A stretch of 63,565 nucleotides of DNA, the filler included. It is 13 parts of 13 records of this genome, joined end to end, with 100 filler letters (N's around TTAATTAATTAA, not from the genome) between each part and the next. Parts side by side here need not be neighbours in the genome. Positions count along the whole stretch, not along the records: positions 43,644 to 52,977 come from SRR7504441_29332; 12 more parts are not named here. One strand, written 5' to 3'. Both the position numbers and the translations under genes were made by a program. Position 1 is the first letter of the stretch, and the number at the start of each line of letters is the position of its first letter. This document shows positions 1 to 63,565 of this stretch, piece after piece. The notes under the pieces are model-generated. The model searched no databases. It had not been told where the DNA came from and worked only from the letters and a program-made list of their open reading frames with translations.

Positions 1-112
1 GGCTGGGGGCTGGGGGCATAACGGCCAAGCGGGTCGCACGCTGGATCCGCCGTTGAGTGCGGTTGAGGCCGTTCAGCATCTCCCGCCCTGTGTGTCACTG
101 GAGGCGGCGGCG

Positions 113-3100
113 ATGCAGGACGAGCAGAGCGAGGGCCCCCGGTACACGGTGTCGATGGATTCGACCAGCAGCAGCACCCGCCCCAGCGAGATCGTCAACC
201 CGATGCAGGGGATGGGCCAGGATCCTGAGCTGGAAAAGGACTTCCAAGTGATCGACGACGGGAGCCCGCAGCAGCCAGCGGGGCCCCCACAGGGCCGTGG
301 CGACCCGAAGCCAAAGAGCAACCTCCGGCACATCCGGCTGCCGTTCGACAATCGGACGCCCAAGGGCAAGCCGATGTATCCGACCAACTTCGTGAGCAGC
401 TCCAAGTACACGGTGTGGAGCTTCCTGCCCAAAAACCTGGCCGAGCAGTTTAGCAAGGCAGCCAACGTCTACTTCCTGGTCCAGTCCATCCTGGTCTGCT
501 TCCCACAGATCAGCCCGTACGTCTGGTACTCCACTATCGCCCCGTTCGCCTTCGTGCTCACCCTGTCCGCCCTCAAAGACGCTTACGCCGACTTCCTTCG
601 GCATCAGGACGACAACGCCACCAACCAGCAGCTGGCCACGGTGCTGCGCGACGGGATCTGGCAGAGTGTGCAGTGGCAGCACCTGGTAGTTGGGGATTAC
701 GTGCAGATTGAGGACGGAGGACAAGTCCCTGCCGACACTGTGATCCTCGCTACGCAGCTAGCGGCCGACGATACAGCCAAACTGAACGAGGCCGGGGTGT
801 GCTTTGTCGACACCAAGGCACTCGATGGCGAGACTAATCTGAAGCCTTACGGCGGCCCGGCCGAGACTGCAGATCTGCGGACACCGGATGCTCTCTCCCG
901 GCTAGGGAAAGACCTTCACCCGGGCGCCAACCTGGTGAGTGAACAGCCGAACGGGATGTTGTACCACTATGAGGGGACGCTGACTGTCGGGCCGACCGCT
1001 GTGCCGCTGAAGAAGGAGAATGTGCTACTCAGGGGGATGAAGCTGTGCAATACTCATAAGGTGTGGGGAGTGGTGGTCTTTACTGGGTTTGAGACCAAGA
1101 TTGTTAAGAACAACGAGCGGGATCCGGGCAACAAGAAATCGAACATGGACAAGACGCTCAACCGGTTGCTGTTGTGGGTTTTTATCGTGCAAGTGTTGCT
1201 CTGTCTTGGATTTGCAATTGGGTCAGGACTCTTCTTCAGTCGATATGGCATGGACTCCTGGTATCTGGCGCTGTCCGATGCGTACGAGGATTCGCTCTCG
1301 ACGAACTGGTGCGAGCCCTCCAGATGGGTGTGCTGATGGCCCGGGCAGGTATGGCACCAATAAGGATTTCCTGGTGGGGTTTCTTTCGTTCTTCACCTTC
1401 TTCATCCTTCTGGCCAACATGGTGCCCATCTCTCTGTACGTAACGGTCGAATTCATCAAGTTCTTCACAGGCAGCCCGCCTCGCTCGCCGGCTGGCTGAG
1501 TGTGAGTCTAGGCTACTTCATAGACTGGGACATCCGGATGTACACTGAGGAGATCGAGAAGGGCGCCAAGTGCAGGAATGCCAACATCGCCGAGGAATCC
1601 GGCCAGGTTCAATACGTGCTCTCCGATAAGACCGGGACGCTCACTCAGAACAAGATGGAGCTACTCAAGTGTGTTATTGCGGGCAAGCCATACGGAGAAG
1701 GCCGGACCGAGATCGAGATCGCGAAATCAGTGCTCGATGCAGCCGAGGCCGCTAGGACCAACAGCCCGCAGAAACCCATACTGCAACGGTTCGAAAAGCC
1801 GTCAGTGGAGGGGGAGCAGGCTGGGTTCGAGTTCTATGATCGAAAGCTCAGTGGTGGTGCGTGGTCGCACGACAAGGGCTCGCCAGAGTACAAGCATGTT
1901 ATGGATTACCTGACAGCGCTGGCCCTGTGCAACAGTGTCGTGCCTCAGGAGGCAGACGACGGGTCCATGAAATACAGCGCCGAAAGCCCGGATGACGGTG
2001 CCTTAGTGAAGGCTTCATTCAACCTTGGGGTGAAGCTGCTGAGTCGAAAGCTCGTGGAGGGGAATGTGAACGAGTTGCGAGTCCATGACCCAGAGAGCTC
2101 AGCAGCCAATCCCAAACTGTATCGAGTGCTTGAGAATATGGGTTTCACGTCATCGAGGAAACGGATGGACGTGATTGTGCAGTTCCCAGATGACCCTGCA
2201 GACGTGGTGACAGTGATATGCAAGGGAGCAGACAGCTTTGTGCACAAGTACTGCCTCAAGGAATCCGAGTCGACAGTGTTCCAGCGGACCCAGCAGTATA
2301 TTGATGAGCACTCGGAGCAGGGGCTGCGTACGCTGTTTGTGGCACAAGCTAAAGTGCCACTGGCCAGCTTTGAGGAGTGGCAGAAGAAGTATGCAGCGTT
2401 GAAGAGCAGCAATGACTTCTCAAGCAAAGCTGAGAAGGAGGCAGCACTGGAGAAGTGCGAGGAGGAGCTGGAGAGGGGCACATATAGCGATGGGATGGAG
2501 CTGCTAGGCAGCACTGCAATCGAGGATAAGCTGCAGGTCAATGTTGGCCAGACTCTCAGTGCGCTGAGAGAGACCGATGTGAAGACTTGGGTGCTCACGG
2601 GGGACAAGGTGTGGGTTCAACGGCTCGAATGAGCCAGCTGGCAGGTGGGGACCGCGATTATGATCGGCTTTGCAGCAGAGCTGCTCACGCAAGAAATGCA
2701 CCAGATCAAAATCTTGGAATTCGAAGAAGGAAGCAACGAGATAGTCTCCAAGGAGGCTCTGCTCGATAGGCTGCTGACTGGGTGACTGTGTCCCTGTCGC
2801 ACTTGTCATAACGGGAGGTGGGTGCAGGCTCAAGGAGGATCCACGCGATGGTAGGCGCGATGATTGCACCAAGGACGCTCTGATTGTCGAAGGAGGAGCA
2901 TTGATGACCATGGGTATTGGTCGGGACAAGAAATGGTGGAGTCTTGAGGATCAGGATGCTGGCCCTTGCACCAACGCAGAAGTAGCGCAATACAAAGAGT
3001 TGCAGACAAAGTTCATCATGAATGCAGGCAAATGCCACGCAGTTCTGTGTTGCCGTGTGTCTCCCAAGCAGAAGGCAGACGTTACTCGGTTGGTCAAAGA

Positions 3101-4634
3101 AGTACTAGGGCAGATTACCCTCGGGATCGGCGACGGAGCCAATGACGTGGGAATGATTCTTGAGGCCGACGTCGGTGTGGGAATCCAGGGAGTGGAGGGT
3201 TCACAGGCTGTCAACAATGCAGACTTCGCTCTAACGCAGTTTCAGCATCTCTCAAATCTTATGTTTGTTCACGGCCGTTGGACGTATCAGCGGCTTTCGA
3301 GAGCAATTGTCTACTTTTTCTGTGAGTCCTCGTATGTGCCGCGCCTGTCCCTCACTAGCTGTTTGGCAGATAAGAATATGATCCCGACCATTACAATCGC
3401 ATTTTACATAATCGCTTCAGGCTTCTCGGGAAGTGGGCTGTACAACGACATGGTTATCTCCGGGTGATACTGCCCCCAGTCGTTCTCTGAGCTGGACTGC
3501 ACAGGTACAATCTGGTGTTTACCTCATTTCCGGTCGTTGTGTTTGCCCTAATGGAGCAGGATGTGGAGTACCACCTTTCGATCCAAGAGCCCACTATGTA
3601 TGGTGTTGGACAGCATAGCGAACGGCTCAACGCCAAGATCTTCGGGCTGTGGATGGGAGACTCGCTCGCCGCCTCCGTGTTTTGCTTTGTCCCATGCTGG
3701 TTTGCACAGCATGGCGAGATGAATGGGCGGATCCTGGGGCTCGGCCAGGTGACTCTTTGGTTTGGGCTGACTTCACTCAGCCTTGTGCGGCAGGTAGCAC
3801 TCACTATGTACACTTGCATACTATTGGTGGTCACATTCCGCCTGGCTTTGGACACGCAGTATTGGACCTGGATCCATCACGTCGCTTACTGGGGCTCAAT
3901 CGCTCTTTGGTGATGCCACTGAGCTCCTTCAGAGTGACTGATGGGTGTGCAGGGTGCTGTTCATAATGCTCGAATGTGCTGCACCATCCGGAATCGTCAC
4001 CGACGGCACGTTATACTGGGACATCTATAACGTAATGGGCTCCGCGTACTTCTGGCTTTTGCTCCCGCTCGGTAGAATCTGGCCTCTTAGCCAGGGTTGA
4101 GCCTCCTGTGCTGCAGTCACAGTGGCGTCCTGCCTCCCAGCCTACGTCTACCGCGCATATCACAATCTCTACTCGCCCAACGTTGTAGAGAAGGTCAGCT
4201 GCGCCTCCCTCCGAAACTTTGTGAGCGATCCTGGGCCCTCAGGTACGCCAAAAAATAGCGACATCACGAGAAGACAAACTTGTGGAGAGACGGGCTACGC
4301 TCGACAGGATAGCCTCTTCGCCATATTCAAGTGGCGAGGGAGGACCTTCGCCAATGCAGCCATGGAAGCCGTCGAATTTCGACAGGAAGCCGTCGAATTT
4401 CGATCGCGAGACCAACGTCATATGGGCGCTGCAGCGTCGGGCGACAGTGGATGGAAGGTGCCAGCAAGCGCTATCGACACAAAGCTAACGACCTTGTTGT
4501 GTTGTAGCGAAATTTCACTAGGAGCCCACAAGAACGTGTTGCGGTTTTCTAGCAATCTGAAGAGCAAGATGAAGATGAAGGGGAAGCGGAATAAGACCAG
4601 ATCTACAGAAGACATAGTCAACGTAAATGTATAG
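113..4634 (+). CDS. P4-type ATPase (phospholipid flippase), about 11 introns
   Basis: Motifs SKYTVWSFLPKNL, LDGETNLK, VLSDKTGTLTQN (phospho-Asp), FTSSRKRM, TAIEDKLQ, LTGDK, CCRVSPKQK, IGDGANDVGMI. Introns that restore the frame include 1309-1348, 1471-1511 (GC-AG), 2609-2644, 2770-2827 (GC-AG), 3322-3369 and 3464-3504. Confidence 0.95.
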
Positions 4635-4750
4635 ATTGTCAGTGTACATGTCGTAAACATGCGTAAAATGAATACAGTGTACAGCCCGTACGCTATCGAC
4701 TTTTGCGGTCCGTTAAAATACGAGATGGAGGATCGCCAAGATGCTAAGTC

Positions 4751-4850
4751 NNNNNNNNNNNNNNNNNNNNNNNNNNNNNNNNNNNNNNNNNNNNTTAATT
4801 AATTAANNNNNNNNNNNNNNNNNNNNNNNNNNNNNNNNNNNNNNNNNNNN
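4751..4850. other. Artificial contig linker, first of 12 (44N + TTAATTAATTAA + 44N)
   Basis: Identical 100-bp spacers at 4751, 9245, 14559, 17763, 22581, 26919, 30959, 34483, 43544, 52978, 56229 and 59368; the core puts stops in all six frames. Confidence 0.99.
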
Positions 4851-4936
4851 AGTCAGTAAGTAAGTGACGTAAGTGAGTAAGTCAGTAAGTAAGTAAGTGA
4901 GTGGAAGGAAGGAACCTTGGAAGGAAGGAAGGAAGT
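4851..4936. repeat. Degenerate (AAGT)n then (GGAA)n microsatellite at a contig end
   Basis: agtcagtaagtaagtgacgtaagtgagtaagtcagtaagtaagtaagtgagtggaaggaaggaaccttggaaggaaggaaggaagt. Confidence 0.85.
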
Positions 4937-5289
4937 ACTAGCGGATACACGCGCCCCTTAATTAAAATCTCCTAAAAGACCTAAATGTAACTAAGCGGGT
5001 CCGATCCGGAAAACGTGCCCGGAGGCCGGAGGTAAGGCCTGCCAAACCTAGGTATGTCGAGGCCCCACTTGAAGAATGATGCTACATGAATGTTATCGCA
5101 ATTCACATACTGTCATACTCCCCGGAGACCAGCACAATTGTACATAATTATTTAATTTAAGATTTAATTAATCATGATTATTTCATTATTTCCGTCGAGA
5201 CGCACTAGATACGCACTAGATTGCGAGTAGATTGCAAGTAAGTAGACCTACTTCAGTACTGCTTCAGGTCAATGAGTGTGATATCGGAG

Positions 5290-7864
5290 TCAGTAGTCGT
5301 CGTCCTCGTCTTGATCAGCGAAACAGCTTTCGAAAAATGGCTGGTGCATCTGACTCATGTACCATTCATAAGTCCGAGGTGTGACATTTCCCGGAAAGCC
5401 AAAGCTCACATCGCTCGAAAAGGAGACATCAGCATCAACAAAGCTGTCGTTCACATCACACCGCTTCATTCCCAGCTCTGTATCGTACTCACTGCGCTTA
5501 GAACTGTCCGAAAGTGTGGCGTATGCGTCCGATACCCGCTGGAACATGCGCGTGGACCTGATCTTGGCGTCCTCGCTGGCCATGTGTTTATCTGGGTGCC
5601 ATTGCTTCGACAGTCTATGGTACGCCTTCTTAATCTCCGAGAGCTCTGCCTCCTCGGCCACACAGAGCAGCTCGTAGTAGGTTGCATCTCGGAACAGTTT
5701 AATCTGCTGGGCCTGCTGGCACCATTTCTCCATCGCATCCACCTCGGTCTCGAGCACCGCCAGTTGCTCCAGGTCCTCGACAGCAGTCTCAAAGTCACAC
5801 AGCTCCACAGCCGCGTGCGCCCTCAACTCGAGCAGCTTTTGATACTCGGGTGAGCTGCGAGTGAGCTTGCCCAACGCCGCGCTGCAACTGTCGATCACCA
5901 CGTGCTGCTCCTTCTGGTGCGCCGCCACTTCAGCTCGGTTCTTATGCAGCAGGCCCACGGCCGTCTGCGACAGCTCCTCAGCTGCAACCGACAGCTCAGC
6001 ACTCGCAGCACCGACGCTTACCGAGGGCCTCAGGCCCGCACTGCACTGCTGCGTTAAATAGTTCGAGCGCCTCAGCGTAAGAACGCTCCTCGTAAAGCTT
6101 GGCAGCCCTTCGGGAGAAGTTCCACACCTTCACACCTGCCACCCAAGCTCGCCTGACAACCCAGGCTTCTCTTCACCGGGGTGCTCGAACGCTTCAAGAA
6201 GCTCGGGTTGGGCTGGTTCGAGCGCTGCGGCCAGTTGCTTTGCGTTTAGCCCTTGCCCATCGGCCACCTTACAGCAGGCGTGACCGGCCAGAATAGTGGA
6301 GCCGCACCTCGGGCGAGGCTCCGCAGCGGAGCAGCATCCGGATGTGCGCTGGGTTGGCCGTATGCAGCACCGCCAGGTGCAGGCAGCTCCGGCGCTCGGC
6401 TGGCAATCGAGTGATCCTGCAGGAGGCTGGCAGGCCACACCGTCAAGCTGGTCGATCTGTCGAGTGCGCGGGAGCAGCAGCCGCATCACTGGCTCACAGT
6501 TGGCCCGGATCGCGTGGTGCAGCGCCATCCCACCGCAGCCAGGCTCACCGGCCTCAAACGCCAGATCCACGTCCAAATCAAACTGGAGAAGCAGCTGCTC
6601 AGCCAGCTGCGCGTGCCCCTGCCGGCAGCACTGGCAGAGGATCCGTCCGAGCAGTTTGTCAAGCCTGTCAATCGCGGCGCGCGACTCTCCTGGGATCTCC
6701 GACATCGGGTCCAGGCAGCGCACCAGGGCTGACAGATCGCCCGTCTCGGCGGCTGAAGTGAGTCCAATCGCTCGCGGGGCTGAACAGAGGTCAGTTGCAG
6801 CTTGCTGGTGGGTGACCTGTGTCGATTCCTCCGTCGATGTGTATGGCTGCTGCCAGCAGGGTCTTGAAGAGGCCTTGGGTGCTCATGGCCTGACTGTTGG
6901 CTCGCTGCAGCAGCGCGGAGGCCTCCAGTCTGCTCTCCTCCAATTCGCGGCTCATAGAATCCATAGTCCTAACCACAACGGCTAGCAACCGAGCTCGCCC
7001 GGTGGCGGCAGGCACCTGTTTAGCGACTCCACGTGCTGCTCACGAATGATTGCCGAGTCTATCATCTGCTGCTTGTCCGCAGCCGCCTGTTGCCAGTCAT
7101 TATCGTGCCTGGCCGCTCTAATACGCTCACCACATCCAAACGCTGGCCCACAACCTCCGATATGTCCCGAACCTGCTTCTGCAACACCTGCCCGCCCTTG
7201 TCGGCCCCGCCAAACCTGCCCGCCCACCGCCACAGTCTCGACAAGCTTCTGATTCTCCATGAAATACTTGTTGGCGTCCGCTTTCGCCTGCGGGCCCTGT
7301 TCAGACGGCCAGGCACTGCTGGGCTGCCTGGTTCAGTTGATCCATGCCGTCCTGGTTCTGGCTGAGCTTGAGTCGGAGCTCCGAGATGAGCGCCTGCTGC
7401 TGCTGGCTCCGCTGTTCCATGCTGCGCCGCTCGTTCGCGGCCAGCTTGAGCTCATCTCTAAGAGCCGAGATCTGCGCCCGACCGTCAGCCCGCCTCCGCA
7501 CCGGAGCGCCACCTCCTCCTGGTTGCTCAGGCTCGCCGCCAGCCGGTACCGGCGCTCGCCGATCCCCTGCGGCCGGTTCCAGGCGGGGCCGGGGGGGTGG
7601 AGCTACCCGCTCGAGGTCACGCATCTGCTGCTGCATCCGCTTGATCTCTGGGTCGTCGTCCAACGGGATTTGCTCGAGCGGGCTGAAGAAGGAGGCCCTG
7701 CTCTCAGAGAACTGCGACTTGCTCAGCTCGGGCGAGTCTCTGAGCAGCTCCGGAAAGAGCGGCGAGTTGGTCAGGTTGGAGAAGGGCGCCGCCTCCGAAG
7801 GCCGGAAGAGCAACCCTGACGCCTCGGGCGTCGACGGGCTCCCACACGACGGGTGGAACGCCAT
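5290..7864 (-). CDS. Multi-exon coiled-coil + ankyrin + TPR + DnaJ (J-domain) protein
   Basis: C-terminal J domain YYELLCV..EIKKAYHRLSKQWHPDK..FQRVSDAYATLSD; TPR-like AAKLYEERSYAEALELF; ankyrin-like GMALHHAIRANCEPVMRLLL and GRSCLHLAV. Joining the 6791-7864 exons to the rest is inferred from short introns. Confidence 0.7.
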
Positions 7865-8013
7865 GCTGTGCTCTGGCTTCGTGCGCCTGGATGACGGCGC
7901 AAGACGGCCGGAGTGAAGCTAACGCGGAGAGCAAGGTGCAAGCCACACCAGCGCCACTCAGCTTAAAAATCAAAATCGACTGCAGCTGGCAACGGCAATG
8001 CAACTCTAACTGC

Positions 8014-8072
8014 CATCTCGACCGGCTTCGTCTCTGAACCGGCTTCATCTCCGACCGGCTTCATCTCGACCC
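8014..8072. repeat. About 3.5 imperfect 15-17 bp tandem units (CATCTC-GACCGGCTT) in a divergent promoter
   Basis: catctcgaccggctt/cgtctctgaaccggctt/catctccgaccggctt/catctcgaccc. Confidence 0.8.
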
Positions 8073-8084
8073 TGCTTGTTCGGG

Positions 8085-9244
8085 ATGGCCGGCCGGCGCG
8101 CTCGCAAGCCCTTCAGCAGTCCGATTGAGGACATTGGCCGGCCAGTCCGCGTGCCGTTCGAGGCGACGGTGCTCTCTTCTTCGAGCGACGGGTACCTGAT
8201 CGACCTCCGTGACGGGAGCACCCCGAGAGCGTGGAGCCGGTCCGAGCTGTGCGCCCAGCTCCAAAGCCCCGAGGTGCTCACATCCGGGATTCGGGAAGGC
8301 GCTTCCCTGACCATATTCTGGTCCGGTCGCCTCGCGGCCGTGCGGCCAGGGCAGGCAAAGGTGCAGGTAGAGGACGGCAGCAGCTACTGGCTGCCGCTGG
8401 AACAGGTCCGTCGGTACTTTACGAGCGCCCCGTCCGAGGCTGTCCAGCTGCCCGACGACCAGCAGTGCGCCATCTGCCTGGGCGAGTTCGACCGGCAGGT
8501 TGTGGCCCGGCTCGAGTGCGGGCACTGCTTTCACGCGGACTGCCTGGACATCCACGCGGAAAAGAACTCGCCCAACTGCCCGCTCTGCAGGCAGCGGTTC
8601 AGGGCGCGGTCAGTAGTGCGGGTGAGGGCTGCCGAGCGATCAGAGCACCAGTCGCCAGATCCGCCATCGCCACAGACTTGTAACAGGAACGACCACAAGC
8701 CCGACTTTGAATGCCACAGAGGGGAAACGAGCCTTGGGATCGACGACAACGCATCGAGTAGCAGATCCTCAAGCGAGGCCGAGGAGCCAGGGTCACCTGC
8801 GATAGAGCTGCCACCGTCACCAGAGATCGACCTGTCACAGTTTCTTTCAGATTGTAGTAACTCCGGCTACCTCGGCGTGCAAAGACTTCCGGGCGGAGGA
8901 TTCAAAGCCTCCTTATGGTTGGGCCAAACAGTAAATCTCGGTGTTTACACAAATCTCCAAGAGGCAGCAACAGTGGTGGCCAGAAGGTACATTCAGGCCA
9001 GGGGTAGTCCACCAGCTGCGCATTTGCGAAAAGAAACAATGTGCGTTGAAGAGCCGGTCCGAGCTGTGCGCGCAGCTCCAAAGCGAGCCGACAGATCAAA
9101 CACCACATCATCAAGTGAGGCCGAGGAGCTCGACTTGGAGCAGTTTCGATCCGATCGCAGCAAGAGCGGCTACCTCGGTGTAATCGTACAGCCTGATGGC
9201 TTGTTCCGAACCCAATTGAATATACACGGCAAGCAGCGGAGCTT
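8085..9244 (+). CDS. RING-H2 + tandem AP2-like DNA-binding domain protein, possible N-terminal Tudor-like pair; 3' truncated
   Basis: RING-H2 CAICLGEF..LECGHCFHADCL..CPLCR; AP2-like SGYLGVQRLPGGGFKASLWLGQTVNLGVYTNLQEAA and a second SGYLGV..FRTQL cut by the contig end. Confidence 0.8.
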
Positions 9245-9344
9245 NNNNNNNNNNNNNNNNNNNNNNNNNNNNNNNNNNNNNNNNNNNNTTAATTAATTAA
9301 NNNNNNNNNNNNNNNNNNNNNNNNNNNNNNNNNNNNNNNNNNNN

Positions 9345-9789
9345 GGCAGAGATAGGTGTGGTGAACCTGGCGAAGGATCCTTCATCTGGAAAACTCGTGG
9401 CGGCTAGATCATTGCCTGGCTGGACCAGCACCAATAGCACATACGTCAGAGAAGACGTCGAAGATCTGAGTGATGAAGAAACCTCTCAACCGCATCTAGA
9501 CACGCCATCTGACAGCAGTGTTGCTTGGGAAGTCAACGACATCACTGAAAATGACAAGCTTGACACCATATCGGTGTTAGCATTTCCACTCAAAAATTGC
9601 CTGGACCACTTGGTCGGGGTGATAGAGGTCCGTAATAAGAACGGCGCCACCCATATATTCAACGAGGACGAGGAACAATTGGCAGTTGCCCTTGGTTATG
9701 TCTGTGGTGCAGCCATCCGAAACTCACAACTTCAAACAACCCGAGATGCCAAAAGCAAATGGAACGAAATTTATAAAATACTCGAATAG
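9345..9789 (+). CDS. GAF-domain protein fragment, 5' truncated
   Basis: TISVLAFPLKN..LVGVIEVRNK..FNEDEEQLAVAL..GAAIRN matches the NKFDE-type GAF signature. Confidence 0.7.
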
Positions 9790-10104
9790 TACATGTACCG
9801 CCCGGGTCACGCAGATATTCTTACCCTGCTTTGATCCGCTGGCTACCGAGTTTCTGCTCCCACGGTTGATCTACTCCCAGCTCGAGGGGTTGTCTCAAAA
9901 CATTAATTTTGAAGACGAGCAATAGTTTGAATTTTTATACTTGTATAAAAACAAATTCAGTGATCATGACATGTTCATGAATCGATCTACTCATAACTCT
10001 CGTGCGTGTATGTGATTGTGCATTTGTACCCCAACGCTGATTGCGTCGACCTGGGAAGGCCTAAATGTTAACTTTTGAAAATGCCTTACAGTAAGTCCGC
10101 TCAT

Positions 10105-11573
10105 TCAGTGAGTGACCTTCCGCATCATTGAATTGAGGTCACTACGCAGTATTTGCAGCCTTTGAGCCTGAAGATCCACAGCACTTTTGAGCTTAGCACG
10201 TTGCTCTTCTGCTGTACTCAGCTCCTGCTCCTCCCCGGCATGCGGCACTCCCAGATTGGGCCTGCCGGTTGCCGGGCTCCGACTGTGCAACTCTGCTTCT
10301 CTCGAGCGGGCCTGTTCCAGCTGTTCCATCACCTTGAGCCCAACACGTCAGCCAACCAGCACCGCCGGCCGCACCTTGCACTTCTCGCTCCTCAGCGCAT
10401 GGATGTGCGACCGCAGCTGCAATTCAGCTGACTGGCTCGAGGGCTGGCCATCATCGGCTCCTGTCAGCTGCTGCCGCATGACCCTTGTTGCCGCCAGCTC
10501 GTCCGAGAGCATCTGCCTGTACGACCGACCCGCATCCGCGCTCGCCGATGGCTCCAGGGTGGGCGATGGCCAGGCATGATGCACCGGGGCCATTTGTGGC
10601 GCAAGTACGACAGGCTGCGGACCTGGCCAGCCTATGGGCTCGCGTGCGGCTGACTGGCTGGCAGTCATGATCGGCTGAGCTGGGGCAGGCACGCCAGCAG
10701 ACGGGACGAGCTGGCTGCGCTGCTGGGACAGGGCTGGTCTCGCCCCCACCGGCTCGGCTGTCCAATGCCTTTGGTCTGCACCCCTCAGGTCTCCGATCAC
10801 CAGCTGCTCGTCCTGCCTTCGCTCCGAGCTCACAGCCTGCTGAGTCAGCACCGGCCGCGGCTCCTGCCAGATTGAGGGCTGGTCTGGGGCCCGGTGGTAC
10901 CCGCGCTGCTCGGCCTCCCACAGGAGTTGTTCAGCGACCATCTGCTTGTGCTCCTCTTGCCTGCGCGCGCCTTCCTGGCTGACAATCTGCCTCAACCGCT
11001 CGGTGTCCTCCAGCCGCTTGAGAGCCCCTGGGCTCTGCGGTGCCTCCTCCGCCGGCTCTGGCTGCTGCCCTGCCAGGTTGCCCGCCGGTGGCTCGGGCTC
11101 GCTCCGTCGGCGCTGCTTCGCCTCGCTTTCCACCCGCTCGCGAATCATCCGCTCCTGCGCCTCTTGCCGCCTAGCCGCTGACCGGGGCGACTCGTCTAGT
11201 TCTCGGTGCTCCTGCGCAGGTCCCCGGCTGGGCTCGGCCGGTGTCTCGGCCTCTGGCTCGGCAAGTGGCTCGGCCGGCCGGGGGCTCCCGCTGGCGGCCC
11301 GGGCGCGCTGGGCCTTGAGTTTTTCGTGCAACCTGCATTGGCGGTCAGACGGGCGCGGGGCGGGCGACTGCACCGGCGCATCCCCTCGTTGGCCCACTGT
11401 GGTTCCGGCTCCGGGTTTGAACGCTCCGGCAGCCGAAGGCCGGTACTGGCTTGGCTCTGCGATGGATCGAGCTGGCCTGGCACAAACCCGGCGAACGGGA
11501 GTCCGCCGTGCAGCTGCGGTGGTGGCGGCCCCCAGCCCCCGAAGCCGCCCCGGACCTGTCCCCAGCCGTACAT
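10105..11573 (-). CDS. Hypothetical low-complexity/coiled-coil protein with introns
   Basis: Q/E/R-rich helical ORF segments at 10105-10332 and 10370-11330 linked by plausible short introns; likely start MYGWGQ at 11573, head-to-head with VAC14. Confidence 0.5.
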
Positions 11574-11704
11574 CCCCGACTCTGCCCAGCCCTCCGGAGC
11601 GAACTGCTGAGCGGAAAAGCAACGACCCTCGGGGCCTGGAGCAGCTCGGGGCTCGGGCGGACCGCACGGGAGGGTGGCCTGGGTAGAGCCGGTAACACCA
11701 AACC

Positions 11705-14344
11705 ATGTCGCTGTCGATGTTCAGCGCGAGCACTGTGCGAGGGATCGGCGACCGCCGGCACGAGACGGTGCGCGGGATGCCCCGGCTGTGCCGTCCTGAG
11801 CAGCGGGGCCTGCAGCGGTTCGAGGCAGCCCGCGAGATGACAAAGGAGGTCAAGGAGAAGGTCAAACAGATCACAGAGGCCATGAATGAGGCGCGCTCCC
11901 TGCCGCTGCGGCCAGTCGCCAGCGGCTGTGCCAGGGAGAGAGCCAAAAGCTGTACGACAGCATCACAGGCAACATCGACGGGCTGGTGAAGGGTTTCGTG
12001 CAGGCCAGCCCAGCAGCCGCCGGGGCGTAGCTGACTGCCACTGGGCTGCAGACTGATAACAAAAACAAGCGGATGGGCGGGCTCTGTGGTCTAGCAGCCA
12101 CTGCTGTCGGCCTGAACACTGAGGTGTGTGCCGCGGCGGGCTGACTGCGAGCGGCGCGCGGCAGGCCAAGGGCTCCGTGATGGTGGAGCCGTTCCTTCCT
12201 CATCTGATTCCGCCGGTACTTCGCTGCTTCCAGGACCACGACATCAGAGTCCGGTGCTGGGCTGTGCTGGGCTCGGGTTGAGAGTGTTCCGCCAGCTGCT
12301 GCGCTGTCGAGACGCTATATAATATCGCGAAGGTGGCACGTCAGCACACGCTGCCCTTTTTCAACGAAATCTTCCATGCGCTCGGTACCAACTGGGCTGG
12401 TTGGCTGCTGACTTTGGACGGCTAGCGATGCTGTATGCGAACGACGACAAAATGGAGGGCGACAAAATCGAGGTGCTCTGCCGTTTGGGCGAGCATTGAC
12501 GGGGCGGCAGCTGATGAACAACGCCAAGCTAGTGCACCAGCTGATGAAAGACCACGTCTGGCCAGGCTGGCGGCCAGGCCGCTTACAGGGCTATTGGGCA
12601 GGTCACTGCGTATGCCGATACATTCAATGTGCCGGGGTTCATCCCCGTGTTAGCTAGTCTGCTCCGGTCCGAGTTGCCGCAGGTGCGTAACTTCCTGATC
12701 GAGTGGATAAAGGTGGGCCCCGGCCCGGCCGGCGGCGAGCCGCTCCAGGTGCTGCACGACGTGCCAGACATCGACATATTGAGCCACCTGCCTGAGTTCC
12801 TCAAAGGAGTGTTCGACATGCTGGCCGACAAGCGGGACGCCAACCACGAGCTGGCCAACGCGGTGCTCAAGGACATCATAGACGATCTCAAGCTGGAGCT
12901 CGAGTCCGGTGGGGTGGAGCAGCGAACATACTTCCTGCCCAAGTTGATGACCCCACTCAGCCTGCAGCTGCAATCCTCAGTGACGTTCCGGCGGGCCACT
13001 GCGCTCCAGTGGATCGCCGACTTTATCGAGCTCTCACAGGAGTCGATTCTATTCATGGTCGACCAGATCCTTGACGCGTACCTGCCAGCACACTCGGAGG
13101 AGCAGACGATCCTCGAATGGGCTCAGCACATTGATGGGCTCCTCAAGCAGATAATTAAAAAGGCAGACGCCGAGAAGCTCGACTACCCAGCTATTGTGCG
13201 CGTTCTTGTCAGGCACTTGCTCAACGCTGCTGAGGCAGCGCATGAATTCCAGACCAGCCCATGGGTGACCAAGGTAGCTGTGATCAAGTGGATAGATCGA
13301 CTCTTCCTGAAGGACCAGGACGCAATGCGGCAGCAGTCGGCTGTGTTTTTCAGCGTAGTAGTCTCCAACGTAGCCTCCGACCACGAGGAAGTGGCCTGGA
13401 ATGCGCTACAGTTCCTGATAACAATGGCCAAACTGTGCAGCGATGAGTTCTCCCCAGTTCTGCAGGCAGTGGTCGAAGCGTTCCGGATGAACGAAGGTCT
13501 GTGGCCCTTCGAGGCGGTGCTGAGCTCGTTCTGTGCCCAGGGATGCTCGAGCGGCATGGGAACGGGTTCATTCGGCACTTAGGGAAGACGCTCGGCGCGG
13601 AGGCGGTCTATCGAGCGTTTGCTGAGATTGTGGTGTCGATCGATGACATTACGTTCAACCAGAACTTTATACAAGTGATTAACGAGCTGCTGCTCACGGC
13701 GATTGAATTCCGCGAACTTCAGGAGATACTCCGGCAGGGTCTAGACAACACGCACTGCAGAAACCTCTTCAGCGCCCTGTACCCATCTTGGTGCTTCAAT
13801 GCAGTAGCCACTGTGAGCCTCTGCCTGCTCACGTCGGCCTACTCACATTCATCGGAGTTGCTGCGCAAGTTTGGCTCAATCCCAATGAACGTAGACCGAC
13901 TGGTCCAGTTGGATCGGCTGGTGCTGTTACTAGAGTCACCGGCCTTCACCTTCCTGCGGCTGCAGCTGCTTGAGCCCCAGCAGAACCCGGATCTGATCAA
14001 GAGCCTATATGGCATCATGATGCTGCTCCCGCAAACCGATGCTTACACCACGCTCAAGGTACGCTGCCCTGTAGCAAGTTGCGCCAGCTGAGCCCTCTAT
14101 TTGCCAGGGGAGACTCGATTGCCTCAACATCTTGTGCCTGCTCCCAAAGTCACCCAGTGGCTCTGGTGCTGCAAGGAGCGGAGCGGATGTTGACTTCAAG
14201 GCGATGGGCCAGCGGTTTGACGAAGTCCAGCAGCGAGTGACCGAGCACAGTATAGGGCACTCCCCAGGTGTCCGAGCACAACCATCACACTCGTTCGCTT
14301 CGACGGCGAGCAACATAGTTGTCAAAGACGAGCGAGACGACTAA
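11705..14344 (+). CDS. VAC14: VAC14, HEAT-repeat scaffold of the PIKfyve/Fab1 complex, about 11 introns
   Basis: Spliced product has KRMGGLCGLAATAVGL, PVLRCFQDHDIRVR..ETLYNIAKVAR, VPDIDILSHLPEFL, LYPSWCFNAVATVSLCLL, VQLDRLVLLLESPAFTFLRLQLLEP, LIKSLYGIMMLLPQT. Confidence 0.93.
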
Positions 14345-14696
14345 GAGACGGATTAGAGACGGATCACCTCTAGGGCCGGGATCTACCTCTATAGACCTCT
14401 AAGATTAGATAATGATTCATGAATTTGACTCATTTTCAAGCCCTTGGGCCTAGGTCAGGGCTGCCGGCGAGAGTTTTTGACTCTTGCTTGATCTTTAAAA
14501 GCGTGTAAATGCTCCAACGAAGTTCCTATCTGGTAAAATGAAGGAGGCTTGCCAAAGGNNNNNNNNNNNNNNNNNNNNNNNNNNNNNNNNNNNNNNNNNN
14601 NNTTAATTAATTAANNNNNNNNNNNNNNNNNNNNNNNNNNNNNNNNNNNNNNNNNNNNAGTTTGATTGAGATTTGTTGGACAGGAGGCAGCAGCAC

Positions 14697-15584
14697 ATGG
14701 AGCCGCCTGCAGCTGCGCCCGATCCGTGCGAGGAGGAGGAGAACCCGCCGCTGGCTCAGGAGGAGCCAAGCATCTGGTCGTCGCTGCAGAGCTCGTTCCG
14801 CTCGGCCTCCGGCTCGATCAGCGACTCGTGGAAGAGCGGGGCGGACTCGCGGGCCAAGTTGGCCTCCAGCGTCTCCAGTGGGCTGCAGCAGGTCAAGCAG
14901 TCGGCCGCCGGGCTCCGGGCCCGGGGGTTTGGTCGGCGCAGGCCGGGCTGTGCGTTTGGGATCAGGCTGTCCGAGCTCGGGGGGGTCGGCCCGCCCTTCC
15001 TGGAGAGCTGCCGGGATGCGCTGTGCACTCAGATCACCGCTCGCTGCGACCGGCTAATGTTCCGGCCAGGGTCGTCGCAGCAGGCCGGCGAGGCCTGCGC
15101 GGCGGCGGCAGAGCTCCAGATGATGGCGGACGAGGGCGAACATCTGGAGCTCGAGGGAGTGGCTCCGCTGGCCCTGGTGAGCACGGTTGTCTCCTTCCTG
15201 TGGGCGCTACCCGAGCCTTTGCTCCCGGCCGAGCGGCTCCTGGACGCAACCGCGGCTGCCATCTTGGAAGAGGGCAGTCTGTCGGTCGAACGTATGGCGC
15301 TGTTGTGGGGCGAGTTGCGTGCGATTGGCAGACGGGCTGAGGCGAGCTGCGAGCTAACCCCAGGGCGCGAGGCGCAAGAGGAGCAAGTGCTCCTCCAAGT
15401 ACTGCACCAAGTGCTAGCCCCGATCAAGCAGCTGAAGCAGATCGACAACCCGGAGGCGGCGCATGATCTTTGCCTGATTCTGGCACCAGCCATCTTCCAA
15501 CTCGACGCCAAGAGTAACGTTTGCCATGGGCTCATGCTCGTAAACGCAGAGGCAACACTTTTTGTGTTAGCCGAATTAGTCTGA
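14697..15584 (+). CDS. RhoGAP-domain protein (divergent)
   Basis: AFGIRL, arginine-finger-like LMFRPGSS, VSFLWALPEPLL, DLCLILAPAIF. Confidence 0.7.
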   Translation: MEPPAAAPDPCEEEENPPLAQEEPSIWSSLQSSFRSASGSISDSWKSGADSRAKLASSVSSGLQQVKQSAAGLRARGFGRRRPGCAFGIRLSELGGVGPPFLESCRDALCTQITARCDRLMFRPGSSQQAGEACAAAAELQMMADEGEHLELEGVAPLALVSTVVSFLWALPEPLLPAERLLDATAAAILEEGSLSVERMALLWGELRAIGRRAEASCELTPGREAQEEQVLLQVLHQVLAPIKQLKQIDNPEAAHDLCLILAPAIFQLDAKSNVCHGLMLVNAEATLFVLAELV

Positions 15585-15695
15585 TCGTCGTGAGATTCAG
15601 TAGTAACGCAATTTAATAGATTGAAATTATGATAAATACTTGATAGTACCCAAGTCGATTGATCATGAAGCTATCATCTGATGAACGACATGAAG

Positions 15696-17762
15696 CTATG
15701 TGTATCCAGGTATTCCCTCCCAAGCTGGATCTCTTCCCCCATCGGGGTGCTCCGCTATTAGGTTCACAATGTCGGCGTGTCCGCGCTCCCAAGCCAGCAC
15801 GATCGCCGATTGATTCTGATCGGTTTGACGGTTCACATCCACCCCGGAAACCGCCAGCAGCGATTTGACTATATCAGTGTGACCGGCGGCCGCTGCAGAC
15901 ATGAGGGCTGTCCTGCCTGTTCTATAGGCCCAATGATTGACCTCTATACTCGGGGCTTGAAGCAGCGCTTCAACGATGTCCAGATAACCATGCCGCGCGG
16001 CTGCGAGCAACGCGGTCTCTCCCGTGTGGTGCGAGCGCAGGTTTACTTGCACGCCAGCTGCCGACACAAGGGCGTTTGCCACATCCGTATATCCATGCAT
16101 GGCGGCTAATAGCAACGGGCTGTCGCCAGCAAGCGTCTGAGCGTTTAGTAGCTCGGTATCGCCGCCGGCTACCAGCTGCCGGACAATCTCGATGTATCCT
16201 AGCCGTGCGGCTGTGGTCAAAGCGGTATCCCCAGTCATGCTGCTCCGAGCAGAGACCACCTCCGACCAACTCGCGAGGTCGGTCCTTGACGGAGTGAACC
16301 TGAGACACGAGCTCTCATCGAGGCAGAGCCGGCCGAAGCACCGGTCGCAGGGGTGCTGGAAGTTGAACTGGGTCAGATTCCAAAATGGGCCTCGGTTGAA
16401 AACCGAATCTACTCGGGGCAGACAGGGCTCGCACTCGCGATTGTCTGGGGCGTGCCTGCCGCACTGTCTGAGGCAACAGCAGGCTGGGCTTGGTCACCAG
16501 CCATCGGAGCAGACCAGCTGACTGGCATTGGCCGGACCGGGGGCAGTGAGCGAGTGGCTGCTCCAGGAGCTGTTCCATGGCGGGCTGCGGCAGGTGGGTT
16601 GTCCTGACAGCAGTCAGTTCAGCTGCAGCCTGGCGGGGGTGTCCACCAGGGTAGCAGTGGGTGCAAGTATTTGAGTGAATATCAGCGTGCTTCCCACTGC
16701 AAGCACACACCCCTTCAGCCACAGTCAGTCGATGCATTACCTTGGACATGTCAGACAGGCCGTCTGTCCCGGTGCTTCGGCGTAGGAACCTGTACAGCAG
16801 TCAACAGCATCACCGCTGATCATGTGGTACCTGCTGGGCAGGGCGAGCAGTGTGCACTCGAGCTCGAGGCGGAGAACCAGCCAGGGGCACAAAGAGCACA
16901 CGCAGTAGATCCCATTTCAGAGGCGTATCTCCCAGCCACACATTCGTCGCAGTGCGTGGCAAGCCCGTTCTCTTGGAAACGGCCTGTGCATTGGCAGTTA
17001 GGCTAGCTACTGGGGATGCAGGACCTCGAGGACACGACTGACACTTGGCCTCTCCATCGACATCACTGAAGCTTCCTGGGCTGCAAGCCCCGCAGGCAGC
17101 TTGTCCAAAGTCCTCGTTGGCGCGACCAGCCGGGCAATACAGACAGCCTTCAGTCCTGAGCATGGGCGTGAATCGGCCTGGAGCACATCTGGTGCAAACA
17201 GTGTTCCCCAAGGCGGGGCCACTGAAGCGACCAACCGAGCACGGCTCGCAATATTCCATTCCCTTGTACCTGGTATACCTCCCACCTGGACACGCAGTGC
17301 ACCGCGACTCTCGCGCCACAGGTGCATATTTTCCAGCTTCGCAAGACTCACACGTCGTGCTTGCGTCCGAAGCCGCGTACTGCCCTGGTTCACATTCAGT
17401 GCAAGCTGTGGATCCTGGACCGGAGAAGCTCCCAGCAGTGCACTCGGCGCATGCTGTGGCATTCTGTCTGCTCGCCCAGCGGCCAGCAGCGCACGGGCGA
17501 CAGGCGAAGCTCCCAGCGGTTGACCATCGCCCTGGGAGGCAAGCGCGACACGGCGCCTCCCACAACTCAGCAGTATCCAACCCTGAGCCAAACCCTGTCC
17601 GCCCTGTTGCGTCCAGGAAGCGGCCTGCAGCACATGCAGTGCAGCCAGGTAATCCTGCGCGGTCGGCATACTCGCCCTTGGAGCAGTCCGTGCAGCTGGT
17701 AGCCGCCAGCCGATCGGTATACTTGCCAGGCGGGCAGTCGGTACATTCCTCGGCTCCGGCTC
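15696..17762 (-). CDS. Cys-rich (ephrin-receptor-like/GCC2-GCC3-type) repeats continuing into ankyrin repeats; 5' truncated
   Basis: Many C-x2-C-x2-G-x-[YF] units at 16750-17760. The frame from about 16470 (QCGRHAPDNRECEPC..) runs without a stop into GDTALTTAARLGY, GDSPLLLAAMHGY, GETALLAAARHGY, GRTALMSAAAAGH. Confidence 0.75.
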
Positions 17763-17993
17763 NNNNNNNNNNNNNNNNNNNNNNNNNNNNNNNNNNNNNN
17801 NNNNNNTTAATTAATTAANNNNNNNNNNNNNNNNNNNNNNNNNNNNNNNNNNNNNNNNNNNNTCAAAGAGCTTTACTTGCACGTCTCCCTCAATTTCATA
17901 AGATACAAGAAACCCTACAAGAAAAAGACCAAATAAAACTTGTTACGTGACCGTATAAATACGAGGAATCATACATAACCGTATGTACTAACA

Positions 17994-19073
17994 CTATTTA
18001 GTACATGTAAGTGCGACCAACAAGGCGAGCGTAGACACCAATGCAACTCCGGCAAAGATGTGAGTCAAGTAGAAATCGTCGTGCAAGAACCAGGGCACCA
18101 CATGTGAGTTATTGAGAAGCTGCGCGGCAACCAACCTCTTAGATTGCATCTGGATTGGGTCTAGACCAATTTTTGTATATACAAGCGGGAGGCCTCCAGC
18201 GAGCGGAACCAGATACCACATTGCCAGTTGATTTAAGAGCGACAACCAGGGAGGCAAATCATCCCTGACGATGTCCAGAAACAGCACCACTCGCCGGGCC
18301 TCTGGAGCATGATTCACGGCGAAATGAGGAAAGTTGTCGTCAAACAAGACGTCCTCGCCCTCCCACCAGGGCAGTAGGTCTATACAGGAGAGCGAGCCAG
18401 CCCCGTGTATGCCCCGGGCCGGTGTGGGCCAGCCTGGGTTGTACGTGCCCACAGCTATAAAAGCATTGCCCGAGCTGCCAACCTCCGGCATTCCGGGGTG
18501 TACCTGGGCTGCCTGCCACTGCCCATCCAGGACGGAATCCAGGTTGCGTTCGATGTGGAGCCGGGCGGCCTCTGACGGCCCCGAGGGCACCTCCAGGCCT
18601 AGATGATACCGTAGGGTGCCCTTGGACTCTCCAACATGCCACTTCAGGCTCGAATTGGGCTGCAGCACCGAGAACCAGGCCGAATGGACCGGCTTGCCCC
18701 ATCCGAGCACCAGACTGGCGGTCACCGGGAACTGGCGGGCCATGTACGAGTCCACTAGACCGAGGTGACTGATCAGCAGCTGCCCCCAGCCCCGGTGCCC
18801 GTTCCAGTGCCGCTGCGGCTGCAGGCGGCTGGACTCAAACTGAACCAGCTCGTCCCGGACCGACCGCCAGTTTTGTCGGAGCGCGGCGGCCCACGCGAGC
18901 TCGTCTGTGGAGAAGACCGACTGCCGGCTGCGCTGGCCGTGCCGCCAGAAGGCCTGGTTCCACGGGCTCATTTGTCCGCCTCGGGTGAGACCAGCCAGGC
19001 ACCGCCGAGGCGACGGCCCGAGCAGTACGGCTGCCATCCCGACCACCGCCACCGCAAGCGCACCCCTCAACAT
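17994..19073 (-). CDS. Aspartyl/asparaginyl beta-hydroxylase-family (LpxO-like) 2OG-Fe dioxygenase, intronless
   Basis: WFSVLQPNSSLKWHVGESKGTLRYHLGL, WEGEDVLFDDNFPHFAVN, RVVLFLDIVR; hydrophobic N- and C-termini. Confidence 0.88.
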   Translation of the reverse strand: MLRGALAVAVVGMAAVLLGPSPRRCLAGLTRGGQMSPWNQAFWRHGQRSRQSVFSTDELAWAAALRQNWRSVRDELVQFESSRLQPQRHWNGHRGWGQLLISHLGLVDSYMARQFPVTASLVLGWGKPVHSAWFSVLQPNSSLKWHVGESKGTLRYHLGLEVPSGPSEAARLHIERNLDSVLDGQWQAAQVHPGMPEVGSSGNAFIAVGTYNPGWPTPARGIHGAGSLSCIDLLPWWEGEDVLFDDNFPHFAVNHAPEARRVVLFLDIVRDDLPPWLSLLNQLAMWYLVPLAGGLPLVYTKIGLDPIQMQSKRLVAAQLLNNSHVVPWFLHDDFYLTHIFAGVALVSTLALLVALTCTK

Positions 19074-19136
19074 GGTCGCTGCCGGCGCTGGACAGCCCAA
19101 CCGCTGCCCGTTGCGGTCACCGTCTTTTCCGGCCGG

Positions 19137-20021
19137 ATGCGCGGGCTCCCGCGGGCTGCGCTTGTGTGGCTGCTGGGTCTGCTGGCGGTGGGCTGCCTGC
19201 TCGCGTGTCGGATCCTCCTCTTCCGGCCGAGCAACACTGCCCCGAGCCAGCCGACCGCCTGGGCAGAGCACCTGCTGGGCACCGTGAAATGGCCTGGGAA
19301 TCCTCTTACCGCCGGCCCACCGGTGGGCACCCCGCAGGACAGCCTGCACTATGTGGATGTCGGCTCGGCCTTCATCAACTCCTCGCTGCTCGCGTTCGTG
19401 AGCTCATACCCGCGCGGGCCCGAGTTCGCCTACCACCTGATTGAGCCCAACCCACGCACAGTCCAACTCTACCGGAGCGAGCTCGATCAGCTCCGGGTGC
19501 CTCCAGCCCAGGTCGAGATCCAGCAAGCCGCGGCCTGGCGCGCCGATAACCAGCGACTCAAAAGCGATGGCCTCGGCCTCGCCAACGCCGCGCTGTCGCC
19601 TGCGCTCCAGGCGCTGGGCAGCGGGAAGTTGAGGATGCTTGCCAAGCGCATACTGGAGGCACACCCGACTTGGGCAGGATGCAGCGTTGAGTCGGACTGC
19701 AGCGGATGGGAGGCAGCCACAATCGACTTGGCGCGATGGCTTAAGAGCAAGTTTCACGCGAGGGATTGGGTCGTGCTCAAGCTCGATATTGAGGGGGGCG
19801 AGTGGACGGTGCTGCCGCATCTGCTGGAGAGCGAGGGTGCCGCCGCTCTGATTGACGAGTTGTACATAGAGTGGCACCCTGACGACAAAGGGACCCAGTT
19901 GCACGGCAGGAAGGCTTTTATCGGTGGCAGGGATCTGTTTGGCCGGCGCGAAGCGGATATTGCCCCGCTCGTCCAGCGCCTCAAGGAAGCTGGTATCAAA
20001 CTAGTTGGTCGCTGGCCATAG
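19137..20021 (+). CDS. FkbM-family SAM methyltransferase with N-terminal membrane anchor, intronless
   Basis: YVDVGSA, LIEPNP, QAAAW, TIDLARWL, VLKLDIEGGEWTVLPHLL, LIDELYIEWH. Confidence 0.85.
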   Translation: MRGLPRAALVWLLGLLAVGCLLACRILLFRPSNTAPSQPTAWAEHLLGTVKWPGNPLTAGPPVGTPQDSLHYVDVGSAFINSSLLAFVSSYPRGPEFAYHLIEPNPRTVQLYRSELDQLRVPPAQVEIQQAAAWRADNQRLKSDGLGLANAALSPALQALGSGKLRMLAKRILEAHPTWAGCSVESDCSGWEAATIDLARWLKSKFHARDWVVLKLDIEGGEWTVLPHLLESEGAAALIDELYIEWHPDDKGTQLHGRKAFIGGRDLFGRREADIAPLVQRLKEAGIKLVGRWP

Positions 20022-20394
20022 CGATTTGGTTCATCAGTTTATCAAAACGTTAAAATTCCAGTAGATCTAGAAGAGGCGGCGCCGGCGGACGACACGGACG
20101 ACTAAGCTTACATACTAGTACCGGCATGGGTACCGGTACATAACTCGTATAAGGGGAGCAGTTGGTGAGGCCCGTGAGGCCAAGAGTGTCGGGATACCCT
20201 TGTCTTGGTCTTCCTCTGCGCGCAAGCGATGGCCACGCACTAACCGCGCACCGACTTTCCGCCGCTCAGATGGTACTGTAGTTACTCGTACGAGTAAGTA
20301 GGAGTCGATCAAGGCTAAGCTGACATCCACGAGATTGGTTTGTAATGACTTCACTCCTTCGCTACCAGTACAGTAAGTATACTTCTAGGCGTTC

Positions 20395-21299
20395 ATGAGC
20401 TTGATCTTCTTACTCGTACATGTAAGGTGCTCTTCGCGTCCGAGGCACCAAAGCTGGTGGCTGTGCACACGCTTGGATTTCGCACTTCCCACCCACACCT
20501 AGACGCTGCACTTCCCACCCACGGAATCGCCGAGTTCTTGAACTTCGGAGTCTCCACGGCTCGCACGATCTTGAAGAAAGAGATCCACTTCCTGAGCCTC
20601 CGAAGTAGATTCCTGTACCTTCAGACTTTCGGGTAAGTCGTCGTGCAAGCTTGTGATGCTGTTGACAACCAAATTGAAATTGCCTTTGTTGCATCGAGCA
20701 TTTGGGTACTCGCTTTGATCGAATGAACCCTTAGTGTCCAGCAGATGGTTTCGATACTTGCAAGCGTTAAACTTCGACACAAGTTTTCCAGCGCTTTCCG
20801 AAGCTTGACCGAACCACTTAAGAAGGTCTGAAAGCACACCGGCCCTATCAGCCCACCCGCCGGGAATCTAGAGCTTACTGGCATGGTCTCTGGCCTTCTT
20901 CGAGATCAGGTCAGCGTAGGTCCTGGCTTTGTTGAGGTGGTCCACCACGAAGTCCACGTCGCTTTGAAAATCCAACATGACGCAGCTTTTGGTGCGGCGG
21001 TCTGCTCCGGTGCGCGTATCTGTTCCGGTTGCTTGGTTGGCGCAAGCCTCGTAGTGTTCTTTCATCTTGGCGAGCCTGTCGCCCTCCTTCAAGCTGGAAG
21101 AGGGGGGCGGCACCTGGCGTCGACGCATTCCAGGCAATACCTCTCCCTCGCGAGGGTGGTCTCGGTGACAGAAGGTGTTGTTTCGAGAGTCGTGGTGGTC
21201 AAGCCCAGCGCTAGTCCGGCCGCTGCCACGAGAAGAGCCGCCCGAACGCCTCTCATGGTAATCAATGCCGCTTGGATTTCGACCTCGCTTCAAGTCCAA
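20395..21299 (-). pseudogene. Interrupted ORF, possibly a degenerate LTR-retrotransposon gag-like remnant or an orphan gene
   Basis: ORFs 20868-21299 and 20499-20837 share a frame separated by TAG; after a 1-nt shift the text continues YRNLLRRLRKWISFFKIVRAVE; helical pattern weakly resembles copia Gag; lower GC than neighbours. Confidence 0.3.
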
Positions 21300-21355
21300 C
21301 AGACTGTATTATTATTATTACCTGGAACGGCATACCTGTTGGGTGTGCGTTGGTG

Positions 21356-22546
21356 ATGGACACTGCGGCGGGTGAGAGGTTCGTGTGCGTCCCGGGCTGG
21401 GGGCCGATCCACCTGGCCGCCTGGCCCGGGCAGAGCCCGCTGCTGCTCATCTGCGCCGGACTCGCCGCAGCCGGTGCTGGCCTGATCCTTCTGGTCGGGA
21501 TGCTGGTTGGGCTCGGCCGGGGAGGCCGGCGCACGCTGCTGGCCGCGGCAGCTGTGGTCTTAGGCCATCCGCTCGCTCTGGCCGGGCTGCGGCTGGGGTT
21601 GGGCAGTCTGATGGCCCGGCGGATATCCCCGAACCTGTCTGTGGAGACGCTGGCGGCTTCCATCCGGCAGTTAAGCCGGCGCACAGCTGCCCCGCACCTC
21701 CACCGCCAGGGCCGGCTGCCGCAGTCCGGCGAGCTGATCTCTGATAATGAGCGGCAGTCGGTGCTGCGCTCAATCGCGCGCAGTGCGGCTAACTGGACGC
21801 TAGACACGCGGTGGATGGGCACGCCCACCTTCTACTATGGCCCCAAATTCCAGACGCACTTCCGGAACGGCAGGCGCGAGCCCTTCGAGCAGTACAGCGC
21901 GCTAGTGAGCCAGTCGATGGTGCAGGATTTCGGCTGGCTGTACCAACGAGTCGCCAGCGCGCTCTCGGTGCACCTTGAAGCTCCAGTGGAGCTTGACCAG
22001 GGTGCGCTGCCCTTCTCTGTGCACATGCCGAGCCTGGTGCACGAGCTAACAGACGGGGTGATCCACCGGGATGTGTGGAATAAGGGCTCGCCTCGAGACG
22101 AGCAACTGCGAGCGCTCGGGTGCGACCGTTTCCGCCAGTGGGCCGTGCTGCTGCCGATCCAGCAGCCACGGGGCCGCCGCAGCATGTCAATGCACCACTA
22201 TTCGTACAGCAACGATACCGCGGTGTGTCCGGACGAGCCGATACCAGCCAAGGCGGATTGTGTGAACCATTGGACTCACTTTTATCGCGTGGGTCATGCA
22301 ACTTTCATGCCCGGCGTTTCGTTTCGGATGCACCGCATCGGGGGCTGGCACCACACAGCAAGCTGTGCCGAGGGCCTTGCGGCGCAGCGAGAGCCGAACG
22401 GGCCAGTTGAGCTACACGCAGACGCAAGGGTGATGCTGGTAGGTTTCGTAGTGCCTTGTGAACCCCCGCAAAGCTCGACGAATAATACTAATGACATACA
22501 TGTAGGAATGGATAAGCGCGTGTATCGCTTAGTGGGTTACTCTTAA
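21356..22546 (+). CDS. Putative 2OG-Fe(II) oxygenase-like protein with N-terminal TM segments, intronless
   Basis: Candidate facial triad IHRD..MHRIG plus distal RVML; FGWLYQRVASAL resembles uncharacterised microbial oxygenases. Confidence 0.55.
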   Translation: MDTAAGERFVCVPGWGPIHLAAWPGQSPLLLICAGLAAAGAGLILLVGMLVGLGRGGRRTLLAAAAVVLGHPLALAGLRLGLGSLMARRISPNLSVETLAASIRQLSRRTAAPHLHRQGRLPQSGELISDNERQSVLRSIARSAANWTLDTRWMGTPTFYYGPKFQTHFRNGRREPFEQYSALVSQSMVQDFGWLYQRVASALSVHLEAPVELDQGALPFSVHMPSLVHELTDGVIHRDVWNKGSPRDEQLRALGCDRFRQWAVLLPIQQPRGRRSMSMHHYSYSNDTAVCPDEPIPAKADCVNHWTHFYRVGHATFMPGVSFRMHRIGGWHHTASCAEGLAAQREPNGPVELHADARVMLVGFVVPCEPPQSSTNNTNDIHVGMDKRVYRLVGYS

Positions 22547-22818
22547 TTAATTAAGAGAAAAATCCGGACCACCACTGTATNNNNNNNNNNNNNNNNNNNN
22601 NNNNNNNNNNNNNNNNNNNNNNNNTTAATTAATTAANNNNNNNNNNNNNNNNNNNNNNNNNNNNNNNNNNNNNNNNNNNNAGGATCTGTCCGTTGGCTAT
22701 GTGGCAATCCACGGGTGTATCTAGTAGTATTCTAGCACTAAGTCTTCCACCCGCGCCGCGAGCACTTTCCGAGGTTGCAACATTATCTAGATCTAACGGC
22801 AAATCCCAATTTGAGCCG

Positions 22819-23985
22819 ATGGACTGTCAGTCGGCGCTGGAGGCCTTCGAGACCCATCCACAGGTAGCCAGCCGGACTAGCCGCGACCGACCGCCGGCCT
22901 GCAGCGGAATCCGGACGGCGAGCCCAGCGCAACCGCCCGGCACATCAAGCTGTGGTGCGCCGCTGCCGGGGGGCCCCAGACAGGCCGCAGGGGTATGAAC
23001 CCTCCGATCGCCGAGATGGACCCCGCCGCGCTGGCCAGCTGCGCCGGCTGCGAGTGCGCCGCCCGGCTGCCGGCCCGGCCAGCGAGGCGCAGGAAGCTCT
23101 CGCTGTCCACAAACCTGATCGAGAAGATCGCGCCTCTGGCCAACATGCGTGCCCCGGCACGCCGGCGCGCCTGAGGACGGGGCAGCCAAACTGCGGGTGC
23201 TGTCGCTGGCTCGGAACCAGATCAAGCGGATCGAAAACCTGGAGGGCGTGGCCGGTCACCTTGATCAGCTCTGGCTCTCTTACAACCGGCTGGACACGCT
23301 GGCGGTGTGCCGGGCTGGGGGCGGTGGGGCGAGGCTTGGGCAGGGAGTGGAGAAACTCCGGAATTTACGGGTCTTGCACGTGGCCAGGAACAACATCAAA
23401 AGGATTGACGAGCTCCGGCGGCTGGAAGCGCTGCCTCTGTTTGAAGATTTGGTGCTCACAGGTCGCGCTCACAGCGCAGGGAATGGCTGATGGCTGGCTG
23501 CAGGGAATCCGGTCTGTGATAGTTTCAGGGAGGGCCCGATGGCATACGCCAAAAGGGCGCTGCAGCTGCTACCGCACCTGAAGAAGTTAGATGGGTTGAG
23601 CGTGGAGCAATGGAGGAGTCAGATAGATCAGCATCAAGTTGCCAAGTTGAGACGACTTTTTGACCAGATTGATCTAGACAAGGTGTTGTTTCGAATAGGA
23701 TGTAGAGTGACTCCATGCAGGGCGGTACAATCACACCAGCCGAGCTGACGCGAACAATGAAGAGTGACGATCAGGTCCTTGTCGAATCATTGTGCAATGC
23801 CAATGAGGCTACAGGTTGGTAAATTGCTGAATATTGAGAAAGGAGGCGAGGAGCAACTGTTTGCAGAAATGGACAATGATGGTGCGCCGCTGAATTAGCC
23901 TGCCTTCATCACTTGTCCAGGTGGGGGTGAGATTAGTTGGGATGAGTTCTTATTGTTCTTTTCTCAGCGACTAAATCAGTTCTAG
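22819..23985 (+). CDS. DNAL1: Axonemal dynein light chain 1 (LC1/DNAL1)-like LRR protein with C-terminal EF-hand pair, about 9 introns
   Basis: Spliced: IKLWGMNPPIAEMD..KLSLSTNLIEKI..LRVLSLARNQIKRIENLEGVAGHLDQLWLSYN..GVEKLRNLRVL..LVLTGNP..LPHLKKLDG, then DLDKGGTITPAE and DNDGGGEISWDE. Confidence 0.85.
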
Positions 23986-24137
23986 CCTCGACTCGTGGGG
24001 TACGAGTAACATGATAAGAATAACATTATCTTTAGATTAGATTAAGATTTAGATGTTGTACAATAATAATTATTGTATAAGCTTAAGTACTTACGTGTCT
24101 CATGACTACAAACGTGTAACAACAGTCGGTGATTAAT

Positions 24138-25735
24138 TTACATGATCGAGCAGCATCCTTCAAGTTCGCCGGGCTGCTTAGATCTCGTATCCGCTCTTCT
24201 CCTGCGGCGGCCTTTCTCGGGCATTGGTACCGGGGAGTAGGCCGCCAGTCGAAGCATGTGAGGATCGAGCAACTTGGTCGAAGCTAGCTCGACCGCCGTG
24301 CTCGGGCCCTTTAGAGCCAGCCCGAGCGCTTGCATCCGCCAGGAGTTGTTATTCTTCCCGCCTCGGAACAGCTTACACATCACTAACGTGTTGGACTCGT
24401 GTACGTGATCCATATCATCCAATATATACCGGCACATCTCGGCCCCTCGGCTGACATCCACTAGTCTGCAAAACTCATTATCCACCTGCCTAGCCATCAA
24501 CCCCCACCCGGCAGCCCGGTGGCTACCATTCCAAAATTGAGGTCTCGGCCTGATCTGTTATAAATGTTAACAATAAAGAGCACGGTCACTACGTTCTTTC
24601 CGATCTTCCTCAAATCGAAGCTGATCTGCTCGTCATCGCCCTCGCCCTTGCCGGTCAGATTGTCGCCGTGGTGAGTCACCCCCGGGTACACTAGTTGTCC
24701 CCAGTAGCATGTATACACTACCTTGCCCGATTGGTCCAGCAGCAGCACAGATGCATCCAAATCGACCTCGTAAGGCCCTCGGGCCACATCCCAGCCAAGT
24801 CCCGCCCGGACCACCGTGGCCTCAAAGTCTATGGTCTCCCCTTTAGTCATCATGAACCGCTGCCCGGGCACATACTGCCGCTTCGGGACGATTTTAACTG
24901 CTTGTGCCAACGCTGTCAGGACCTGGTCCATCGACAGCTCCCAGTTAGTGCCCTCGGACACCACCGAGCTGGACTGGAAGCTCCAGGCCCGGCTCTGTCC
25001 ATGCGGCCGCGAGAGCACCCCGAGCACCAGCCCGTGATGTGTCCCGGAGACGGAGGCCGGCATAGACCTGCACAGCTCGGGCATCGGGCGGCCTGAGGGA
25101 TCCACTACAAACACGCGGCAGAAGGCGGCCTGAACCGCGCCGAACCCCGTCCCGGACTGATTCGTACAGATGAGCACGCAAGCCACTACCGAGGGCGGGA
25201 TCAGCTGTGGTGAGACAGTTATGACCTCGTCGTCGCCCTGCCCAAGCCCGGTCTTGTTATCGCCGCTGTGCTCGATCCCGCCGTTCAGGATCCGGGTGTT
25301 GTTGTAGAAGGCCGCGTCCACCACCTCCCCGTACGCGTCGAAGCAGACCGCCGAGGCATCTAAGTCGGTCCCCGCCCCGCTGGTTACGTCCCAGCCCACG
25401 CCCAGGCAGAATTGGGCCCCCTCAGGGATCAGCGCCTTGCTGCCGGCGGGGAGCGAACTGTACGAGGGCGGGGCCTCGGGGCCGTCCTGCTTGTCTGTGC
25501 TGGTGGGGGGCAGGAGCACCATGGTGATAGGCCCGGCCGAGCTTGGAATCCCGTATTGGCTGAGCGGCGCATGGTCCTCCAGGGCGCTACCCCCGCAGAC
25601 CAGCCGGAACTGGTCGGCAGGGGTGCCGGCGCGGGCAGCCAGGCTGAGCTTGAGCGCGAGGACGGTGGAGTCGGGCCCGGGCACCGCAGCCACGTAGCTC
25701 TCGCCGGAGAGCTTCTGTACAGCGACCTCAAGCAT
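24138..25735 (-). CDS. Ubiquitin-like + 2x TerD-domain protein ending in a CaaX motif (alternative start 25861)
   Basis: Ubl TVLALKLSLA..PADQFRLVCGGSALEDHAPLSQYGI; TerD1 GVGWD..DLDASA..HSGDNKTGLGQGDDE; TerD2 GLGWD..DLDASV..HHGDNLTGKGEGDDE; one intron near 24490-24525; C-terminus GCCSIM*. Confidence 0.88.
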
Positions 25736-25761
25736 CGGGAGGTAAGGCGGCGGGGCCGGAG

Positions 25762-25830
25762 GCTCGGTCGGGGTGGACTTCTGGGTGAGCGGCGCCTCGG
25801 TCGGGGTGGATTTCTGGGTGAGCGGCGCCT
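25762..25830. repeat. Two near-identical 33-nt tandem copies
   Basis: ctcggtcggggtgga[c/t]ttctgggtgagcggcgc twice; reads APLTQKSTPTE x2 on the minus strand. Confidence 0.85.
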
Positions 25831-26053
25831 GCGCGGCACAGCTTTGGGTCAGCAGCCGCATGTGATCAATCAAAACTGACCGGGTTTAGCTGCGTGGCGG
25901 ACTTAGCTGCGTGCCGCCACACTAGTGCCGTCTGGACGATTTGGTTGTTTGAGAGCTCCCCCAAAAAGCCGTTATAGATCTACCGTTACCGGCTGTGCTC
26001 AGCGGGTCAAGGGGCCAGTCTCAGCGGGCAGTGGCCGCAGCGGGGGGGTTGTG

Positions 26054-26918
26054 ATGCCGCAGTGGGGGGGGCTCGGGCCGAAGGACCAGCAACGGGTGCA
26101 GAAGCTGTTCGAGCTGATCGACGCCGACAAGGACGGCCTGATACGATACCAGGAGGTGCGGGCCGCCAACGGCGGCGACCCCGACGGGACTATGGAAAAG
26201 ATGTTTGGAAAGGCGCCGGCCGGTTGTCGGGCGGGCCGAGCGGCCGGGCAGCTGGACCGGAACAAGGATGGCTCCACCTCGATGGAGGAGTGGATCAAGT
26301 GCGGCGGCTCTGGGCCGGCTGGCGAGTGGTTCGGCCCAGGTTTTGGGTGGCCCTGCACAAGCACAAAGGCGATAAGCCCTTCACCAAGTTCCTCAAGGCG
26401 CTCGCCGCCGCCGCCATGGCCAACAACCCGCCGGTGCGCCTGCGCCTGGGCCCCGGCTGACTGTGCGGCAGGCGCCTGCCGAGGTGTCTGGGCAGTCGGC
26501 GGAGCTTGCGGAGGAGGTGCGGAGGGTGTGGGAGGGGGCCGACGGCTGGCAGGTGGTGGGGCTGGCGGGCGAGCTGTTCGGGATGTTAGATCTGGACCAG
26601 AACGGCACTGTGAGCCTTGCCGAGTTCACAGACGCCCACGGGGAGACGCAAGGTGGCGCCGCGCGCTGCAGGGTCGGAGTGCGGGCAGGGATGTGGAGCG
26701 TGCTGGACGCGAACAAAGACGACGTGCTCGAGTTCAAGGAGCTGCTGCACGTGCTGGGGCTGATGCAGAGCCGCAAGTCTCCCGGGATTCTCACAGTCGG
26801 GCTGAAGGCCGGTCAGGGGCGAGGATTGTGTCAAGTACTACATTCGACACATGATGCTGGTTGTACGGACCAATCAGGCCGACGATCCCAAGGCACGGCT
26901 TGGGGCGTGGGGGGGGGG
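26054..26918 (+). CDS. Multi-EF-hand calcium-binding protein, 3' end uncertain or truncated
   Basis: EF loops DADKDGLIRYQE, DRNKDGSTSMEE, DLDQNGTVSLAE, DANKDDVLEFKE, separated by short introns. Confidence 0.85.
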
Positions 26919-27018
26919 NNNNNNNNNNNNNNNNNNNNNNNNNNNNNNNNNNNNNNNNNNNNTTAATTAATTAANNNNNNNNNNNNNNNNNNNNNNNNNN
27001 NNNNNNNNNNNNNNNNNN

Positions 27019-27299
27019 GGGAGGGACTGATGATGGGCCGATTCGTCCACACAGTCTGCGTGTCGGCCAGCGGGGGGGGCGCTCGGGCCGGGGGCGTCGG
27101 CCTGGACCGGGCCGGGCGCCGGCCGGGGCGGCTTTGGGGAGGTCCGGGGCGGGTTGGCCAGTACGGTTGCTTGAAGCCTGGCCATGTCCTGCACGATGGC
27201 CGACTCTGCGCGGCCAGCGAGTGCACCAACCAGCGGGGAAGTCGCCGGAGCTGGCCCGCCCGCCGCCGGCCCCACCGGCAGCGCCAATGTGGAGTCCAT
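27019..27299 (-). CDS. N-terminus of a hypothetical protein, truncated by the contig edge
   Basis: ATG at 27299 (MDSTLALPVG..), 107 bp head-to-head with Ku80; GC-rich coding-like composition. Confidence 0.35.
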
Positions 27300-27406
27300 G
27301 CTTGAGCGATGTCCACAACACCCAGCCTGCAACGGACAGCAACGGACTCAAAGGCTCAGAGCCTTTGAGCACCGGCCCGGCTGCCTACACGAACCCCGGG
27401 GCGGAG

Positions 27407-30400
27407 ATGGCACCGAAAAAAGCCCAGGACGGTGCAAGGCCCGCCCGGCGGATGGGGCCGAACGGGTAGGGGGCAGCCACGGCCCTTGTGGTGGACTTGG
27501 GGGCCGCCCCAGAGATCCGGGGGCTGATGCTCACCGCGGCGCGCAGGATGCTCGAGCAAATGGCGCGCCGGGCCGGCGGCGGGTGGCGAGCTCGGGCAGG
27601 TCTTGTTCGACCCGAAGCACCGGGTGGTGGTGGTGCTGGTCGGGCTGGCCGAGTCCGACCAGACCAACTCGATGGAATACGAGGGCGTGCACGTTGTGGG
27701 GTGGACCCCGCCCCCCGAGCACGAGGACGCCACCACCAACGTCCTCGAGGTGAGCCCGCCCCCGAGCTAAGCGACCGGAGGCGGGGGGCGCTCGCATTTA
27801 GCACGGCCGAGGTTGAGGATGCGGGCGCAGGTGCCAAAGATCAGCATGTTTCAAGAGATGAACCAGCTGGCGGCCGGGGCTGGCAGCAGGCCGGACGTTG
27901 TAGGCGGGCTGGTGGTCGGGCTGGAGCAGCTGATCGAGTGCGGTCCATCTGGGCAGGACTTACTGGTTGTGTGCAGCGGGACTGTGACTGGAAAGCCTCG
28001 GCTGGTCGTGCTGACCGACGGGGAGAACGTCCAAGACGTGGACGAGGCCACTGAGACCGGCCTTTTGGGCCAGCTGGAGCAGCTTAAGATCCAAGTAGAC
28101 GTGGTCGGGATCGACACTACGGCCGACCCTAAGAGCGAGACGCTCGAGGCAAATCTGACCATGCTGAGCAAATTCACGGAGCTCACCCACGGTACAGTCA
28201 GCACGGTGCAGGATAGACTGGCCGAGCTTGCCACGCCGGCAGTCAAGTCTGTCAACCCGACCACCAAGTTCCGCGGACCGCTCGTGTTTGGCCCGGCCGG
28301 GCAGGGAGGCGGGTGTGCGGCCGACGATGGATTGCAAGTGAATGTTTTTGCGTTTGCGCTTTCTGTGGAGAAGGTGCGCCGACCCAGCTGCATGAGGTCT
28401 GAGCTGTGTAACAGAAATTTATGTCCGCCACGCGCTTAATCGGGAAGAGTGCCATTAGTGAGGAGATTGGGACCAAGGCCACTCTCGACCGCGAGTATAT
28501 GTACCGCAGAGCTCTGGTGGCGGCCCTGATGGTTGTCTCCAGGTACAGACACCCTGAGATGGGCACAGATGAAGAGAATGCGCGGTTTGATAAAGAGGAC
28601 CTGAACCAGGCGCACAGCTACGGCCGGGAGCTTGTGCCTTTTACAGAGTTTGACCAAGGCTCTCTCAAGCTCGTACCCGACGAGAAGTCGATGCACGTGT
28701 GGGCCGCGGGCTGGTGGTTTGGCTCATACAGTGCAGGTGCTGGCACAGATCCCGCAGAGTAAGGTCCCGCGCCACATGTTTATGGGCGCACCGGATGTCA
28801 TTGTGCCGTATTGCAACAGCTCGTCAAGCAAGTCAGGTCAGCTAGTCCCCTGACACGGTTCGGTGAGCTCGGGGCCAGATCGGAACTCTTCGGTTGCAGT
28901 GTCTGCGATCGTGCAGGCCATGGAAAAGAACAAGACGGTTCGGCGCCCGCTGTCTGCTGTGAGCCGCTGGTAGGCGCTTGTGGTCAAGTGGACTCCGAGG
29001 GCAAATGCTGCTGCCCGACTGCACGTTCTGTTCCCCTGGAAGTACAACCTGCCAGCGAGCGAGTCCGATGAGGGTCGCACGGAGGGGGACGAACTGGACT
29101 GCTTCATTTGCCACCAGCTGCCGTACATGGAAGACGCTAGGACGTTCAACTTTCCAAAGGTGACGAGCTGGCGGGTGGCACTCGGTCGCACTCACTAGGC
29201 ATGCAGCCATTTCCGGAAGTGTCATCAGAGCAGGCTAGCGCGATGGACCAGCTCATCGACTCTATGGACCTCGAAGGCGACAATGCTTCGTGTGTCGTGC
29301 TCGCTGTTCTGATCAGGCGCAGGGATTGAGCCGGCGCCATTCCAGCCGAGTAAAACGTGGAACCCTTCTCTCAATGTATGCATTGCGCCCCGCCACAGCA
29401 GTCGTCTTATAATGGTCGGCAGTACCTGCATTCAGCCATTGGCGCGCGTGCTGTAGATCCGCAGTCGGAGTTTCCACCGCCCCCAGCCAACACCACTGCC
29501 ACGATGGCCAGGTGCGCCCGGCCTGAGTGGTCTCGCCTCACCATGGTGCAGCTTGCCTGCCATGATCGAGCAGTCTGCACCCGCGTGCAACACGCTCAAG
29601 CGGCTATTTCCCATGGAAGAGGCAACAAGAGCTGCGATGGCCGCTCGAGCTGAGTGTTCACAGGTGGTGGACCCCAAGCAAAGCAAGCGGCAGACCTTTG
29701 GTCAAGAGATTGCAGACGATGAAGATCTGGCTCTGCGCTTTGAGGCCATCAAAAAGGCCAAACTGGAGGTGCTGGGCACTCTAGCGGTGCTCAGCATGCG
29801 TGCAGGATGGGACTGCTCTTACAGTGGAGAGCCTCAAACCGACTGTGGATGCGGATACGCTCAAGGTGAATCAGGCCTGAGCGAGGCTGACATGGGAGGC
29901 AGATCCGCAAGGGCGATCCCGAAGCCGATTTTGACGAGATGGTTCACTGCCCACGATTTCTGTGTTGATAGTGTGGCAGATATCTCGTACTGATAGTGAC
30001 CTTTGGGAGAAGGCCACCACGCAGCTCTGTGATGTGATCTGCAAGCTTGTGCGCGAGTCTGTCAAAGACATGGACTACAAGAAGGTCTGCCGTGGCAGCC
30101 GGCGGTCAATCGAGTGGTTGGCCAGGCCTTGAGTTGCATTCGGACACTCAGGGCACGAAGCGTCACAGCTGGACGACCAGTGAGCTTCAACAGTGCACTG
30201 CACGGTCGACCTGTCCATGGCCCGTCTTGTTGAGTAATGCCTGTAGATGTACGAACTGAGTTCCAATTCAACCACCGGCGCGCTGCGTTCTGGCAACTGG
30301 TAACGCCCTGCGTGCCTGTTTGCTCAATTTTGATCCCAGGTGGTGGCTGCTGGAGTCACTCTGATTAGCTCGGAAGAGCACGCTTCGTCCACAGTCTCCC

Positions 30401-30507
30401 CCGAGGAATCTCGGGCCTTCCTTGCAAAGCAAGATACGCCTGTCGACACCTCCGCCCAGCCTGCACCTGAACAGGGCGGGGATGACCTGCTGGATGATCT
30501 CGAGTAG
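27407..30507 (+). CDS. XRCC5: Ku80 (XRCC5), intron-rich
   Basis: vWA start ATALVVDLG, LVVLTDG, AHSYGRELVPF, HMFMG, QLPYMEDARTFNF, MDQLIDSMDL, FWQLVVAAGVTLISSEE and terminal GGDDLLDDLE* (DNA-PKcs-binding-like tail). Confidence 0.9.
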
Positions 30508-31069
30508 TCTCCCACCAACTTACCTTGCCGTTCAGAATTGGCGGCCCTTGTTTCAATATTAATACGTTCTGTGGCTGTGCACAGCATTTTCTTGGACCAG
30601 ATTTGGGTGCAATAGATCACACTACATGGCATGCTCGTGTGCGAGCTAGCTTTCAAACGTTTAGAATTATCTATCTGTGATAATAATGTGATCATGTACG
30701 TATTACAAGACTGTATATACTATTGTGTGCAATAAGCTTACACGGGCTAGCTGTTCATACTCGTATTCAGTAATCTAATGCTAATTATAAGCCCACCAAG
30801 GCTCGCACAGAATGTAGCCCACCTTACTGCAGATGTGGCCGAGCAGTCAATGGGGTGAGCTGTGTGTGGATCTGTCTGAAACCGGAATGGCTCTTGCTAC
30901 TCGGGCACTAACTGATCCCAATGTATCAATGCGAGCAAAGATCCGGCTCCACGTGCTTNNNNNNNNNNNNNNNNNNNNNNNNNNNNNNNNNNNNNNNNNN
31001 NNTTAATTAATTAANNNNNNNNNNNNNNNNNNNNNNNNNNNNNNNNNNNNNNNNNNNNACTCCGCAGTC

Positions 31070-31135
31070 TTCTTGCCCCCCGATCCAGGTGGCAAGAACG
31101 GCAAGAAGATCTTCTTGCCGTCGACACTATAAAAA
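31070..31135. promoter_or_regulatory. Perfect 24-bp palindrome plus extra half-sites, just upstream of a TATA-like box
   Basis: ACGGCAAGAAGATCTTCTTGCCGT at 31098-31121; more TTCTTGCC/GGCAAGAA at 31070-31077 and 31091-31098; TATAAAAA at about 31128; ATG at 31195. Confidence 0.5.
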
Positions 31136-31194
31136 GGCTGCCTTTCCCAGATACTGTACCAGTACAGCTGTATTGTAACCGAAACTCGACAGGC

Positions 31195-32616
31195 ATGGGT
31201 AACTCGACCGGAAGCTCGGCAAAGCCGGCCACCGCCCGGGGCGACCGGTGGGTCGGCTGCGATGCCAGCCGGGTGATTGGGCGGCACCTGGCGGCCGACG
31301 ACGGCTCGGTCCGGTTCGACTGGCCGTGTTCTGGGTTGGAGCTGGCCGTGACCGGAGCCGACCGTGTGGACGTGGAGATCCAGGGCGGGGGCAGCCTCTT
31401 CCGGGTGCAGGCGGTACTCGAGGCTGGCGGCACCGAGCTGGTGCTGCCCGAGAGCGTGCTGCGCACCGGGCGGAGCCGAACCAGTTACCCGTTGGTCGAC
31501 AACTTGCTTGAGGCCACCCGGCAGCAGCTCGGGGCCGAAGCGACGGAGCCGGCCGCCGTTCGGATCACAATACTCAAACGGAACGAAGCCAAGGCGCCCC
31601 GGATAGGCCGGGACACCGCCGCGGTTACGGTGTACGGGTTCTGGCTTCAGGGCGGAGAGCCGCTTCCCCCAGCTGTTGGTCCCCGGAGAATGATTGAGGT
31701 GGTCGGCGACAGCGACTCCAACGGGTTTGGGAACGCGGGCCGGCGGACTGGACTGCACAACTATCTGTCGCTCAGTGCGACGGCGCAGGACGCCACCAGG
31801 GCCTGGCCGGCGGTGCTGGCTGAGCGGTTTGGGGCGGGGCACACCAACATCTCGTGGTCTGGGGTCGGGGTGGTTTGGAACGCGCCCTTCTGCGGGCCAG
31901 ACCAGGTGGACGGGCTCTACCCGCGGCTACTCGCCACCGGCGCTCACACTGCAGTTGACGGGTGAGTCTGTGCGGCGGGGCCGGCTGAGTGTCGGGCCAG
32001 GGAAGAAACGAAGCTCCCAGATGCCAATGTAGTCCTGATTTACCTCGGAGCCAACGATTATCTCACGCTAGGCCCCGGCGATGCCACTCCGGAGCGGGCC
32101 GCTCCAGGCTGCTTGGCTGGTTTCTCCGGCCGCACCCGTCAGCTGCAGCGGGCCGCCGAAAAGAAAGAGCAATTCGTGCGGCGATTTGCGTCTCTCCTGG
32201 TGCTAATACGGCGGCACCGACCGGCCGCTCCGGTGCTGGTGCTCAGCGCTGACGAGAGCTCGAGTGCGTGTGAGCAGAGCGTGGAGGCCCAGTTGCACTT
32301 CTCGCGCACCATGCAGCCGATGCTTGAGCAGGCTTGCGAGCAGGCGGGAGGGGAGCTGGCCGGAATATACCTGCGGACGGTGGAGACTTTGGGCGAGATA
32401 CGACTGGATGACGACCAAGACTGGGGGCTGATGGGCCACTGGAGCATAGCCGCGCATGCCAAGTGGGCCAAAGCGGTCGAACCGTTGCTTGCATCGCTGA
32501 CCGGTTGGTCTACTCTTGATGGCTATCTTGATGGTGAGGACACACCTCCAGCCGAGCCTGAATGCCAGCAATGGTTAGGCCGACTATCGGCAATAGGCCG
32601 ACTATCGTCAGTATAG
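31195..32616 (+). CDS. CE2-like SGNH/GDSL esterase, one intron near 31963-32030
   Basis: VIGR..FDWPCSG N-terminal domain; IEVVGDSDSNGFG, ISWSGVG, YLGAND, DWGLMGHW; MGNST start may be N-myristoylated. Confidence 0.85.
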
Positions 32617-32783
32617 AATAGTGAAATGGAAAGGAATGAATATTTACGCAATATTACAACTAGATTGGCTAAAGTTTTTGTAGCTTTTCTGCAGCTTTTC
32701 GTCCGCTTTTCGGTCACCGGAATTCAGAATCTCAACACGGACACACCAATTGCAAATAATTAATTGACTAGAGCCATCTGAGC

Positions 32784-34482
32784 TCATGCTTGAGCTCCGG
32801 CCGGGCCGTTCAGCAGCTCTGCGACCGCCGGGATCCGCACCGTGGCGGTGGCCTCGGGTGGCTGCCAAGGGTGGGTGTTGCTGAAGTTGCTATACCACGG
32901 AATGACCGGATTGCCGCCCTGCTGTGCAAAGAACAACGTCATCGGCCACGAAGCGCGGCCATAGCTCGATGCAGTTGCCTCGAAACCATCGGGCACAGCA
33001 GCTGCCAAAACAATCGAGGTCTGGTCAGACCCGACAGTGGCGGTTGCGTTGAAGAAGGCGGTGCTTCCGTTTGCGTACTTGCCATAGATGTAAGGGTAGC
33101 CGCAGTCGCAGGGCAGCCTCGGATATCCAAGCATCGTGACACACTCGTTGCGAGGCACTGAGCCAGCCAGGCCCAGCGTGCTTGATTGGGTGGCGGCAGC
33201 TGGAGCTGTGTCTGTAATCTTGACAGGCTGTCCACTGAGCGAGCCCTTGATCGTGATTGTGACCGTGGCTTTGCCGGCTGAAGTTGCCGCAGTGGAGCCG
33301 GCATACACCGGGAAGTCTGCGGCGGGTATGCTCTTGCCATACACTTGCACCAGCGCCTGGTTCGCCAGACGGAGCGACGGGTTTTGCTTGTCGGGCGGAT
33401 GTATATTGCTCCAATCCCCGGTATCTGCAGCACCGCATTTAGTTCATTTAGTGCACTTGGTAAACTAGCGAAAACACTTGGCAAACATACCGACTGCAGT
33501 TGAGAACCCAACATTGGGCAGCGAGAGTGCGGCCAGTTGCGCCTGGCGCAGGTCGCCCGCAGCCCAGCTGTGCGTCTGCTCGCACTGCGCGTGGCCAAAT
33601 GGGCGCGAGTAGCCGAATCCTGCAATTTGGACAAACCCAAACCACAGCTTTGGCGCCTGGAAAGCCTGGCGCCATCCGCTGATCATCGCCGGGAAGGCTT
33701 GAGCGTAATAGCCTGCGGCTCCCACATTCGATTCGCCTTGATACCAAGTGGCCCCTGTGAGCGCCATTGGGCCGACTGTGAAGGGAGCGATCATCGAGTT
33801 GTAAAGCGTGCCTGTGCCGGGCTCCCACGACTGGACAGGGGTGCCGCCCCAGTTAGAGCTGATCAGGCCGATCGGCACTTGGCCACCCAGACTGTCGTGG
33901 ATCGCCCGGCCGGTGAGGAAGCACACGGCGCTGAAGTGGTCCCACGCAGCCGCACCTAGCGTGCTCGAAGAGACTGGTTGCCATGTCTCGCGACAGGCCT
34001 TGCCGCCACCGCACGGGGCCGAGTTGTTGGCTCGGATGTTGGGCCCGTTGGCCAGCTCGGTGAACGGCTTTGAGCAGTCGGTGCGGCCTGGACCGGTCCC
34101 GCAGACCGTCTCCATTCCGACGGTGAAGAGCTTGATCCCGGCGCTGTAGGCGTCCGCGGCGGCCAGCTCGGCTGTGAGGTTGTTCATGCCGGCCATTGAG
34201 CGAGGCGTGTACTGCATGTTCGACTGGCCGGAGCAGAGGAAAACGTCGCCAAAGAGTACGTCCTTCAAAGAGGCAGAGCCCTGGTCCGACGAGGCGAAGC
34301 TGAGTGTTGTGGGGGTAATGCTCGCCTGCTGCGCTGGGAGGCTCTGCCGCCAGACGCCATCGGCGCCGACCTTGACGCCCGGAGCGAGCGGCTTCCCGGC
34401 CATGCTGGTTGTGACGGTGGCACCTGGGGTGCCGGTGCCCCAGACCACCGCCGAGGCCGGGGCCCGCTGGAGGACCATCCCG
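32784..34482 (-). CDS. Sialate O-acetylesterase (SASA-domain) family protein, 5' truncated, one intron near 33430-33490
   Basis: MVLQRAP..VWG, VLFGDVFLCSGQSNM, PIGLISSNWGGT, LYNSMIAP, WYQGESN, FVQIA, LRQAQ, DTGDWSNIHPPDKQ. Confidence 0.92.
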
Positions 34483-34582
34483 NNNNNNNNNNNNNNNNNN
34501 NNNNNNNNNNNNNNNNNNNNNNNNNNTTAATTAATTAANNNNNNNNNNNNNNNNNNNNNNNNNNNNNNNNNNNNNNNNNNNN

Positions 34583-36736
34583 CCCCGGCATCCCCGGCAT
34601 CCCCGGCATCCCAGGCATAAATGGCATGCCTGGCATCGCTGGCATCTTTGGCGCTGCCGCCGCACCCGCCGCCCCCTGCACCAGGCTCCTTGTCAGCCCC
34701 CTCTTCAGCACCAGGCAGCCGCACCGGGGCAGGTGTCAAATCCCCATGCGAGTATTTGCAGGTGCTATAAATGCACTGACCCCTGCAAACCGCATTGTCA
34801 GCCCAGGCCCCTGTGGCCAGTCACATTTTGAAATCTCGGCAGATCTCTCGACCATATTTATCGTGAGAAGCCAACAAGTCTACCCCTCCTGGAGCCGGCA
34901 TACCTCCAGCTGCACCGGCAGCGCCCCCCGCGGTGGCCGCCTGAGCAGTGCTGTTGAGCTGCCAGCGCCGATTAGCACCCCACAGCACAGGCAGGCAAAT
35001 CACCCCGAGCTCTGCAGCAAATGAAGCATACTCGTCTGCAGTCACACCAGGCGTGCTATTTGATGTCGGCAGCAAGCCTGCAGTACAGTGAACCACGCGC
35101 ACTGGCCGAGGTGGCACCGCCGCGCCTCTTGGCTTCTATCATAGCGTGCTGCTGCACTGTGTTGATCACATTATCCTCCAGCTGAGCCTGTGAGATCCCC
35201 AGGATTCCGCCACTAGACGCCACAAGATCTCTAGAATCTGGCAGCAGCTGCTCTTTCCTCATGGTGCCTGGCCAGTGGCTCGGGCCGCCCAAACCCCTCA
35301 GGCGCACCATTGAGCACAGCCAGCTCTAGCAGCTGGGTCCTTGAGATTTGGTCAAACGCTGGGTCCTCCGGATGCAGGAAAGGCTGCAGCTGGCGCTCCG
35401 CCTCTGCCAGCTGCTCATCTGTTTCATAGTGTATCCAGATCTGACCCGACCGGCTCAGCTGCGGCCTTGGGTCGGGCTCACGTGGGTTTTCTCCCCGTGT
35501 CCTGGCGGATCCTTACCATCGTGTGTCTGGCGATAAATCGTCACCTTGCTATCCGTCATCGAATCCTTCCCTCGAACCATCACTGTGGCGCCTGCCCCGG
35601 TCGTGCCTGAGCGCTGGCTGCTGGGCAGCAGGCGCACCGCTAGTGGCCGAGATCTTCTTGAGAGTGTTGCCACGGGGCCCGATGATGAGTCCAATAAAGT
35701 TATGCTCGGGCCACAGTTGAATCTGCCACACTCGTCGCACAGACCCTAATCACGGCACGCACCACTTCATCGATGAAAATCTTCTTTTCTCGCCGACCTT
35801 TGTGCACCATTTGCCCCTGAGCACCAGTCAGCCTGCCAGGCACGTGGCTGGGCAGGCGCCTTCATCCTTGGATTGCCCTCGAGAGCACGCTGCATCAGCA
35901 TCTTCTGCTCGTCCTCAAGCTTGATCCGGATCCGCTGATCATGGTTGTTGATACGAAACCCTTTCTCGTCGTACACCGGATCAGGCGAAGGCGACCTGCC
36001 ACCCGTCCTGCAGGCCCACAGCAGGCTGCTCACCGCTCCTCTTCCGGCCTGTCGTCGATCAGATTGGGCTGAGCCAGCACGCTGCGGATGGTGAGCAGCC
36101 GTGACTGGATCTTTTCGTACTCGTTCCGCCAGTCGATCAGCTCTTGCATCTGCCCCGCCAGCTGCCGCTGACTCGAGAGTGCAGTCGCACCTCCAGCCTC
36201 TGTCGCTGTCCATCGTCGCCCTTCTCCCACCGGCTCTTCCGGCCGCTCTTGAGCATGCCGGGCACGGGCTCGGGCTCGACCTCGGCGCCCCATCTGCCGC
36301 GCGCCGCACCGGTCAGCACCGCACCCTGGGTGGTGCGTACCTGGACTTACGCTTCTTGGGTTCCTCGGCCGCAGCCGGGTCGGGGTTGGGCCCCCACTTG
36401 CTCTTGCGCTTGCTCCCTGCGCCAACCGCGATGGCTCAGCGACAGCCCTGTGCGCATGCCCTGCGCACCAGGTGACGGCTTCTTATCGGCGGCGCCCTCG
36501 GCGCCCGTCGTCGCTGCAGGCCCTGGCGCGCTGGCCTGGGCAGCGGATGCCGGCTCCGCGCCGGTGTCGTGAGCTGCTGCTGCCGGGGCTGCAGCCGCTT
36601 CGGCCGCAGCAGGCTCCGCGCTGGTTCCAGGCCCGGCTGCTGGGTCGCAAACCGGGAGGGTGTACATCCTCGCGGCCGGCTCGGCCGGCTTGTGCAACGA
36701 GGCGAGCGCCGCCTCACGGGCGGTGGCCTCCTCCAT
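34583..36736 (-). CDS. SF1: Splicing factor 1 / branchpoint-binding protein (KH-QUA2), with CCCH finger and Pro/Gly/Met tail; 3' truncated
   Basis: GRKSRW (ULM), RSPSPDPVYD, PEHNFIGLIIGPRGNTLKK, VRGKDS, QUA2 RTQLLELAVLNG; spliced EICRDFKMGQCIYSTCKYSH; (PGM)n at 34583-34635. Confidence 0.88.
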
Positions 36737-36893
36737 CTGCGACTGCCCTCGGCTCCGGTGTAAGCTCTCGAAACCCTCGAGCAGCACGAGCGGCCTCACG
36801 CGCCTACGTGTTCTGTCCCGGCCGCGGGAATTTCTTTTCGGCCGGCCTTCGACTCACTCGACTGGTTGAAGCCGCAGTGTGGGCGGCAGCGTG

Positions 36894-38136
36894 ATGGGTC
36901 GAGGCACTGTCAACGCGACGACGGGCGGGCACGACCCGGCGCACCCGCAGGCCTGGACCCCCAACCAGCACGGGGCGTTTGTGGATGAGGCCACGCACCA
37001 GCGGGTGGTCAAGCACGGGGATCACTTCGATCGCGTGCTGACCCCCAACCAGTCGTCGCACGTATTCACGGCGCTGCTCTTAATCATCATCCTCACACAG
37101 ATAGGGCTCCACACCTGGAAGAAATACAGGCCGATCGCCCCCGGCCCGCCTGCTGGCTGACGCCTGCGGGCAGGTTCCGATCCTTCCAGATCGTGACTCT
37201 GGTCGGGCTCTGGGTCCTCCCGATCTGCATGGCCTGCTACGTACTCAGCTGGAAGTGCTGCCGGCCGGGTCTGCTGGTGTTTCTCAGTCCGCCGGCAGGT
37301 TTGCGCTGGCCTGGCTGGCCTTCTCCTGCAAGAGCGCCCAAATGTTCCACCTCGCCCGCCAGGGAGACAAAATGGCCAAGGACGTGCCCAGGCAGCCCTG
37401 CAGCTCGGGCCCGGGGCTCACTGCGGGCAGGCGGGTATATGGCTTCTTCTTTCGGGTGTATCGCGGCACGTTTGCGCTGTCTTCGTTTGGTTACGGTTGC
37501 ATCCTGATGAACATCTTCGGGATATCGCTGCTGCTCAGAATCCACCACATAGTCGCTTCGGTGCGCTGGCACCGGCAGCCGGCCGCTGAGGGCTGGCTGC
37601 AGATCGGGCTGCAGGCGGTGTTCTACGGGCTGTACTTTGGCGTGATGGGCCGGGACTGTGCCGAGCTCTGCTCCGAGTACATGGCACGGGGCGTCGGGGT
37701 GACGAAAGCCCAGCAGAAGTACTATGATGCTTCCCGCTGTGCAATATGCTCGCTCGAGTTCAGAGTACGCGCTCTGGTCTGCCTGGGTCTGAACAGAGCG
37801 CAGGATCCCGAATCGGAGGACATGAGCAGCGAGCCGGCGTACGCACTGGCATGTGGACACCTCTTTCACGAGCATTGTATTCGCGGCTGGGCGCTGGTAG
37901 GTAAGCGGGATACCTGCCCGCTGTGCGACGAGAAGGTGGGCGCAACGTGCGGAGGTGTATCCTGAGCTTGAATCCGGCAGGTGGATATGAAAGGGTTTAG
38001 CAAGACGCCGTGGGGGCTGGATGGCAAGGGGGCCTTATGGGGGCAGCTGCTGGACGCGGTGAGGTACCTAGTGGTGTGGAACCCGGTGATCCTGCTGCTC
38101 ATCAACGGTGGGATGCACCTCTTTGGACTTCATTGA
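36894..38136 (+). CDS. RNF121: RNF121/RNF175-like multipass membrane RING-H2 E3 ligase
   Basis: WKKYR..[77 protein letters not shown]. Confidence 0.9.
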
Positions 38137-38507
38137 TCTGTCTGGACTTCATCCTCACTTTCTGTCTGGACTTACATCATGCATACAATACGACTTTACA
38201 TGTATAGACAATAGAATAATATAACGTTAGTGAATTGACAGATTTGCCATGCGTTCGGCATAGTACTGATTCGCCGGGTTCTTGCTACACGCGTACGTAA
38301 GTGTTCCGACGGTACCGATGCCAGTTCATTAGCTCGATTGACATGTACAGGACATCAATCATTTAATGTTAATAGAGACACTCTTGTTAGGTTGAATCTT
38401 AAATTATGAAATCCTATCTGGCGGCATTGAACTAGTATTAGCACTAAGCAGGTCCAAAGTAAATTGTAAGTCAAGACTGGCACTCTCTTGTTCAAGTCTT
38501 TACGTCT

Positions 38508-41500
38508 TTAGTTGATGGGTGCCTTGGCTTTCTTCTTCAACATCTTCTCGTACTTCTTGGCATCCTCTGGACGATTCACTTGCTTAAACAAAGTGACGAG
38601 CTGATTTAATGCGTGTGTCTTTTGCCGCTCATCCTCCGCCACCCCACTGTCAACCACCTTTAAATACTCACAGATTGCATCATCGTTCCGACTGTCTGCA
38701 GCCAATGCATCCGCCAGACCCACCCTCACAGTGGCGTCCTCCCTCAGCATCAGCGCCCGGCGAAGCGCCTGCTCAGCAATATTGGGCTTGCCAGCCGCCA
38801 CATACAGTGCGCCCAGCTGTTGCAGCACCGAGGCCCGATCCACGCCCCGCTGCAACGCAAACTGGAGTGCCCGGTCGGCTTCCTCGTCCCTCTTGAGCTG
38901 CATGCAGGTGAGGCAGATGTACGCCCAGACCACCCCGCTCTGGTTGTCAGCAATGTTGGCTTCAACCAGCGCCTCCTCCGCCTGATCATACTGGCCGCGC
39001 ATGTAGCATGCAATCCCGACTCCAAGCCAGGAGGAGGCCGTGCTGAACGTGGAGCACGCCTTGAGGAAGACTTGTTTGGCCCGCTCCAGCTGCTCCTGCC
39101 CGCCGTTGTCGAGCAAGAGCTGGCCGAGCCGCAAGTACACTGCATTGTCCATTGGCTCCTCTCGAATCTGCAGTGCTTTCTCGTACGACGCAATGGCCTC
39201 GTTGCTTTGCTTCTGGAAGAATTGGACATGGGCGAGCAGTGTCCATCCCTCGAGCGACTCCGGCTCGATCGCCAGCGCCTCCTGCAAGTTCTCCTCAGAC
39301 CGGCTGAAGTCCTGCCGCTGCATGTACAGCCGCGCAAAGCAGCAGAAAGCCTGCACTGACCTGCCGGTCAGACTGTGGGTCATCACGAGTGCCTTCTCAG
39401 CCAGCGTGGTGGCATGCAAGTCCAACAGGAACGAAGCAGCCTGCAGGTGGCCAGCCCCGGCCTCGAGGTTGTTCTCTAGCTTGTGGATCCCAGGCTTATC
39501 CTCGTAGCTCTTTGGGGTGACCGGCGAGGCCTCGATCTTGCCCGTGTCTATATCTTTCTGGATGGTCATCGCCTTCATGTGGCAGTGGGCTGCGTCCTCA
39601 GGCCGCTCGACCAGGTCAAACAACATGCCTCGGATCGCCCAGCACACCACCATATTTGGCTCAAGGTCAAGTGCCCCCTGCAGGAAGGCCTCTGCCTCCT
39701 CATAGCTTTCCCGCATCGCGAGATTGACCGCATACACCGTCAGTGAGAGAACATCCTTGCTCTCGAGGGCGAGCGACTCACGCAAGCACTCTTCAGCTTT
39801 AGTCATATCGTGCGCCCTCAGGGCAAACAGCCCATAGTCGTGCCAGAGCGCTGGGTCTGAGTCATCCATAATAATGCACTCCTGCCGCCACTTGCTCGCT
39901 TGGTCGAATTTGAGCTGCAGCTCGGCCTCTTCCGCGAGCCTGGTACAGGCTGCGATTGTGCCCACCTCGGGCACCGGGTCACTGTAGGTCGAGTCGCGTG
40001 CTTCCTGCTCGAATGTTGCGTTGATTGCGTGCATTGTGTTCTCCATTAGATAGACGTACAGGTCGTTGTAGAAGTTAGCCAAGTCCTCCGCGGACTCAGA
40101 TCCGTCCTTCTTGTACTTTTCTCGCACCACTCTCACTACCTGTCACCCAACTCAGCCCCAACAGACCAACCGAGCTGGCTCAGACCGCTTTCTTGAGAGT
40201 CTCCTTGAATGCGTGATACTTGCCGCTAGTAGTGAGCTGGTACATGAAGTCTTTCTTCATCTCGTCGCTGGTGCTCGGTGCCCCGGGGTACTGAATCCGA
40301 TACTCGGCCACCAGCTCGTTGATTGTGTTCTTCACGTTCTGTTGCAGCTCGAGCGCCGCGTCCTTGGGCTGCACAAACCTCGGCAGCGGCGGGCGCGGCG
40401 GCACCAGGTCCCCGGGCGCCAATGACGGCCTGCCAGCCAGTCAGGAGGCCGGTTAGATGGGAGAGACCTGCGGGGAGTTGGCGGCCGGGGCACGATTGGC
40501 GTATCGAGGGTGAAGCTGATGCTCAGCACGGTCTTGCTCACAGCGTAGACCCCACCGTTGGCCTCCATCGGGGGGACATCCTCCTCCAGCACCAGCTGGC
40601 TCGGCGGGCCCTTTTTGGTTTTGCCCATAGGCTCAGGCTCGTCCATCGGCGTTCTCGTCGCCAGCACCTCAATATCTCCGCCAGCCGTGCACTCGCCGGG
40701 GAGCGCCAGCCGGGACATGTCCACCTGGGCGGCCCCGGTGTACCGCGGCTGGTTTTGATCTATCCAGTCCTTGTTCTGCTCGGCCACAGCCGCGGCTATC
40801 GTGCGGGTCAGCGACACGCTGACTTCTATTTCCTCCTCAGCCATTTCCTTGATCTTATCCATTGCGTCCGGAGTCATAAACCAGCGCCGGCTGTACTCCC
40901 ACTGCACACGCGGCTGCTGCGGCTCGGCCGGCTCCTCGGACTCCTCCTCCGCTGGGGGTTCTGGCATCTTGAGCACTCCCCCAGGGATTTCGACTCTCGT
41001 CTCCTCGCCTCCAATCGGCAGACTGAGTGACAGCATGTACTCAAACAGCTCAGCGTCGGGCATGTCCTTGCCCTCGGTGCTCAGCCAGCCGGCCGGCAGC
41101 GACACGGCGGTGCTGCGCTCTCGGTCAGTCGACCGCCAGCGGAGAGAGCGGCGTACCCGGCAGCGACTGTGACGAAGTTGCTCAGCTCGAGCTGCTGCTC
41201 TGAGAACGGCGGTTCCCCCAGCGAGGCCACCAGCTGCCCGGGTGGCTCGGGCCCTGGCGGCCGGCGGGGAGCACCTCGATGGTCGGGACAGGCTTGTCTG
41301 GGTCCACAGGCGGCGGGACCAGCTCGTCCTCCGGGGGCGGGAACTGCACCGGGAGCAGCCCACCCACCTGCCGGCGGCTCAGCGGGCCGGTCCAGCCGCA
41401 CAGGTCGCCTGCTCGGCCCCTTGCAGCAGCTCGGCCAGCCGGAGCGACACAGTGCCCACTGTCTCCTCGCCGGACATCAGGCTGGCGGTCAGCTCGGTGC

Positions 41501-41785
41501 CGGCCAGCATGTCGAACGCCTCCTGGCCGACCGGACGCTGGATCGTGTGCGTCAGCTCGTACGCCGGGCACGGTCCGAGCAGCTGTCCCCCGCTCCAGGC
41601 TGGCCCCGGGCGCGGGGCACCTCCTCGGTGGCGATCGGCTCGGCCTCGCCCGGGAAGCTGAGTGTGACTCGGGAGGGCCACTCGTCCGACCCGTCGCCGA
41701 GCTCGGCCCCGGCCCCGATGCGGAGGGTCAGCTCGATCATCGGCGGGGCCGGCTCCTCGCACTCCTGCGGCTCCTCCTCGCCCAT
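38508..41785 (-). CDS. CFAP70: Cilia- and flagella-associated protein 70 (TPR)
   Basis: SGKYHAFKETLKKA-VVRVVREKY, FYNDLYVYL, WHDYGLFALR..KAEECLRESL, SSWLGVGIACY, AEEALVEANIADN..VWAY; C-terminal TPR array. Confidence 0.85.
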
Positions 41786-41912
41786 CGCAGTCGGCGTGCT
41801 ATCCTGGTCTATAAATATCATGCAATTTCGTGCTGCAAGTACGAAGTTGGCAACACTGCGGTGCAGGCCCAGTTGGACAGAGGGAGCCAGCAGCAGCGGT
41901 CGGAACGCTGCC

Positions 41913-43324
41913 ATGCCGACTATCCGGGACTTTAAGGCGGGTCGGCAGCAGCCGGGTGGCTCACTCGGCGCAGGTCGAAAAGGTGCTCGGCCGGGGCACC
42001 TACGGCACCGTCTACAGGTCGGCCGCCGCCGGGGGCCCCGCCCGACCCACTGCAGGGTCTGCCGGCTGTCCGACGGCCAGAAGTACGCGATGAAGCAGAT
42101 CGACATCGCCAAGATGTCGCCCAAGGAGCGGTGAGCCACCCGGCCGCCTGCCGAGCCCTGACCGGTTGGGATGCAGCAAGTCGCTGGTGACCGAGGTGCG
42201 GGTGCTGGCCGCGCTCGATTCACCGTACATCATACGGTGCGGCCGCGGACGGGGGGCTGGCGAGCGCGGGGGCAGCTTCTACGAGTGCTTCGTGCAGGAC
42301 GACAAACTGCACATTGTGACCGACTATGCAGCGTATGGGGACCTGCTCCGGCAGCTGCGCAAGCACGCCCAGCACAAGACTCAGTTCTCGGAGCGGGCGG
42401 TGTGGTCGTTCTTCCTGCAGCTGTGCCTGGGGATCCAGTACCTGCACGGGCACGGGATCCTGCACAGGGATATCAAGGCAGCCAACGTATTCATAGACGG
42501 CGAGGGCTGCCTCAAGATTGGGGACTTTGGGATCGCAAAGATCCTCAGGCCCGGCGCGATGAAAGCGCACGCCCAGATAGGCTCCCCGTACTATGTCTCG
42601 CCCGAAATGTGGCAAAAGAAGCCGTACGATACTAAGTCGGATGTCTGGGCGATAGGGTCAGGCCGCCACCGGTTCTCAGCTCACTGCCAGCGCCAGGTGC
42701 TTTTTGTACGAACTGATCGCACTGCAGCCGCCGTTCCAAGCCAAAGACATCGATGGGCTCTCGCGTAAGATCCTGACCGGGCGGTGCCCGGCTGGGCTGG
42801 CTGGGCGCTCAGTTTGTGGCAGGTTCGACCCTTTGCCTGGGAGCACCAACCGAGCACTACAGGGGATCATCGAGCGATTGCTGGTGCTCGACCCGACTCA
42901 GCGGCCGAGCGTGGACGAGCTGCTCAGCTGGCCGGAGCTCCAGGAGCAAATGCATCTAGTGCCCCGCCGGAGCCAGCAGAGGGCGCCAGTCAAGGTCAGC
43001 TGCCGGCTGGCTGGCTGGCGAGTGGCCGGGCAGCGGGCTAAGCCAGCCAAGCATCTAGATCTGGAGAACACGATCGGCACGCCGCGCAAGATGGCCGACT
43101 TGAACCATTTCCTACCACACGAGACTCGCTACGAGCCTCATGCAGGCGAGCCGGCAAGGGCAGAGCGACAGCCAAGGGCGAATGTAACTAAGAGGAGCAG
43201 CAGACAGAGGGCCGAGCGACAGCACAGCCAAAGCTGCCTGCTACCGGCGATTAACAGACAAGCGGATGAGCCCGGCCGAGCGTCGTGGGAGGCACGATCC
43301 CGAGGGCGCGGAGTGAGACGATGA
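41913..43324 (+). CDS. NIMA-related (NEK) Ser/Thr kinase, about 8 introns
   Basis: LGRGTYGTVY, YAMKQI, EVRVLAALDSPYII, ILHRDIKAANVF, KIGDFGIAK, IGSPYYVSPE, PYDTKSDVWA. Confidence 0.92.
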
Positions 43325-43643
43325 CGGCAACATCCTTAACTAGTAAAAGAGTATCAGTACATTTATTAGAAAGTCGGAACCACATTACCTATCGTCCTGC
43401 TATCGTCTTACTGTTGTCATTGATATAAGGAGAAATAACTACAGTAATGATTATCCCGCGACCGCGCGGCCTGGCTTGGTTCGGGTGCTTGCCATCGCTC
43501 AAATCGGAGAGATGGTGGAGGCGCTGACTGGCAAGGCGGTGGTNNNNNNNNNNNNNNNNNNNNNNNNNNNNNNNNNNNNNNNNNNNNTTAATTAATTAAN
43601 NNNNNNNNNNNNNNNNNNNNNNNNNNNNNNNNNNNNNNNNNNN

Positions 43644-45892
43644 AGAGCCACCCCCACCCTATTAGTTCGGTCCTGTTCGGTGTTCTCTACAATAAACGGG
43701 ATCCCCGCCCGCAGAGTTGGTGTTTCTCGGGCATTTGTGTGCTTGAGCTTGATCAGATGCGGCCACTTTGCCTGAATCTCATGCCAGAGGTCACTCAGTA
43801 TTGCCGGGATGGCGCATCTCTCTCTCTCGGCCCAGTCACACCATTGGTCGTAGCTGCTTCTCTTGCCTGGGCGGCTGGCCACAAAGTAATCCTCCAGATA
43901 GCCATACTTATCCACTCTAGGGAGCTCGGACAGCCATCTCAGATACTTGCATGTGAGCTGCAGATTCGCCGGCGGGTTGTCGAGCTTTGGCCAGTGGCCC
44001 TTACCTACGTCACGTCCCATCCACTCGCCTGTACGCAGGAAGCGTTTCCGCATTGACAGCATGCTCATGGCGATGACATTGCCGCCGATCCACAGGCATG
44101 CTAGCGCTTGCACGCTGGCTGAGTCCACCTGGACTGCGTCGCACTCGTCGTTGGCGGCGCACAGCTCTGACAGTGCCGCACAAACCATCGCCAGCGCCGC
44201 AACCGCCATGCAGAAGAGCATGTAATAGTCCAGTGCAGTGGCGTAAGGCATATCTGGAAGCTTTTCAGCAATAGTGAACTTCACTGCAACGATTGCGAGC
44301 AGAAGCGCCGAGAACACAGCCATTCTATCGTTGTTCATACTTGCTTCCAGTGCAAACCCGCAGAACACGAGCGACGTGATCACAAACAGTGGTAGCAGTA
44401 CGTTGTACAGCCAAACTGAGAACTTTCGGCTCAGGAACAGCCTGACAACTACTGTCGTATATTGATTCCCCAATGCTGAGCCAGCCGTATCAGTCTCTGA
44501 GAACTCGACATCCACCTCCGTCCCCCGGTCAACGTGTTTGTGAACAGACCAGTTAGCCAGTGTATTGTTGTCCAGTTTTCCTGGAGTCAATCGCATTGGA
44601 CCAAACACGACCTTCTCAGCGTGATCCGATTCAATCAGAATATGCAGCTTCTGGTAATCAGCCGGGAACCGCCTAAGCTCATACGGCTCGGAGAACTCGC
44701 CCACAAAGTGTTGCCGGACCGTGATCATTTGGCCCTTGATCGCCCTGCCCTCACAGGGGGTCCAATCGGGCTCATCGACTGGCCGGATGTCTATCGAATT
44801 CTTCCAAATCATGTACGGGAACCACCTGTCGCTGTCGCTCTGGGCTTCCCACTGCATCTGGAGGAAGAAATGCACCAGAAAGGTCTGCTCCTTGTCATTG
44901 ATGCTTTGCAGGTGGGTCACTGTAATCGCAAACCCTACGTGCCGCCGCGGCTCCTTGAGGTACTCTTTGTCGGGCATCCTCGCGATCTCCTGCGGCGTCA
45001 TCCCGTCAAACCGGTTCAAATACTTGACAATGTGATCGCTCACATCCTTGCCGGTCTGGAACGAGGCTGCACCCAGATTGCCATGCCCATCACCGGAGAA
45101 GCGTACTCGATTAAATCGGCCTGAACTGAGCAGTTCCTTCACCTCAAGGAGGTCCCTATTGATCACGCTGATTGCATCGCGTGTGCCGTCCAGCAGCTGC
45201 CACCGGCGGTCGGGCTCTTTCAGATTCTGATACCCGCGTGCGACCAGCGGATCTGGCCCTGTGCATACGCCCACAGAGCGCGGCGCGGGGTAGGCTCCCG
45301 TAAACCACTTATTGCGCGGAGACCCCATAAGTGGCTCGTCTAGGCTCCAACCCTGGTTGAACATGTTCTGCGCCCGTATCGGATACTCAGTGCAGTCCCG
45401 GCTGTAGTGGCTCAGGTTATCGTCGTTATACACGAACAGCGTGCGCCGGGTCCTTTCCAGATCAAAGTTGTAGTCGCCGGGCTCGCCAGGCCGGTTGTAC
45501 ACATTCTCCTCGACCGTCACCCGCTCCTGCTGCCGCTTAAGCCGCCAGTGCAGCTCCCGGAGCAGCCGGCCTGGCCCGAAACTCCGGTGCCGGCCAGCCC
45601 GGGTGCCGCTCGTGATCATGTTGGCGAGCCAGCTGGCAGAGGTGCCGGGCTCGCACCCTTCGAAGTGGTCCATCCCATGGACGAGCGCCACCGTCTGCCC
45701 CCAGAGCACCAGCAAGTCCAGCGGGTGGGCCCGCAGCCCGCGCGCCTCGCCGAATTCAATCCAGCGCGTCCAGGCCAGCTCAGCCCGCTGCGCGGCGTTG
45801 ACGAAACCGCCACAGGACGAGTGGAGCTCCAGGTCGCTGAGCGAATCTCGCCGGCTCAGGTCCACCGTCAGCATCCGCATCAGGTCGCTCAT
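43644..45892 (-). CDS. Prokaryote-type (GLIC/ELIC-like, Cys-less) pentameric ligand-gated ion channel with large N-terminal extension; intronless, 3' truncated
   Basis: LQSINDKEQTFLVHFFLQMQW, WFP, Pro-loop LRRFPADYQKL, pre-M1 LSRK, M1 YNVLLPLFVI, M2 DRMAVFSALLLAIVA, LPDMPYATALDYY, M3 and M4. Confidence 0.85.
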
Positions 45893-46130
45893 CGCTGCCG
45901 CTGGCTGCTCGGGCTATGTGGGTGCCCCACTCAGCTGCCACTGTCAAACTGAAGAAATGTCAAAGCTCCGGTGGAGACTGATGGGGCCGGGAATGAGCAG
46001 AGACCTATAAGCCCGCGGTGCACATGGGTGCGATCTGAACCAGCCACTGCAGCGGTCGATCAGTAGAGACCATCGTATGGTTCTAATTTTAGCTGTACTC
46101 GTATAATTGATAATTCTAGATATATTCCTG

Positions 46131-49100
46131 TCAAATGCCCAAAACCCCTTCCTTGGGGTTTTGATCCTCCTTCATCGTGTCGAGGTGGATAGTGTCAGCC
46201 TCGAGCTCGGCGTCATTTGATTTAAGATCACCCAACGGGGGCACGTCGAAGCATGATGCTCGCGAAAGCTTCCTGTCGTCCACTGAAATCGGGAAGCTTG
46301 AGTCTATTGGATGGTCGATGGACTGCAGCTCACTAGCCTCACTCACTGACAGATCCCGTGAAAAGGATGGTGCGGCGTGCAACACAGGGGAGAGTAAGTC
46401 CATGCTGTGCCTCTCTGAAGTGAACCGCCGAAGTGTCATGCCTTCTCCTTGCGCAACTGGCTGCATGAACACGACTGTACATGGCTTGTCCATACAGCTT
46501 ACCTTGATTTTATCTTCAGTGCAATAGAACCTCACCTGTCCACCAATATCACAATGCAATTTTTCCTGGCCGCTCTACCTCGGTTCCATCCCAAAGCACG
46601 GCGTCCTCGGTGTACCGCTGAGTCTTGTGGCTTGATAATGCCGCCAGACAATAAGCTCTTGATCTACAGCAAGTTGCTCATGCAGGGCTCGGTGCAATAC
46701 AAGTAGCACCTTTCTTCGAGACAGCCGCAGATCCTGTAATTGCAATCACGGTCCCCTCCGCACTTGTGACTCCACTGGAGCTTATAGTTTACGCGTAGAC
46801 CCTCTACCTCGTCGACACGCATGTCTGCGACAAATTGATCAGAATGTGTATTATTGGGGATTCGGTCACGATAAAGTTGCGCAAAGTGCTTATTGCAGTA
46901 TACGACCACATTCCCTCTTGTCCTACAGTACACCTGCAAAAGCCATCTATCTAGCCGCCTTTTGCAAGAGGCCAATGTCACCGGCATCGGAACGTGCCGC
47001 ATCAACTCGGGTGAGGCTGAGTGTCGCAAAATTTCTAAGCCGAGCATCGCTCGATCGCCGGGGGTGACGCCAGCATGGACCGCTCGGCTTGAGATCTGCA
47101 GTGAAGGTGTCAGGCGTGACAAATGAGGCAAGTGACACACCCGAGGTTTGATTACCCACTCTGTGGCCAAGGCGGTGCCCCCTTTCGATGCAAGTCCCCC
47201 CGAGGTGTTGTAGCGGTCAAGGCGCTTCAAAAGCGTTCCGTACATCTTGATTACGTTCTCACCCTCTTGCGCTTCGCTGTCGTGGAAGAAAAGAACATAC
47301 ATCTCCAGGAATACCCCCGTCAGGAGATTAAGCATCACCATCGAAGCGATGTAGTTGAAACCCACAAAATAAAGTTCCGTCCATCGCGTTCCGCTGCAGA
47401 GTGTGAACCCATCAGTTGTGACCATCCAGTTGTTCTGTATCATAAGCATGAACAGGGTGCAAAAGGATGCGAATGCATTGTCAAAATTGAGATCGTAATA
47501 GAAGTCAGTCTGCCCGAATGATGTGCTGTTCCACGGAGGGTTTTTCCATGTTCCAGGTCCTACGGGTGGAACCTCAGTAACACAGCCTGCAAAGCAACCT
47601 TGGCCAATGCAACTGAAGCCAAAGTATACTGTTATAAACAAACCACAGAGTGGCAGCACAGATCGGATGCATCGGATCGCTGCGTAATATGCGCGGCGTA
47701 CGTTGTCGATCATTAACATGAGGATGACACACTTGATTGCCCGGACAATATCTAACATACTGCTCCAATCGCCATGCGCTGTCAGGTCAGGCACTGATGA
47801 GCAAATATTAGCCAGCGCAGCAGCCAACATAGCAACGAATAAGGCATCGATTGCATGCACAAAGTGCATTTTGTAGAGGAACTGAAATCGATACCCACCC
47901 TCCTCCTTTCGGGCAAAAGGTATGAGATACCAGAAGGGCTCCGCGTGCCTACTGCAGGCCAAGCCACAAAGCAGCATATCTATCCCAAAGACAATGAGGT
48001 TCACAGCCCATTCGTATGTCCTGCTGTGGACAGAGCCACATCGATCGCTATCGTGGGTATACGGCTCATTGTGGTAAATGATTGGAAATATCATGCTTGC
48101 AAAAGTAAGCACTGTCATCACACTAGAGTAGGAGATGCCCTTCATCAGACTGGCTGGTACCATCTGACTTATGAGGCCGGATTCGGCTTCGCCACTGACC
48201 GCATCCCTCTGGTTCTCACGAAAACAGCAGTTCCACAACGTCAGATCGCGTATGAAGTAGCGTAGCCTCGGAAAGCGTGGCTCAGGCTCGCACAAGCAGG
48301 GCTTCGCAGGCTCGAATGGTGCTCGAACAAGCACTGGGAGCTTAAGGAATTCCTCGAGGGAGACCTCACCGTCGCAGTTGACGTCCATGATGTTAAACCA
48401 CAAATCTTTCCACCTTTGACTAGGCGCCACTAGATCTACCATCTGGTCGAACGTTGCCTTGGTCAGCCCAACCTCGCGATCGTCCATTGCGTGCGTTCTC
48501 GCGACCCCATCGTTGCCATGTAGTACTCTAGTGTAAGCGCTCAGCAGCACTGCCTCCTTCTCGGCACACTCAGTACTCCAGCGCTGCTTCGCCATCTTGG
48601 CGTAGGTCATGCATATGTGCGCTAGAAAGATGTTGTTCAAGAAAAGATGTGTCACTGTCATGAATGAAAGTAACAATAGCATGTCTGCCGCCACCAGTCA
48701 GCACACTCCAAGGCAGGGCTTAGACTCACTGCTCCAGTGAGCGTTGTACATGACCATCCAAACATCGGGATGGTTAGCCGTGGTCAGGGCCACATACATG
48801 CTGAACAGCCCGTGCCAGCTGTCGCTGAAGTACATGGAGCGCTCTAGCTCTGCAGCTTCGCCGCCCTGCCATGTAATGCACGCCTGGGCAACAAAGTAAT
48901 GCAGAATGAAGGACATCAGGAGCAGCGTAAACACTCCAAGCACATTCTTGAAGGTGGACACTGTCTCGAAGAACGCCCTACGAATCCCATGGTCGCAGTA
49001 CACTAAAAAGAAGCAACGGGCAGTTCGCAGGAACACAAAAAGCCCACTCGTGACAGTGCCATATCTGTAGCCCGCGCTCGCCAGTTTCTAGAGGGAGAGG

Positions 49101-49965
49101 CTTACATTGTCTCCTTGCGGTAGACGAGCAGCTCGCAGTATCGGGTCACTCGCGAGGCAACAGACACCTGAAACGGTCTCGAGTCCGGCCACTGACCAAG
49201 CGGCCGACCAGCACCATCACGCAGCCAAGAAATATCCACCAGTGCTCGTATGGCAGGAACACGAACCCGCGCTCGGTCTTTTGGCTGGCGGCCAGTCAGA
49301 AGCAGCGGCCAGGGTGCTCACCCATAGATGTGTTTTATCGCATGGACCGGCCGGTACAGGCTGACTCCATACACATTGTTTGCGTGCCGCATGCCATTCC
49401 TAATGCACCACAGCCTGCCCGGCCCGCTGAGCCGCTCGCTCAGGCTGGCCGACGCACTGCAGCCCGAACAAGCAGGCGAAATAGCCCGTGATGGCCCAGA
49501 ACAGCACGTTCCCTGCCCAGTGCACCCTGAGCCGCCACCGGCCGGCCGGGCCGCACCGACGCTGATGACCTGGTCGGTGGCCCGCACGAAGATGCGCTCG
49601 TTCAGCGGCTCTTCGCAGAAGCTGAGCAGCACGTACATAAAAGCCATCAGCTTTGTCAGCCCGCAGCTGACCGAGTGGCCGAGCAGAACGCTCAGTCTCA
49701 ACTGGAGAGGGGTGCTGCCCCATATCGAGACGGTCTTGAGCGCCCCGGTGATCGGACTGGGCTCTGACTTCTCGTCGGTGTAGTAGTAGCTCGTCCTGTT
49801 CCGGCACGCGTCGCGCACAGCGATCTGGACGTCCAGCGGCACAGTTGGCGGCGCCTCGGGCTGGGTCGATCCTCTGGAGGGCTGGCCGCGCGGCGGCGGG
49901 AGCATGCAGGAGTCGCCCCAGTTGTTGCCAAGCGGGTTGACCTCCATGCTCACCTTGTCCGCCAT
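46131..49965 (-). CDS. Two-pore channel (TPC)-like cation channel with EF-hand linker and PAS-like C-terminus
   Basis: Pore I FSMYVALTTANHPDVWM; EF DVNCDGEVSLEE; pore II LNFDNAFASFCTLFMLMIQNNW; S6 VMLNLLTGVFLE. Confidence 0.85.
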
Positions 49966-50062
49966 GGCGCCGCACAGCCTCACCCACAGCCCCTCACAGC
50001 CTGGAAGGCAGCCCACGACCGTTGCACGGAAGCACCAGTGGTCACACAGGAGGACAGGCACC

Positions 50063-50881
50063 ATGTCCTCGATGCTTATGGACATGAGCGCCGCCCTGGC
50101 GGCGGGAGAGGGTGACCTGAAGCAGCCGGAGGCCACTGCCGCGGACAAGCTGTACGAAGAGTACAAAGAAGCCCGGCTCGAGCGGCGGCAGAAGGCCGAG
50201 CTGCGCCGGAACGCCAACCCTGAGGCCTACTACGACCTGCCGATCATCCCGGCCGACCAGTTTGCCGCGAGCCTAGACAAGCAGCACGAGACGCGCGAGC
50301 CGGCCCCGCTGCCCGACCTGCACCGGCCGATCAAGCCAGCCACGTATGAGGCGGCGCCGTACGCTGTCCCCGAGCATCCCGGCCTGAGGGTGCAGCAGAG
50401 CTCGGGCGCGAATCAGTGGACAGACAAGCACGTGCGCGAGGACCACGACTACTGGAAGATGGGCCAGTGGACCCGGCACATCCGGGACGTCCACCGGGCC
50501 TCCCCGTTCCAATATGAGGAGCAAGAGGCCGAGCTGCGCCGAGTAGCAGCCAAGACTCGCGAGCGTGAGAACGCCCGGGCGCCCTACCCGTACTCGTACC
50601 GGGGGGTGGAGCAGCCGTCGGCGCAGGAGCCGTTCCACTATCCGAACCACCATGGGCAGGTTCAGAGGACAGTGACGGCGCACCAAACAGCCTACGATCA
50701 GCGGTATGGCAACTCGCTGGCAACTCAGAGCGCCCGGTCCATGCCGGTCACTTTCATAAAGCATCGCAATCCGAGGGACCACCTGGGCCAGGCGGCCGGG
50801 GCTGGCTGCTTTAAAACGCATCGGAATGCCGTCGGGTATGAGCCGGCTGCCCAATCCGCTTACGGTGGTGTGTGGCAATAG
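50063..50881 (+). CDS. Hypothetical hydrophilic protein, intronless
   Basis: 272-codon ORF with GC3-rich codons and AATAAA downstream (about 50898); 97 bp head-to-head with the TPC gene. Confidence 0.65.
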   Translation: MSSMLMDMSAALAAGEGDLKQPEATAADKLYEEYKEARLERRQKAELRRNANPEAYYDLPIIPADQFAASLDKQHETREPAPLPDLHRPIKPATYEAAPYAVPEHPGLRVQQSSGANQWTDKHVREDHDYWKMGQWTRHIRDVHRASPFQYEEQEAELRRVAAKTRERENARAPYPYSYRGVEQPSAQEPFHYPNHHGQVQRTVTAHQTAYDQRYGNSLATQSARSMPVTFIKHRNPRDHLGQAAGAGCFKTHRNAVGYEPAAQSAYGGVWQ

Positions 50882-51056
50882 GAGTGAGCTTCATTCCAAT
50901 AAAACATACGTACATAGTTGTATTATTGATGTATTCGTTCAATAACTAGTTCAGATCCAATCCGCCCACGCGCCCAGTTCTCCCAACCCATCAAACAGCA
51001 AACAGGGCGTCAAGATAATAACGACATTGGTCCAGCTGCAGCTTTTCGAGAGCATC

Positions 51057-52668
51057 ATGGCTGCGCAGCTGGCGGAGATGACCGGAATGCCCGAGGCGGA
51101 GGCACAGGGGTTCCTGGAGATGGCCGGGGGGGACCTTGACACGGCCATGTCCCTCTACTTCTCGATGATGGACGACGGACCCCCCCCGGCCCCGGCAGCG
51201 GCCGGGCTGGATGCGCCGGACTGGTTCGGGCTGGTCTGGCCGTCGTGTGAGCCGCTCCCGGACTGCTGGGCCGGGCAAGGGCTCGAGTTCTCGCCCGGCT
51301 GTTTCGGGATCCCTCAGCACAAGAACGGGCCGTGTGGGGTGCTCGCGGCGGTGCAGGCGGTTGTGGCGGTACAGGCTGCTGAGCTCAGTCCGACCATGGC
51401 GGTGCCCGACAGTGCGCTCGTAGCTGCCCTGGCCAGCATCATCAGCCAGGCCCGGCCCAGCGCCGAGGCCGGCTGCACTGTGGCGCTCTGGCCAGAGGGC
51501 ACTCCAGTCGCTGACCCGGCAGTCCATCCTGTGGCCCAGTCGGAGCTCGCTGAGTTTCTAGAGCGGAACGTCGACCAGTTCAAGAAGCCGGGCGGCTGTG
51601 TGCTGCTGGTGTACGCCTGTCTGCTCACCCGTGGCCCGGAGCAGGTCACAAAGGATATGGCGTCCGAGATGGAATCGGGGCCTCTTATTCTCGCGCCAAC
51701 CTACGTGTGCTCGATGCCGCTGATGGGACTGCTGCTCAAAGGCGTCGCCCAAGGGTCCATATCAGCCTACACCGCGCTCGGCGGCGCGCCGCAGGACTGG
51801 CCGGCTGGGCTCGGGGTAGGGCTGCTTTCTTTCTCCGAAGTCGATTCCGGAATCCCTATTTGCGATGCTCTGAAGAGCCCGAGCAGCTTGGTGTGGATTC
51901 TACATGGGGGCGACCACTTCACTGTGGCATTCAGCCAAACGGACGTGACTGCCGCCCAATTCGAGCTGTGGCACTACAATGGTCTGCCGCCAGCCGGGCC
52001 GCGGATGACAAAGGTACCAGGCTGGCTGGTTGAGCCGTCTCACCGTGTGGGGCAGGTGACTGTGTCAGCGCCGCACGGGGTGGCCCCCAAGGCCCCGCCG
52101 GGACCGCGCGAGGACAGTTTCTTGGCGCCAGTGCCGGGCCAAGTGGAGGGCGTGGTGCAGTGCAGATCTAGTGATAAGGAAGCCCGGCCAGATGAGTGGA
52201 AGACCTGGAGGTGCGAGCACCCGGTTGCCTTCCCGAGCCTGGGCTAGCTACGAGGTGGTGCTGGCCGTGGCTGACCTGGACTTCTCTCTGTACGGCAAGG
52301 GCCGGGACCGGACTGAGGCCGACCCTGAACCCGAGCTGCACTCACTAGGTCCGGAGCTGGTGCAAGCGGCAGGCTGAGTGTCAACAGGTGAGGCGCCCAC
52401 CGGGGCATGGCGGTGCGCCACGTGCTACCGGGGGCGGTTCAAGACCATGTGCTTTGGTCAGAACGACCCCGGGACGGTGGTCTGTGGCCATTGTGGGAAG
52501 AGTCAAGCCGAGGCCGGCTGGTCGCTTTGGCTGCCCTACGAGCAGCTGCCACCTGGCAAGAAGGCCTCGGTGAGTGCACAACATGCGCCCAAGATCGTCA
52601 CGTTGCTCGGGACCAAGTGGCCGGGCGCTGACTTGGTATTTGACGCCGATGGGTGCCCAAGCGTGTGA
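51057..52668 (+). CDS. MINDY-3/4-family deubiquitinase with N-terminal UBA-like domain and C-terminal Zn finger
   Basis: UBA-like AQGFLEMAGGDLDTAMSLYF; catalytic QHKNGPCGVLAAVQA; VWILHGGDHFTV; WHYNGL; WRCATC..NDPGTVVCGHCG. Confidence 0.85.
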
Positions 52669-53191
52669 AAATCATTGTCGACTGGACCACCATGCATGCG
52701 GCCCTTGAGTTTGGATGCCACACTTCATTCTCAGAGAACCGATTCTGGATTCAGTTTAGAATTAGAGTCTCCGACATCGAGGCGTCGATTCGGTTTTATT
52801 GCAATTTTCAGCTATTGTACTGATTTAGTATTGATTCATGACGGCGCGGGATTACTCTGGGATTACTATATTTGTTAAAAAATGCTTGATCGAATTGGTT
52901 GAATGCACGGGGCTCTACTACATGTATACTATAGATCAAGTCAAGTTGATTGTGTTGCTTCCCAGATACGTCCGGACNNNNNNNNNNNNNNNNNNNNNNN
53001 NNNNNNNNNNNNNNNNNNNNNTTAATTAATTAANNNNNNNNNNNNNNNNNNNNNNNNNNNNNNNNNNNNNNNNNNNNAAGTCGGGGCCCTAGGGCTCACA
53101 TAACCTACTTAATAGTTCATGATCAGTACTTAATATATCGATTGCGTCCGGCATCATGAGTCGAACACTACTCGTATGCTCGTTTATTCAA

Positions 53192-55172
53192 CTAGTCAGA
53201 CTTGGTTGGACTCTGGAGCGGCAAGTAGGCCGGCTTGCGCAGCACGAGCAACCCATAGGCGACCACATGGAACGCTGCCGTGATTATCCCGAGATCGAGC
53301 ATGCACCGGCCAATTTGTACCGCGCCGAACCCTAGAAAGCCCTGCAGCCAGGCGTCCCCGTCCACGTACGGACACTGATCGCACAGCCTGCCGGTGTGCC
53401 GGAACTCATTGACGCACAAAGCTTGGAACGCGTAACGGACGAATGAAATGTACTTGAGCGGCGCGAGGTATTTTGGGACGGAAGCGTCGTTGAGCAGAAA
53501 GCCGGAGAACATGACAAACAGGATCACGAACGCCGGGGCGAGTTGCGGGACCATGCTCACGTCCTTGAACAGCGCGGACAGGACCATCCCGAGTGCTATC
53601 GCGGACAGATTCTCCAGGCTGAGCACTGCAGAGAAGATCAGGAAGTGCTCTAGCCCGGGCCGCAGGTTGGTCATGAAGTAAACCACAGCCCCGGCCAGCA
53701 GCGAGGGGATCAGCTCGAGCGGCACCTGCTCCAGCGGTCAGCCCCCCCCGGCGCAATCGCTGCCTGGGTGATGAACGTGGCCAAGTAGAACGGGAGCACC
53801 CGGTACAGGCCGCTCACCCGCTCCCGGCTCACGACTCGGATCTGGAGCGGGATGATTTGTGCCGTGCCTATCGCAGCCCCAAACCCCATGCTGTGCCAGC
53901 GAGCTCAGCGCCAGCCGGCCGGGGCGCGCACTTCATGGCTTGGAAGAAAAGGATCCCAGTCCGGTTCTGCAGGTTGGTTTCGTCGTTGCCCATCCGAAGA
54001 TACACCTGTCAGTTGGGATTGATCCCTGGAAGTTGGGGATTACCCACCAGCCCGAACAGAACAGAGAAAACAATCGTGAAGCCAGCCTTGAGCGCCAGCG
54101 TGGCCTTATCGCGCGTCCTCTCGCGCCACGAGCGTATAGTGAGAAGCCAGAACTGTGTCAGCGGGCCGCTCCCAGATGGCTCCGGCTCCGCCTCCAGCTG
54201 GCCGCACAGCATCTCAGGGGCGCCCACACTCTCGGCTCGCGAAGCGGCCAGAATCGCATCGAGCCGCTCCTGAGAGGCGACCCGGGCGGGCTCGGAGCGG
54301 TAGTCAACCGAGACCGAATCGAGGAACCAGTCGGCCGGATTGAAGCCTTGTGGGACAGGCAGCCCGAGCCTCTCGAAGAACTTGCAGCACGCCGGCCTCG
54401 GGCCGAAATAGGCCAGCCGACCCTGGGCGAGCAGCACCAATTGGTCCAACTGCTGGTAGATGGCCGAGCGAGGCTGGTGGATGGAGCAGACAACCATCCG
54501 GTCGCGGTCACACGCGCTCTGCTTCAGGTGGCTCATCAGGCTGAGCGCCTGGAAGCTATCGAGCCCAGAGGTCGGCTCGTCCAGGAACAGCACCGACGGA
54601 TCCGCCAACAACTCGATCGCGACCGCCACCCGCTTGCGCTCGCCTCCAGACACTCCGCGCACGGTCCGACCGTTGCTCGTCCCGCCCACGATCGTCGACT
54701 GGACTTCCACCAGCCCAAGCTCGGACAACGCCGTCTGAACCCGTTCCTGCAGGGCCGCCGCCGGCATGCTGCTCGGGAACCGCAGCCGCGCCGCGAAGCT
54801 GAGCGTCTCGAGCACGGTGGAGAAGGCAAAGAGCGCGTCTTCCTGCTCGACGTAGCCCATTCTGCGGCCGAGCTGGCCCGGGTCCAGCTCGCGCCCATTG
54901 AGCCGCAGCCGGCCGGTCAGGCTCGCCTTGCCGGTGGGAGGCACTCGGCCGGCCAGCACGTTGAGCAGCGAGGTCTTGCCGCTCCCGGATGGCCCGAGGA
55001 TGGCCGTCAGCTGTCCGGCGACCGCCCAGCCGTCCAGACCGCGCAGCACTGGAGTGTTGTGAGCAACTGTGTACTCCAGCCGCTCCCAGCTCAGCAGCAG
55101 CCGTCCACCCGACTCCAGGTCTCCCGCCGCAGGCAGCAAAGGCTCCTCACCCGGCATCTCGTCGGAGGGCAT
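53192..55172 (-). CDS. ABCG (White-family) half transporter, 3 introns
   Basis: GPSGSGKTSLLNVLAGR, VSGGERKRV, FLDEPTSGLDS, SIHQP, NPAD, RER..Y, MFSGFLLN. Confidence 0.95.
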
Positions 55173-55504
55173 TCCTCGGGTCGGCTCGCTTCCGTTCGTT
55201 TAGCAGGCACGACACGACACGACACGTCGACAGTACGTCGACAGGGTTAGAGTGTCAGCCCGTCGGTGTCAGACCTGAAGGCGGCGATCGCGGTCAACAA
55301 TCCGAAGGCCATCGGAGCCGCCATCACCGCAGAGGCAGCCGCCGGGCGGGATGGCCGGCGGGCGCAGAGTCTCAGGAGAACGCTGGCGTACAACCTGCCG
55401 AGGCGGCTAGGCTGATCATACGACTGCGCGACTGTACCAGTCCACGTGCTTGCCGAGCCAATACAAACGATGCTATCAATACAAACGATGATAACCGAAC
55501 GATC

Positions 55505-55528
55505 AACCCTAACCCTAACCCTAACCCC
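55505..55528. repeat. Interstitial telomere-like (CCCTAA)n, about 4 units
   Basis: aaccctaaccctaaccctaacccc between the ABCG and nitrilase genes. Confidence 0.7.
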
Positions 55529-55638
55529 CAACAGGGATTTGGCAAGAAGGTGCTAGGCGTGGTAACATCACCTTCCTTTTCAAGCCTAACGGACATACAG
55601 CCCTTGTGAGGGCCCCTGTCACTGGAGAGGAGCCCCGC

Positions 55639-56228
55639 ATGTCTGCAGAGGAGGCTGCCCATGCCACCGCAGCCGAGGAGGGGCAGATGATCTCTGTGGC
55701 TGAAGAGGAGGCAGCCCCTGCAGCTGGGGAGGAGCGCACAGGAGGCGGGTCGCGGGTCGGGATGACTCGCGTGGCAATCTCGAGCCTGGCCACCCTAGAG
55801 GCGACCTCGCCACCATTTAATATCCACGAGCCTGACCCACATGAGACGCTGGCTCGTGGCATCGAGATTCTGGTGGCAGCCGGCGAGTCGGGGGCTGATC
55901 TGGCCGTCCTGCCAGAGACGTTCGCCCTCGCCGGCTGCTCGCTCGCGACGATGATATCAATGGCCCCTCAGCTAGAAGACAAAGTGCTCAGCAGCGTGTC
56001 CGAGGTGGCCAAACAGTACTCAATGAATGTGGTCTTCGGATCGTTGACTAGGAGAGATCCTTCCAGCTCAGACCCAACGTTTAACAATTGTGCTTTGCTT
56101 GTAGACCGTGCTGGCACTGTTCGTGGGCAGTATGCGAAGCGATACCCCGTGCAGGCAGAGATTGCTGCTGGGATCGTGCCTGGGCCTCAGGAGCCAGTTG
56201 TGATCCAAACCGATGTTGGCAAGATCGG
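55639..56228 (+). CDS. Nitrilase / carbon-nitrogen hydrolase family protein, 3' truncated
   Basis: GADLAVLPETF (catalytic Glu), FNNCALLVDRAG..YAKRYP (catalytic Lys), VIQTDVGKI. Confidence 0.88.
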
Positions 56229-56566
56229 NNNNNNNNNNNNNNNNNNNNNNNNNNNNNNNNNNNNNNNNNNNNTTAATTAATTAANNNNNNNNNNNNNNNN
56301 NNNNNNNNNNNNNNNNNNNNNNNNNNNNCCGGCCGAGCGTGGGGTCGGGGGTCCGTGCACATGCTACCTTTGTAGAGATGAAGGCCTCTATGGATTGGTG
56401 CAGGCAACGTCAGCCCTTAATCATTATAGCTACGAACCGAACTCCACACGCCCGATCGCCATGCCGATCGCCCGAGTTCACAGTTGTTTGTAAAGCGAAA
56501 TCTTATACTTCGAGTTTAGTCGTAAAGTGCATGCCCTTTTAAGTTAGCATAATCTAGCCAGGTAGT

Positions 56567-57939
56567 TTAGCCATGGCCGTTGGCGCTCCCATCCGTGAGC
56601 GGCAATGTCACCGCCTCACGGCTGTTTGAGCGTGGCAGTGAGTTCTCCCGGAGCTGTTCGAGCTCAGCAGCCGGCTTGAACATAGTGGTCGGAGTCACTA
56701 GCCGGACATATGGCGGCGTCTTCTGTATATTGACTAGTAGGTGCTTGATGAGGCCTTCCAAGTTGGCTTTGCCTGGGAACCGACACTTGGGCTTGGAGTA
56801 GCAGTTGCACTCATAAAGCGGCGGCAGCACCTGCTCATGGTTGTAGTCCGGCGTGTTGTTGAACACCACTGCACTCCCGCCGCTCTTGTGTGCGATGGCG
56901 AGCAGCTTGGGCAGCCCCTCGATCACCTTCTGCTGTTTTAGTACTGTATTCCAGTACAGATTGCCATCAGTGATCATCGAATCTATTGTAGGCAGCCGAC
57001 CCGTGGTGTGCGCCCGATGCACCTGCCGCGTGAGCAGCGTGGACGGCTGCACGCAGAACGCCGCCACGTGAACCTGCGGCCAATCAGCCCACGGCTCGCC
57101 CGCAGGCCACCTCATACTCCAGCTCGACCGCGTCGTTAATTATATCCATATAATACTTCTTTGCAGCGGTGAGCCCGAGCAGCAAGTCCTTTCTAGTGAC
57201 CAGCGCCTCCCGGGCCAGCTGCTCTTTCATCCCCGCGCTAGAGGCGTAGCACCAGTCCCCGCAATCCTGGAAGCCTATCAGCATCTGGTCCGGCACCTCC
57301 CTCGTCTCGTGCTCATACACTCTATACAGCGAAGAGTGCCCTTCGCGCTCCAGTCGCGCCAGCAGCTCGCCCCGGTTCAGATTCAGCACCCGGTCTAGCT
57401 CCGTGTGCGATTGCCTGCCCCGCCTCGCCAGGCCCCCGGCCGATGCACACACCGGACTAAGTCTCCGTCGCACACCACAAGGTTCTGCTGCTCCACTCCG
57501 AACCGGTCGTAGCACTCGCCCATCCGCGTGCTCTTCCCGGCTCCGGCGCACCCAAGTTCCAGAATCATCTTGGGCCGCCGACCTGCACCGCGGTCACTGG
57601 GCCAGCGCGGTGCGCACCGCTGACGGGCTGGGCTGTGGTGATCTGGGCGGCGGTGCGCATCGCCTCGATCTCGACGGGAGTCAATGGCCGGGTGCAGAGC
57701 TTGATCCAGGGCGGTGGGAGCGTCTTGAGCCAGAGTCGAGAGGCATCCTCCTCCATGATGTCGTCTATCGTGTAGTCGGAAGGGTCGACGATCTTGCGGC
57801 CTGATGGGGTGCATGGGGCGCTTCCCCGGCTACGGGGGCTGGGCTGCTCCACTGGCTCGGCCTCGAGCACAAAGTCGGTCGGGCTCAGCCCAAACTGATC
57901 TTCGGGCTCCACCCGCGGAGACGGAGTGCCGTCGGACAT
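56567..57939 (-). CDS. Zeta-toxin-like P-loop kinase, 3 introns
   Basis: Spliced RPKMILELGCAGAGKST, VVCDGDLVRQSH, YEVHVAAFCV..LLTRQVHRAHTTGR. Confidence 0.65.
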
Positions 57940-58085
57940 GTCTGTCGATCTTCTTCCGTTATAATCCTGTCTGCGCGCTGCATATGCATGGGGCACTCTG
58001 AACGCCATGCACATGCGATGTATGAAACGCCATGCACTATTCGATTTAAAGTCTCGGTCAACTCTTCGTCATTACTAGGAACGCA

Positions 58086-59261
58086 CTAACCATGGCCATG
58101 CTCCTCAGGCATTGCAGCGGTGGCCGGCCGGAACCAGCCCATCAGCTTGCGGATTTGCGGCTCAAGAAAGTCGCAGATCTTGTTGTGCCCAACCGGACCG
58201 TGATGTCCAAAGTGGCCCGGCGGGTCCTCGTCCGCCACCACCCCGACCGGCACCTCAACAAACACCACGCTTGGGTCAGCAAATTGCTGCACTGCGCACT
58301 CCACCCGACCTGCCGCCTTGTTCCTTCGCGGGTCCGACGGCACCGAACCGCCGCAGATGTTGAGCAGCACTGCCTGTGGGTAGGCGCGCCGGAGCTGCTC
58401 GAGCATTTCAACGTATGCCCGCACAAACCTTTGCTCTGAGGTCGGGCAGCAGTTGTTGTAGTCGTTGCCACCTACATCGAGCACCACCAAGTCGGGCGTC
58501 CAGCTGCTGAAATCCCACTCGGGCTCGGCCGATGTGGCCAGCGTCCGGTTGAGCAGCTCGGGCAGCGGAGGGCACCCGAAGATGCCACAGCCTTGGAAGG
58601 CGTTCATCACGACTCCTTTGCCCGACCAAGCTTCGACGTGCACCTCTGCGCCGAGCCGCCGGGCCAGTTCGGCGCTGTAGCACAAATCGCCATTGTGCAC
58701 CTCGTTGCGCAGCATCGCCGAGCAGCCGCCGTCAGACCCGCAGTCGGCTCCGAACCCGCATGTGTCGCTCCCGCCCATGAACTCCACCCGGCGGGTCGGG
58801 CGCGCCGCCATCGGGAGCACTGTGCTGCCCTCCGGGAGCTGCCAGCCACCGAATGTCATCGGGGCCTGCATCCCGAGCATCCGGCCCAGGCAGCCCAGCC
58901 GGGGCACCCCGGAGTGGCTGGCTTCGGTCAACTTGCACAGCCGCGCCACATACACCCCCGGCTGGACCTCCCCGAGCACCACCGGCCGGACCGCCCCAGG
59001 GGCCTCGGCCGTGAAGGTGGTGCGGTGCACCTCGGTCGCCTCCTCGCCCACCGTCTTGTCGTCCGCGTCGGCGGGCATGGCCGTGAAGCTGGCCAGGAAC
59101 CGGTTGGCAGCCCCGTCGAGCAGCGCGCTCACAGGCCCGGCCTCCAGGCAGCTGAACTTGACCGCCACGGCTGTGAGCGGCCAGTCTGCTGTGGCCCCGT
59201 CGGGTGTGTGCGCCCACCGCCCCTCGTACCGCACGAGTGGTGCCCCCGACTCGACGAGCAT
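58086..59261 (-). CDS. Second CE2-like SGNH esterase, intronless (alternative start 59324)
   Basis: VRYEGRW..DWP, KLTEA, VEFMGGSDTCGFG, AWSGKG, WDFSSWTPDLVVLDVGGND, GHHGPVGH. Confidence 0.87.
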   Translation of the reverse strand: MLVESGAPLVRYEGRWAHTPDGATADWPLTAVAVKFSCLEAGPVSALLDGAANRFLASFTAMPADADDKTVGEEATEVHRTTFTAEAPGAVRPVVLGEVQPGVYVARLCKLTEASHSGVPRLGCLGRMLGMQAPMTFGGWQLPEGSTVLPMAARPTRRVEFMGGSDTCGFGADCGSDGGCSAMLRNEVHNGDLCYSAELARRLGAEVHVEAWSGKGVVMNAFQGCGIFGCPPLPELLNRTLATSAEPEWDFSSWTPDLVVLDVGGNDYNNCCPTSEQRFVRAYVEMLEQLRRAYPQAVLLNICGGSVPSDPRRNKAAGRVECAVQQFADPSVVFVEVPVGVVADEDPPGHFGHHGPVGHNKICDFLEPQIRKLMGWFRPATAAMPEEHGHG

Positions 59262-59611
59262 GCTGCAGCACTCGTAGTGGTCGTCGTGACCGCGAGCCGT
59301 CTTCTTCCTGCAGAGCCGTTGCATGTAGGACTGGCCATGGGACGATTTTGATGATTTTTGATTTACTNNNNNNNNNNNNNNNNNNNNNNNNNNNNNNNNN
59401 NNNNNNNNNNNTTAATTAATTAANNNNNNNNNNNNNNNNNNNNNNNNNNNNNNNNNNNNNNNNNNNNCTTGATGATTACTAATTGCAGTAGGGGCAGTAT
59501 TTAGTTAGCAGCGAGGTTGAGTAATTACTTGTATAGTAATCATTAAAACGATTTACAACTCCTCCACCGGCCGTTGGACCAGCGTGGGGCTGGTCGGCTG
59601 GGCTGGGCTGA

Positions 59612-61306
59612 GTGGCGGGGCAGGATTGCGTCAACTGCACCGGCTGCGTCAACTGCGACGACTGCGTCAACTGTGTCAATTGCGTCAACTGCGACGACTG
59701 CCGCGACTGCGTGGACTGTGTCAACTGCGATGGCTGTGTCGGACTGCGGGGGGCGAGCGGCGCCGACGGGGAGGTCGCCGCACCAGCTGCGCCAACGCCG
59801 TCGGCTCCCGCGCCCCAAGTACCACCGGCCGAGGACATCGACCCAGCCAACGCCAAGAGCCGCGGGCTGACTTGGGTGCTGGATGGCGACCTGGACCGGG
59901 TCAAGCAGGACGCCGAGATCCCGGACCCGAGCCCCCCCGAACCGACCCGCCCGCCGACCGAGGCACCGGCCGACAAGCCAGGCGGGACGATCTGCGTGGC
60001 TTGTGCGGAGTGCAACAACTGGCTGTTTCACGGGATTCGGCGGGAGACGGGCCACAGCTGGGACGGGACGTCAGGGGAGACCTTCGAGCTCATGTCCGAA
60101 GTGAACTACACGCAAGAGCCGGCTGTGAAAATACAGCTGATGCAGGGTGAAGCCTCCATGGCGAACATCAAATGCAATGCGTGCAATGCCAAGATCGGCG
60201 CAGTGTTCGCGACCTCGCCGACCCCTGGGCAGGCTGGCAGCGTGCTGGTGAAGCTCTGCGCTGTGTCGTTCGACGGCGTGACCGAGTCCCAGCGGCATGA
60301 AGATGAGATGAAGAAACGGCTTGAGAAGGCGGCTGCAGTGGACCCTTATGATCCGTGCTTCGGCAAGCTGAGCGCCGACTATGGAGTCCGGCTGGGGCCG
60401 TTTGTACCAAATTCGAGCGATATGAGTCTGGAGCTAGAGGACGGCGAGAAGGCAGTTTGTTACTATGTGTGCCCGCCCAGAATGGATCTGGAGACCGGGT
60501 ACAGCAAGGACGGCAGGCTGGTGTATGATCGATGGGAGATGAGTTACAAGGGCAAGCAGGCCACAAATATACGGCACTCGGGCGCCCGGACTGCTACGCT
60601 CGAGAAGGGCGACGTGGCCGGGCAAGCAATTCGGTGTGTCGGGCCTGGCACGGTGCAAATCAAGATGGCCTGGCGGAGCAGGGACCGGCTCGTCGAGGAG
60701 CGGACCAGTGGCACAAGCTACCTGGAGCCTGAGCCGTTATTCCAGCACCCTGACGATGCTGACCACACCAATCCGGGACCGGCCGGTCGGATTAACGACC
60801 CGCGGTTTGTGGAGTGGCTAAAGTTGGGGAAGCTGGAAGAGATGCTCCCCGGAGAGGACAGAGTGCATTACGCCCGCCGACTCCGCACGCACATCAACAG
60901 CACGATCGTTTACCGGTGGCCGACAACAGAGAGCATGGCTGCTAGGGCCACTCCGGGCGGAATTGTTGCACTTGGCGCGACCGACTGCGGCGGCGGGACC
61001 TACTTGTTCACGTGCGCTATGCAAAGGCAGAACATTCCTTGTCGTGCTTCCTTGGCGGTTATGCACGTGTACGCGGAGATGTACATTGATGGCTGTGGCT
61101 GGGTTGGGTTTGATACTACGCCTGGCATACCTACAGACTTTTCTGACCCGACAGGAACCTGCGGACACACGATCTCTGTCGGCTGCGCGCCAACTTTGGA
61201 CTTGTCATCGTTTGGAGGAGGCCCCAGGCAGTTCTTCCTGCAGCAAATGCCAGGAACGATCGGGTGGCCCAAAAACGCCTGGAAGGGGGGGCGGAATGGC
61301 TCGTGA
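59612..61306 (+). CDS. (Cxx)13 repeat + Yippee-like Zn domain + transglutaminase-like domain protein; true start not resolved
   Basis: CVNCTGCVNCDDC.. repeat; CAECNNWL..IKCNACNAKIG; triad TDCGGG / HVYAEMY / GWVGFDTT. Confidence 0.8.
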   Translation: MAGQDCVNCTGCVNCDDCVNCVNCVNCDDCRDCVDCVNCDGCVGLRGASGADGEVAAPAAPTPSAPAPQVPPAEDIDPANAKSRGLTWVLDGDLDRVKQDAEIPDPSPPEPTRPPTEAPADKPGGTICVACAECNNWLFHGIRRETGHSWDGTSGETFELMSEVNYTQEPAVKIQLMQGEASMANIKCNACNAKIGAVFATSPTPGQAGSVLVKLCAVSFDGVTESQRHEDEMKKRLEKAAAVDPYDPCFGKLSADYGVRLGPFVPNSSDMSLELEDGEKAVCYYVCPPRMDLETGYSKDGRLVYDRWEMSYKGKQATNIRHSGARTATLEKGDVAGQAIRCVGPGTVQIKMAWRSRDRLVEERTSGTSYLEPEPLFQHPDDADHTNPGPAGRINDPRFVEWLKLGKLEEMLPGEDRVHYARRLRTHINSTIVYRWPTTESMAARATPGGIVALGATDCGGGTYLFTCAMQRQNIPCRASLAVMHVYAEMYIDGCGWVGFDTTPGIPTDFSDPTGTCGHTISVGCAPTLDLSSFGGGPRQFFLQQMPGTIGWPKNAWKGGRNGS

Positions 61307-61644
61307 TCACTGTCTGAGCACTGTGATGGCTGTCGATAGTGTTACTCTTATACATGTACATGCATGTTGCTGACATGACATCATGTACAATTACTGAGAT
61401 TTACTAATTTCATGGATGCATTGTTTGTACATGACGGATTGTACGCCACATGTGTATGATTGTGTCAAATTGCAAAACTTGATGTAATAAACTTACTTGC
61501 ACATCATGATGATCGTGTACACGGCTATTATACAAGGAAGCTACAAGGAAGCAATTAGGTGTCATGTTTCGTAAAAGCACGTACTTGTTAATCTAGCTTG
61601 GCGGATCCCGGATGCACGTATTTAGTACGTATTTAGCACGTATT

Positions 61645-63565
61645 CTAGTGCATCTTACTCATGACATTGTTCAGGATCCAGCCCACTGTTTCCTCCATTT
61701 TGCTCCAGGTGATCTTGTCTTGCAAATGTGCTGGCACTCCTGGCACTGGATCAGTCGGTCCGCAGCTGTGGCTTGGATCAAGTTTCATCAGGATTTGGTA
61801 GTAAATCTTGCCTGCGAGTAAATAATCCTTTTCTTGCGCTGCGGTATCTGCCTCTGAGAACATCGCAGCCACCTCACCAGATACTGAGGCATCTGCAGAT
61901 GGCATCTCCCCGGCTGCTCTCCGCACTACCGTGTGCCAGCTGTAGGTGTCCTGACATGGAGAGCTCATCAGAACCTCGTTGTGGTATCCATAGCCGGCCT
62001 CAGGGCAGCTCCACTGCAAAACCAAAGATCGTCAGTCGAATGACTAAAAAAAGGCATTCACCTCGAATATGACCAGCTGCGCCTTGGGTCGGCCAGCTTG
62101 CTCCCCCTCAGCGCATTCTGTTGGATTGAACGCAATTTCAAAGGCAAACTTTTCATCGAAAGTCGAAATGGCCTGTGGCCGGGGCATGCCCACCTTATAG
62201 TAATGCGCTGTGTGGAGCAAGTTTTTGTATTTGCACTCTCGGTATCCATCATCGAGCTCTGAGAGCGCCAGGAAGCAAGCGATCGAATCGCCACCAAATT
62301 TGCCCTTTGCGGTTGTGCGGCCGACGGACCCTTCCGCGGTATCAGGCAGATCGAAACACTCGAGCACAGCTTCTTCCTCGTATGTTTCCATGAGGCAGTA
62401 GGAGTCGTACTCAAGTCCTCCGGACTTTGTCGGGTTCTTATCGTAGTTCAGCCCTCGGTAGCTCAGCATCGAGTCATCCGGTATTTGGCTCAAGGTAATG
62501 TTACCAACGCTCGGCCGCTGCTGGAACAGCGCCTCCATGGCAGCCATGTGCATGTCCTTCCCTTCAAAGTAATAGTGCCCGGCTGGCCAGCTACTCCGCG
62601 GCATCAGGCTCACATAAGCCAACGGTATCTTTCCAGTCACTGGGTCAATCACGATCCGGAACACCAGGTAGTCGGAGCCACGGGCCGGCGACTTAATCCC
62701 GTCGCGCTGCTTCCCGTCTGAGCTGGTCACTCCGCCGGACACTTCACAAAGGATCAGCGCCGCCCCAAACCCGTCGGCCGGCGCCTCCCTAGTCACGTGC
62801 TGCATCACTTTCAATCGCCCGCCACCAATCAGCGCTGTGAACAGCGCTCGTGGGTTCTGAGAGTCGTCTACTCGCCTTCGCGCGTTCAAGAACGTGTCGT
62901 GGGCGCCAGCAAGGTGCGACTCGTACATGTTTTCACAGAAAAGCGACGCATTCTTCATCGAAAGCTCGTGCATCGCTCCCAGCCCTGGGGTGGCGATATC
63001 ATTGTACACAATCAACCCGACCGAATGGTGATGCCACAGCGCCCGAGCGGCGTCGCCCGCCCCCAGCGCTTCCAGGTATGCACGGACCGTCTCGGCCACA
63101 CCGGAACAGGCCAGTGGCCAGCGCAGCAGCCCCTTGGTTGCCGCCGACTCGGGCAGCAGGTTTCCAGTCAGGAACCGACCAAACACGTCGCTCCCGCCGA
63201 GCCCCTGGACGAGCTGCTCGAGCAGATTAAACCCGCCGCCGGCGTCCTCCTCGAGCTCATACACCAGCTCGTCCTGGCCCTCCCACCGGTGCCGGGCACC
63301 GTCTTCGTCGGTCCACCAGACCGCCGCGCTTTGCGGCCGATGCACCGCCTTAACTCTAACCGCCTTCCACCACACCTCGGGAGGTTGGAACCCGAGCTGC
63401 TGCGAAATCGCCTCCCAGCCGGTCCGGAGCACGAACCCAGCCTCCAATCGATCCCCCGCCTCGAATTTGGTGGCGAACTGGCTCCGCGGCAAAGAGGCGT
63501 CCATCTCCGGCGGCCGGACCCAGCGGGTCTCGCGAGTCTCGGTGTGGTAGTAGTACGGCTTGCCG
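61645..63565 (-). CDS. WW-domain-containing hypothetical protein, 5' truncated, one intron near 62014-62061
   Basis: The window edge reads GKPYYYHTETRETRWVRP (second half of a WW domain); a GT-AG intron joins ..LVIFE to WSCPEAG.. of ORF 61645-62025. Confidence 0.7.

Follow-up and report, generated by a model that had tools for sequence, protein, structure and literature searches.

In this study, we analysed a window of 63,565 nucleotides, made up of 13 contigs with linkers of N and TTAATTAATTAA between them, and found a long minus-strand ORF encoding a predicted channel subunit on the contig at 43644–52977. The ORF occupies 43644..45892 (749 codons and a further 2 bases), beginning with the ATG at 45892, and has an in-frame stop 8 codons upstream of this ATG. 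Its 3′ end is open because the sequence stops at the contig end, 43644. The earlier note had treated this position as the 3′ end of a whole gene; it is in fact where genuine sequence ends and an N44-TTAATTAATTAA-N44 linker (43544–43643) begins, and the terminal run of X in the nominal ORF (43592..45892) is this linker. The description of the locus as free of introns is right for the ORF, which is uninterrupted, but does not extend to the neighbouring gene, which contains an RNA-supported GT..AG intron of 43 nt. A poly-A metatranscriptome contig covers a segment of the ORF near its 3′ end (43725–43865), and no RNA contig lies on 43947–46067, a segment that takes in the 5′ end together with the greater part of the ORF. 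No paralogue of the ORF is present elsewhere in the window.

The central part of the predicted protein has the make-up of a pentameric ligand-gated channel (pLGIC). Residues 319–489 (44426..44938, minus strand) correspond to a Cys-less ligand-binding beta-sandwich (LBD) with the Pro-loop FPADYQ at 44651–44668, and residues 490–615 (44048..44425) to the transmembrane domain, as delimited by hydropathy and by alignment with ELIC and GLIC. When the PDB chains were searched by phmmer, ELIC variants matched the core with an E value of 1.2e-14 (query 319–563, chain 14–271) and GLIC with one of about 1e-8 (query 319–607, chain 18–309). The NCBIfam models LIC (8.4e-16) and LGIC_1 (7.3e-10) were matched far under their curated cut-offs (57.7 vs 280.2 for TIGR00860 and 38.7 vs 500 for NF033918), and the Pfam models Neur_chan_memb (E 5.3e-6, 27.3 bits vs a cut-off of 28.1) and Neur_chan_LBD (E 0.019, 14.8 bits vs 26) also fell short. 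Although the family cut-offs were missed, the PDB matches are significant, and the core is, as judged from its sequence, a divergent member of the pLGIC family. Four hydrophobic helices were revealed by hydropathy (490–521, 521–547, 550–583 and 594–615), with M1–M3 aligning to ELIC and M1–M4 to GLIC, and FPADYQ, LPDMPY and the D-R at the start of M2 align with FPFDRQ, LPRLPY and E-R of ELIC. M2 carries D522/R523, L532, F539 and E543, LPDMPY lies in the M2–M3 loop, and the M3–M4 link is very short and acidic, with neither K nor R. The sole Cys of residues 319–489 is C380; none flanks FPADYQ (409–414), and the Cys pair, 13 residues apart around the F-P-x-D loop, that defines a Cys-loop receptor of the metazoan type is absent. 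The ELIC and GLIC matches, the four helices and the single Cys bear out the Cys-less pLGIC core proposed in the earlier note. The protein is probably a subunit of a homopentameric, cation-selective, ELIC-like Cys-less pLGIC.

The LBD is preceded by an N-terminal extension (residues 1–118; 45539..45892; GC3 0.88) that has no hydrophobic leader and can be aligned with P0015, an environmental protein, from about residue 85 onward, by an alpha/beta domain (residues 119–300; 44993..45538) and by a short linker into strand beta-1 of the LBD (residues 301–318; 44939..44992), which is kept in the relatives P0003 and P0007. The alpha/beta domain (N-domain), assigned on its motifs, a family alignment and a structural model, contains PGDYNF, TLFVYNDDN, PRSVGVCTG, GYQNL, INRDLLEVKELL and GNLGAASF; eight motif strings built from those quoted in the earlier note were located at 45059–45481, three of them extended by 1–3 flanking residues. 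A phmmer search with residues 1–315 against 1.84 billion representatives gave 31 proteins at E≤1e-3 (4 at E≤1e-10), and a profile search with the N-domain gave 31 proteins with E values down to 2.7e-55. The members of this N-domain family come from marine eukaryotes, giant viruses and phages. Word-indexed protein searches with residues 1–315 and 1–749 returned nothing, and the ESM Atlas yielded no usable match to residues 1–315 or 616–749.

A resemblance of the N-domain to DUF7831 had been suggested in the earlier note. It holds by way of intermediates and predicted structure but not as a direct Pfam match, as no Pfam family was hit at E≤10 with residues 1–315 or at E≤1 with residues 105–315. 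The N-domain matches P0031 at E 4.9e-4, and P0031 scores 39.9 bits against DUF7831 (cut-off 27), which is matched by 4 out of 38 aligned family members. The AF2 model of the N-domain reached a pLDDT of 87.6 and a pTM of 0.85, with low confidence for an insertion at about residues 176–203, while that of the full-length protein (7 sequences; pLDDT 42.6) was unusable. In a structural search of BFVD, DUF7831 proteins made up 6 of the 50 matches listed, at ranks 1, 2, 5, 7, 8 and 15; the best had an E value of 4e-3, a probability of 0.98 and TM scores of 0.37/0.55, and the second a probability of 0.96. Sequence intermediates and predicted fold together lend indirect support to the N-domain being a divergent member of the DUF7831 superfamily. 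The family consensus GGGNA-x-IRP is absent at the aligned position from the window protein, P0002 and P0005, and P0003 is gapped and unalignable there; the GGGNA loop is kept in most family members, including most stand-alone ones. Because the window copy is devoid of this loop, its ligand may differ from that of the family. Similarity to macro domains was too weak for an assignment. Macro domains, by title, accounted for 12 of the 50 matches listed in a wide structural search with VIA, at Z scores of 3.3–4.5, which VIA itself rates as noise level (best Z among the matches listed, 5.0 for TsaC2), an hhalign comparison of the family with YmdB, a macro protein of E. coli, gave a probability of 0.17%, and Pfam Macro (PF01661) matched none of the 38 family members. 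A Foldseek search of the PDB with the N-domain model gave 0 matches at E≤1e-3, and hmmsearch of PDB sequences with the family profile gave one chance-level row (E 0.67). DUF7831 gave no signal in any of 14 control genomes scanned, the Macro controls gave no loci, and no paper in the literature searched mentions the family.

Behind M4, residues 616–749 (43646..44047) form a tail with RKRFLR (615–620) at its start and no family recognisable by Pfam. The extension of more than 130 aa noted earlier amounts to at least 134 aa; the tail is incomplete because the ORF runs off the contig end.

The joining of the N-domain to a channel recurs. In two environmental proteins, P0003 and P0007, the N-domain is followed by the linker and then by the channel domain, and in a third, P0004, by the linker and the first strand of that domain; all three proteins come from other assemblies. 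It is very improbable that the fusion is an assembly or gene-calling artefact in which two genes are read as one: the window does consist of short contigs taken from a binned assembly, but a single stop-free frame leads from 45892 to the contig end, the linker is conserved, and the junction is found in these three proteins as well. A genuine fusion could still have the fold of a channel without ligand gating, serving as a scaffold or as a constitutively leaky or closed pore whose N-domain has lost its activity. The GGGNA loop missing from the fused subgroup and the missed cut-offs of the curated channel HMMs would be in keeping with such a loss; however, the pore-lining pattern, the Pro-loop and the M2–M3 motif are all retained, all 749 codons of the ORF are free of interruption and show a strong codon bias, and the fused subgroup keeps the other N-domain motifs at 28–44% identity. 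We consider this loss of function quite unlikely.

The orientation of the protein in the membrane is the more delicate question. To our knowledge, the LBD lies outside, and ligands are sensed outside the cell, in all characterised pLGICs, and the same arrangement here would place the N-domain and LBD in the extracellular or lumenal space by means of a missed leader exon or of unconventional export, with the DUF7831-like domain acting as an outside sensor like the NTD of DeCLIC or the PBP and Cache fusions of bacteria. The organism does splice short introns, as the 43-nt intron of the neighbouring gene attests, the 5′ end lies outside the coverage of the RNA contigs, and P0003 opens with a hydrophobic stretch (P0005 with a weakly hydrophobic one); P0003 and P0005 are automatic gene calls on short contigs, P0003 being without the first part of the domain. 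Against this arrangement, the upstream ORF is just 238 nt away, and this gap shows no codon periodicity and contains only two in-frame ATGs, which open one 22-codon ORF with a stop, so that no plausible leader exon was found in it; GC3 rises from 0.60 to 0.87 exactly at the ATG at 45892; and P0015, which has 84 residues ahead of its aligned part, is likewise without a leader. The highest 19-residue hydropathy within residues 1–300 is 1.09, compared with 1.6–2.3 for M1–M4, in agreement with the earlier statement that the roughly 315 aa ahead of the channel core have no hydrophobic leader. Translocation by a downstream anchor would not be expected for 489 residues of folded N-terminal sequence. 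The distribution of charges also argues for an inward-facing N terminus: about nine basic residues lie on the sensor side (R484, R489 and K490 before M1, K544 after M2, and five among the 15 residues that follow M4) and one on the other (R523), where the stretch 577–594 has no K or R and five D or E. The positive-inside rule is statistical, and some basic residues precede M1 in all pLGICs known to us. We consider the conventional arrangement fairly unlikely. The absence of a signal peptide, the onset of the coding signal at the ATG and the reversal of the charge bias favour an N-in/C-in orientation, as does the presence of a single Cys in the LBD, and an inverted orientation is plausible on these grounds. 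Judging by title, no article in the literature searched (supplements aside) deals with a pLGIC of inverted topology.

Our preferred reading, to which we assign a probability of about 0.5 as a whole, is that the ORF represents an intact gene in the nuclear genome of a marine protist and encodes an ELIC-like pLGIC subunit with a DUF7831-superfamily N-domain and a long tail, whose sensor side is cytosolic and whose N-domain biases gating. M1 would serve as an N-in signal anchor, and the N-domain, the so-called extracellular domain and the tail would all be cytosolic or lie on an organelle's cytosolic face. The N-domains may form a ring atop the LBD, as the NTD does in DeCLIC, and the binding of an intracellular small molecule by this ring might bias gating. 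The ligand could be nucleotide-derived, a guess made because the domain is fused to DUF4326 (40.1 bits) in P0017 and because the family has conserved Gly-rich loops, which come after predicted strands in the family alignment and the AF2 model. We put forward more tentatively the wider proposal of an inside-out pLGIC lineage of the plasma membrane or endomembranes of marine protists, with cytosolic sensor and tail, gated by an intracellular nucleotide-derived messenger.

Cys-less pLGICs have been reported in protists (Jaiteh et al., 2016; PMC4795631). The protein shares with ELIC, GLIC and the Cys-less pLGICs of protists the beta-sandwich LBD, the F-P-x-D Pro-loop, the four helices, the very short M3–M4 link and the lack of Cys-loop cysteines, and it differs from them in having 318 extra residues before the LBD and at least 134 after M4, no leader peptide, a reversed charge bias, a K/R-free M3–M4 link and a basic cluster after M4. 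In DeCLIC (PMC9897478) and other bacterial pLGICs with N-terminal modules, a module likewise sits directly before the LBD and is expected to modulate gating; unlike the DUF7831-superfamily domain here, which has no export signal, the modules of those channels lie in the periplasm and are accompanied by such signals. The Pfam family DUF7831 (PF25176), which comes from phages and giant viruses, is related to the N-domain by the transitive sequence link and the top BFVD matches, whereas the window copy has no match to the model, no GGGNA loop, an insertion at about 176–203 and a channel fused to it. TRPM channels, which have a SLOG (melastatin) domain at the N terminus, offer a functional analogy only, in that a cytosolic Rossmann-like domain on an ion channel senses a nucleotide-derived ligand, but they belong to an unrelated channel superfamily. 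In TRPM2, ADP-ribose gates the channel via this region. No SLOG domain was among the 50 VIA matches listed for the N-domain. In 2005, Tasneem et al. reportedly described bacterial pLGICs that carry PBP, Cache or MCP-N modules at their N termini.

The pLGICs are among the best-studied receptor families. On the available sequence evidence, a gene of a marine protist combines a bacterial-type relative of the ligand-gated channels of nerve cells with a domain known elsewhere from giant viruses and phages, and the gene's sequence suggests an inward orientation of the entire sensing part. A cytosolic sensor side, if true, would change the view of pLGIC evolution and gating polarity and open the search for an intracellular agonist; the protein would then represent the first inside-out pLGIC lineage, and the orphan DUF7831 would gain its first function, as a ligand-sensing module. 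The fusion offers a first functional handle on DUF7831, a domain that occurs widely in giant viruses, phages and marine algae.

Metagenome scans with the alignment A5 and with P0001 found no relative, nor did viral-contig scans with P0009, the channel core and A5, and in a viral-contig scan with P0017 the matches were confined to the DUF4326 part of the query. A tblastn search of phages with P0009 gave nothing, and one with P0031 gave 2 weak matches to hypothetical proteins with uninformative neighbours. P0006, a bacterial repeat protein with a low-complexity match, was dropped as a relative. Scans for partner domains in 10 of the longer proteins of the family yielded no useful result, and no Pfam partner domain was recognised in the relatives from giant-virus MAGs. 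Among these viral relatives, one ORF of 205 aa stands alone and the others are longer (543, 577 and at least 926 aa).

Taken as a whole, the observation of the earlier note, a pentameric ligand-gated channel (pLGIC) core and an N-domain in one ORF, was confirmed. The ORF, whose product is named P0001, comprises 749 residues in a single frame on the minus strand, running from the ATG at 45892, which is preceded by a stop 8 codons upstream, to the end of its contig (43644–52977) at 43644. No stop occurs before the contig end, indicating that the gene is 3′-truncated. As a result, the tail of more than 130 aa described after M4 is real and at least 134 aa long, but it is cut by the contig end.

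The channel core is of an already known kind. A phmmer search of the PDB sequences with P0001 gave 266 distinct chains at E ≤ 10, the best being ELIC variants (E 1.2e-14; P0001 319–563 to ELIC 14–271), with a GLIC match at about 1e-8 (P0001 319–607 to GLIC 18–309). FPADYQ (409–414), D522-R523 at the start of M2, and LPDMPY of P0001 aligned to FPFDRQ, E-R, and LPRLPY of ELIC, respectively. Hydropathy revealed four helices (490–521, 521–547, 550–583, and 594–615), and the ligand-binding domain (LBD) has one Cys only (C380), so there is no Cys-loop. P0001 scored below the Pfam cut-offs (Neur_chan_memb, 27.3 bits vs 28.1; Neur_chan_LBD, E 0.019) and far under the curated cut-offs of NCBIfam LIC and LGIC_1, and is therefore a divergent pLGIC. 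On the ELIC alignment, the pore residues would be D −1′, R 0′, L 9′, F 16′, and E 20′, a pattern consistent with a cation channel. Cys-less pLGICs of protists have been published (Jaiteh et al., 2016, PMC4795631; diatom survey, PMC11085791); the words ‘N-terminal’, ‘signal peptide’, and ‘fused’ do not occur in the passages of Jaiteh et al. (PMC4795631) that were examined.

Pfam gave no match in residues 1–315. An exhaustive phmmer search with these residues against 1.84 billion representatives found 31 proteins at E ≤ 1e-3, four of them at E ≤ 1e-10. All of them matched within P0001 residues ~95–310 apart from P0006, which is a bacterial repeat protein and was dropped. A profile search added 31 proteins, with E values down to 2.7e-55 and one from Florenciella sp. 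virus SA2; no precomputed Pfam domain was present in these additional proteins. Some carriers are stand-alone proteins of 141–280 aa; the fusion partners in others are a sub-threshold OTU match (P0010), GST domains (P0011; two transcripts of Karlodinium veneficum fall in its cluster), and DUF4326 (P0017, 40.1 bits). Relatives are also encoded at five giant-virus MAG loci in IMG/VR. In one giant-virus MAG, an ORF of at least 926 aa (L006:3705–6482) begins with a DUF7831-like domain and has no other recognisable domain. The family shares the motifs GDF-x-W-x-I, TL(Y/F)(I/V)FNDN, GGGNA-x-IRP, RSAG-x-x-TG, GY-x-x-L, ID-x-D-x-x-EI-x-x-LL-x-TG-x-Y, and YS-x-D-x-x-G-x-LGT-x-IF; the GGGNA loop is replaced in the subgroup of P0001 and its relatives P0002 and P0005, and P0003 is gapped there.

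The resemblance to DUF7831 that the earlier note suggested proved right at the superfamily level, given the Pfam matches of relatives and the structural matches. Four of the 38 aligned family members matched Pfam DUF7831, with P0031 at 39.9 bits (cut-off 27) and weak matches for P0012, P0045, and P0013. The AlphaFold2 model of residues 105–315, built with the family alignment, reached pLDDT 87.6 and pTM 0.85; strands and helices alternate in it, and an insertion of the P0001 subgroup is poorly modelled. Among predicted viral structures the best matches were DUF7831-named proteins (Hyperionvirus, Tupanvirus, Caulobacter phage Seuss, crAss-like phage, Rhizobium phage, and Yasminevirus), which account for 6 among the 50 matches listed, all in the top 15; the top one had E 4e-3 and probability 0.98, with modest TM-scores (0.37/0.55). 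Solved structures gave no convincing match (profile vs PDB sequences, Foldseek vs PDB, and VIA). Macro domains, judged by title, made up 12 among the 50 VIA matches listed, at Z 3.3–4.5, which is noise level; together with an hhalign probability of 0.17% against E. coli YmdB, this led us not to call a macro domain identity.

On sequence comparison, the fusion of N-domain and channel is real and recurrent. In the environmental proteins P0003 (235 aa) and P0007 (448 aa), the N-domain is followed by a conserved linker of ~20 residues and the first channel strands, and P0004 extends from the N-domain to the linker and first channel strand; identity to P0001 across the fused subgroup is 28–44%. All three were called automatically on short contigs from ENA or Logan and are cut, probably by introns. 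No full-length orthologue of P0001 was found by word-indexed protein searches or by metagenome and viral-contig scans. The relatives P0002 and P0015, each from a 1402-base contig, carry adjoining parts of the N-region, the end of P0015 being the start of P0002, and may be one gene on the same contig divided by an intron or frameshift.

The absence of an obvious signal peptide, also claimed earlier, holds: residues 1–300 contain no hydrophobic segment (maximum 19-residue hydropathy 1.09 vs 1.6–2.3 for M1–M4). GC3 in the ORF frame rises from 0.33–0.63 over the 270 nt upstream to 0.87–0.90 from the ATG on. Between the ATG and the end of the next ORF upstream, at 46131, is a 238-nt gap with no codon periodicity and only two ATGs, in the same frame, which open a 22-codon ORF with a stop. 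P0015, aligned from ~residue 95 of P0001, has 84 residues ahead of that point and no leader. P0003 begins with a hydrophobic stretch, which counts against a leaderless start, but it is without the first part of the domain and its start is therefore probably not the true N-terminus. GC3 of the first 118 codons (45539–45892) is 0.88, higher than in the ORF as a whole (0.72) or in the neighbouring channel gene (0.60).

By the positive-inside rule, basic flanks of membrane helices predict the cytosolic side. On the sensor side lie R484, R489, and K490 before M1, K544 after M2, and R615, K616, R617, R620, and R627 past M4, the last five within 15 residues of it; on the opposite side R523 is the sole basic residue, and the M3–M4 link (577–594) has no K/R and five D/E. 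This layout predicts that the N-terminus, LBD, and tail are cytosolic, and the same orientation is favoured by a 489-residue folded N-terminal region that has no signal peptide. An inverted, intracellularly gated channel is plausible, with a probability of roughly 0.35–0.5. Most likely, P0001 would act as a homopentameric cation channel in which five N-domains rest on the LBD via the short conserved linker and form a ring that senses or modulates, with the entire assembly on the cytosolic face. A nucleotide-derived ligand is a weak guess, made because Gly-rich loops follow predicted strands, one family member is joined to DUF4326 (Iyer et al.), and DUF7831 is present in large crAss-like phage proteins; it is weakened by the loss of the GGGNA loop in the fused subgroup.

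DeCLIC and bacterial PBP/Cache fusions also have an extra N-terminal module, but those modules are exported. What is new in P0001 is the DUF7831-superfamily partner domain, the long tail past M4, and the evidence taken together for inverted orientation; our literature search found nothing on a DUF7831-type partner or an inverted pLGIC.

The window consists of 13 contigs split by twelve N44-TTAATTAATTAA-N44 linkers (4751–59467, e.g., 43544–43643) rather than one chromosome stretch; features beside linkers are contig ends, and genes across a linker are unlinked. An extra TTAATTAATTAA copy lies at 22543–22554, 27 nt ahead of a linker. The genes adjoining P0001 are eukaryotic. Directly upstream, on the same strand, is a second ion-channel gene (46664–48694, minus; Pfam Ion_trans 1.6e-15 and a weak EF-hand), so that two channel genes stand in tandem; the ORF at 46131–46559 may be its 3′ exon, the gene then spanning 46131–48694. 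A MINDY-3/4 deubiquitinase with a UBA-like domain is encoded at 51027–52247 (plus; MINDY-3/4 E 2.1e-22). The adjoining contig carries a candidate protein kinase (42166–43324, plus), with the kinase-like motifs HRDIKAANVF and DFG in ORF translations.

The RNA data were four runs, all stored as contigs and with possible DNA carry-over. None of their contigs covered the 5′ end of the P0001 ORF. One poly-A metatranscriptome contig matched the tail (43725–43865, 3 differences), and contigs from three runs of two studies matched 46154–46633 upstream of P0001, where one RNA contig is spliced over a minus-strand GT..AG intron of 43 nt (46536–46578).
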